A stretch of DNA of 56,432 bases from Asterionella formosa. Lineage: Eukaryota. Position numbers and translations under genes: made by a program. Location: positions 1-56,432 of the forward strand of contig NKIB01013498.1 of assembly GCA_002256025.1 (NCBI GenBank), in the 5' to 3' direction. The notes beneath the pieces are model-generated. The model did no database searches, had not been told where the DNA came from, and saw only the letters and a list, made by a program, of their open reading frames with translations. Shown here piece by piece: positions 1 through 56,432 of the stretch. The number at the start of each line of letters is the position of its first letter. Position 1 is the first letter of the stretch.

Positions 1-903
1 CAGAATCATCATGATGTCTTTCCCAAGCAAGTACCTCTCCTCATCATCAATCTCAACAGACTTGGAATAGAAAGGAGTACGAAATTCCTCAACACTGCAG
101 CATAGAAATTTAGCAATAACCATGCTGGACACAGTAGCAGGGATTGCATTACTATGTTTAAGCAAGTTATACGTAGTTAGTACATCATTGACTAACAAAC
201 GTACATTCTCACCAGGATAGTTTGACAGGGACAGGTTTCGAAAGTGTTCGACCACACTGTCCATACGTTGAGGTGACCCTGAGGTAACCTCATCCATCAA
301 AGCTACCCATAGAAGGAGTCCAGGACCCCTATCACCATAGTCGTCAAGGCGTTCGTATAAGCCACTAAGTAGCTTAGGATCTACATGAGACTCAATCAAC
401 CTCCATAGGTGCGTAGAGTCTTCTCTAGCTTGGTCATCCCAGACCATGGCCCTGGCTAGGACAGATGCCTCAGTTTCGGCTGTAGGATCATCGAACTGGT
501 ACACTGGCTCTGGTACAGGACCTAGGCAGGTATCCACGTACGTCTTGACCAGTTCGTATTTGATGCGAGAATGATTCGTAGACATATCCCACATGACACC
601 TTCAGAATCAGGTGCGTACAAAAACGTATCAACGCCTACGAGAGCGGCTTCCTTGCGGATTGCACGCTCCAGCTCATAGAGGGTGAAGTTCACTACTGGA
701 TCGCCAGTAGGACCCTTGTAGAGCTTCTTGCGGTCTTTGGTGCAGTACTCGAATAGTCCGCGAACCTCTCTGGTATCTCCCGTACGTAGCTGGTAGGGCG
801 AGAAAATTGGAGACATTTCAGTCTTGAAATGTCTGGTGAGTGGACCACCAGAGTATCGTAACCCCTCGGGCGTGACGTGTCCAAACTTCGTTGCTTGCGT
901 CAT
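1..903 (-). CDS. gag: Gag-like ORF of a Ty1/Copia (diatom CoDi-like) LTR retrotransposon, running off the left window edge
   Basis: Hand-translated; absent from the ORF track because it has no stop in the window. ATG at 903-901, then 301 open codons MTQATKFGHV...GDRGPGLLLWVALMDEV...LSLSNYPGENVRLLV... The 'GP.LW...L..YPGENV' pattern resembles diatom Copia Gag. It lies downstream of a PBS and a putative LTR. Confidence 0.8.
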   Translation of the reverse strand, partial: MTQATKFGHVTPEGLRYSGGPLTRHFKTEMSPIFSPYQLRTGDTREVRGLFEYCTKDRKKLYKGPTGDPVVNFTLYELERAIRKEAALVGVDTFLYAPDSEGVMWDMSTNHSRIKYELVKTYVDTCLGPVPEPVYQFDDPTAETEASVLARAMVWDDQAREDSTHLWRLIESHVDPKLLSGLYERLDDYGDRGPGLLLWVALMDEVTSGSPQRMDSVVEHFRNLSLSNYPGENVRLLVNDVLTTYNLLKHSNAIPATVSSMVIAKFLCCSVEEFRTPFYSKSVEIDDEERYLLGKDIMMIL

Positions 904-1171
904 CGTCGTTAAGTATGATCGTGGTGAAATGTCGCTTGTTGAAGTTCTTAGTTCAAGCTGTTGTGTTCGTACAGCACCCTCAAGAAACTTAGAACGACAC
1001 ACTTCACGAAGAGTACGTTTGTGATGTTACCTTGAATAGCAGAGGCGCTGATGCAGTGCTTGCTATCTCGCGTGACTATGTACAGGGCTACAAGTCGAAC
1101 GCGATCTCTTGCCTGACTCTCACAACCTTGTCGTGTAACAAACCTTGTTGTGTAAGAACAATTTAGCTACG

Positions 1172-1192
1172 AGCGTGTTGGGCTCAATAACC
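1172..1192 (-). promoter_or_regulatory. Primer-binding site complementary to the anticodon half of initiator tRNA-Met
   Basis: Minus strand reads ...TACCA-ACT-GGTTATTGAGCCCAACACGCT. This matches the GGTTATG(A/G)GCCC half-tRNAiMet PBS of copia/Ty5-type elements with one extra base. Confidence 0.8.
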
Positions 1193-1195
1193 AGT

Positions 1196-1849
1196 TGGTA
1201 GATGCTACGTATCTGTAGCTCTCACGCAGTAAAATTTGCTAGAAAAATGTTTCTACACAATTTGTTTGTTTTACTTTGTTTGCTAATAATTGTTTTTATA
1301 AAAGAGTGAGCTTAATGTAAATGTAAATTTGAATGTATGATTTTGAAACTTCCAAGCTCATGCATGTTTCAAAATAGAGGTGATCTTCGGAGGCGAGGTT
1401 CATTTGTGTTCCCAACTTGAACTGAGAATAAACTACATCCTCTTCCTAAATACACATTTGTCTTAATCTTGGCCTGTCTCAACTTAGGCCAGATGCTGTT
1501 GGATCGAAGACTGCTTACAGAATGATCCTGTTAATCATAACTAGATCATATCTAGTTTGCTTCTTTAATGTTCCTTGATGTTGCGGACATATCTGTAATT
1601 GTCTAGTCAATCATTTATTGATTTGGCTTCTAGGTCTGATCGTCTTCTAGAGTCCAATTAACAGGTTAGAGAGAACTTCTCCTGAAAGTTCCTCTCTCAA
1701 CTGTGGCATTTTACACGCGATATTTAACCATGTAATCTTGAATCAATCATCTAGTGGATTGTGGTACATGTTCCTAATCAGGTCACTAGAGGCGAAAATA
1801 TATTGACACTCATAACCTGATCAGGAATCAGGAATCTCTATGTGTTTCA
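1196..1849 (-). mobile_element. Putative 5' LTR of the Copia element
   Basis: Ends in CA 3 nt before the PBS (1196-1197). The outer boundary TG (TGAAACAC, 1849) is a guess because the partner LTR is outside the window. Confidence 0.55.
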
Positions 1850-2729
1850 ACTCCGGTAGTACCGGTACTACATATCATAAAAATCCACCAATCGACACCT
1901 AGCTTCGCTTTTGACTCGTGGATGCATGATCATGGAAATATCATTTCTCCGACTCTCCTTCACAAGATCAATGCGGACGCCGAATTCTTCACAGCTGAAC
2001 CTGTAATCGTCAGATTTTCAAAAAAAAGAAAGATCCGAATTCTCATTATACAATAACGATGCAGTTGTTCCGACTTCCCAATTGGTTGAGGCATTCGTAT
2101 GTGTGATGAAAACAACGACGACAATCCCGTAAACGCACGTGTCCCTCGTTGGACTTGTATCTAAGTCAGCCTTCCCAATTGTTTGAGGTTGAGTCATTCC
2201 TATCGTCTTCCCTTTTTCAGGTGTCATAAATGCAATGACGATAGCGCACGTATTCCTCGTTGGCCATGTACACAACTCAGCCTTCCCAAATGGTTGAGAT
2301 TGAGTCGTTGCCCTGGTCTTCCCTTTTCATTCAATTTTCATGACAACTGTGAACGTTCTTACTTGACATCTATGTTCTCTGTGTTTGACGAATCTCTTGT
2401 AGCCGAACCCCTTCCCTGTAGAGCACTAGCTATTCGGCAGTAATGGCCGATTGGTGAAAGAAAAATTGGGAATTACAGTCACAATTGCATGACAACTGCT
2501 TCGGTTTGATCTTGTTCTATACGAATAGTCTTGAGTCTACACATTTCCTCATAGTGTTATCTATATCCCTACGAAGCAATAGTGAACTTTCTGTAAGAAC
2601 AGGATAAGAAGCGAAATAACAAAGTAAAACTTTGATCTCAGTCTTTCCTCTTTCTTTGCCTCATAAAACGAAAACAGAAAACTTAACAAAGCATCAGCAG
2701 CAAACTGCAAATCGAACGCCTCTAACATC

Positions 2730-4199
2730 ATGAATCTCCACCTCGCTCTCCTCCTCCTTGTCCCTTTGATGACTGTCGACGCCTCTGAAGGGGGTATTCG
2801 TTCTCTAGGTATGTGGCTGGTTGCTCTCTTGACTTGGTGTGGTGCAGTCACGGAGCCTTGTTGTGCTCTGATAACCCGCCTTGAACTTGCAAGCCTCGTG
2901 AATTTTATTGCCTGTTGCTTATATGTATGATTGTATATCTACAACTGGCTGCCTCTTTGGTTTGTTTGTTTGTTCATTTGTTCATTTGTTCGTTTGTTCG
3001 TTTGTTCTTTGGTTTGGATCATGGTGATGTGATATAATTTGGGTATGTTACCATGCATTCAAACTCGCTGCGGCATACTATTACATCATGGTGCCACACC
3101 CTCAGTTGTCGTATCGTGAGTTTTTGTATCGTCATGTGCAACAGATAAAATTGAGTCCGACCAATCAAGTCAGTGACGAGGTTTGGCGGACGAACGGCGT
3201 ATATATATATCATCGCTCGTAATTCATCGAATTCATGTTCTGTGTGACATTATTTAGAGAGGATACAATCCAAAAACACATTTCTCACACCATCCAAAAA
3301 CGCTATACCAACATTGTCGCATTCCTTTTCTCATTCCTTTCCATCCCTTGCCTTCATGCAATGACGAACCAACAGTGACATGTCCAGAAGATGATTTACA
3401 AGTAATTTATGATTTCCAGAGCGGCGGCCTTCAGGGTTGGGAAAACGCCATCATGAAAAAAGATTGCAAGCCAAAACTTACCAAATTTATTGTTCCGAAT
3501 GGTGGCAACCCCACCAAGACTTACACTATTTTTCCCTTTTCTACCACCGCGGAAGTGGAATTGAAGTTTGATTTCTATGAACTTGGCACCTGGGATGGTG
3601 ATAGCAATATCAATGGACCCGACCGTCTTAAGGTTAAGATCAATAAGGAGACGATTGATTTGGGCACCTATCACAAGAATAATGATGGCGAAGAAAATCT
3701 TGACACATCTCAAGAGGGCTTTACTGTGACACGAAAATCTGATCCTTTTGATGATCTTTGCTCGGGATCTAATAAGGACCAGGTTCATCATTTCTCCATT
3801 AAGTTCCCAGGCACAAAATTGCCTCTCGGCGAAATCAAGGTGACATTTAAGCCAGATGTGAAATCGGATGGAGGTGTCGCTGATGTTGCTGGATTTGACA
3901 ATGTCCAGATCATTACCAATGATTGTGATTCTGATCATGATGGTGTCTCAAATTTACTTGATAAATGTCCTAACACTGTGACCGGAGCAACAGTTGAGGA
4001 AATCAGTCCTAAAAGAGATGTTGGATGCAGTGCTGAACAGATCCTCGATAGGGATTGCCCAATTGATGGAATGGGCACTCATGAGTATGTTTACTGTATC
4101 ATGAACAAAGCCAAAAAATTGATGAATAGGGGTCTTATGGTTAAAGCATTGCAAGATGACATGATTGACAATATGTGCATCGATAACAGGATGCTTTGA
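2730..4199 (+). CDS. Secreted protein: signal peptide, uncharacterised beta-rich domain, thrombospondin type-3-like Ca-binding repeat, Cys-containing C-terminal domain
   Basis: Exon 1 is 2730-2808 (MNLHLALLLLVPLMTVDASE...) followed by a GTATGT donor. A probable acceptor near 3261 joins the 3348-4199 ORF frame. Motif DCDSDHDGVSNLLDKCPNT. The exact splice junction is uncertain. Confidence 0.65.
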
Positions 4200-4778
4200 A
4201 GCATTCTTGACAAGTGCCTGGAATGTGGGAATTGAAGAAACATGAGCAGGCATGTTGAGATATTTGAAGGAAGAACTACACGAAAAAACAAGCTCAACCA
4301 ATACATGTATGCATGCCTTAACATTTACTCCTATGATGCATGGCTGCAGTGATGAAGAGCCAATGACAAGAAAGAGGAGAAAACCTATAAAAAGCAAAAA
4401 ATATCAAAAAAGAAAACAAAAAAATACCCAAGAAACAAAACCAAAAACCAAAAAACCAATTATACATATTATGTAAAACATCATTTAGTAAACAAATAGA
4501 GTTGAGCTTACCAGTTTTTGTTGAGATCAAGTTGTATTGTTGAACTGGGTTGTATAGATAGGGCCATGATGGTGTAGAAAAGGGCAATTCTTGTCAAACT
4601 ACTGGTATATGACATACTGCTTATGGACATTCATATACATATTCATATACACATACCGGTAGTTCCAGCATACGATAGACCCCTGCCGGTATTAGTAAAC
4701 ACACGTAATAAATTTAGTACTGCGGGTCTACGTTGCTATCTACGTAGCAACTCCGGCGAGCAGCAACTCCGCCTCACC

Positions 4779-5720
4779 ATGGCGGAAGCCTCCTTCCTTC
4801 CCAACACCATCGCCGATATCACTTTCACCGACCTCGGGCATGAAGCAACCTTTGACGACTTATCGCCGATCACAAGAACCAACCAAAATGATGTAACAAT
4901 GGCTGACTACGACAAGGTGACCGAGCAGGTGACCGATTGCATTCCATTTCTCCCCGATGACGACAACATGCAGTCGAGCAACTCTGTTAATGATCCGACT
5001 CACCACTGCGATTCAAATGACTGGACGGAGGTAATTACGAAGGGCGAAAAAGAAGAAGAATCGCGACTCTCCTCCAGTATCACCTTCACCAACTATGAGA
5101 AGTCACGCTTCAATGAAAAAAGACCAAACTACCCTTTCCACCAAAACACATGGAACTACTCTGAAAACCCCAGAAGAAACAGTCTCCTCTACACGCACAC
5201 AGTGGAACAACCCCGATAAAGCAGGCAAATCATCCCATAGCAAACACGGTGCATCCTGCGGCAGGTGAGCACACAAATGACAACAATCCACCTACTCCAG
5301 CTCAACCAACGGCACTCCGAACACTGCAACCTGACCCCCAGAAGAAAAATATCATAAAAAATACTCATGAAGTCCATTCAGAGAAAACCGTGCATACTAC
5401 TACACAATTAGTAGATAAACAACAAGACCAGGACACGGATAGGAACCAAGTTGGTCAAAGATATTTGGCACACACAACAACGAATTTGTTTTTACAACTT
5501 TGTTGCAATGGAAAGTGGATGATCATGAAGAAATCTCAACTTATGGTCCAAAAAATGCTAATATAGACCAGATGAGACCCCACATGAGATTTGTCCCAAT
5601 GTCAACCATCAAAAGTTCCCCAGAAGCAACCAGCTCATTCATCCACTGTTAGCAAACATTTACAAACAATCTACTCGAAATGAGCTTAAGTAATCTAAAA
5701 TCTCCCCCATCAATCATACA
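4779..5720 (+). pseudogene. Degraded ORF1-like 5' part of a non-LTR retrotransposon
   Basis: Low-complexity P/T/N/D-rich reading frame broken by stops and frameshifts. Same strand as, and upstream of, the RT remnant at 7809. Confidence 0.4.
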
Positions 5721-5723
5721 CTA

Positions 5724-6480
<757 letters not shown>

Positions 6481-6504
6481 ATGTAACGATATGCATGCCT
6501 ATTT

Positions 6505-7028
6505 ATAGCATCAATGGTCTGGTTGCTGCAACCATGCGCATCGCTGTAGTAGCCTGACACCAGTAGCAGTATTTCCGCCACAGTCATTCCTCTCCGCCCA
6601 CCAAAGAAGCAACCCTGATCATTCCATTCTGAGCAAGCGTGATCGCCACGCTGCTCCAGAACTATTGACTCTCTCTAGCTGATGTAGCTTCTGATACGAA
6701 CTCGCAGTAGAAATGTAGCAAAGCGCGTTAGTACAAGAAAAGCATTGCTTGGCGGCAATATTGACATCATTGTCAATGACTATACAAATCAACAACGGCA
6801 CAATACCACATCTTCAATGAGTAGTCATTGATAAATGCATTGGTTCTTATGTAGATATGTAAAATCGAAACAAAACGACAGTGCGTAACGACAAACAACA
6901 ATGGAAGCAATCAAAACAAACCACGGAAGCAATCAAATCGGAAAGTCGATAAATATGATCTACAATCCACATTCAGTGTTTCACTGTTGTACTCACCGAT
7001 CCGCTTCAACTAGCAGAACAAGCAGCAG
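6505..7028 (+). repeat. Dispersed repeat A, copy 1 (other copy at 33906-34438)
   Basis: Long shared blocks, e.g. AAGCAACCCTGATCATTCCATTCTGAGCAAGC and CACATTCAGTGTTT.ACTGTTGTACTCACCG. Confidence 0.9.
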
Positions 7029-7397
7029 ACGATACATATGTAAACTAGATGACTGCTGGTACCGGTAGAATATCCGTTAAGCATCATCATATACATGACC
7101 GGAGCAAAAACTTGCCACCAACATCAGATGTATCGATATCATTGTTCGTCCGACGAAATATGGACAATGCAACTACATGAATGCCTCGAGAAGACAAGCA
7201 ATCCAACAATCAACCGCATCCTTTAGGCGAAGAATGGCTACTGGCGTCATCGCAGAACTGATTTCGCTTCAAACCGGTCATGATGGATGACGATTGGCAT
7301 GGTGAAAAGTGAATTGCCGGTGTCCACTTTTCAGGAGACGAGCAAAAACGAGGTGAATTCTAGATATAAATTATTAAAATCTGTATAGTATATAAAA

Positions 7398-7807
7398 TGG
7401 TTTCCTTAAGTAGACCCCTTGCCAATTTCGGCAATCCCAGGGCTGGAAAACTGATGGGCATCTGGCAATTGTTGTCTTGCGAAAATGCAAACATATAAAA
7501 TATATCCAAAATATATTGTAATGATGGGCAATATCAGACCTTTGGCAATTTTCGAGGTGAAGATAGGAAATATTCAAAATATATTTTATATGATGGGCAA
7601 TAGTAGGCTAAAATTGACATTTATGCTAAATTTGTGGGCAGTAGAGCAGGAATTGCCTCAACAATACCCTTCTTGGCGGCTACTTGCCTTCTCGTATACA
7701 TGTGTACTCGGCTGGGATGGCACTTGTAGGGTGACCTTCTTGCAGCGCCTCGAACACATGTATACTCACAGGCAAGAGACCACCTTGGGTGTTTATTGCC
7801 TTCAGCA
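7398..7807 (+). mobile_element. Truncated 5' part of a pogo-like element (paralog of 34544-34968)
   Basis: Shares TGGTTTCCTTAAGTAGACCCCTTGCC...TATTGCCTTCAGCA with the region leading into the pogo transposase at 34.9 kb. Confidence 0.85.
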
Positions 7808-7808
7808 C

Positions 7809-9995
7809 AAAGGGGTTCCTCACAGCCGCCCTAATTGTTCTTCAAGCAATGGATGCAATTTTAATGAAAACATTAACATATGACAGGATCCAAATCTGTA
7901 GGAAAACAGCAATCATTTTTCTCAATGATGGTAAAGCCGCTTTTGACCAGATGATACCCTCAGTTGGCGCAATAGCATTAAGAAGGCTTGGAGCTAGTAA
8001 GAATGGAGTCACTGCTCTTTTGCAAACCCTGGAACAAATGAAGTATAGAGTTTGCACCACATTGGGTCTTTCAGAAGATGCTTACTCTAATGTTCAGGAT
8101 TGGTTCCTCTTGGGCACCCTCCAAGGGTTGGGAGCATCACCATCCCTATGATTTGCAATTACATGTGTGTTACTTGGGGCCATCTCTAAAAGATCTCCGG
8201 GATTGACTCTGGCAAATTCTTGGCATACTCAACACTTGCAAAGATCTGCCGATTTCTTTCAATGGAGTCAACCTCCCTTGTGCATATAGCATAGGAGATG
8301 CAGAATATTGCCCAGTATTGGGAACAGTTACTATACACTACAGGAGGAGCATTGGCATTGGAGAAATGTTTTTCGTTGCAATGGACTGGGATTTTTCAAT
8401 GACAAAGCAATACAACCTCAAATCGGCCGCTTTATGCTGACCTCAGGATCAGATCACAGTACTGCAACGTCGATTCCACAGAAAGATGCTATAGAGGGTC
8501 CTCGAAACTTAGGAGCAATGTTGTCTCCAGCTGGAAATAATGCCGACAAATGCACAAAATTAATTCAGAGAGGGAGATCAATGAGTATGAACATTTCAGC
8601 CTCGAAATTGTAAAGGTCAGAAGTCTTGTTAGCATACAAGACAATGTTACCACCAGCAATGAATACCCACTCTGTGTATCTACTTTCAATGCACAAATAT
8701 GTCAACAAATTGATCAGTCATACTTACCTACACTATTAACCAGAATGGGGTTCAATCGTATGACCAAACGGCTTCTCTTCTTCGGCCCTCCTGATTTAGG
8801 AGGTTTTGGTTTCACCAATACACATACAGACCAGGGGATTTCCCAACTACAGCTCCTATTGAGCCACACCAGGAAAAGGGACGAAATTGCTGACATAATT
8901 CTTATCTTGTTAGAGAATATCCAACTCCAGATGGGAGTCACAGGAACACCATTTAAATTCTGTATCAAAATGCACTTGAATTATATTGAGAAATCATGGA
9001 TAACGTCAGCATGGGAGTTCGTGCGTAATATCTCCGAGGGGAAACTTTATCTTGAGCATCCCTTGGAGATTCTAACAACCCAAAGGGAACATGATGTGGC
9101 ACACATGGATGTATTCATTCACCCTAGATGGCAGTTGCTCCCGAAGGAATTGAAAAGATTGAATGCATGCTGAATGTATCTCCAGGTACTCAAAGTGCCA
9201 GACATCGCAGATGGTACTGGCTTGTATCTTACGCCTGCTGCAGTGTTGCAGGGCCTATGCTTTTTTGATAGAAAAAGTCAGTACTCATGGCCACCTCAGG
9301 AATGTCCATCCACAATTGCATGGAGATTATGGCAACAGACCTTAACACATGTCTTTAGTACTGCACCTACTACCTCCATGTCGTGCCTTTGTCAAAAGCT
9401 TGGTAGATGGCTATCGCCTGCTGACCATCATCAAAAATGTACATTCTATATGGACACTGATACGATGACTCTCATCAAATGCACTAACAGTCGGACTCAT
9501 GGGATGGGCCCCATCCCAAACAGGAGGCATTCATTTTTACATGGGGCCACAGAAGAGGAACAAGGACGAATTTTAAAGCAGAAGGTTGATCAAGTTCTTA
9601 CAGTGTTTTACGCTGATAAAGATAATGCGAGCGTGACTGATTGCTCTCTGTTCCTACTACCATGCCGAGTAAGCATCCAGCGCCATAATCGAAATGTTAT
9701 GGATTCAAACAGTGAATCTCTCACTCCAAGCATGAAATCCGGCACATCGGTCATATTTAGAAGATGGAGCTTGGCTCCGCCTCGCACAACGCTTTGAACA
9801 AATGGAAGGGAGATGACCTAGCGTCAGATCACGAACATCATAATAACTGCTGCAGTGTCGGGTCTTCAAGGCACAAATGCGATTTTAGGTTCAGATTTTT
9901 TGTACTATAAAATTATATAATGACCACAAATTCGATTTTATCTTTAGATTTAATGTACTTTAAATTTTAATACACACCACACCAGCTTAAATAAA
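7809..9995 (+). mobile_element. Degraded ORF2 (reverse transcriptase) and 3' UTR of a non-LTR retrotransposon, Ambal-like
   Basis: RT motifs AMDAILMKTLTYD, FLNDGKAAFDQM, GTLQGLGASPSL, RNLGAMLSPAG, MGFNRMTKRLLFFGPPDLGGFG, RLNAC*MYLQV, FLHGATEEEQ. Many stops and frameshifts. Ends in an AT-rich tail (AAATAAAG). Confidence 0.85.
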
Positions 9996-10216
9996 GAAAC
10001 AAATGGCCGTTCTTTTGATGAAGTTGATCTTACAGATTATTTCTACAAAACCATGTATCTTGTCGATTTTTTTCATTGAGCATGTAGACTTTAGTATATA
10101 TTTGCGCAGTCGAAAGACGTTGACCAGGACAGCATTGGCTACCTAGCCATGTTGGTTGAATGTCATTGCTCCTGCATATTTTATAGGCAGGATCAGCCAA
10201 GGTGATCGATTTCTAA

Positions 10217-10500
10217 TTGCAGAAAAAGTTGGCAAAAAGAAATTACTTCTCAGTTTTTGAGGCAAGTGTGAACATCAATATCATTTTATTTTGTTACCGT
10301 ATTAATGAAGCATTCTGTGTCCTTGCATTACTAGAAGGAAAATTCCGATTGCAACCAAAATTGATTGGTTCTGATCCAACCAACGATGCAATTCCCGATG
10401 ATGTGGAGCATTGGAGTGATGTTGTCGAAAAACCACAGTCCAAAAACAGTGTTTTGGGAAGAAGGTTCATTTTTGAATGGTCTAACTGGCTGATTAATGG
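10217..10500 (+). pseudogene. Possible C-terminal fragment of a Plavaka-like transposase
   Basis: Weak resemblance only (KPQSKNSVLGRRFIFEW); lies inside the TE nest. Confidence 0.25.
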
Positions 10501-10706
10501 ACTGATGATTTACTGGCATATTACCGTTGACCATACACTGAACTTTCACAGAAGAGCTGATCTGAACATGAAAACAATCCTTGTGCCTTTAGTACTACCG
10601 CCATGGCAAGACATTCTCTGGATACTTACTTCTCATGTTCCGGATTAATGGATCATTGCAGTGATGAGAAAGCCCTTGATGATTACATTTCAATTTGAAT
10701 GGTCAT

Positions 10707-10900
10707 AGCAATATTTGTCAATTAAATCTTATAGTAGATTAAAGCTATCCAATAATTGCAATTGTGCCCAGATAAATGTACACAATTAGTATCAGTACAA
10801 TGGGACATGTCTCCTCGTCAGCCACACACCCGGAACCCTAGGGACTACATAAAAGAACAACAGCCACCTCATGAGGTGTGCTAACCACTAAGCCATTCCA
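10707..10900 (-). mobile_element. tRNA-derived SINE-like element, copy 1, with 17-bp target-site duplication
   Basis: TCAATTTGAATGGTCAT occurs at 10690-10706 and 10901-10917. Head TGGAATGGCTTAGTGGTTAGCAC contains an A-box. Homologous to 28303-28545. Confidence 0.8.
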
Positions 10901-11152
10901 TCAATTTGAATGGTCATTACAGGAATTCTATTTTTCCCAGTCTAGTGATCATTTCCATATTCTTTAATGTAAAATGCATGTTTGGAGTGATGCCATATAT
11001 GCAATTGTTATCACTGACTTCCCCTTTTTTGATTCTTTCCTATATAGATTGTCAATCCACGCACCAGCAGTTTCTTGTACAATGACTTTGCCGACATTGA
11101 AATGGTGTTTCTTGCGCAGCTACAAACTTTAGAAGAACAAAGCCCCATCTGC

Positions 11153-11858
11153 AAGTTGCGATAATTTTGCTGAAATGGACAATGTGACGCAGGACAGGCG
11201 CTCAAATAGAGAATGTGCGTCATCAACTCTCTCTTTGAATCGACAGCATCACGACTTGTTAGAGACGTGAATAATTATTTCGTCCAAACACGGAAGCGTT
11301 AAAACAAGGCAAATGGCTGAAGAAAGAAAATGACAATGACTGGGGCAATAGAGAGGCTGCCCGAAGCAAAAGTAAGCAAAGTATTAACGAAGAGTAAGCA
11401 AGTCTTGCTTACTTTGCTTTATTCTCTCAAACTCAAAATCGTTCTTATTTTCCGGCTGAAGTGATGAATACAACCTATCTTAATTAACGGTTTTCGAAGT
11501 CGTTGGGATTGGAAATTCATAACTGTCAGCATCATCATAGCAACGACCCGATATAACTATTACAAACTACCGGTATGTATATACATTACATACGCATGTT
11601 AAGTATAAATGAATACTATAAAACATACACTATGCTTACTTTCGCTTCGGGCCGCCTCTCAATTGCCCCTGTCATTTTTTTTGTTTTCTTGACGTTTCCC
11701 TGTTTTGAAGAATAGAATTAGCATAAAACCTAGTACATCACTAAGTGGTGATCACCATGCATACAGATGATTAGGAAGAGTGAATTGATCACATTTTCTA
11801 TGTAATTCAACGCCTATCCTGCGTCATGTTATCAATTTCAGCAAAATGACCACAACTT
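11153..11858. repeat. Long imperfect inverted repeat centred at about 11505
   Basis: 11336-11382 matches the reverse complement of 11629-11675 at 42/47 positions. 11153-11217 aligns with 11790-11858 around the same centre. Confidence 0.85.
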
Positions 11859-12399
11859 CTTGCTTGCTGAGTTTCACAATCGAAATTTTATCAACCGTTT
11901 CTTTTCTGCATATGGTAAGCAAATGTCGACATTGTATGAAAGATCATCGAGTTGCAGGGATACTGAACTAATAAAACACAATAATGCTGTAAAAGTTATG
12001 CTTTGAATCCTCCTTCAAACAAAAAAGCTCATGTTGCGCAATGTAGGCTAAGTGGGGGAGCATTTAATGATTTTTATGAGAATACACAAGAATAAGATTC
12101 TTGTACTATCCTTCAATCAAGTGAATATAATCATATTTACCATGAAGATGATAATGAATCCGACTATGTACAAGAAGAAGAAGTGATTTAAAGGTATCCA
12201 AGGATTGAATATGCATACAATGCAATAGTCAGCCAGATTACCAAGATGAAATCGGCCTCCTCCCTAAACAAGCAATGAAAATATATCTCTACAACCAGAA
12301 TTTCAACTTCCAACGAAGCATTCACTGAACATGAATCTTATTGAATTGGAACTTATGGTTTTCCTTAACAAGAATTATCTTCCCCCTATGTACTTTGAA

Positions 12400-12800
12400 C
12401 ATCTCATAAAATGGCTATCCAAAGCAAAAGCAATGAATAATTTTTAATGAAGGTATCAAGCTCCATCCTACCAAGCCTTGAAGAAATGCATGGATGTTTC
12501 CTCCCCACCACTTTTGACAAGTTGTCAAATGTTGACAAAACAAATAGAGGTTGAGAAAAGTTTAGTGGATGTCATTCCCTGCACACTACATTACTGTGAA
12601 CCAGTGCAGCTCATGTCATCACTATTATGTGATCCTGATACCATGCAGAATTTTGTATGTCACCCTCAAATATTGTGAGTTGGTCAGACAAAAGTGGATG
12701 AGGCTTGAAACATTAGCATTCAGTCTATTCTACTGAAAGTCCATGAGATGCCAAGCATTTTCTGGTTCCAGGACAAGTGAACCCATGATCTTTGTTGAAA
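12400..12800 (+). pseudogene. N-terminal fragment of a Plavaka-like transposase
   Basis: VIPCTLHYCEPVQLMSSLLCDPDTMQNFV resembles the 'F...L.SLL.D..LM' region of Plavaka transposases. Confidence 0.4.
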
Positions 12801-13949
12801 TCAACAAACTAATTCGTCTGCAAAAAAACTATCATATTTCCATGATGCATCATAGGATTGTGATCATCTGAAAATAATATTTCGTTATATCATCTAATAA
12901 TTTTGATAAATGCCTTTGTAATTGAAATAGTAACCCTTTTTGACTACATATATTTAATTATCATATGCATTGTTGCTATTTGATTCCTGTATTCGAATTT
13001 CTTGGTAGGATAATGTACCAGTTCAAGTAATGTAATTATGATCGTCATTTCCATCCGTCATCACTCCGATTTTTGCAACAACAACGAAATACTAGCGATG
13101 ACAAGCAGAATGAATGTTTGCGATAACGTCTTCAATTTGTTGGTCAAGTGATCATTATATCTTCGAGTAATCGTCATGTGCAGTGAACCTTTGTTCATAA
13201 TCATTCATCATTCAATTAAGAGTTTACAGGAGAGAAGAAATCATTCGAACTTGTAATGGTTCCGCACACAGGGCACAAAGTAAATCCGTTTCGTCGACTT
13301 CAGCATGACAATTTCGCCAATCAACCCAAAAACAAACACATTCTACTTGTTCTCGTTGACATTTTCAATTCTCACATGATACTACATCTACTATTGAGAT
13401 TCAGCATAGAAGGAGATACGAAAATGTGCGTAACAGACTACTGTCCACATAGCTATAGTTATAGAATGATTCTGATTAGAATGTATTTCATTTTCATATC
13501 GCTCGCTCGTTTCTGCATTTGGCAAACTGTACTTGAATTAACTATTGAACTTGTCTGCATCTTTGATACCATCAAGAGAGCGAAAGCAAGTGGCTCTTTT
13601 CAATGTTGTTTGCTTGTAGGAAAAATTTGAAATCTGTATCATCATTTGCTTGTTGGAATTGTCCATTGCCTCAATCCTGCTTGGCGTGTGCGCACACACA
13701 CTGTCGACTTGTTTTCATTGATATGTTGTTCTTGTATTCACTGTTGAACTTGTCCGCATCTTTGTTAACATCAATAGAGCGACAAGTGGGTTTCTTCATT
13801 GTTGTTTGCTCCTGGAAAAGTCGGTGTCCGTGTCATCCTTATCAATAGGGAGACAAGTTCTTACGCTGGAAAAATTGGTGCTCGTGGTATCATTATTCGC
13901 TCGTTGGAACCACTGTCTGTTTCCTCAAATCTGATATTTCACGGATTTC

Positions 13950-15333
13950 ATGGAAAGGATCAGTCAAACAATAAATGAGACTTACTTCCATTGTTTACAC
14001 TACACGACTTTATGTTTTCGGATTGGAAGATGAAGAAATTATGAAATCAATTGAAGATTCTATTGAATACACTCAAAGATCAAATGAAATTGAACAGATT
14101 CATAATACTCCAGAAAAAATAATGAAGTATGCCAACCGATACAATAGTGGCTGAGATTGAAAAGAAGGAAAGATTGCTTTCGAAGAAGAAACCCAAACAG
14201 TTGGTCTTCGTGGATGAAGACTCTATTCGTACAGAGTCACAGTTCCACCATCCAGTGTCGTATTTTGCTCATCAACCGAAATCGCTGATAATGAAGAAGA
14301 ACTCAGTGATTCTCATTCATTTGATGAACAAAATCATTGGATGTGGCAGACATTTCTTCAGAAGTAGAAATGGTTGATAGCTATAAATGATGGATTATGT
14401 CAAGTCCATGACCCAGGAAAAGATGCAAGTGTGGATGAACATTATGATCAAGTATTTCACCTTGCCCATAAGTACTGAATCATCCCCGGATGCAGAAAAG
14501 AATTGGAATTGTTATGCACCAATACAGGATATCTTCCACAAGAATCCCATATACCTGAAGAAATTGGGTTCTCGGAATCTTTCTATACTGGCACCAAAGC
14601 ACCATTGCAGATCAGTATGGCCACTGAATATGCATGATTCCATGTTATTTCAACCAGAAGATGACAGTGGATGGTCATGTGGACCTTTTACAATTGTGAA
14701 AGTGTTGGAAACTCTTTTGCAATTAGAAAGGAATGGCGAAACCAAATTTCTTGGCAAACGGGCACATTTCCGTTTGGAGATTGAGTCCTGGAAAGCTTTA
14801 AAACGTCAGGTGGTAGCAACAGATCGAACAGACGATTTCTTATCCATTGCATCTGACCCACCAACCAAGTCAACATACTTTCATCTTGGAACAGTTTGGC
14901 CTCAAGTGACAACGACAAACATTCGTGAGGATATGTTTCAGTTGGAAATAACTGTTCTTCAATTTTGTATCGACAAAATTTTGACATCCTATTTAGATTT
15001 AAAACTGTTGAACGAAGTATTTGGACGAGTTCCTTGCAACTCTTCTTTCAAGAAGGATGATGTTGCTACATAAAATCCATGATACAACAAAGTAATAACA
15101 AACTTGCTCCCTTCAAATGGTATAATCATGCACCTCTTGGCCAAATTTCTGGATGCATCAAAATTGACAAAAAGTTGAAAGAAAATTTTGTATCTGATGA
15201 TAGCCCTTCTGGAATCAACTTGAAGAAGTTTGCAGACTCATATCGAACTGCAGTTGAAAAGTGGAGAAGCAAAGTTTCGGACGAAACAAGAAGGACCATC
15301 TTAGGATCTTTGGGAGTGAAAAAGATCAAATAA
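13950..15333 (+). pseudogene. Disrupted ORF with Ulp1/C48 cysteine-protease-like motifs (TE cargo)
   Basis: EQNHWMW (about 14325-14345, alternative frame) and FQPEDDSGWSCGPF resemble the catalytic His and Gln/Cys motifs. Several stops and frameshifts. Confidence 0.45.
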
Positions 15334-15419
15334 TGGACCATTGGGATTATCCAATGTCATCATTTCTTAGGAAATTGTAGTTTGTGAAAACCTCATAATA
15401 ACTAATTTAGTATGCGAAA

Positions 15420-17520
15420 CTGTATTGTTACCATTATCATTTATATTATTCTTATATATATTTATCAACGTTCGCTTGTTAGTTTTTGGTCCCACCCGAT
15501 TGATTTCCATAAATTACATGGAGGCATGAATGGCAACATTAAAATTATCTTTCCGTATCTGTTCCAAAACTTCTTGTGGTGTGTTTCAGAGATTTCCTTG
15601 ATTCCTGTGGTTTCAAAGCAGGAACAACAAATGCTGCCGAAAGTATGTAATGAAATTCAACAACGCTCAATTCAGTTGTATCATTGCATAAGGTGTCTCC
15701 TCTTGCAAAAAACATAAGTTTATGAGTTAATTTTCATTTCAGTTGAACTTTTCAAGGAACGAACACACGCTAAGAGAATGGTTGTTGTGTTGGAGAATAT
15801 AACATTTCCCCAAAGAAGTAGTTTTGCAGGAACTGTGTAGGAACTTGATCCATCTCCCTTCTCCCACTTCTTTTCGACCCAGTCAAACCATTCACGACCA
15901 GAGATTCCTGCCTTTGAATCATTATTCCATTTCGGATGCATGGCATCTGAAAATAGTAGTTTGGCCGGGATCGTTTCTTTCAATTTTAAGATGATTTTAA
16001 AAGTCAATCCTTACAATGGAAACAGGCCCAACCCCATCTTCAAGACTTTTGATTCGTGCTATTTCTATTGCTGAATTGTTCGCAATGCTCTTTACGTAGT
16101 TGGCCCCCTTCGGTAAATCAGGATGAACCAATTGAGACAAGGGTGTATCCTTACTCCATGATACATGCCCTACCTTATTAGGGACATCTACTATAGTCCA
16201 TAGACCATTTGATGATGAAGCAGAAAATTGAACGTTAACAGGAAGGGTATAGTCCATAGACCATTTGATGATGAAGCAGAAAATTGAACTTTAACAGGAA
16301 GGGCTGGTGAATGGATTTTGGTAGGCGATATTCCCAAATTTTCAGGCGACCTACTAGGCAACATCATTGTATCCGGAATCATTCCTTCGAAATCAATTTC
16401 TGTTGAAATACCCTCATTTACATTGATGGTATTTTCTCTACTCATCTTCTTTTGTTTGTTTTCTGTATGTAATAAATCACTTACAAAAACAATTTTTCGT
16501 GCCAAGGCAAACTGCCTTGTTTCATATGACCTTGTTAAAATGTCATGCTTTAATCGATGTAATTGTCCGTTGACACGCTTACTGGGTCGTTTCAATTTGT
16601 CTTAAAAAACTCCAAATATCCACCAAAGAAATGAAGAGGAGATCCGAACTTCCTAATCAGATGTGGGTAATGTTTCGGCCTCATTCCATGAAATTTGGCC
16701 ATTCGTAAGCCAATTTGAGATATCATTTCCCGTTGGGGACCAATCATAATCTTAGTAACTGACATAAATCTCTTCACCCTTTTCTCTAAAATATCAATAC
16801 ATGTTGATGTATATTGTGGTATGAATAAAGTGTCATTGATAGATACACATAACCATAACAGCAATGTGAAATCCTTTTCTAGGTGCATGTTCTCTGAACC
16901 CATCATTCCATCCATTGAAAAAATAGTTAACAGACATAATCCGGGAATTTCTTGCCTTGCCCTGACATTTTCGACAAAGCTGTCATCCCAGATCTGTATG
17001 ACAATTTTGGAATATCACGATCGCTTTGCCTTGCTTTCCAAATGACTATTGATATATCTAGCACTTTGTTCGAAGTATAATATAGTTTTGAAAATACATT
17101 TCTGGTGCTGGTACAAGTGTTGGGTCTTGATTTTTTCCAGTGTAGATATTTTTGATAACTGGTGCGTGTGTCCCTTTTGGTCTTTGCCCGTTTCTTCGGT
17201 TGCTCTTGATCAAGAAAATCAGAGTATGTTGTTTCAGTGTTACGTTTATGATTGGAGATGTTTTCTGGAAATCTGGAGATTTTCTTTCTTAAAAAAAACA
17301 TGTCCATTCTTCAGGGATAGTCCGATAATTGTACAATCGCTCTTCGAAAGGCGACAATAGAAATCCTGTAACAGAATGATATAATTTGAGTCTACATAAG
17401 GACAAGGTGTCACCAGATAACTTATTATTCATTTGTTTCTCCAGATCACTGACTTCAATGTCTGACAAAAGAGAAACTAATTGCCATCCATCAACTTTTT
17501 TCTTTCTTCTAAAGTTAAGC
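15420..17520 (-). pseudogene. Plavaka (CACTA/EnSpm-related) transposase pseudogene
   Basis: Motifs in colinear order across frames: ARQSDRDIPKLSYRSGMTALSKMSGQ/EIPGLCLL, LRMAKFHG..HYPHLIRKFGSPLHFFGG..LKRPSKR, MHPKW...EWFDWVEKKW...VPAKLL, LSVVEFHYILSAAFVVP. Confidence 0.72.
16192..16303. repeat. 56-bp tandem duplication inside the transposase pseudogene
   Basis: TATAGTCCATAGACCATTTGATGATGAAGCAGAAAATTGAAC.TTAACAGGAAGGG at 16192 and 16248, one mismatch. Confidence 0.95.
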
Positions 17521-17912
17521 AAAAAGGGATGCTCGGAATCTCCATCCGGGAATTATTAATGGTATCATCAACAGGAGCCAATTTTCTTGTATCAATAACT
17601 GAAGTAGAAACGTCATCATCGCTGTCAGTATCAATTACGGGATCCTTTGTACTAGTAGCTGATGGTGTCCTCATTGACAATGAGGTATTACCCCCAATGT
17701 CTCCCAATCGTTGATTGGGTTGCTTTGGATAATCACCTATTCGCTTTTTCTTTGTAAACTCATTTTGGAACTTGCTTCTTTGTTCCATACCGGCAGTATT
17801 TGCCACATGTCGCTTGTTTCCATGAACCTCTTAATGGTTTCTTGAAGACATTGCTTGTACTACTTGATAACTGTTGTCGTTGTCTTCCGTAAAATTCGAT
17901 GACCTTAACTTC

Positions 17913-18282
17913 ATTTACTGTCCCGCTGCAGTAGCAGCAGTCATAGACATATGGTGTTCTATTGCTTGCTTATTACTCCGACATAGGCTTTTCAGTTTCA
18001 CAATCATACAATCCTAAAACTATGATGATTTACTGTCCCACTGCAGTAGCAACAGTCCTGAACATATGGTGTTCTATTGGTTTTTAGTTTTACAATCATA
18101 CGATTCTAAAACTATGATGATTTACTGTCCCACTGCAGTAGCAACAGTCCTGAACATATGGTGTTCTATTGGGTTTTTAATTTTACGATCATATGATCCT
18201 AAAACTATGATGATTTACTGTCCCACTGCAGTAGCAACAGTCCTGAACATATGGTGTTCTGTTGCTAGTTTACTACTCCGAC
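17913..18282. repeat. Tandem minisatellite, about 92-93-bp unit, about 4 copies
   Basis: Core TTTACTGTCCC.CTGCAGTAGCA.CAGTC...ACATATGGTGTTCT starts at 17914, 18029, 18121 and 18214. Confidence 0.95.
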
Positions 18283-20518
18283 TACCCCCAGTATATCACT
18301 TACTACCTGCTACTGGTACTCTGTATATATATATATATATATATGATATATTGTTATTGTCATATGGTGTTCCGGTACACATGAAGAGCTCCCGCCCAAA
18401 AAAGGTGCTTAAACAATTTGCTACCAAAACCCTTGCGGTTATGACTTACACCAATTGAATGGTCTAAATAATTAGTTTCAACAGACGAAGAAAATATCGA
18501 TGCAAAAAAATTTCAGAAACAATTCCGGTACATGTAGTCGTGGAAAACAATGGACATATAGTGCATTGAGTATTTTCGAATTATGTATATGCGAGTATGA
18601 TCATCTCAACCATATCAGATGTTCCATATCGAGAGCGCCTTTGAATTTTACAAATGTATAACACTATATATATATATATATATATTTACAAATTTTATTA
18701 CTATATTCATGGCATATATATTTTTGAAATCGTTCTGTCATGTTAACAAACAATGCCTGCTGCTTCATGAAAAGATACGTCGTAGTAAAGCACATGACAA
18801 GAAAAGAAAGTTTATGCAATACATAATGAAAAATATTGTGGCTTCGACACATTGCGCCTTCGAAGGATGGAGAATGTTAAAGGTAATGAAGCCATCAATG
18901 TGGTACTTGGATGACAATCGTTGCGAGGCAGGACAACAAAAAATTGTTAACTAAACGCACATTTCCTTTTTTCTCAGTTGATTCAACAGCTCGTGTCGCT
19001 TGTTGGGGAGCACCAAGAATGTTAAACAAAACCAAATTGCTTAAGTGCTCATGTCGCTCGTTGGACCTATTCACTTCAGTTGGAACAAAACTGACAAAAC
19101 GTTTACCTTCCTCTCAAAGTTGAGCTGACAAAAATGAACCAGTACGTTTTGTTCGACAACATTGGATACCCGAAACTTACTTATTCAAGAATTTACTGAC
19201 AAGTTACTATTACAGACTTATGCATCAGTTGCATTGATTTGTGGTAAGTGAAGCAAGAGGATACGATGGAATTGCGTGTTCTTGTGTCAATGTAACATGA
19301 CTAGCTAACAAATCATTCCTTCTCATTGTTACTGTAGCAGCAGGGAGAGAGACACAACATTAGTTAGGCATTGCTTGGCACAAGATTCAGAAAAGAGGAA
19401 GAAAAGGGTAAGACAGGAACAATATACATTGAGCCAAGTAGAGAGAGAAACGTTGGGTCGCTGGCATGTAGATTAATAGATAGAATTGCTTAATTTGATA
19501 GTTAAATTATGATCCATTTATTTTGAACAATGCTTGTGATTAGAATTATGATCATGTTTACAATAGATTTACAATGAAAAAATTCACATGATAGCATAGA
19601 GTTGAGCTTATTTTAGGATGCGTTGTAGTAATGATTTACATCAGGCGATCACGAGAAGTGAAAATAATATGAGAAGGTTTATGATATTGACGAGAAAAGT
19701 TGTCGATCAGTTTATATACATTGTGTGATCATAATGTTCTTATTATCATTATACTTCAAGGTCGGTAACATATTAATAAATCAACATAGTTACAAGATAC
19801 CTTGATCATATTTTTGATCCAAAAATTATCATATATGCGAAAATCCTGTGCCACTTAGCGTACGATACCCTTGATCCTATGTGCATGATACTTTTTATTT
19901 GCAGACGATTACAGTAGGGCTTTCTGGTACTAGATTACTAGATTATTTTCAATTCCTTAAACTCTCAACTTATCCTGGGTGTCAAATTTTAGACTTTTAA
20001 CGTTTATATTACCAGTAAGTCTGAAAAATGGCCAGGATTGGCTGAGAAATGAAGGAGGAGATCATCACATTGCAATTGACCTGCCCTCACTACATATTTC
20101 ATGATGCATGCCACTGCACCTACAAAGCCAATTTTTTATTGATTAAACCAAGATCAGTTGCTCTTTAGTCACATCTAGTTTGAAGCTCAGCATGCTGGAT
20201 GAGCAAGGAAGTGACTTTGTTCCCCATGTGGTGGATAGAAAAGAGGCCGCCTATCCTTCTCCTGACCTTCCTGTTGTCCGTCCACCCGTACGGCAACTGG
20301 TCTTGATTGGTAGACCATGAAGAATGTACCAGGAAATAGTAATGTGTGATAGAGTGGAGACCACCGATTCTTTTTCGTCGGATTCTCCCGCCTACATGTT
20401 TTATGATTTGTGTAATAATCTTCGGTATTTCCCAGGAATGTACATCATACAAACTAAGATAGATACACCACCCTAATACTTGGTTCGCTACTGTCTGCCG
20501 ACAACGAGGATATCAACC

Positions 20519-23154
20519 ATGGCAACTTTATTACCATCGCTCTCCTCAGACGAAGAGGACAACTCTAAATCTAACGCGCTTGAAGATGAAGGAGAAAGTG
20601 AAGATGAGGTCGATGCTGAATTTGAGTTCGGAGGAATTCTGGTAAGCTTCTGTCATTCGATTTTGTGGCGCTGACATGCGTATACTTGTTCCAGTCAGCG
20701 CTGTTCCTCACGCTCTCGGCTTCCTATAAATAGGGTGAAGATGGTGGTTCTACGTGGCATGGAACTTCCAAGGGTTGGAATTATCAGTCTGCCTTGGACA
20801 TTTTGGAAAAGAACGATTCAAACCTTTCATCAACGGTCCCGAGGACTGATGTTGCTTCCATCATTGCTGCGAAACGGAAAATCTTAAAGAATCCCAATGG
20901 AACCGATGCAATAGATCAAAAGAAAGTAGATTTAAATAGTGAAGACGAAAGTGGTTCTGAGGGATCAGAATCTGGAGAGGAATCAAACGATGATGATAAG
21001 GGGGACAACGATGACGAAGGCAACGAAGAACGAAGCAGCAGCGACGATGAGGACGACGAAGTCGATGACGCTGAAGCAGATATGGAGGAAGATGCGCTCA
21101 AAATGAGATCTGGTCTAGGAAAGGAAGGTGAAGATGTAGAAGGTGACGATCAAGATGAGGCTGCAAAAGCTGCAGCATATTTCGAAACAAAAGATGAAGA
21201 CAACGGAAATCAGATCGAGGTATTTTCTCAGTTGCCACTCTCTCGACCTCTTCTTCGAGGTGTTGCTGCAATGGGATTCGTCAAACCAACGCCAATTCAG
21301 GCCTCTGTAATTCCAGTTGCCCTTGGTGGTCGGGATGTTTGTGCCAGTGCAGTAACAGGATCTGGAAAGACGGCCGCGTTCCTCCTTCCCATTCTTGAAC
21401 GAATCTTTCAACGAAAAGTGGGTGGGACTAAGGCGCTCATTCTTACACCCACACGCGAACTTGCCGCTCAATGTGTAGGTATGATGTCCACAATAGCTCA
21501 GTTTACAAAGATAAGAGCGTGCCTAATTGTCGGTGGAGCCAAGAATGTTAATGCTCAGGCTGCCGAACTTCGGACGCGACCTGATGTTGTCGTTGCTACT
21601 CCAGGTCGCCTCTTGGACCATGTGACCAACTCTAGCGGTGTGACACTCGACGATATTGAATTTCTAATCTTGGATGAGGCGGATAGACTTCTGGACTTGG
21701 GATTCCAAGAAGAGGTGCATGAGATTATTAAAGCTTGCCCAACTGAACGACAAACCATGCTTTTCAGTGCCACAATGACTACCAAGGTCGATGATTTGAT
21801 CAAACTCAGCTTGAAACGACCTGTTCGAGTCAAAGTTAGCAACAGACAAAATGTCAGTGGTACGGATGTAGAGGTAGCTGAACGCCTCGAGCAAGAGTTT
21901 GTTCGTATTCGAGCAGGAAATGAAGGGATCAACCGTGAGGGTATGCTGCTGGCGCTCTTGACACGCACATTCTCCACAAGGACGATTGTCTTCTTCGATA
22001 CCAAGATAAAGGCCCATCGGCTCATGATTTTGTGTGGTCTATGTGGTATCAAGTGTTCGGAGCTACATGGGAACTTGACTCAAACGCAGCGATTGCAAGC
22101 GCTGGAGGACTTTCGCAACGGCGATGTTGATATTCTTCTTGCCACCGATCTCGCAGCCCGTGGTTTGGACATTGATCGCGTAGAATCTGTCCTCAACTTT
22201 GAAATGCCCAACCAAGTGGAGACCTACGTACATCGTATTGGGCGAACTGCTCGCGCTGGTCGTGGTGGAAAGGCGTGCACTTTGATCGGGGAAGGTCGAC
22301 GTCATTTGATGAAAGACGTCATCAAGGATGCAGAAGAAAAAATGAAGCAATCAAAAAGCAGTGCGTCGAACAAGTTGCAGTCTGGAGTCATTCGGTCTCG
22401 AACGGTTCCACCTGGTGTGGTTGCCCACTTTGTTGAAAAGATCAAGTCGTTGGAGTCTCACGTTGACGAAGTGTTGCAGGCTGAGGCTGTGGCTAAAATG
22501 GATCGTGTCGTAGAGATGGAGCTGATGAAAGCCCAGAATCTCCTTGAACACGGAGAGGAGATCAGATCTCGGCCTCAACGAGAATGGTTTGCGTCAAACA
22601 AAGAGAAACAATCGTCCAAAGAAGCAGCGAAGGAAAAGGCTCTGCTGATAGCAGAAAAAGTTGGAACTGGGACTCACCGTATGACTCGAAAGAAGCGACG
22701 AGCACGTGAGACGAAAGAAGAGTTTCTTCGTTTTCAAGATCAAGAGCGACAGGATGCAGAAGAATCGGGTCGAACTGCCAAAAGAGTTGTCACCGATCAA
22801 GCCATCAAGGTCACAGCACGGGCTCACAAAAAGGAAATCACAGAAAAGAAAGCCGAACGCAATACACAATCTATCAACGATGAAGATATGGCTTTCAAGC
22901 AAAAAAAGCAAAAGACAGAAAAGAAGAAGAAACTTAAAGGCGCCTTTGCTGACGATGCCATGGGAGATTCTAGCCTATTTGATGATGAGAAGATCCTACA
23001 TGCCAAGAAATCAAAGAATGGTGATGTGGACGAGCGAGCTGGTAGCAGTTTCGCATTTCGGGGCTTCGACCCAAGTATGGCTGATAAGAAGAAACCAAAG
23101 ATCAAATCGGTGAAATCTTTCAAGTCAAAGGCGAAGTACAAGCGAAGGAAGTGA
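20519..23154 (+). CDS. DRS1: DEAD-box RNA helicase DDX27/Drs1 (60S biogenesis); 2 exons (20519-20641, 20734-23154), about 847 aa
   Basis: Q motif GFVKPTPIQ, AVTGSGKT, PTRELA, TPGRL, DEAD, SAT, TDLAARGLD, YVHRIGRTARAG. Drs1-type SRPQREWF and KSKAKYKRRK ends. In-frame GT-AG intron. Confidence 0.93.
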
Positions 23155-24071
23155 AAATAGATCGATTTCATAGCACGTTCTGGTTGATGCCGTAGGTTAG
23201 CTATCAATGCCATTCTAGCGCAATCAACGGGCCGAAATGAATCATTCTTGTATTTACTCCTTACAAATTGCAATTCTTTAATCTGGGTCCTTTCCGTGAA
23301 TCACACCAAGTACTCGTCTGCAGTAGTGATTTTGATATTTTGTGTACTAGACCTTGACACGGCTTTCCTAGCAAATCAAGATCCGATGGGGATTGGTAAA
23401 TAGGAAGAGAGTGGCTGCATAATACGGAGCAAGAAATTTGTTTACATCAACATCTCATGTAAACTCGAGTACTGGTACGGTAATAGGCCTGATTTATTGC
23501 CGATATTGTACATAGCATTAATCGAGTCTGTCCCCATGTGATGCCAGCAACTGTGAGGAATTGATTGTATTCTAAAGTTTTAATACGGTTTTTTAAATAC
23601 TACATCATGAATACTAGACTGTAAATAGATGAGCGAAGTCAGTCACACTTTTACCTACCGTTGATCGAAACCGTGATGACATCATCCGTGTACAGCTCCG
23701 GGTTGTTTGAGTGAGCAGCTGTGCGATCTTGAACTGATCTTCCTCGTTCATCTGGTATTTCAATCGTAACCATGCGACATCAAGAACTTTTGGGTGATTA
23801 TTCCTATGTATACCGGTATATATGTACTGATGCATTTCTATAACCCTGGTTCCTGGTCCCGTACCTGTTAGTCTATATTTACCTAGATATACCGGTACTT
23901 GTCTACCATACGGGTACACAACAAACCTTAACCTGAGCAAATTTTGAACTTTGACATGATATTTGTGAAAAGAATATAAATCCCATTTGTACTCTGTGAA
24001 CCCCCTTCATAATTTTGGGAAGTCATCAAGTGAGAAACCTGCAACCTAAAAAATCGCCAAGGGACCAGACC

Positions 24072-25655
24072 ATGATCTCTTACGTAGTGATCTCATCCAT
24101 TCTTTCGATGATTGAAACTCAAGCATTCTTGCCAGTAGCGCGACCTTCCTTTGGTCACCACATCATCGAGATGCAAACGCCTCTCCGTAATAGCCATCAT
24201 GACGAGGAAGAAACATGTGACGATTGGAGAGCTTTTCGAGCCAATCTCGTCATGGGAGAGCGCGATGGTGATCATACAAAAGCTACCACTACATGGACAT
24301 ACGAACAACCCGTTCTCGAACGAGGTTCGCTGCTTGTTCATCATCCTCGTTCTGAGAATTCACACTACGGATTGACAGATCAACTGCAATTTCTGTACAG
24401 GAGCGTTGTTATGATTGTTGAGCTGAATCCTCAAGTAACTGTTGGTCTTGTGTTGAATCGACCTACCAATATTGCACTTCCAGACGATTTCTTGAACGTG
24501 CCAATCATGTATGGGGGCAATCAATTTGGTATTCACAACGCACACCAGTCGCAGAAGTTGTACTTTTTGCATCGCTTGGAAAACAATGAAGATCATGACT
24601 GTATATTGCCGGGACTTTACTTGACGAGCCCTTTAGAAGCCAAATGCATGGTTGACCAAGGGATAGTCAACAACAAGGATGACCTACTTGCATTTTGCGG
24701 TTTTGTGACTTGGAATACGATGAAGCTAGTGGGCGAGATGGATACCGGCGAGTGGCACATTGTCAGTGTCGATCCTTCAACGCTCTACCAGGAAGTTCTG
24801 TCCATCCAACAAAAAGATCACGATGATCGTGATGTCGTGTGGAGTACCTTTATGAATAGAATTGATCACAATGTAGATGATGGCGAAACCAGTAATTCCT
24901 TTGATGATCGAATGCTTCACGAATGGATGCGGATAAAGCTTTCAAACTTACATTTTCCTGAAAAATTGTCACCGCGTGCTCCCCTCGAATCTGGCATGAT
25001 GCTTCGAGCTTCGCCCGATACATATATCTTGGATCACCAAGGGTTTCACGAGTCGCTGCTGCTGCTCCTCCAAGTCGACGATGACTTTGCCGTGGGCGTG
25101 TTATTGAATCATCCGACTGTTGACTCGACAGACAATCACTTAGGAAACATCCCTATTCGTTACGGTGGTCACTATGACATGGTAGACACAGAAGAAGAAA
25201 TGGCACCATTATGTTTGACTATGCTTGGTGAATTAGGTTATGGCAGTGAAAGGGTTGGGCAATCGTTTTGGAGATCAAACCTGGATCAAGCGGAAGATGC
25301 TATAGTTCGTCAAACTAGACAACAACATGACTTCATTGTGTTGCGGGGACTTGAAATATGGGATAGTGAAGGTGGAAGCAATCAATTGTTGGACGATTAC
25401 CAAGATGGGAAGTGGGATGTAGTGGAATCGGAACATCTGCCTCAGGTCTGGGATATGTTACGCTCGCAGCATGCGTTATCGCCCCTGACGATGGAATCGA
25501 ATATAGATATTTCGCATCATGCCTGGCTCCTGGCTGGAGGCATTAATATTAACGAGAAAGAAAACACAGTGGCTGCAACTGCCGAGTTGGGCCGGGACGC
25601 AGTCAAGGTGTGGGTAACGACGACTCTCATGGACGATTCTGAGATGACACCCTAA
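24072..25655 (+). CDS. Protein with two DUF179 (YqgE/AlgH-like) domains and a probable plastid presequence
   Basis: DDWRAFRANLV; YRSVVMIVE...VGLVLNRPT...IMYGG; second copy FHESLLLLL...VGVLLNHPT...IRYGG. N-terminus MISYVVISSILSMIETQAF. Confidence 0.8.
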   Translation: MISYVVISSILSMIETQAFLPVARPSFGHHIIEMQTPLRNSHHDEEETCDDWRAFRANLVMGERDGDHTKATTTWTYEQPVLERGSLLVHHPRSENSHYGLTDQLQFLYRSVVMIVELNPQVTVGLVLNRPTNIALPDDFLNVPIMYGGNQFGIHNAHQSQKLYFLHRLENNEDHDCILPGLYLTSPLEAKCMVDQGIVNNKDDLLAFCGFVTWNTMKLVGEMDTGEWHIVSVDPSTLYQEVLSIQQKDHDDRDVVWSTFMNRIDHNVDDGETSNSFDDRMLHEWMRIKLSNLHFPEKLSPRAPLESGMMLRASPDTYILDHQGFHESLLLLLQVDDDFAVGVLLNHPTVDSTDNHLGNIPIRYGGHYDMVDTEEEMAPLCLTMLGELGYGSERVGQSFWRSNLDQAEDAIVRQTRQQHDFIVLRGLEIWDSEGGSNQLLDDYQDGKWDVVESEHLPQVWDMLRSQHALSPLTMESNIDISHHAWLLAGGININEKENTVAATAELGRDAVKVWVTTTLMDDSEMTP

Positions 25656-25992
25656 CCACCTGTCAGGTAAATGGATTGAATTTTTCATAGAATCAATGAG
25701 GGAAATCTTCACGGTGCCACATCCATGATCTGCAATGCAACCAGAAAATGACTCCATACTCCCAAAACAAATTTCCTGCTAAAGGACTTCCTCAAAGCGA
25801 ATTCTTGTCGAAATCGCAAGGGAATTCCATTTAGCGATGAGGCCCACCCTCTCGAAAGTCCGACTCGTAATACTCTTCTGCTACACGTTCTTCATCGTAC
25901 AGGTCAGTCAAGTTCTAGCTATTATATAAAGTGGCAGATGGCACTGTTTCTATAGTTCTCCATTGTATACTTAAATATTGGTTTTCCCCAAA

Positions 25993-27000
25993 CTATTGTT
26001 GTTCGCCTCCAACAATCCCGCCTATCAACATATTCCACCAAAAGCTAATGAATGGTAACAATCCTCGCTTTTTCTCAACAGCCAATGCATCCTCAATGCT
26101 TCGCATGGCTGGTTGACTTCCCACATTGTCTCGTAGACCCCCTCCTCGCACAGCTCGTCGTTTCATCGTCGGAACAGACCGCGGGAAAATAGCTAGAAAG
26201 TGATTTCCAATGTCCAAATGTTTACCAGGATGAATATCTGGAAATCTGGAATCAGCGCTTAAAATGTGAAGCGCCTCTCGTTTATCATATTTGGGCGATC
26301 CGAAACAAGCCATGCGACGCAACCGAAACTGCCGATCTTGAGAGGTCAACTCATAGACATGGATCGGTCTTTGTAGTAAATTGCAAAGCGCCACAATTTC
26401 AGGACCGCCACCCCAGTATGAGTTCTTCCGCATCGTCTCGCAGTACTCTTGTCCAGATACTGCATATTGGGAAGCAGCTGCCTCCACTAGGTCCTTGGCC
26501 CTCAAATATTCTTTGCCTTGTAGAAAGAGCATTCGCCTTGGATTTGCAGATAAAAAGTCCACCGCTTGCTCCCTAAGAGAAGTGGAAGTGGCCTGCAACT
26601 GCCTCAAGTTATCAAAACAAAAGTGCGTCCCGTTTTCTGCTTTCGCCAGGCAGACACTGAGGGAATGAAACAAGCAGTTTCCGTCTCCAGGAACCTGACG
26701 GATCTGCACGGCGATCTCAGACAACCCCGATCGTTTGATATCATGAACTCCACCAATCGAGTATTCTGCCTCCCATTCACCAGGGCAGCGAAAGTACTCC
26801 TGGGTGAGAAAGCCCTCATCGTCGATCTGCGCGCTGGGATTCCATGGGGGCGAGTCTGAATCAGACAACAGTCGGTGATGCGTCGATCGCGGAATGGAAT
26901 TCGTAGCTCCACGTTGGCGTGCCGATGAGACTGTTAGCAACCACGACAGTAGCAGCAGTGGCAACGGCAACGGGCGTGAAATACGAGACAAAAATGACAT
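25993..27000 (-). CDS. OTU-domain cysteine protease with signal peptide and C-terminal hydrophobic segment
   Basis: VPGDGNCLFHSL Cys loop, YWGGGPEIVAL, GNHFLA His loop. N-terminal LPLLLLSWLLTVSSA. The start could be 27012. Confidence 0.85.
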   Translation of the reverse strand: MSFLSRISRPLPLPLLLLSWLLTVSSARQRGATNSIPRSTHHRLLSDSDSPPWNPSAQIDDEGFLTQEYFRCPGEWEAEYSIGGVHDIKRSGLSEIAVQIRQVPGDGNCLFHSLSVCLAKAENGTHFCFDNLRQLQATSTSLREQAVDFLSANPRRMLFLQGKEYLRAKDLVEAAASQYAVSGQEYCETMRKNSYWGGGPEIVALCNLLQRPIHVYELTSQDRQFRLRRMACFGSPKYDKREALHILSADSRFPDIHPGKHLDIGNHFLAIFPRSVPTMKRRAVRGGGLRDNVGSQPAMRSIEDALAVEKKRGLLPFISFWWNMLIGGIVGGEQQ

Positions 27001-27589
27001 GGTCACGATCATCTATCTACCCGAAAATAAATTGTGCTGTTGCATTCTTGAATTTTATCGTCTGCCTCTGCTAAATATAAATATTGTCTTAGTCCTGGAT
27101 GTGCCAAATATAGAATAACATAGCTATACCAGGTAATCAGTTCCGTGCGTACAAAGCGATGACATCTGCTCGGGAGGATGCAATAGCATACCAGTATCGT
27201 ACGTATTCGGCGATAAATAGACTACTGGTACCTGGTAGCGTACCAGGTACATAATACATAGAGGGTTACGAATCAACGTCCGGGTTTCTTCAGAGTGGAT
27301 TTTGCAAACTGCTGAAGGATTCTTTGCATTCTTGTGATTAGGACTCAGGGAGATCTTCTCCGAAATCAGTAGTATCTGTGAATATCGCTTTTTATTAATA
27401 TTCTCATGTAATTAAATTAATCAACAAAGACACCAGTTTTATCTCTAACAGTTACAACGTAAACGAATTTTTGGTGGAGGGATCAACAACTGTTATCATT
27501 ATTGCAACTTGAGTAATTATGGTTTCAGTATATTCTTGCAACATTTATATACTGATAGTTGCAACAAAACAAAAACAACAACAAGCATA

Positions 27590-27900
27590 GTCACAGAACA
27601 AGAGCTTGATGGTCTGAATGGCTTGAGTCACTTAGAAAGGATGTTGAATGTACATTTGGAATAATCAAGGGATGCTGGCAAATTTTAAAATCAGGTATCC
27701 AAATACATGGAATAACTGATCCCAACAAGGTGTGGCTGACTTGTTGTGCTTTCTATAATATGTTAATTGATGCAGCATGTTGATGGCCTAGATCAGCAGT
27801 GGGTGAATGGAGTTCCAAGTGACTGGGAAGGACCACTTTTTAGCCAATTAAATGGAGCTGAAGCACCTTTTGCCATTCAGCAATTGAATGCAGTAGCAAC
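27590..27900 (+). pseudogene. C-terminal fragment of a PIF/Harbinger (DDE_Tnp_4-like) transposase
   Basis: Hand translation: SEWLESLRKDVECTFGIIKGCWQILKSG...KVWLTCCAFYNML/VDGLDQQWVNGVPSDWEG. Confidence 0.8.
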
Positions 27901-28302
27901 AACATTGGTTGGTTTACCCAGGTTGGAAAGGATTGATACCTCCTCTGGGATGGCTCCAGCCCAGGTAATGATGGTGATGGAAAATTCCTGATTCAATTTT
28001 CAGTTTAATTTGTGATCCAAATGAAATCTGCGACATTGATTTGTTGATAATAAATATTGAAACTGTTCGAGTGGTCTGGCATTTAAGTCTACAGTTCTTC
28101 AAGAGTAATCTCATTAAAAATTTTGATATTATATAGAAACAAAACAAGATTGTTTGGCCATCACGTCGTGTAGCTTTTGTAAATTATGTAGGTTTTGTAA
28201 ATTATACTCAATAACAATAGATATATGTAATTGAAACAATACAAAATATAGTCATAGCGATATAAAATACTATATTAGATGACTGGGTCTTCCCAATCAC
28301 CA

Positions 28303-28545
28303 GGGAAATGGCTTAGTGGTTAGCACAACTTCTCGCTGGTGGGTTCGGTTCCTGTATTCTCCACCTGTCTTCTTTTTCATCAAGCCCCTAGGGTCTCAGG
28401 GAGTGTGGCTGACGAAAAGACAGGCCCTGTTGTATTGTATGGACTAATCAAGCTGGTACTAATTGAGTCTATTTATTTGGGTCCAAGTGCAGTTATTGGA
28501 TAGCTTTAATGGACTATAAAAATTTAAATGACATTTTATAGGTTA
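28303..28545 (+). mobile_element. tRNA-derived SINE-like element, copy 2
   Basis: A-box TGGCTTAGTGG (28309-28319), B-box-like GGTTCGGTTCC (28342-28352), degenerate acceptor stem GGGAAAT...ATTCTCC. Body and tail align with copy 1. No TSD found. Confidence 0.72.
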
Positions 28546-29290
28546 TCCATACTAATAATGGATCTAGAAATTCTTGGTTAGCTGTTTTTCTGATGTCACA
28601 GTCAATGGGTGGTGGCTGACAACGTTAGCTAGGATTTACCAAAACCCGATAGCATGGTTTTTTCGTCTGTTGAACCAAAAGCCAAAAGAAATATTTTAAA
28701 ATTTTTGGTTGTCGTTTTGGACCACAGTTAGCATTGGCCTAACAGTTGGAAAAAACTGAAAGTCCCCTCTCAATTTTTCAGCCAATTAAAAAATCTATGG
28801 ATACTGCGGATCCAATCTTGATTTTCAGATTTTTGTGATTAACTATTATGACTATTATTCACAGCCTAAGTGAATTTTTGTTTTGTTGATACTTACACAT
28901 CATCAAGTCTGCTTCATTCCAACATACTTGGAAAGTCTGTTACTTGATAAAAATAGCCATGTTCTATTCAAAGTAAAAAAACTTCAACCACACTTTTCAG
29001 TATTAAATATTAGGGGTATAGTCGGACATCACTTCAGGCCAGTGCAAGCTCCACCAGTTCTACTGTTCTTGGTAACAAACTATGAAAGATGACTGTTAAG
29101 ATAATATGCTCTGCAGCACCAAGATTTCTGTGTCCAACAAAAGCAATCCACACCAGGAAAAACGCCAGTGTTCCAAGCAAGTCCACGATGCTTGGTTACA
29201 AACTAAGAACGATGTCTGTGTAGACCACATTTTCCATAGCACCAAGATTTCTGCATGATCCAGGGAAAGCAATCCAAGCCAGGTAGTCTA

Positions 29291-32200
29291 CTATACACCA
29301 GAAAAGTCGAATCGAAACTCCTCGGGGTTGGTACTATCCGCACTTTCTCCACCCTGTGTACCACTTGAATCTGGTTCAGGTGCTGTATTGGTCGCTATGC
29401 TCTCAGATCCACTCATAGTGTTGCGCTTTGCAGACTTTTGAGATGAAATTGGGTCAGGGGAAAATATTGCCTTGAATCGCTTCCTCTGCTGCTTGGTCTT
29501 CTTGTCCTTACCTCGCTTAGCCTCTGCTAGGCGCCGTAATACAATGGATTCAGGCTCGCAATGTAGGTCCCTTGTACATTTAATGCTTGCTTCAAAGTTA
29601 TTCACAGCATCACTGTAGTCACCAATCTCAAAAAAAACAGATCCAAGTCGAAACAGGGCCTTGGCTTGGAGTTCCTTGGCTTGTTTAAAGCTTGAATCAG
29701 GCAATGCGCCATCATGTTCCATGTCTACTTGCTTGCAACCTTTCTTGTCCTTGGTTACGCCTTTTTGCACACAAAATGGTCCCAGCTCAAACAGGGCCAT
29801 CTTGGCTTGACCTCCAGCCATTTTTGGATCTCTACATGGAGCCTTCAGCAATACCATTGATAAATTCAGGCGAACAGAGATCATTGATTTCAAAAGTGGG
29901 GACCAGCCTAGGTTTTCTTTCTGGCGCTGCTGGCGCTGCTCTTCATTCATAAAAACAATATCGCCATAAGGGAAGGACATAAAAGCTACAGCACAATATT
30001 GGAGTGCCTGATCATACCGTCGTGCAGCGAGAGGAAAGGAACCATCTTTGAAAGCTGCATTGCCGCCATCCTTCAACAGTTCTACTGTTTCTTGGAGCAC
30101 ATCCAAGGTTCGTTTCTTCGTATTCAACTTTGAAGATGATCCAGTGGGAATGGTGGGCAAGACATCCACTGATGCATCAGATTCTAGACTATCTTTCTCA
30201 GTTCCTTCATGCTCAGTTGCCTTATTACACGTACCAATTTGAGTCATTGTCATACATGGGGACTCTCTTTCAATGGTGGTGCTCAATATATGCAACTTTG
30301 CCAATTGCGGATGGTCACACGTCCATTTCCTGGACAATGAAGGGTGCTGGCATCGTTTGTCGCTTAAAATGTCGTAGTCTGTCAAGGCCATGTGGCCATA
30401 ACTCTCTAAATTGATGTTGAATCCACATGGCTTAGGTATGCTTGTCGTGACAGCGTCGAATGGTATCCAATCACCAGGATATTCAGGGATAAGATCAATG
30501 ACACTCCCGTAGCAGGGCAAATTGGTAGAACTTTGATCCGTGCTTCCACTTGGAGTCGGTTCGACGAGGGGGGCACCGACGTATGCATTTCGATGTTCCA
30601 AAAGCCACGGTACGCCACTTTTTGATATGAGACCTCTTTGCGCAGCTTGATGGTTCATTCGGATTACGCTGATTCTCCTGTTTAATTCACTCAATGATGA
30701 TCTAATGGGATCGTCGTCTCCAGTTTCACGCGACTGTATACACGTGTAAATATTCTGAGAAAGGATTTCTGGTAGATTTCGAAGGTCGTTACCAATAAAA
30801 GGTGCTCCACTGTCTCGCATACCAAGTCGACTTCGAAATAAGATGCCGCTAGGTCCATCCATTATGCCTCCACCAAGAAGATCATTGTTCCTAGGAACAA
30901 AATCTGGAAGAACGCTGATCGACTTGTCTTCGAATGTACTCAGGCAACTTAAAACGGTGTTGATAGCGCACCAAGCGTTAACAACTGGACTGCTTTCGTA
31001 TTCGAGTTGATTGAACCGTCGCGCACGACCCAAGGGTGAATCATCGATTTCGTGATCAACCGGTAAAGTTGCGCGCCAAAGTTTGGCCGTCGAATCAATT
31101 CCATATGTGATGAAAAATGGCAATGATGGATGCGGAATGACTCCATTACAAGTAGAGTGATCAGCGTTGAGAAACGATGCGACGGTACCAGTTGCTCGCT
31201 CATAGATCCAAGCGTGACCCGAATCAGACCCTGTACAAACATATTCATCATTGGGTCCAGCATATTTTGCATTTTTGAGAAAGGTATACCGATTCAAATG
31301 TCCACCAAATGAAGCAAGGTCGGATTGTGTTTTACCTTTCAGGCTTTCATGATCTTTCGCGTATTCATTCAGCTCATCTACTGTTGGTGTAGATGTGTTA
31401 TTTGGAAAGATGGGAAACGCATAGATTTGATCATTCTCATATGAAACAAGAAGCTCACGTTTATCCTTTGAAAGATCAAGACCACTGACCGAAACCGACG
31501 CAGACAATGGCAAGTCTCTGGGTAGATATAGTTGCACTATCCGGCTTCCTGTCGAGTCAGTCATTCGCAAATCATATAAGCCAACTTTAGCAGACGAGCC
31601 TCCACAGAAAACATAACTCGAATCCAAATCGTCTGCAGACCAAATCGCACACGTCTTGCACATTTGGTTATCCCCCAGCAGCGATCTCGTCGACTGTTCT
31701 CGTGATGACGTTCTGAGATCAAATCGGCGAAGTCCTCGTTCGCTGCACAGCAACCCTGTGTTGGTGTCGAGGAAGTGGTGCGAAAAGCACATACCCGGTC
31801 GCAAACTCAAGAGAGTTGGCAGATGCGACGTATGTTCTGGAGATACCACAATCGCGCTAGTTCCTGATTCCAAGTCGCTCATTCGCAAGTACCCGTCGGC
31901 TGCACAAGTTACTACCTTCCCAGGACTATGGTCCAAGGGCGTGACATGGAATACATTGCCTTGGTGTCGTGTATCAATCGTCGCCAACGGAATAACGCTA
32001 CCAGGCAGAGATGCTTTGCCATAATGTCTGGACCATTCTTGCACGGGAGGACCAACAGGAATTTCCGACGAAAAAGGAGTAATGGTTGCCCTACCTCCGG
32101 CCAGGGGACTCGTGCTTCCCATAGCATGTCGAACATCCCAAAATTTCACAAGACGGTCATCTCCCGATGTAATGATTTGCGTTGGACACTCTTGGCTGTC

Positions 32201-32722
32201 AATTGCATCAACTTCCTTTTCTCTCAAACTCAATCGCCAAGGTGATGTCAGCCAGCACGCTGTGTTGATGCAGCCTCCATGACGTATGGAAGGAGCAAAG
32301 GTCCCTTTGATGTCTTCTGGAGCGTCGCCTTCCGTTTCCGAATGCTCTTCAAAATCCATCCAATCCATCAAAGCTCGCTCTGCCCTCTCTGAAGCTGATT
32401 GCTGTCGGAGAGCGCTTTGTTCCAGTACGCTTCGCGACAACGCAAGGTCTCTGCTTTCAGCGTCCAAAGGCCCTTCCGAGTCATCGCTGTCGCTATCACT
32501 GCCTTCCGAGGAGCCATTGATGGGATTGTCCGTCAGTACGCTGGCAGGAGTCCCGGGTCCCACGCTGAGAATCATGTTTTGCATCCTGCCAACGCTCCAA
32601 GCGATGCGCCCCGACAGTTCGTTAGTTCGTTGAAAGCCATACTGCTGTCGCGTCCAAAGCAGGTCTGGAATCGAAAGGCCGTGCCTTCTGTTCCTTCTAC
32701 TGGGAAGTGAAGGGCTGTTCAT
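29291..32722 (-). CDS. WD40-repeat + TPR protein (DCAF8/WDTC1-like CUL4-DDB1 substrate receptor), about 1143 aa, single exon
   Basis: HGGCINT, ITSGDDRLVKFWDVR, HQGNVFHV, DxR motifs (FDLR, YDLR), GHLN..TFLKNA, GSDSGHAWIYE, PHPSLPFFITYGIDSTAKLW. TPR segment LKDGGNAAFKDG...KALFRLG. Confidence 0.85.
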   Translation of the reverse strand: MNSPSLPSRRNRRHGLSIPDLLWTRQQYGFQRTNELSGRIAWSVGRMQNMILSVGPGTPASVLTDNPINGSSEGSDSDSDDSEGPLDAESRDLALSRSVLEQSALRQQSASERAERALMDWMDFEEHSETEGDAPEDIKGTFAPSIRHGGCINTACWLTSPWRLSLREKEVDAIDSQECPTQIITSGDDRLVKFWDVRHAMGSTSPLAGGRATITPFSSEIPVGPPVQEWSRHYGKASLPGSVIPLATIDTRHQGNVFHVTPLDHSPGKVVTCAADGYLRMSDLESGTSAIVVSPEHTSHLPTLLSLRPGMCFSHHFLDTNTGLLCSERGLRRFDLRTSSREQSTRSLLGDNQMCKTCAIWSADDLDSSYVFCGGSSAKVGLYDLRMTDSTGSRIVQLYLPRDLPLSASVSVSGLDLSKDKRELLVSYENDQIYAFPIFPNNTSTPTVDELNEYAKDHESLKGKTQSDLASFGGHLNRYTFLKNAKYAGPNDEYVCTGSDSGHAWIYERATGTVASFLNADHSTCNGVIPHPSLPFFITYGIDSTAKLWRATLPVDHEIDDSPLGRARRFNQLEYESSPVVNAWCAINTVLSCLSTFEDKSISVLPDFVPRNNDLLGGGIMDGPSGILFRSRLGMRDSGAPFIGNDLRNLPEILSQNIYTCIQSRETGDDDPIRSSLSELNRRISVIRMNHQAAQRGLISKSGVPWLLEHRNAYVGAPLVEPTPSGSTDQSSTNLPCYGSVIDLIPEYPGDWIPFDAVTTSIPKPCGFNINLESYGHMALTDYDILSDKRCQHPSLSRKWTCDHPQLAKLHILSTTIERESPCMTMTQIGTCNKATEHEGTEKDSLESDASVDVLPTIPTGSSSKLNTKKRTLDVLQETVELLKDGGNAAFKDGSFPLAARRYDQALQYCAVAFMSFPYGDIVFMNEEQRQQRQKENLGWSPLLKSMISVRLNLSMVLLKAPCRDPKMAGGQAKMALFELGPFCVQKGVTKDKKGCKQVDMEHDGALPDSSFKQAKELQAKALFRLGSVFFEIGDYSDAVNNFEASIKCTRDLHCEPESIVLRRLAEAKRGKDKKTKQQRKRFKAIFSPDPISSQKSAKRNTMSGSESIATNTAPEPDSSGTQGGESADSTNPEEFRFDFSGV

Positions 32723-33905
32723 GGTTTTCAATATATCACTAGGCTGGGCGAGAGCGCTGGAGTGTAACAACGGTATGGAACAGAACAACCGACAAATTAC
32801 TTCACGTGAACCACAGGAACGAACATTCAATCAAGGTGAAGTACCAGGTACCAGGTACCAGGTACGATGGACCAGGTACACATTGAAGAAGTCCATAGAT
32901 AAAATAATACGATAGATTGCCGTTTTCCTGACACTTGTTATTATTTATATTCGTTCGCTCTATACCTTATTGCTATTTTTGTTATATACCCGTATACTAT
33001 TATTGTCAATTTGTAGGATGAGTTGATGACGAGCGAAAGATCCATTATGATTACCGGTTCCAGTCCAGGTTCCTCGAACATAGTAAGTACAAGAAAAATA
33101 ATCAACCCTCAGCCAGCTCAACCTTTTTATGTATGGCCATCATACCTGTACCAGGTCGAGCATAAGGTCGAGGTAGTCGTATTTATGCACTGCACTGGTA
33201 TACCTGTACCGTGTAAATTCATTTTCCTGCCCCTGCCCCTGCCCCTGCCCCTGCCCCCGATGTACATTCCTCTGCCGTGACTGAATTTGACTGATTTTAA
33301 GGGCAGGAAAATGAAGAGATTTCGCTTATAATGTAGATCTACGTAAATTTTATCGGTTCTACGCTCCGTAAAGTGAAAAATGAGAAAATTCTTGACTTGG
33401 CAAGAAAAACGCGAGATCAGGGATGAAGCATGGGAATCCCCCAGCAATTCCCGCTCCAGCTATCGTCTTGCCATTCGGGTACTTCTAAGTAATTTCTTAA
33501 GTAATTTTTATTTAAGGGCAATATGGGGCACATTGAATTTTTCGGCAATAAAATTGCCGATTTTAGCATGACAACCAGAATAACGGTAATATGCATAGAG
33601 ATGGTACAACAAGCGTAAAACACACAAGAATGATTGTAACATGCAAAATCAATGAAAATTGAACATGATGTTTGGAGCAACCAAAGTATGAAATGCGATG
33701 TAATAAGTAGCATCAAATGAGAAATAGAAAAAATTGTTTTGGGTTAGAAATGAAGTAATAAATAGGAGTTTCAATGGAGACATATGCATTGTGACATTGT
33801 AGTACTTAGTACACAGGCAACATTGCTTGATTTTCCATCACCACACAATCGAAGACTGAAAGAAGAAGAAAAAAGCTGAACCCCATTTATGCCTGCATTG
33901 TTATG

Positions 33906-34438
33906 TAGCATAGATGATCTGGTTGCTGCAACCATGCACATTGCTGTAGTTGCCTGATACCAGTAGCAGTCTTTCCGCCAGAGGCATTCCTCCCACCAAG
34001 TAAGCAACCCTGATCATTCCATTCTGAGCAAGCATGATTGCCAGGCTGCTGCTCCAGCACTATCGACTGCCTCTAGCTGAGTATTTTTATGTAGCTTATG
34101 ATATGAACTCATAGTAGAAAGGTAGCAAAGCGCGTTAGTAAAAGAAAAGCATTACTTGGAGGCAATATTGACATCATGGTCAATGACTATACAAATCAAC
34201 AAATAAGATCAACAATGGCACAATACCACTTCTTCAATGAGTAGTCATTGATATATACATTTGCCCTTGTGTAGATAGTTACAATCGAATCAAAAAGACA
34301 GCGCGGAACGACAGAAGCGATCAAAATGGACCATGGAAGCAATCAAATCGGAAATTCGACAATCGTATCATCTACGATCACATTCAGTGTTTGACTGTTG
34401 TACTCACCGGTCCGCTCTAACAAGCGTAACACGCAGCA
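33906..34438 (+). repeat. Dispersed repeat A, copy 2
   Basis: Colinear with 6505-7028. Confidence 0.9.
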
Positions 34439-34543
34439 TATGATGGGCTCATAATAAAGTTGAAAGTTCCTGTTGCAAGCCCGAATTGAGCAACAGCAGG
34501 TAGAATAGAGTGAGAATTATAATTGTGAGGACGAAATCGTATG

Positions 34544-35760
34544 TGGTTTCCTTAAGTAGACCCCTTGCCGATTTCAGCAATCCCACGGCTGGAAAACCAA
34601 GGGGCAATTGTCGTCTGTTGTCTTGCCAAAATGCAAACATATGAAATACACAAAATACATTTCAATGATGGGCAATATCGGACCTTTGGCAATTTTCGAG
34701 GTGAAGATAGGAAATATATTAAATATCCTTTATATGATGGGCAATAGTAAGCTAAAATTGACATTTATGCTTTATTTGTGGGCAGTAGGTAAGCGAATGA
34801 CGCGACGATAGCTAGAGTGGGAATTGCCTCAACAATACCCTTCTTGGCGGCTACTTGCCTTCTCGTACCGGGCGCCACTCATACGGTCAACCTACTTGCG
34901 CCACCCAGCCTCGAACACATGTATACTCGCAGGCAAGAGACCACCTCGGGCGTGTATTGCCTTCAGCAACATCAAAGCTGTTGCACATAAGTATGGCATC
35001 AGTGCCAGCAATATTCGGTGCTGGAAAGCTAACTTTCATGGTTTTGAGACTTGTTATACTGATGAAGAAGGTTTATTGTTGGATGAGGGTCGTTTGTTAT
35101 TAAAGAAACATACATTTCATTTTTGGCAACAAGCCACAGATCAATAGTGCAGCTGAATTTGCCTTGTGTGTATGATCAGCTTTGTGCTGATGATCATGCT
35201 TGTTTGGTCACGTTGCTTGCTGCTGAGCTGAAGATCATGCTTGTTCGGTCATGTTGCTTGCTGCTGAGCTGAAGTGCTTGTTGGGAAATAATGTTAGGTT
35301 GACTATCATGCAACAGTGTGTAGCTCGTTGGTGCCCGCAAAACATTGTATATCATCATATCACTCACAAGGCGCAAAACACACCGCGCTATGCATGTACT
35401 GAGTGTCATGCAGGAGTATCTGGTATACATAGTAGATGAAACAAACATTTATTTTGATATGGTGGGCGGGCTCACGCTAGCTGATAGAGGTGCCAAAACA
35501 ATCAGTTTATGCACCAATGGCAGCAGCATGCGTTGCTCAGTGTTGTTGGGCGTTTCAATGTCTGGAGAGAAGCTTGCTCCTGCTCTTGTTGTTTTCAGAG
35601 GAGCACCTCATGCCAGGATCCAGCGAGAATTTAACAACCAACAGTTTGATTATCCCCCACATATGGTTTATTGTTCTTGTCAGACAAAAGCGTGGGTTGA
35701 CAAGTTGGTTTTTTCATTTTGGATTCGCGACATTTGGCATGATGACATATGTAGTACTAC
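34544..35760 (+). pseudogene. pogo/Tigger-type (Tc1-mariner superfamily) transposase pseudogene with upstream region
   Basis: HTH-like NIKAVAHKYGISASNIRCWK, THKAQN. DDE_1-type VDETNIYFDM..TLADRGAKTIS...RCSVLLGVSMSGEKL..LVVFRG...QTKAWVD...W. Frameshifted and truncated. Confidence 0.85.
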
Positions 35761-37204
35761 TGCTACTAGTACATGGTATGTAGTATCATTAGCCAAAGTA
35801 TTACATAGGTAGGTGGGTGTGATGGCAGTTGGGTTGAAATGATGATGTCACATATTAAGCAAAATCGATAGTACTACTTTAAGCAAAACAGTCAAACATT
35901 AAGCAAATCCTATGGAAGCATATGGCAGAATCAGCAAAACAAATTGGTCTGAATATTGTAGGCTAAATCAGATTATAGCTACAAACAATTCGAAACAACA
36001 AGCCGGCTGATTTGGTTTATTAAATGAAAATCAAAGAGATACACATGAATTAATTTGGAATTGGAATCACTATTGCTGGCATGAAGACTTATGTACTAGT
36101 GCTAGTACATATGAATATGATACCACAATACTTGAGGCTACAAAAAAATACAACTTGGGTTGATTTTTACAAGTAATGCCGGGGTACTCGGAGTACCTGG
36201 TTCCATTAGTAATGATACTGTATTTTTCCTGCACTGTTAGTTCCTACTATGACATCACCATTGAAACCAGTTGTGTATACTATTGCTTAGTATATACAGA
36301 GAGGAATAAATTTATAAATGTGTGTGTATCATACTGGGTTTAATATTTCTTGTTCCGGCATGCGCATCCTTGTGTAATAGTAGTATCTTAGAAAGAAAAG
36401 CAAGCAGGGTAGTGCATCTCCCCAGAAAACATAGCAACTGTTTTGATACAGTCCTTGAAAGTATCGGATAAAACAGGGTAATTTGTATATCATATCTTCT
36501 ATTATGACTGATGTTTGCTCAAGTACAACCAGAAATAATCCCTTCACATGTTTCAGACCAGCTGAAGGATGATCGGGTGCAAATTCTGTGGTATCAGAAT
36601 ATATGCTGCTTAGCCTGTAGATTGTCCATAACAATGTATCTAGAAATTCTTGGTTAGCTGTTTTTCCATCATTACTCCCTTTTCTTCATGGTGATGATAG
36701 ATAAAGTCTTTGCAATAGGTTTATTTTGAAGAGGCTTGGATGATAAGTATTAATGCAGGATGCTGTGTGAACCAGCATTAAGCCACCATTGTCCATCAAG
36801 CATCTTTTGGACAGTTCTTACTCAAGTTCCACTTCCTCCCTCCAAGACAAGAACTGGATTACAACCTTAACAACCTTCTCCTTTCCCAAATTGGTATTCA
36901 TTGTGTAGGGCAACAATATAAGACAACACCACCAATGGATGCGCATCCATTCTCTTACAAAGAATATTATGCATACATATTTTTCTCTCCCCCCTTCCAA
37001 TAATGCCTACCAGTATGCATTATTTCAATGTAAAAAATACAGGTAATCAGTTCTACGTATAGTGCTGCTTTGTGGATAACTCATGCTCTTGATCCACCCC
37101 TCTCCAAGTCTACCAACAGCTTCATCAACAATCTGTTCGTATACTAACTACTATAGCTAGAAAGGGTGGTACATTATCCTGAATTCCAAAACTTTATCGT
37201 GTCC

Positions 37205-40200
37205 CTATGAAATAACGCATCTATCGCCCTTGGCTTTCATCAACTTCTCCACTTCCTCTTCAGTCAGACCTTCACCTTCTCGCTTGCGTAGATCCCAAAA
37301 GTCTTGTAATTTGGCGTCTTTCACGTCTCGACGAACATAAAACAAAATATAGGCTGAACTGTCGATGACATCTCGTGAATGAATTTCATAGACCTGGGCA
37401 TCATTGAAAAGTCGCCATTGACCGTCGTCAGACTTTAGAGAAGCGACGTAGTGACCTCCTGACAAGGCGCCTTGGTGATGAACCACGGCATAAAGGTCAT
37501 ACAGCATCATGGCCCGACCGGTAGAGTTGAATGGACCCATCGGAGCTGTACTCTCGTCATCTTCGCAAGCCGTTGTGTCATCAACCATAGCGTCGTCGTC
37601 ACTCAAATTAGACATTGCTTTCTTGCGCAGTAGCGCCTCATCGTCAACCTCGCGCCTTTCAAGAGTTTTTGACGTGTCGGTGGCCACAATGCGAGACAAG
37701 TCCAAACCCTCGACAGGAAAAACCACTAAATCTCTCAATTTTCGCCGCATATGTTGGGTGAACTGGAATCGCTTCAAATGGATAATTACAACGGGCGGAA
37801 GTCGCCACAGTGACATTCGCTTTGTTTGGACACGAAAATCCTTGCACTTGGAGCAATATGCTTCGGGGATCTTTTCTTCTTTGGCAAACGCGTCGAGGCA
37901 ATCCTCGAGAGTAATGGTACCACCGTACCCTTTCTTCTTGGCTTCATCGTTGCATGAAGCATGATTCTTGATGTGGATGGTAGATGGATTGCGTGCTCGA
38001 AAGGGCGAGGTGGAAACAGGTTGATCGAGTTGGTTCAAACGAAGCCCAAATCCTGCAGTCGCTATGTCGACAGCAAAATGCCAATCCAACGCAATTGAAT
38101 CTCCGCATAATACGATGGTAGGAGAGTCGTCGTCTGGAATGAGGCAGCCAATGCAGCATTGATACCATGGACATAAGGCACAACGACGTCCGTCGCGGGT
38201 AGCAAGTCGCAACCGGAATCCATATCTTGGTACAGGACCAGCGGCAACTTCCTCCATTTCGGACAGCGTGCGTCGTCGCCGTTGCCGATTACCATGTGTG
38301 ACTTCGACACGCGAATCCGTGTCCTTAATCAGGTCCACTTCGTGCTCGGCTCGTTCCAAGAAGCGAAGAGCGGAATTGGGAACAAACTTCCTAAGGCGCT
38401 GAGCGACCAAATCATACAAGTCGGAACCAGAGTAGCCTTCAAGATCGTTGACGCGAAGCAAAAGGGGAGTACCAAACACTCGATGAGTGAACGGATGGAG
38501 CAGTTCTCGCGATAAAACTTCTGACTTGCGTTGAGCAATTGCGAGAAAGGAATGCTTTGTTTCCGACGAACATGGCACTTTGGATTCATCGTCGTCGTCG
38601 TCGTCCGTGTCATTGCCTTGGAGAGGTTCCTCATCCTCTTCGATATTCTTAGATGAATGGAACTTTTCGTTGCCAGGACCTTCTTCATCTTCGTTACCCT
38701 TGTCGCAATCCACTTCGTCACTTTCATCGTCATCTTCCTCTATGCCTTCTTCTAAATCTTCCTGTTCAATCTCATCGATATCTCCATTCTCGTTGTTTCG
38801 AGGTTTACCTTCGACTACCCCGTTTAACTCTACCAAGGGATCAAGTGCGTAGACATGGAGTAGAGGGAGCTCACCTGTGTCTTTGCTTTGTAAATCAGGC
38901 AAAGCCCAGGAATTAGGGGCAATCTTGAAAATATAACTTTCTCTCATGTCAACGACTGCCATGTTCTGTGACATCTTCTTGAATATCGCATCGAGTTCGG
39001 CATTCTTCGCTTCATCCTGCTCTTCATCGTCGTCGTCGCCATTGTCCTTATCACCACTTGCTACTTGTTTGTCACCTTCCTCGCAACCATTGGTACCAAT
39101 CAAATCCAAATAAATAACTTTGGATAATGCAATCAACAAGTCCGAAAGCTTGCCATCATGCTTGACACGGACTGAATACTTCAAAGCCTCCATAGTTTCG
39201 CCAATCGGGTAATAGATCAATGAGACGGCGACTTGGTCGTCTTCTGGCAATGGCAGTTGGAGGAATGTAAATGGCTCGAAGCGAGCACTCTCGTACTTGC
39301 ATGATCGGCAAGTCAAGAGGCTTTTGTACTGCCCCGTAAACATGGAAACAATGATAGACATTTCTCGCTTTAGGTGATTCGACCACCAGATATCTGCCAA
39401 TTCACTGTCTGGTCGTCCGTCAGAATCAGGCGCTTCAATGTATGGTTTCTCAACAATTAGATTGAGATCCTCTGACAGGCCACCGAGAAGGAACGCAAGT
39501 AACTCCTGTGCATCATGTTGTTCGTTGCCAGAAAAATGTTCATTGCATTTTCCCAAAGCATCTTTAAATGTTTTGGGAGTCAGAGCTGGAGCATTGACAG
39601 GAGCATACGAACCAGGGGCAGTGATACGCCTAGGTTGGTGGGGGGTTACATTGTTGAATCGCTTCCAAAGAGAATTGACCAAGACAGCGGTGACTTGGGC
39701 AACACGGCCTTGATGTCCAATTGGGTTTGTGGTATTGATATCATTCAGGTACGCCTTCGTCGTAAAATAGTCACGAAACACGGGTGTGTGGCTGAGACAC
39801 TGCACGGAAGAATTCAAGTAGCATGTATTCCCCATGTTATAGAGCCCTACAATGCCGTCCCCAATTTCAGAGTCTGCGCCTAGGCCAGGGATATCCTTGG
39901 ATTGATCCTTAAATGTCCAATTCTTCCCGTCAAGGCCCCTAGGCCACAACATGCTTTCCAAGTCCTTGAGTTCAAGTAACAACATGATGTTTGCGGGAGA
40001 ATCGTGAACAGAGCCCCGTCGCGTTCGTTGCTCAACAATATTCTCGTCTAGATTCAACAACCAGTCATCACCTCCACCAATTTCCGGGTCGCCCTCCATC
40101 ATCCAGAGGCGACCATACTTTGGATCCACTCCGAGTCCTTTACATAATTGTATTAATAATACACGAACAGGACTCACACGGCTGAGAGGAGAAGATTGCT

Positions 40201-42469
40201 GAAAAGGTCGAGCTTCTCCTTTCGAGGTGACATCGCACAAAAACACAGTCACAAAAAAGGGATAAAGTTCGATTTCGTGTTCCGTACGGAGACGGTGTGT
40301 TTTGGAATGTGGAGACAGAGGGCCATTAGAAGGAACAAATCGCACCACTGAGCGGCTTATGGGAGGTCCTCCATCATACCAGGCTTGAAGAGCAGACCAT
40401 GAGAGGGGCGGAATAATTTCATAGTCGGTTCTCCAGCGAATATCTGCACGAAGAGCCAAACTACCATTCTCCACTAGAATACATGTGTTGTTGATTTTTC
40501 CGAGACCTCGGGCGTTGCCGTCAAGTGTGTCTCGTTCGTCCATTGCATCTTTCTCGGTGCCCCCGACTTTCTTGACATGAGCAACCCAATGACGGAACCA
40601 TCGATCATCCAAAATGTACCAGACCGTCCCTCGTGGTCCTCGCCGCGAAACATCTGACTGCGGATATCTGTACTTGTGCCTTCGCTGGACTTCTTCCATT
40701 AAGGTTAACTCCATAGAAGCCTTACTAGGGGGAATTCCAAAGATAATTGCAGCAATAAGTCTCAAGTCCATCATCAATGGTCCGACTCGACGTTGACTGA
40801 TCGCCAAATCAGTCGAAGCATGATTATAGTGCCATCGACAGAAACTGTCGAAAGTCAAGCCATCCACATCTGAGTTCGCTACTTCCAGGCAAAACTCAAT
40901 CACTGTTTCCAAAGATACCTTTTTGGAGGAGCCATTCATGACAACTTTGCCATCCAATTTGGACGGTAGGAGCCCCAAGAGGGATGCTGCTGTTGCATCC
41001 ACAAGAGTATCCTCGAAATTCAAATCGTTCAAGATAAAAGGCTGTATTGTAGTTTCTTCGTCTTCGTCCATGACTCGAGGAGAATCGGCCTGAAGGCGAA
41101 ATGCCCCATGTTCCAGCAACAGCAAGAGCATCTCACCAATTTGTGCTCGCGACAAGCATCGGTTGCCATCTTTCGACCCACCAAAAACACGAAATACAAA
41201 GCGCAACAATGGAATTTCCACTATAATGTCCCCCCTTTGCTTCTTGGATTGTCGTACAGCATCTACACCGAATTGAAGGACATCGTAGAGTCCCCAAACG
41301 AAATTATTGTCGTCGACAGACATGTCTATTGACAGACTTGCCGTTTGGAATACCAATTCCGCCAATGCTCTTGGTAAAAACCCACCATGCCCTCCTTCTT
41401 CGTTTTCCATGGTCACGGCTTGATAAAAGGCATTCATGGAAATGACGTGCGGTTTCTTTTGCTTTGGTCCGTAGTCCGCGTTTTCGACTAGAACGTCTCC
41501 GTGCAATACTTGTGAATGCTCTACCAATGAATGAAAGCGTCGTTTTATTTCGTAGAGACTGGCTAGACTGTAAAATTCGCACAAGTCCTCTATACTCCGA
41601 TGCGATTGCTGAATGGTCTCCAGATATGCTTCTGTCGAGTGTGGCAAAGGGTGAAGGGGAATCATTTGAGTGCCAAATGCGGCCAACCAATCCAGCAAAA
41701 TGTGTGACTTCGCGGTCATCTTGCTATTCAAGATCCCCGAGGTAAATTGTGCCGCAGTTAGCGATAGCAACGTCCTCTCGCTGCCTTCCGGGTTGAAGAA
41801 GTGGTCCAAAACTCTTCTGACGCCCGTTGTCTTGTAACTATCGTCTCCGTGCACATCACTTAGAAACCTATGAATCGTGTCTCTTGTCACAACCCCCTTC
41901 TTTAGATGGGAATCATAAACTCTAAATCCAAACTCCGCCATCATCATGAGCGCATATTTCCAACGCTTCGTATCTCCCTTGAGCTGTGCCGCTCTGTATT
42001 CTCTGCATACTGCCACCGCAATGATGAAATCTGGCAACAAGACCACTGGCGCTTGCGACCCTGCAGTGCTGTAGTTGTTGGCAGCACTGCTCAACGCATG
42101 CGCCCAACAATCAAAGAGTCCCATGTGCCCGCCCGCGCCGGGTACTGGCTGTGCATGTGCGGCGGTGGACCAGGAAATGAAAGCTCGTTTGTCCATGCCA
42201 CGCTTGATCCACCGACTAGCGGGGCCGTCTGTTGTAGTGCTCCCCTCGACGGCCATGTATTTGATGAGCGCCTCCACGTCCTTTGTCGTCGGCGGTGCCT
42301 TGGGAGTCTTCACGGCGAGAAAGGATCGGACGGTCCGCTCGACGGCTTCGTGTCCCAAAATGGAGCAGGCTTCCACCGTGGGAAGGATTTGGGAGAGGTT
42401 GGATTTCATGGTCACTGTCATTCGAGAATTTCCTTCCTTTCTCACAGCTTCCTCCTGTTCCATGGCCAT
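37205..42469 (-). CDS. Ubiquitin-specific protease (C19), USP32-like architecture: EF-hand-like N-terminus, DUSP, split catalytic domain, C-terminal CaaX; 1754 aa, single exon
   Basis: GLYNMGNTCYLNSSVQCL, QHDAQELL, YDLYAVVHHQGALSGGHY. DUSP motifs WYILDDRWF...WYDGGPPI. Ends in CVIS. Confidence 0.92.
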   Translation of the reverse strand: MAMEQEEAVRKEGNSRMTVTMKSNLSQILPTVEACSILGHEAVERTVRSFLAVKTPKAPPTTKDVEALIKYMAVEGSTTTDGPASRWIKRGMDKRAFISWSTAAHAQPVPGAGGHMGLFDCWAHALSSAANNYSTAGSQAPVVLLPDFIIAVAVCREYRAAQLKGDTKRWKYALMMMAEFGFRVYDSHLKKGVVTRDTIHRFLSDVHGDDSYKTTGVRRVLDHFFNPEGSERTLLSLTAAQFTSGILNSKMTAKSHILLDWLAAFGTQMIPLHPLPHSTEAYLETIQQSHRSIEDLCEFYSLASLYEIKRRFHSLVEHSQVLHGDVLVENADYGPKQKKPHVISMNAFYQAVTMENEEGGHGGFLPRALAELVFQTASLSIDMSVDDNNFVWGLYDVLQFGVDAVRQSKKQRGDIIVEIPLLRFVFRVFGGSKDGNRCLSRAQIGEMLLLLLEHGAFRLQADSPRVMDEDEETTIQPFILNDLNFEDTLVDATAASLLGLLPSKLDGKVVMNGSSKKVSLETVIEFCLEVANSDVDGLTFDSFCRWHYNHASTDLAISQRRVGPLMMDLRLIAAIIFGIPPSKASMELTLMEEVQRRHKYRYPQSDVSRRGPRGTVWYILDDRWFRHWVAHVKKVGGTEKDAMDERDTLDGNARGLGKINNTCILVENGSLALRADIRWRTDYEIIPPLSWSALQAWYDGGPPISRSVVRFVPSNGPLSPHSKTHRLRTEHEIELYPFFVTVFLCDVTSKGEARPFQQSSPLSRVSPVRVLLIQLCKGLGVDPKYGRLWMMEGDPEIGGGDDWLLNLDENIVEQRTRRGSVHDSPANIMLLLELKDLESMLWPRGLDGKNWTFKDQSKDIPGLGADSEIGDGIVGLYNMGNTCYLNSSVQCLSHTPVFRDYFTTKAYLNDINTTNPIGHQGRVAQVTAVLVNSLWKRFNNVTPHQPRRITAPGSYAPVNAPALTPKTFKDALGKCNEHFSGNEQHDAQELLAFLLGGLSEDLNLIVEKPYIEAPDSDGRPDSELADIWWSNHLKREMSIIVSMFTGQYKSLLTCRSCKYESARFEPFTFLQLPLPEDDQVAVSLIYYPIGETMEALKYSVRVKHDGKLSDLLIALSKVIYLDLIGTNGCEEGDKQVASGDKDNGDDDDEEQDEAKNAELDAIFKKMSQNMAVVDMRESYIFKIAPNSWALPDLQSKDTGELPLLHVYALDPLVELNGVVEGKPRNNENGDIDEIEQEDLEEGIEEDDDESDEVDCDKGNEDEEGPGNEKFHSSKNIEEDEEPLQGNDTDDDDDDESKVPCSSETKHSFLAIAQRKSEVLSRELLHPFTHRVFGTPLLLRVNDLEGYSGSDLYDLVAQRLRKFVPNSALRFLERAEHEVDLIKDTDSRVEVTHGNRQRRRRTLSEMEEVAAGPVPRYGFRLRLATRDGRRCALCPWYQCCIGCLIPDDDSPTIVLCGDSIALDWHFAVDIATAGFGLRLNQLDQPVSTSPFRARNPSTIHIKNHASCNDEAKKKGYGGTITLEDCLDAFAKEEKIPEAYCSKCKDFRVQTKRMSLWRLPPVVIIHLKRFQFTQHMRRKLRDLVVFPVEGLDLSRIVATDTSKTLERREVDDEALLRKKAMSNLSDDDAMVDDTTACEDDESTAPMGPFNSTGRAMMLYDLYAVVHHQGALSGGHYVASLKSDDGQWRLFNDAQVYEIHSRDVIDSSAYILFYVRRDVKDAKLQDFWDLRKREGEGLTEEEVEKLMKAKGDRCVIS

Positions 42470-44467
42470 GATTGAGATGAATTGATGATGCTGCGTGTTA
42501 GGATGTTGGGTCAGGGGGTTGCATGCGCATGCGCATTGCTATTGTAATAGCTACGGTTGGATATTATTGACTGTAACAAAATACGAGTCAAGTTGCAATC
42601 CGCAATGACCATTGTGCCCACAATACCGGTACTGGTACCGATAATCAAATGCATACCGGTATTCCGTCACCGGTACAGTAGTTTACAGGGGTAGTCAGTG
42701 CTGGTACCAGCACCACGTTCCTGGTGCTCGTACCTGGTACCTGGTACCATTCATGATTCTGGGTCGTAAGGAACGGATATTGTACGTAGAAACCCGAAGA
42801 ATGGAGATATGATTTTGCAGCTATTGCTTTTCATAGACTCCTTCACTCCTGCATAGGATGTTTTTGTCTCTTTCGAAGGAGGTCAACTCATTTATTCTGG
42901 CGGACAGGATTTCATTTGATGTTTGGGTTTTCTACCCTGATTGGTCACAGTCAACAGATGAAGTGGAAGTTGTTGCTTTTGTTGTGGGTTTTTTACATCT
43001 TCATGAGCACCAGTGTTTGAGCACTACTAGTAGTGTTCCACTTGCTCCACTGGCAAAGTTTTTTCTGGTCCCCCATAGTTGATGTCATGTTCTCAATAGT
43101 TAACAGTAAATATTTCTGCTCCCCTAAAAATACTAGGGATCAGTTGTTTCTTGCCTCATCCCAAATAAATTAAAGTCAGACCATCACTGGCTGGTTGCTC
43201 CCCACCACATTTCAGAGTCCAACCAATAGGGTTCTTGGATTTCATGAGACTGCTATTAGGATGCACTGCCATCATGTAAATGGGTCCATTTATAAAAATT
43301 ACCACCAAGAAACCAGTGCATTTTCATTGATTTCTTTTCCATCACTCTTCACCACCTTTCAGATGCCAATATAGCTACTATGGAAGGCTATTCTGAGACT
43401 GGCTGGAAGGACCTCAAAATATGACATCTCACAATTAGTCCTTCTGGGGTCTTGGCCCCTTTTGATCACCTCCCCATTGCATTAAGGGCTTGCACTTAAA
43501 TCCCTGGTGCATCTCATTGTGTACCCTGGTAGTGGTAAACAAGAAGAACCAGAGATTGCTTTTTGTGTGGTGTTCCATCCTTTGGAGCAAAGCAAGTGCC
43601 CCTGCACTAAAATCGCCCATGTCTCACATTTCTTGTCAGATTGCATCAGTGCAGTACTCGTGTTGTGGTTGGTTTGATGCATATGCTCAAAATCTTGACA
43701 TTTCCAAGGGAGCAACAAGATCTTGGCACCACTTGACATCATAGTAGCTAACTCCTATTTTCTCATTTCTTAAGATTTGTTCCAACCACAATTTCCCAGG
43801 AGCCATCCAAATGTTTCATTATATTCAGTTATACCAATGGTGGCATCTCCCGTCGCTGCCACCTTCATTTATGAACCAGAGTACGGTAAGCGGTCAATAT
43901 GATTGAAGCAGCAATGTTCTACTCTGGTCACTTTGTTACCTAGCCATGGTAGACTGACTATTGCGGCCGGGAGACCTCGAATACAGGTACTTGTTTGTTC
44001 TGTATTTGTACTAAAAACCCTAGTACCAGAGCCTACGTGTAGTCACCAGCCCCGGTATAATAGGACCTGCCCTCCTGCAGAGTACAAGGAACCTAGGTAG
44101 AACCTTCGTTTGCTTGCTGTGTTATAAAAGGGCTAGTATGTAGTACCAGTAAACCTAATCGGGTTTTTTGTACAACTAACCGATACACAGAAGCAGGCTT
44201 GCAATTGAAAAAACTACGTAAGCACACCAGAAGGGAACAAAAGGAACTTGTCAACAAATGCAATCTTTCTAGCATTTAGTGTACATGAACCAAGCCCGTT
44301 TGCCCAAGCTTAAGATCATGAAAAATAATACGATGGGTAATATCCATAACCCGACAGATGGGTATCTGAAAAGAGCAGCATCTACCCCAACAGCAAAGTA
44401 GCATTGTATTCTTTGGCATTTCATTCTGTAATTCGCTTTAACTAGTTCAGCACGATGGCCATTCCAT

Positions 44468-45085
44468 TTAAGGAAGGTAAGGGAATCCGTTTCCAGTGAT
44501 AGATGCTCCAGCAACCATGCCTCCAATGGCAATCATCGCAAGGCGTCCGTTCTTCAATTCTTGCAACTGCCTCTCCTTTCGCTTGGCCGGGTCGGTTGGG
44601 TAAAGCCCAAGTGGATCAAAGCCAAAGTCCCCAGGCTGACGGTCAAACTCGTTCATGTTGGCAAGGGCAGGGAAGGAGACAGCCTCCAAGAATGAGATCC
44701 AAAGGAAAATTTGAATCATGGATTCTGGGAGCGCGTCATGGGCATCAATGACCCTGGGGAGGGCCGCAAACGAGAATTGCTCTCCTGGAATGCGGACGAA
44801 TTCCGGAACAACAAAGCCAGCAGCCGCCAACATGGCAGCACGTCCGTGCTTCAACTCCGCCTCGCGAAACCAGGGGAGCCAATCCGGAGCACGTTCCGCG
44901 AATCCAGCGGGATCAAAGTTCTTGCTAGACTGATTTCCAGTGGGGGTGAAAGGCATTGGTTCCGGGCCTTCGCTGCCCACCATGCCGTTGGCAAATGCAT
45001 GGACAGATGATGTGGTCGAAGTGCGCACGCCCGGGGCGAATGCAGCAGCGGAGGCGACAGTAGCGGCGAAAACGGCGAGCTTCAT
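44468..45085 (-). CDS. Lhcr: Fucoxanthin-chlorophyll a/c binding protein, Lhcr-type, 205 aa, intronless
   Basis: ASAAAF-AP plastid motif, FDPAGF, REAELKHGRAAMLA, PGDFGFDPLGL, ELKNGRLAMIA. Confidence 0.93.
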   Translation of the reverse strand: MKLAVFAATVASAAAFAPGVRTSTTSSVHAFANGMVGSEGPEPMPFTPTGNQSSKNFDPAGFAERAPDWLPWFREAELKHGRAAMLAAAGFVVPEFVRIPGEQFSFAALPRVIDAHDALPESMIQIFLWISFLEAVSFPALANMNEFDRQPGDFGFDPLGLYPTDPAKRKERQLQELKNGRLAMIAIGGMVAGASITGNGFPYLP

Positions 45086-45521
45086 GGTTGGAATGGAAGG
45101 CTTGCTTATTGGATGCTTGCGTTCGTATAGCAGAATCACTCAATATTTCGCTCCTGGCGTTGCCATGCATCGAAGTCCGATATGGTACCTGGTAGTTAGT
45201 ATACCGTTTACATATGGTGTGTAGGAGAAAGTTTCTGTTGCAAATCTTTTTAGGTCAACCTCAACTTCCTTGGATCCACTCCTGCAGCGTGCAGAAGACA
45301 TGGTTGTGCAGGAGCAGCCAAGCAAAATTAAGACTTGTCGTCGCTCAGAAGGGACTGCCGAAGATCCACAGACAACGGTGCAAGGCTGACGACATCCAAC
45401 ATGAATACATACACAGAGCACAGTGTGGATCTACCCTCAACGTCGAATGTCACTTGGTTCAACAGGGTGCCTTGCTTTTTTACTACTTTCTAGTCGCCTT
45501 CACATCGCACGACGATTCACC
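45086..45521. promoter_or_regulatory. Bidirectional promoter region between two divergent Lhcr genes
   Basis: 436 bp between the two start codons. Inferred from geometry only. Confidence 0.65.
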
Positions 45522-46341
45522 ATGAAGACCGCCGCCGCTCTCGTTGCTTGCCTTGCTGGCGCCAATGCTTTCACTGGAGCTCCTGTTTCCAAGGTCAGCT
45601 CCAAGTCCGCCCTGCAGATGTCTGTCTTCGACGACTACGTTGGCGCCGTGGATTTCCGCGGAAAGAAGTTCGAGTTCGACCCTGTGAGTTTTATGTAAAT
45701 GATGTAATGCAATGGGATGGTCCACCATAGTGATCTGCTGTGTAGGAATAGGGTCAACTAACCTCTATATGTATACTTTACACACACACAGTTGAAGCTC
45801 TCGGAAACCTATTCGCCATTTGTCGGCTTCTTCCGTGAATCCGAACTTCGTCATGGCCGCACAGCTATGCTTGCTGTCTTGGGCTTCATTGCTACTGACT
45901 TTGTCCGCATTCCAGGTGAAATGTACTCATTCGCTGCCATCCCAAAGACCATTGATGCACATGATGCACTTTTGAAGACTGGACCCATGTACCAGCTCTT
46001 CATGTGGATTGCTCTTTTTGATATTGTCATTACTGCCCCAGCTATCCAAGCAATGGGAGAGGGAGAACGTGAACCTGGTGGTAAGTATATATTTAAAAGA
46101 TAGGTTGTTGTTTGTGTTGCATTACTCCTTCTGTTTGTGCGCTAACCCCCTCCCCCAACAAAAATAAATACAAATGGACCACCAAACAGACTTTGGTTGG
46201 ACGTGGTTTGGTCCATCTACCAAGGAAGGCATGGACAAAAAGCGTCGTGCGGAACTCATGAATGGCCGATTGGCCATGTGTGCTGTCGGTGGAATTGCTA
46301 CTCAATCGATCATTAACGGACATGGATTCCCTTATGTGTAA
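45522..46341 (+). CDS. Lhcr: Fucoxanthin-chlorophyll a/c binding protein, Lhcr-type; exons 45522-45683, 45792-46080, 46190-46341; 200 aa
   Basis: GANAF presequence, FEFDP|LKL, RESELRHGRTAMLA, EPG|DFG, ELMNGRLAM, HGFPYV. Two GT-AG introns restore the frame. Confidence 0.93.
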
Positions 46342-46616
46342 AAACTTTTTTAAATAAATATAATTCTTTGGATCATCATGTTTTTATTATTGGTACTGAC
46401 ATTTACACTAAACGATGGTGGCACAAAAATTAACGTCAACACTCTTGCTGGCTAATTTAGAGATTGTCAGGTAGATTTACACTTCGAGACCAAATAAAAG
46501 GGAGTATGTTTGGAATAATGACATCTAGCCTCAAGCGGGAAATGTCCTCTGGATAATTTTGCTATGCTCCATCATCATAGAATATAGAGTACTGTGCATG
46601 GGAGTCTTGAACAAAA

Positions 46617-47594
46617 CTACAATGCCATTTCATCATACAGAGGCACATCACCAAGAGCACTGAGATTGTCCATGTACGCTCGCAGCTTCGTTGGCCATTG
46701 GACACCTTTGATAATAGTGATAGATCGAAGACGAGCCCAGAGATCAATATCATCATAGCTCAATCCTCCTTCACTGCAGTGGTGTTCCGAAACCACAATA
46801 TCATCCAGCTCCACCAACTTGGCGTTCAGTTCCTCCACCAATGGCGCAGGATCGTTCGCCATGGCCTCCGCATACAGGCGCAGCTTGTCCGCCATGTTCA
46901 TCCCTGGAACGTCCTTGGAACCCTTCCATTCTTCCTTCTCGTATGGAGGGAGCTGGTGGTTCTTGATAAAGGCATGGCGTCCATCGAGCTGTTGGAATTC
47001 CGGCATGAGACCAGTGGCGACATAGCGAGGTCGTTGCAGAGTTCTGAGTAGGGTTTGGGTGGACTTTTGCCATGCCTTGAGGTCGGATCGATCCGTGGCA
47101 GCGAGAATGACACCTGTAGGACCAAAGCGTTCGTCGGCATCCGTGAGTTTGATAATATCCAAGGATTCACCCATGACTAAATTGTCCGCTGGGAATTTCT
47201 GTGGCAAGTTGAGGGAGGGAGGGGATAGGTGAGTGTGAAGTGTAGAACGGTGGGTGAATACTGCGTGGCCCTGGAAACTTACGAAGATGGGAGAAATCTT
47301 CTTGCCTACAAGAGACGTGGGCGTCGCAACGTCGTCATTCGCTAAGAACTGAAGATTAAACTTGACATTCTTCAATCCGAGGGCAAGACGGACGCGGACG
47401 CAGAAAGGGCAGTGATCGTAGACAAACACGGTAGGCAGTTCGTCCATGATGATCCTTTCCGGCTTTATGAAGGGTGCAGCTTCAACAGCGGCAGACATGG
47501 AGAGCGAGGCTGCTCTGGCGAAGGGCGCTCGCGGAGTGATGAATGCGGAACATGATGAGGCGAGTGACAAGGCGAGAGCCGAGGAAATCTTCAT
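46617..47594 (-). CDS. grxB: Plastid-targeted glutaredoxin 2 (GrxB/GST-fold); probable 84-nt intron 47199-47282; about 297 aa
   Basis: YDHCPFCVRVRLALGLKN, MGESLDII, LSYDDIDLW. Presequence ASSCSAF. Confidence 0.88.
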   Translation of the reverse strand: MKISSALALSLASSCSAFITPRAPFARAASLSMSAAVEAAPFIKPERIIMDELPTVFVYDHCPFCVRVRLALGLKNVKFNLQFLANDDVATPTSLVGKKISPIFVSFQGHAVFTHRSTLHTHLSPPSLNLPQKFPADNLVMGESLDIIKLTDADERFGPTGVILAATDRSDLKAWQKSTQTLLRTLQRPRYVATGLMPEFQQLDGRHAFIKNHQLPPYEKEEWKGSKDVPGMNMADKLRLYAEAMANDPAPLVEELNAKLVELDDIVVSEHHCSEGGLSYDDIDLWARLRSITIIKGVQWPTKLRAYMDNLSALGDVPLYDEMAL

Positions 47595-47811
47595 TGCTAG
47601 CTATCTAATGTATCGGTAGTAATGGTTTGGTTGGGTGGGTGGGTGGGTGGAGATTGCAAGCCAGAGGAGGAGTACCGGTATGCAGAGAAGAAATAAGCAG
47701 GAAACGACAAGTCCAGAAAAAAGGCTTTACCACAAGAACGGACTGACGCAAGCCTTTGGTTGTACGTGTCGTTTGTACATACCGGTATGCATGTTGGATG
47801 ATGTTTCCAGA

Positions 47812-48447
47812 GTACCAGCTTACCAGGTTACCAGGTTACCAGGTACTCCACCTGATACCTGTGCCTGGTACTACCAGGTACCTGGTACCTGGTACCGGTA
47901 GCCACTTTGAAGTGTTATGCTTTCACGTATATTCATAGCTGAATATATACATTCTGTACACGTGTACCAGCGCGATAGTCAACGGTGGCGTACGTTTACA
48001 CTAGATACGATACCTGGTACCAGGAACAAAGAAGTGGCCTTTACGGTAAATGGGTACAGTACGGGGTCCACTCCTTTGAACAAACCAGGAACTGGGGCAC
48101 CAATAACCGATGGAACAAGCAACCAGTACCTGGTACCTGGTACATTGGTCTATGTAGAATATCTGATAATCACCCATGGCGAATCGACTTCAACGACCGT
48201 CATCATTCATAGCACACCATGATGAAGGCCACGCATACAGGACCTGGTTGGTACCTGGTACTGTATGCATGATGAATGTCACAAGTTCCATTGGTGTCCT
48301 CCATCATTCATACCAGGAGTACCAGGTACCAGGTACCATACACCTTGAATCCATGTCCATACAGTAAGATATATTTATACCGGAATATATGAGCATCCGG
48401 TATCGGTACCTGGTACCTGGTACCAGGGTACCAGGTACCTGGTACCG
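47812..48447. repeat. Dense cluster of GGTACC/(TACCAGG)n motifs in a divergent intergenic region
   Basis: Examples: GGTACCTGGTACCTGGTACC at 47877 and 48405, GTACCAGGTACCAGGTACC at 48319. Confidence 0.85.
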
Positions 48448-48629
48448 ACATTCGATTTATGGACTGGTACTAATGATGACACACAGAATAATTAATGAAC
48501 GATGATACCGGAAGTACATATGATACAAATAAGGAAGCACCTTTCAAAGCAGCAATAATACACCATTCGCTTCATCAGCTCACGTTGGAAAATCACACCC
48601 CGCGATCGTTTAGCTACTAACTCTATACT

Positions 48630-49886
48630 ATGCGATTCCCTTCCTCGTCCCTTCCGATAGTGTTGGTCTTCATGCCGTTTACGACGACGTCGTTCCGGCC
48701 GCACCAATCAATTTTCCGTCATCGGCTACTACTTTTGGCAGAAAAAGAACCCACCACCAATGGATTCAATCAGGCAGTCATAGAAGATGCAAATGAAGCC
48801 CTACAGTCTGTGGGTTGGTCAGTACGGCCTTCTGATGAACTGACATCAGAAGATCCTTTTGTTAAAGCAATTGATGCATCTATTCAAGCTGAAATGGGAG
48901 TTGGACTGGACGAATTGTTGAATCCAGCCAAGGTGAGTGGTTTCCTTGTGGGCGGGGGGAGCATTTGAAATTCGAGTTTTATTCCTTCAATGCACACGTT
49001 GTGGCACTATCTTACTCATCGGTCTCGTTAATTACGTTACAAAAAAATGTACAAACAAGGTTGTCAACTTGGAACGAGAATTGTACAATCTTCGGTCCGA
49101 ACTGGCCGTCTTGACAGGAAAGACTGATGAGTCTATATTAGACTATGATGGAGGTGGGGGAGGAGATGCAGCTGACGATATTCGTAAGGCTATTGAAAAG
49201 AAACAAGTCAGCTTAGCTACGGAACGACGATCTGTTTTTCGAGGTTGGTTGAAAAACATTTTCTTGGGACAAGCAGTCATTAGCTTTGCATTGAGTTGGG
49301 TCATGGCAACTAATCCAGCTATGTTATTTGGTGGATATGATTGGTTCCATTCCTATAACATGTAAGAATTGTTTTGAAAAGTGAATGCACGTCTCTGCCA
49401 TTGATTGTGCCAGATGCTGAAAACTAATATCATGGTTGTGTGTACATACAGGGAAACATCCATTCAAGTTTTGGGTTTCTGGTGGTGGTGGCTCTTTGTT
49501 GTACCATCCTTGCGATCTCGTCGTCCCAAAGGATTTGAAAAGAAAGCATTAGATATTGCATTTTTGGCAACTCCATTGGTTTCATTGGTTGCCCCAGTTG
49601 CTACCAAAGATACTGGGCTTATTTGGTTTGGTACGTTCGTTGTACATGAGGATCAAAGTTGCAGTGTGTGATGGATGAGATATGTCAAATGCTTACCAAA
49701 AATTCCTTATTTATAGCCAACTTTGCTGTTGTAGCTGGAAGTTATGCATTTTGCTTTTTGACAGATGATAAGGATATGAATGATGATGAGGGTGAGGGTG
49801 AGGATAACAAAAAACCTGAATGGCTCAAATTTCTTTACAAATCTTTGGATTTTGGAACTGGAAAAGAACGCGGTGCTCGCCAATGA
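48630..49886 (+). CDS. Uncharacterised, probably plastid-targeted multi-pass membrane protein; exons 48630-48932, 49060-49361, 49452-49630, 49717-49886
   Basis: Three GT-AG introns join four ORF pieces in frame (LLNPAK|VVNLER, YNM|ETSIQ, IWF|ANFAV). Presequence TTTSF, a coiled coil, and hydrophobic helices including GFWWWWLFVVPSLR. Confidence 0.8.
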
Positions 49887-50873
49887 ACATCAATTAATCA
49901 TTTTCCTCCTTCGCTTTCTTGTTTCAAGGCCCATCATGTTGCTGTCTTTAACACATGGTGGACCTTTTCCTAAGTAGTATAGAACATCAATGCGAAAGTA
50001 AACTAGACAATTGATATTCACTATTAGGGTGGTCACAAAGGCAATTAATTATTTTATATTTTCAGAATCACGTTCTTTGTGGCACATAGTGTAGTGGAAT
50101 GGTAGTAATGTAGCTACATGATACGTTATCTGTACCAGGTAGAAAACGTCGACTCTGGCTTTGGATATAGTGGATCTTTAGTTTGTCTGTATGAATAGGA
50201 ATGAACTAGAAAAGTATGTTAGAATACTATCAAAAAGCTATTCAAGTGAACGATGATAGTGCCCTTGCTCTGTTTTCAGCGTTCCTCCTTGTCCCTTGTA
50301 GTATGTGATATGTCATATTAAAATGTTAGTTTAAGCAAAATGACCGAAACTTGCAAGGTGTTCATGTACCAGTTATGATACCAGTTCAGCTAATGGCAGT
50401 CCACGACAGCTGATCGACTAAAAAGTACAGGTGCGTACCAGTTAGTATCGGCGGAAGCGGTCGTATGCATTTACTTGTGCGTGGTGTGGTAAGAAATCGG
50501 CAGACAAAACACCACGACTCGACGACTAGAAGGACAGACACCAAAACAGAACTCGACCACGATGGCAACATATGCACCAATAACCGTTACCAGTACTCCG
50601 GAGTACCTCAACCTGCATGAACTACGACACGCTACATCACTACCGTAACCGGTACATCCTCTACATTCTGTAGTATATCGGTCGTACAGCACCAGTACCC
50701 AGGGTACCTGGTACCTTGTATTAGACTTCCTTACTTCCCTCTCCTAGCGCATTCACCTGCCTCGTCTCCTCGCTCTCAGCATCGTGAGGAACAACTGCCA
50801 ATATATAAAAAATTAATTTAAACGGTATTGAAAGCAATCTCGACCGAACTTTTAGCAAGTCTATTTATTCGCA

Positions 50874-51773
50874 ATGAATTGGTTTGGAAAGAAAAAGGCG
50901 CCAGAGGCGACAACTGTCTCGGCAGCGTCGACGAGAACACCGTCTGATCCGACGACGACCATAGTGACGCTTCGCGAGAATATCAAGAGCCAAGAGAAAA
51001 GGTGGGTTTTTACATTCTAGTAGTCCCGCGTCTTTTTTTGTAGTCCAAGATATGTCACGGAAGCATGCCATGAGTTCGTTCTAATGTCGCCTTTTCCTTC
51101 GTTTTGCTCATCTGATACAGAGAGGAGCACCTGAACAAGAAGATGGAAGCATTGGTGGTGGAAGCAAAAGCCAAAGTGGCTAAAGGAGATAAGAAAGGTC
51201 TGTTGCATGTTTCGATACTTGTTGTCGCGTGCGTTCCATGTTGGTTTGACAAACAACTTCTGACTCGATCTCTACTTTTGTCCTGTTCCAGGCGCGCTGT
51301 TTGCCTTGAAGAGAAAGAAGCTTTACGAAGCAGAAGTTGACAAGATTCAGAACGTCAAAATGACTTTGGAGACGCAGGTTATAAACCTAGAAAGTGCAGC
51401 TCAGAACGCTCAAACATACAAAGCCATGCAGGCGGGAACCACCACGATGAAGAAAATACGACAAGATGTTGGTCTTGAAAATGTCGACGACGTCATGGAT
51501 GAAATCAAGGAGGAAATGGAGTTGGCTGCTGAAATCAACAACGCGATTGCTCAACCTATCGACCCCTTTTTGGCAGATGAGGACGAATTGTTGGCAGAGC
51601 TCAACGACTTGGAGACCAGCGATTTGGAGGAACTGTTGCTTAAACCAACTCCACAAGTTGCTTCCCACACACCCATGGCGCTACCACAAGTTCCCAGCTC
51701 GAAATTGCCGGCTCTGGCGAAGGACGAGGAGGACGATCTCCGAAAATTGGAAGCTGAACTGGCTGGGTTGTAG
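50874..51773 (+). CDS. SNF7: ESCRT-III subunit Snf7/Vps32/CHMP4; exons 50874-51001, 51121-51197, 51292-51773
   Basis: MNWFGKKK, QEKR|EEHL, GDKK|GALFALKRKKLYE, TLETQVINLESA, DEDELLAEL, EEDDLRKLEAELA. Confidence 0.92.
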
Positions 51774-51959
51774 TTATGAGATTCAGGCGAGTCGAGGACT
51801 GATGAGCATTTCTAATGACTGATGTAGACATGAGTGAATGAAACCAAACAAATATAATTATCAAATATGGACAAAATAGGATGATATTGTTGGCCCTTTC
51901 TTGTATTGGAGATAAATTCATTTCCCCCTAAACCACTTTTCATTTCCCTCGGTTCCCGT

Positions 51960-52090
51960 AGGAAGCGTGATGAGAGCTTGGAATTCATCTGGAATTCTAT
52001 GTTTTGGTTGGGACTCGCTTTCCTTCTTGACCCATGCCATGGCTTGCTCCAAGGTTGATTTGCTACATAATGCACAATGCCGGCGGTCTA
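51960..52090 (-). pseudogene. Degenerate duplicate of the last exon of the neighbouring START/cyclase-like gene
   Basis: SKSTLEQAMAWVKKESESQPKHRIPDEF versus SKSALKQATSWVKKESESEPTNAIPDEF at 52386-52619. Frameshifted upstream. Confidence 0.8.
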
Positions 52091-52385
52091 CAAGTTGAAT
52101 GATATAATATACAGGACCTGTTGCCACTAATGATAGCTACTAGGGTGTCCCGAGGAAAATTTTTCCATGGTGCAATTTGAAAATACAGTATCCATGAAAC
52201 AGAGCAAGCGCTGTACGTCCACAATTCATCAGTTCCTAGGGTCAAAACCAGAAAGCGGAATTAGGCCCTCGACTTGGTTTATAACACAAACAAACATCAG
52301 GATGCAGGTTGAAAGCCTGAAATGTCACTATGGTGTTTAAGTTTGTATGAGTAAAAGTGCATGTTTGTTCTTCGTTCTTCCTTTT

Positions 52386-53358
52386 CTAACGCCTAATTCC
52401 GAATCCTGAAAAGGCTTTGGGCTGCTCCTCGACAGGAGCTGCTCCTCCTGTAGGACCCCTGAATTCATCGGGAATGGCATTCGTAGGCTCCGACTCACTC
52501 TCTTTCTTGACCCAAGACGTGGCTTGCTTCAATGCTGATTTGCTAATGTAATTCAAAATAGGACCTGGTGGGGATGTTCTCAATGCAATATCACAAGAAT
52601 AAAATACTCGCGTGCATCCCTGTAGGGAACTGATTGTGTTAAAGAAAATGCTAGTGGTACGTCTCACAGCAATAATAGACTGAAACTTACCGGCTTTTTA
52701 GGATGATTCTCTAGATGCCAATGGCCCGAGACATCATCAAAGTCAGAGGTCTTATCATAATCAAGTTTCCATGTCACGGAGTCCTTATCTGGAGTGTACT
52801 TGTGATTATAGTAGTTCTCGTACTGCGTAAATTGTAAATAGTATTTGCATTCGTGCGGGATTGTGAGGTGTAAGTGCCAGTTGCAGGTACAAACAAACGA
52901 CAACTGATCAGCTATGCTATTGAGCAGTGCATTCAACTTACTGCATACCCTGGCATCACACCCAATACTTGTTTTGTTTTGATGGTAAAGGTACCGTCGT
53001 CGTGTTGCGTCACTTGATAGTTTTTGCACTCTTTTACCTTGGACACTTTTCCCATGTAATCATTCATTCGCAAGATCTGATTCCATACGGCTTCCTTGGG
53101 TGCATCAATATCCTGAATGCAAATGGCTCCACCACCAGCATCATCATCGCTGGGCATGGTTTGTTTCATGACAGGCTTGCCTGCCGCTAGCATTTTTTCA
53201 TCGTCTGGGTTTAAGGTCAAATCAAAAGGACCAGGTTCGTACGATTTCAAGAGGCCGGTGTTTCGGTGAGGTGAATTGCGGTCCTTTTTGGCGCAGCAAA
53301 GGGCTACGAGGACCAAGAGTAACAGTACTCTGGATACAGCGAAACGCATCATTGTCAT
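52386..53358 (-). CDS. Signal-peptide protein with START/polyketide-cyclase (SRPBCC)-like domain; exons 53358-52942, 52822-52691, 52619-52386
   Basis: QDIDAPKEAVWNQIL, VTWKLDYDKTSDFDDVSGHWHL, TRVFYSCD. Two phase-0 GT-AG introns. Confidence 0.8.
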
Positions 53359-54251
53359 TGCAGTCGTTTTGTCCGTGGGTAGCTCACGCAAAAAATCGTC
53401 GACAACACAAAATCATCATGTGATGTCGACAATGACACCACCACCTGCAGAGCGGACATGCTATCCTTCAAACCATGATTTGTATGCGCGGTGTCCCTTT
53501 TCGGATACTGTACGGTGAATAAAAATAAAGTAATATGTAGTTTGTATTTTATGCCGTATATTGGTATTTATTACACACGACGATCGCGTGCTATACTTAA
53601 CATTAATTAATTAATGAGTCAGTACCGCAATTTGCTTCCACGTGGAATGTCGTTGACGTACCGCATCTCGTTATCAAGGATGAGTTTTGCCGGCGCAGCT
53701 TCATCATTTCGTACCAGCCATGTGACCGTACGTAGTTAGTACCCCCCCCCCCACCATGGTGGTAGTCTACCTATGTTTACCGGTACATACATGTTGTGGT
53801 ACATACCACCGGTAAAGGAGTATTTCAAACAATTCTTGTGTCATGTACTGGAACCGGTACCTGGTATGTAGTGTCGTACTTGAATGATATTATTACGAAT
53901 GAATTGGACGCTCTACATACCGTACATTTACGAGGTACAGTACTCCGATGCGGGAGTACTATGAGAAATTCTCTGCCTCTTTTCTTCTTTTACTACTTTC
54001 TGAATTTTAGGTGCGGAATGATACCTACCACTAACCTAAAATGACCGACAGGGGCAATTAATATGACATCAAATTCCCCACCTTTTGAATCATATGCTTC
54101 CCAATACATGGGTTATGGAATTTTGTCTGTATGTTAGTGTTATAACCATTTGGCACCAGTACCCTGGGACTACTACAAGTAATGTCTACCGGTAGAAGGT
54201 GAAGTACCTAGTATTTAGTCTAGACTAAATGTATCACAGAGAACAAAAAGC

Positions 54252-55976
54252 TCATCCAGCCGTACCATTGGATAGGCCTGCATTATAGGCCTGCACCACT
54301 TGCAAGGTATCACCAATACTCCAAAAGTCAACAGATAGTAAGTTCACCGGTGATGGTAGCATCGCATTGCAAGCATCAAGTCGAGTTTGCACTTGTAACG
54401 CAGTGTTCGCCTGGCTTGCTACTTGTTCATCTGGAAGCCCAAAGAAAGGTCCACGAGTAAAATGATTTGACAAACCAAACGCTGCAGTCACTGGGCCCCT
54501 CAATGCAACACAGGACATGCTATAATCTTCCAATTCAGTAACACCTGTCAAGTCATAGGACGTTTCCCACATGTAGTCAAATGTGTTGAGAACAAGAGGA
54601 GGACATACGCCTACTACATTGCAGTCGCCACCATCGTGTTGAAAAATAATGAGACGTTTATTGGCATCAACAAGTTCTCCCAGAGTTGGCCAGTCTTGAC
54701 CGGTAGTATGACCATAAATCAAATCTTGAAACCCTGGTACAGTCACCATACTATTCCAATTGCTCCACAAAAACGAATTATCGGAATCCGTGACTTGCAA
54801 TTCGATGATAACCACTTCATTTACATTTGCCTCCATAAAAGTGGCAATCCCAGTAGCCACACCAACCGCATCTCGGCTACCTGCGGCGCAAAATCCATGG
54901 CAGAATCCACAATTGCACACATCGAGTTGCAATCCACGAAAGCCAGCATTGAGAGCCTCTTCCATGGAATATAATTGATTGTACCCGATGAAGCCATCTT
55001 GTCTCGTTGACATGGCATTGTGTACAGTACCGTAGACAATGTCATTGACTCGTTGATAGCAGTTAGAAGCAAGGCCATTGCAAATTCGTGTTTCTGTTGC
55101 AATTGCGGTCGGGAGTGAAGTAGCAAGCCTAGATGGATAAGTCGACGGCGGGGATGAAGTAGTGATGGAAGGATACAACGTTGGGATTGGAGATGTCGGC
55201 GAGAATGATGGTGGGAATGTAGTACCGATGGAAGGATACAAAGTTTGGGTTGAAGATATTGGTGAAAATGATAGTGGGGGTGTTGTACCAATGGAAGGAT
55301 ACAAAGTTGGGCTAGGCGATGTTGGTGAAAACGATGGTGGAAATGTAGTAGTTGTGGTAGGATACAAAGTTGGGCTAATAGATGTTGGTGAGAGTGATGG
55401 CTGGGGTGATGAAGTTGTGGTAGGGTACAAAGTTGGGCTAATAAATGTTGGAGAGAGTGATGGTTGGGGTGATGAAGTTGTGGTTGGGTTCAAAGTAGGG
55501 TTCGGAGGAGTGGGGGACAACGATGGTTGGATTGAAATAGAAATAGTCGGCTCCAAAGACGGGACGGGAGACGTCGTTGGAAAATAGACTGTCGGAGGAG
55601 CAAAGCCTTGAAGAATTGGTTGCGGCATCGGCGACGATGGACCCACGATGGTAGCAGACCCATTTGGAACATCATTATCGGATGGTGCGACCGATGGAGT
55701 CAAGAATTGCGAAGGTGAAATCTGTGTCAACGTGTTTGATCCACTTGCTACGTTGGATCCCTGGTCGTCATCACTTGCACGTTGCCATGCCACAACACCG
55801 AGCACACCAGCCACAACCATCAGAAAGCAAATCAAAACAAGTATGCCATGTCGTCGTGAAAACTGCGCGACAGGTGTTTTGTTGTGGCGATCCTCCTCAG
55901 TATCGAATGATCCTTCCAAAGACGCTAAATCGTCCCACGACGAGGGGGGAAAGGCAAAAGAACTTTGCATGGCCAT
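54252..55976 (-). CDS. Type II membrane protein: TM helix, Pro/Thr/Ser stalk, PI-PLC-like phosphodiesterase domain
   Basis: TM segment GILVLICFLMVVAGVLGVVAW; CNG...TVHNAMS, NQ....EALNAGFRGLQLDV, CHG, NEVVIIELQ, WPTLGELV, VNLLSVDFW. Confidence 0.85.
   Translation of the reverse strand: MAMQSSFAFPPSSWDDLASLEGSFDTEEDRHNKTPVAQFSRRHGILVLICFLMVVAGVLGVVAWQRASDDDQGSNVASGSNTLTQISPSQFLTPSVAPSDNDVPNGSATIVGPSSPMPQPILQGFAPPTVYFPTTSPVPSLEPTISISIQPSLSPTPPNPTLNPTTTSSPQPSLSPTFISPTLYPTTTSSPQPSLSPTSISPTLYPTTTTTFPPSFSPTSPSPTLYPSIGTTPPLSFSPISSTQTLYPSIGTTFPPSFSPTSPIPTLYPSITTSSPPSTYPSRLATSLPTAIATETRICNGLASNCYQRVNDIVYGTVHNAMSTRQDGFIGYNQLYSMEEALNAGFRGLQLDVCNCGFCHGFCAAGSRDAVGVATGIATFMEANVNEVVIIELQVTDSDNSFLWSNWNSMVTVPGFQDLIYGHTTGQDWPTLGELVDANKRLIIFQHDGGDCNVVGVCPPLVLNTFDYMWETSYDLTGVTELEDYSMSCVALRGPVTAAFGLSNHFTRGPFFGLPDEQVASQANTALQVQTRLDACNAMLPSPVNLLSVDFWSIGDTLQVVQAYNAGLSNGTAG
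55140..55540 (-). repeat. In-frame 63-bp (21-aa) coding tandem repeat, about 6 units
   Basis: PTTTSSPQPSLSPT.ISPTLY and PSIGTT.PPSFSPTSP.PTLY units. Confidence 0.85.
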
Positions 55977-56432
55977 GGTACTATCGCAATCGAATGTCCA
56001 ATCCTTGACGAGTCTTTAGAAGACTCAACTTCCTCGTCGCTTCGGACCGGTCCTGTCAAAATACTGTCGACCATGAATTAAAAATACTGCAATTGATAAT
56101 CCGGTATCACGACCATGTTACCTATGTAGAGGGGATGGTGTAATGGTACCTGGTACCAAGTATTGTCTAAGGGGGGATAATATTAATATAGAGAGGTGAG
56201 CAACATAAATTTCTTCCTCATCACCTTCATTCAGTCTTGGAAAGGAGTGAAAGCACGAAGAATAACCTATGTTGGAGAAAATATTTTAGGAAAGAAAATC
56301 CCGGCATAAATTACCTACTACATATTGAATCGAATGAATCAAGAAAGAATATGGTACCAGAGAATTCGAAAACAATCTACGCCAACAGTAAAAACCCATA
56401 ATTCTATTAAAACTCTTAGGAACGATTACAAT

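Follow-up and report, generated by a model that had tools for sequence, protein, structure and literature searches.

The window, by which is meant the whole stretch of 56,432 nucleotides analysed here, encodes a DEAD-box helicase, a 1777-aa UCH/DUSP protease, an OTU protease, an AlgH-like protein and Snf7 in long and nearly intron-free frames, as well as two chlorophyll a/b-binding proteins. The diatom host supposed in the initial annotation of this DNA is borne out by a protein search with the helicase (DDX27), in which all 14 organism-named matches among the 120 matches listed are diatoms (Fragilaria, Nitzschia, Cylindrotheca, Fistulifera, Seminavis, Discostella, Attheya, Thalassiosira, Bacillariaceae, and names beginning with "Thala" and "Skelet"). 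Among the named matches listed, identity amounts to 56-63% for the full-length ones and to 61-67% for those covering 78-86% of the query, and the metagenome-protein matches listed reach 99%, 84%, and 81% identity. Public sequencing runs in which the locus can be found comprise, once runs with small shares are left aside, an algal sample and freshwater or lake metagenomes.

Between 10 and 20 kb, the GC content is 0.35-0.38 and no Pfam-recognisable ORF is present, so that this region looks like a nest of repeats. The stretch at 9500-12500 was compared, at 80% likeness, with Logan contigs from three DNA runs of three different studies (X1, X2, and X6) and from one RNA run (X16); the contig depth summed in this way is not a copy number, the runs being metagenomes to which other organisms may contribute. 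Besides the 194-bp insert that is the subject of this report, a 706-bp element is found at 11153-11858, 240 bp from the insert. It has two pairs of inverted arms (11153-11235 with 11776-11858, 83 nt, 73% complementary; 11324-11382 with 11629-11687, 59 nt, 83%), which contigs join on opposite strands, and in the three runs, the contig depth summed over it exceeds that of the unique flanks by a factor of 60-160; it is probably a high-copy foldback or MITE-like element. At 12227-12500 and beyond, summed depth amounts to up to about 68 times the unique level in X1, and still higher values are obtained in X2 and X6. At 17874-18265, in the low-GC region, a 92-nt unit is present four times in tandem, with 66-96% identity to the reference copy and 91-96% among the three best. 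On the other side of the insert, a 591-nt contig of the metatranscriptome run X16 matches 9500-9843 without any difference and overlaps a 207-aa ORF (9174-9797) for which no Pfam match was obtained; this stretch may be transcribed, DNA carry-over being possible too. Further downstream, an ORF fragment at 35324-35809 (plus strand) has a match to DDE_1, an endonuclease family (22.1 bits, E = 1.3e-4); it is the only trace of a transposase in the frames scanned and likely a remnant of a pogo/Tc1-type transposase. Finally, a tandem array with a 63-nt period and about seven units of decaying identity is found at 55150-55590, inside a 587-aa ORF (54252-56015) that matches no Pfam family.

Two copies of the element in the window

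The insert occupies 10707-10900 on the minus strand (copy 1) and is bounded on both sides by the same 17-mer, TCAATTTGAATGGTCAT, which is found exactly at 10690-10706 and at 10901-10917, i.e., on the 3' side and the 5' side, respectively, with regard to the strand of the element. This pair of flanks, already described as identical in the initial annotation, is retrieved by a repeat scan of the whole window as D13 (17 nt, spacing 211, 100% identity), one of 13 families of direct repeats with a length of 15 nt or more and a distance of no more than 600 bp. The remaining 12 are tandem or near-tandem arrays, low-complexity runs, or imperfect longer repeats. The chance expectation for an exact 17-mer pair within 600 bp is about 0.002 per 56 kb (56432 x 600 / 4^17), and the pair is a target-site duplication (TSD). 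The insert contains no ORF of at least 50 aa, no meaningful ORF runs across it or lies around it, and its excision restores no frame; an inverted-repeat scan found no pair within 10690-10917. In the contigs of the DNA runs, the flanks of copy 1 are at 1-2 times the unique depth, and copy 1 is therefore not nested in another repeat. It is an insertion into near-unique, non-coding, repeat-rich DNA.

A second copy of about 243 bp (copy 2), whose 3' limit is approximate, is found at 28303-28545 on the plus strand, as delimited by alignment with copy 1 and with a third copy on a metagenome contig, L001, which is described below. The alignment of the insert with this stretch, proposed at the outset, holds with 77% identity over 192 aligned columns, with 47 gap columns, and the three sequence blocks that had been quoted as shared are all present in both copies. 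With blastn, the similarity is divided into three collinear pieces of 81 bp (82.7%), 79 bp (77%), and 21 bp (100%); the other matches in the window are all of at most 31 nt with E values of at least 0.021, and no third copy was found within the window. Copy 2 has an A box, TGGCTTAGTGG, at 28309-28319, a B-like box, GGTTCGGTTCC, which is one base off, at 28342-28352, and a terminal TTTT at 28534-28537. Both boxes had been ascribed to it earlier; the "residual acceptor stem" ascribed to it at the same time is weak, however, since folding of the head gives no cloverleaf and the Rfam tRNA model gives no match at E values up to 10. At this same limit, the sole Rfam match on 28200-28650 is a Listeria sRNA, which was judged to be due to chance. 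No TSD was found around copy 2, an insertion of greater age that has decayed and is situated in an intergenic spacer.

Regarding the anatomy of copy 1, motif scanning located an A box, TGGCTTAGTGG, at 10885-10895 (minus strand) and an internal TTTT. A core block, CCCTAGGG...GTGTGGCTGACGA, at 10815-10843 (minus strand) is conserved in all three copies and is the pattern with which L001 was retrieved, while a tail block, TTATTGGATAGCTTTAAT, at 10738-10755 (minus strand), is identical in copies 1 and 2, has one change in L001, and lies in the bin with the highest summed contig depth. Copy 1 starts with (T)GGAATGG, i.e., with one or two G fewer than the family start. Compared with copy 2 and L001, it is missing 25 nt that correspond to the T arm with the B box and to the 3' half of the acceptor stem, the deletion point lying between 10863 and 10864, and an 18-nt block of the body is also absent from it. 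Because the B box is lost, copy 1 is very probably immobile. Thus, in correction of the initial annotation, the member that bears the perfect TSD is a defective one and probably a dead one. A source having the form of copy 1 could not have yielded copy 1 by means of RNA polymerase III (Pol III) alone, except if copy 1 acquired its deletions in the course of insertion or later.

A third copy and the family in sequencing runs

A scan of metagenome contigs with the core block as the pattern returned a single locus, the 1317-bp contig L001, in which a fuller copy of about 252 bp is found at about 519-770, in a context unrelated to those of the window copies. It starts with GGGAATGG, has an A box, TGGCTTAATGG, and a perfect B box, GGTTCGATTCC, its core and tail blocks match those of the window copies, and its 3' end is TTTTT. 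Its 5' end is abutted by AATTTCCTGTCT and its 3' end by AATTTCTGTCT, which match at 11 of 12 positions with one indel and represent a possible, imperfect TSD of about 12 bp. Pairwise identity over the element is 85.5% between copy 1 and L001, 77.1% between copies 1 and 2, and 76.7% between copy 2 and L001. In these three unrelated contexts, the 5' start is common to within 1-2 nt and the 3' end is similar; as for the TSD, it is of 17 bp and perfect in copy 1, of about 12 bp and imperfect in L001, and lacking in copy 2, three copies being compared in all. Exact-pattern scans with the T arm and with the tail block gave 0 loci each in the viral_contigs and genome_contigs sets. In the fold of the tail consensus from the three copies, 0 of the 21 pairs exhibit a compensatory change.

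The first 62 nt of the L001 copy, which make up its head, have a cloverleaf as their minimum-energy fold, although with a z value of only -1.6. Acceptor stem, D arm, and T arm are all present in this fold, and the anticodon stem has 5 bp and is closed by a 4-nt loop. The Rfam tRNA model aligns with this head from end to end, the anticodon arm being shortened, with 17.4 bits (E = 2), and the gathering score of 29 is thus not reached. At the gathering score, Rfam gives 0 matches in the whole window, and ARAGORN predicts a tRNA gene neither in the window nor in L001. All three copies have the A box, whereas the B box is perfect only in L001, differs by one base in copy 2, and has been lost by deletion from copy 1. 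Concerning the tRNA-derived head claimed in the initial annotation, the cloverleaf fold of L001 and the A and B boxes speak for it, but no head passes the thresholds of the two tRNA finders; the heads of the family are tRNA-like, yet below these thresholds. At the level of the family, the element has a tRNA-related head with internal A and B boxes, the tRNA-finder support for it being sub-threshold.

A full member of the family is about 250 bp in length and is best seen in L001. Its tRNA-like head starts with GGGAATGG and comprises a 7-bp acceptor stem, a D arm, an anticodon arm that is shortened, and a T arm, the A box being located in the D arm and the B box GGTTCGATTCC in the T arm. The head is followed by the conserved core CCCTAGGG...GTGTGGCTGACGA, a more variable middle, a conserved tail block TTGGATAGCTTTAAT...GATTTAATTGACA, and a short T run, in this order. 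The tail of the family is a T run and not a poly(A), as is apparent both from the L001 copy and copy 2 and from the consensus of the loose contig ends considered below.

That more than two copies exist is indicated both by L001 and by the depth of the insert in the DNA runs. For a depth of the unique flanks of about 976 in X1, 80 in X2, and 47 in X6, the bin at 10712-10812, which corresponds to the tail half, reaches summed depths of 354806, 38091, and 26186, respectively, and the bin at 10813-10913, which corresponds to the head half, 77337, 7884, and 9825. Both bins are therefore at about 80-560 times the flank depth, a ratio obtained from metagenome contigs and not from a genome census. As summed depth cannot be equated with copy number and may include sequence of other organisms, abundance is read only as "hundreds" of copies.

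Shared 5' ends, which had been named beforehand as a feature to look for, are found in the three runs, with 31 (X1), 24 (X2), and 22 (X6) contigs that break at exactly 10899. Past this position, the contigs diverge (consensus agreement 0.43-0.46) and the loose sequence begins with CC, which on the element strand corresponds to the G residues missing from copy 1. At the 3' end, loose ends are found at 10715-10720 in 96 contigs of X1 (22+50+24), 58 of X2 (40+18), and 40 of X6 (28+12), with an agreement of 0.45-0.54 and a consensus ending in a plus-strand A run, i.e., an element-strand T run. Dispersal of the family can thus be seen in metagenome contigs as many copies with a common 5' end and unrelated flanks. 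A further set of loose ends is located at 10863 (46 contigs in X1, 20 in X2) and is much more uniform, with an agreement of 0.85-0.86; the reverse complement of its consensus contains GGTTCGATTCC, which means that most copies carry the T arm that copy 1 is without.

As for the insertion at 10707-10900 itself, contigs of X2 span the 5' junction as well as the 3' junction of copy 1, showing 2-4 differences (record 18 over 10200-10850 and record 19 over 10870-11247), and the insertion is therefore common to another data set. Record 26 of X6 was rejected as a bridge of the 5' junction, as it has 30 letters on the SINE side and the rule is 31. Regarding an empty site, no joint skipping 10707-10917 is present among the 15 joints listed of 117. 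In the RNA run X16, the depth is 70.7 and 1676.7 in the two SINE bins vs. 12.4 in the nearby unique part. The X16 contigs with SINE-like sequence extend at least 255 letters past the element, however, and would represent embedded copies at most. As these contigs run past the element and DNA carry-over is possible, transcription of the SINE is not claimed from this depth, and no unit-length Pol III RNA is found among the X16 RNA contigs with SINE sequence.

Mode of insertion and alternative readings

What was observed directly is a repeat family with shared ends, unlike flanks, a TSD, a tRNA-like head, and a T-run tail, the copies being short and non-coding (194, about 243, and about 252 bp). 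The insert is likely, with good confidence, a member of a family of tRNA-derived short interspersed elements (SINEs, of the SINE2 type) residing in the nuclear genome of a diatom, and target-primed reverse transcription would be the way in which it was inserted. The reading as a SINE family, which is that of the initial annotation, is supported. Findings that would speak against it had been named in advance, namely that only two copies exist, that copies always sit inside a larger element, or that the other copies are devoid of TSDs and of A and B boxes, and none of these was obtained. The copies are not always inside a larger element, since flanks are unlike at both ends and those of copy 1 are at 1-2 times the unique depth. 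Nor are the other copies devoid of these features: L001 has both boxes and a possible, imperfect TSD, and the T arm with GGTTCGATTCC is found in 46 contigs of X1 and 20 of X2; around copy 2, no TSD was found.

We infer transcription by Pol III, an RNA intermediate, and a LINE partner. In the proposed mechanism, Pol III would start from the internal A and B boxes and stop at the T run, which would act as the terminator. The endonuclease and reverse transcriptase of an autonomous non-LTR element would then copy the SINE RNA into a staggered chromosomal break, whose repair would give rise to a long target duplication of variable length. Target-primed reverse transcription is described as giving TSDs of up to about 20 bp (PMC6007223). 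With a T run as its tail, the family cannot depend on simple L1-type recognition of a poly(A), and the conserved tail block suggests that the partner LINE recognises this block stringently. A reverse-transcriptase or endonuclease domain was found in none of the window frames scanned (12 of the 15 longest in one scan and 36 in another, out of 73 frames of at least 110 aa).

That no LINE was found in these frames can also be read in favor of a different enzymatic origin, in which a tRNA-headed SINE would be moved by machinery other than that of a classical LINE, e.g., by a Penelope-like element or another reverse transcriptase. The T-run tail, by excluding L1-type poly(A) recognition, leaves room for this explanation, and in the accounts given of diatom repeats, LTR elements dominate and LINEs form a small fraction (PMC7466962; PMC5859163; PMC8613185). 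However, LINEs are annotated in diatoms, with 2,350-2,626 in Cyclotella cryptica (PMC7466962) and 0.64% of the genome in Chaetoceros tenuissimus (PMC8613185), and T-tailed SINEs with RTE partners are presented as an established case (PMC6007223). As nothing points to a Penelope-like element specifically, such a non-LINE origin is considered improbable, although it has the best prospects among the alternatives. Less probable still is a non-autonomous DNA transposon of the MITE type, or another cut-and-paste element, in which the tRNA-like stretch would be there by chance. The high-copy inverted-repeat element next to the insert (11153-11858) and the DDE_1 transposase fragment (35324-35809) indicate that DNA transposons are active in this genome, which is a point for this explanation. 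Yet the ends of the insert are joined by no inverted repeat such as the terminal ones that characterize MITEs, its 5' end coincides with position 1 of the tRNA-like cloverleaf, its 3' end is a T run, and the apparent TSD lengths differ (17 vs. about 12 bp) instead of being of one fixed short length. To our knowledge, a TSD of 17 bp is longer than that made by any known DDE superfamily.

The possibility that there is no mobile family at all, the 17-bp repeat being the product of a local duplication or of misassembly and the similarity at 28.3 kb that of an ordinary dispersed repeat, has to be weighed against the contigs. A perfect TSD was seen only once, and X1 may be the very sample behind the assembly of the window, in which case it would not be independent. 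On the other hand, both junctions of copy 1 are bridged in X2, which is an independent run, with 2-4 differences, each run has dozens of contigs that break off at one or the other of two common ends and differ in their flanks, a third copy is located on the unrelated contig L001, and the pair of 17-mers has the chance expectation of about 0.002 given above. This explanation is accordingly regarded as the least probable of all, slightly behind the DNA transposon.

Relation to known SINEs and significance

By architecture, the closest described elements are the Au-like SINEs of flowering plants, in which T-tailed tRNA SINEs moved by RTE-clade LINEs have been documented (Nishiyama and Ohshima, 2018; PMC6007223). 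Like the family reported here, Au-like SINEs have a tRNA-related head, internal A and B boxes, and a short non-coding body, followed by a conserved 3' region and then by a short T stretch instead of a poly(A), which is described as TTT to TTTTT in Au-like SINEs. TSDs of at least 10 nt and hundreds to thousands of copies are also common to both. Differences can be found as well. The signature described for Au-like SINEs is a TSD that starts with T about 10 nt downstream of the T stretch (PMC6007223), whereas the TSD of copy 1 begins with A; around position -10 of the element strand, copy 1 has no T stretch, and its positions -14 to -18 are occupied by an A5 run. Copy 1 is one example only. L001 is ambiguous in this respect, so that two cases in all are set against a signature that is statistical. 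Moreover, Au-like SINEs are described as having their 3' end in common with an RTE-clade LINE, while the diatom family is likened to them by architecture only, no LINE having been found in the window frames scanned. Lastly, the hosts of Au-like SINEs are flowering plants, and the family reported here is found in a diatom.

Outside plants, tRNA-related SINEs are also known in lineages once thought to be SINE-free. The infSINE families of Phytophthora infestans are tRNA-related SINEs, and their hosts, the oomycetes, belong to the stramenopiles, as do diatoms. AfuSINE2 from Aspergillus fumigatus, also a tRNA-related SINE, is reported with TSDs of 4-14 bp (PMC5063351). Both resemble the diatom family in being tRNA-related, in having TSDs, and in occurring in such lineages, a likeness that is drawn from their published descriptions only.

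In diatoms, SINEs had been thought poorly described by the initial annotation. This is right insofar as no family-level description of a diatom SINE was found in the full-text literature, repeat-library entries lying outside this comparison, and four motif strings of the family matched 0 papers there; it has to be qualified in that SINEs are already an annotation category in at least five species. For Phaeodactylum tricornutum, 13 copies of a "putative SINE" totaling 1,454 bp are given (PMC5859163), and SINEs are stated to be newly detected in C. cryptica (PMC7466962). One account has SINEs reported only in P. tricornutum, C. cryptica, and Skeletonema costatum (PMC8147415), while others give a share of 0.02% of the genome in C. 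tenuissimus (PMC8613185) and a GC figure for SINEs in Pleurosigma pacificum (PMC12803021). These annotated SINEs have the host group and the class label in common with the family reported here. As far as these accounts go, they are category counts from automatic pipelines given without anatomy, TSDs, or consensus, so that the comparison is one of descriptions only; the present family appears far more abundant than the 13 copies counted in P. tricornutum.

Against this background, the family could be the first SINE family of a diatom to be defined at the sequence level, with hundreds of copies, a tRNA head, a T-run tail, and TSDs showing target-primed reverse transcription, a claim put forward tentatively and with a little less than even confidence. 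If this is true, a LINE partner of RTE-like, stringent character would be suggested by the T-run tail together with the conserved tail block, in a lineage in which little work has been devoted to non-LTR retrotransposition. As the family is present in several freshwater populations, its insertions would then be usable as markers of diatom strains.

The element is of an ordinary kind, in a host group where this kind has hardly been described, and knowledge of how SINEs work is unchanged by it. Most unicellular eukaryotes were for a long time believed to be without SINEs, a view that is quoted in work on diatom genomes (PMC7466962; PMC5859163). A bounded, high-copy, tRNA-derived family with a TSD means that LINE-type retrotransposition has shaped a diatom genome. 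In practical terms, the family consensus is useful for repeat masking and annotation in related genomes, and single insertions, being present or absent, could mark freshwater diatom populations.
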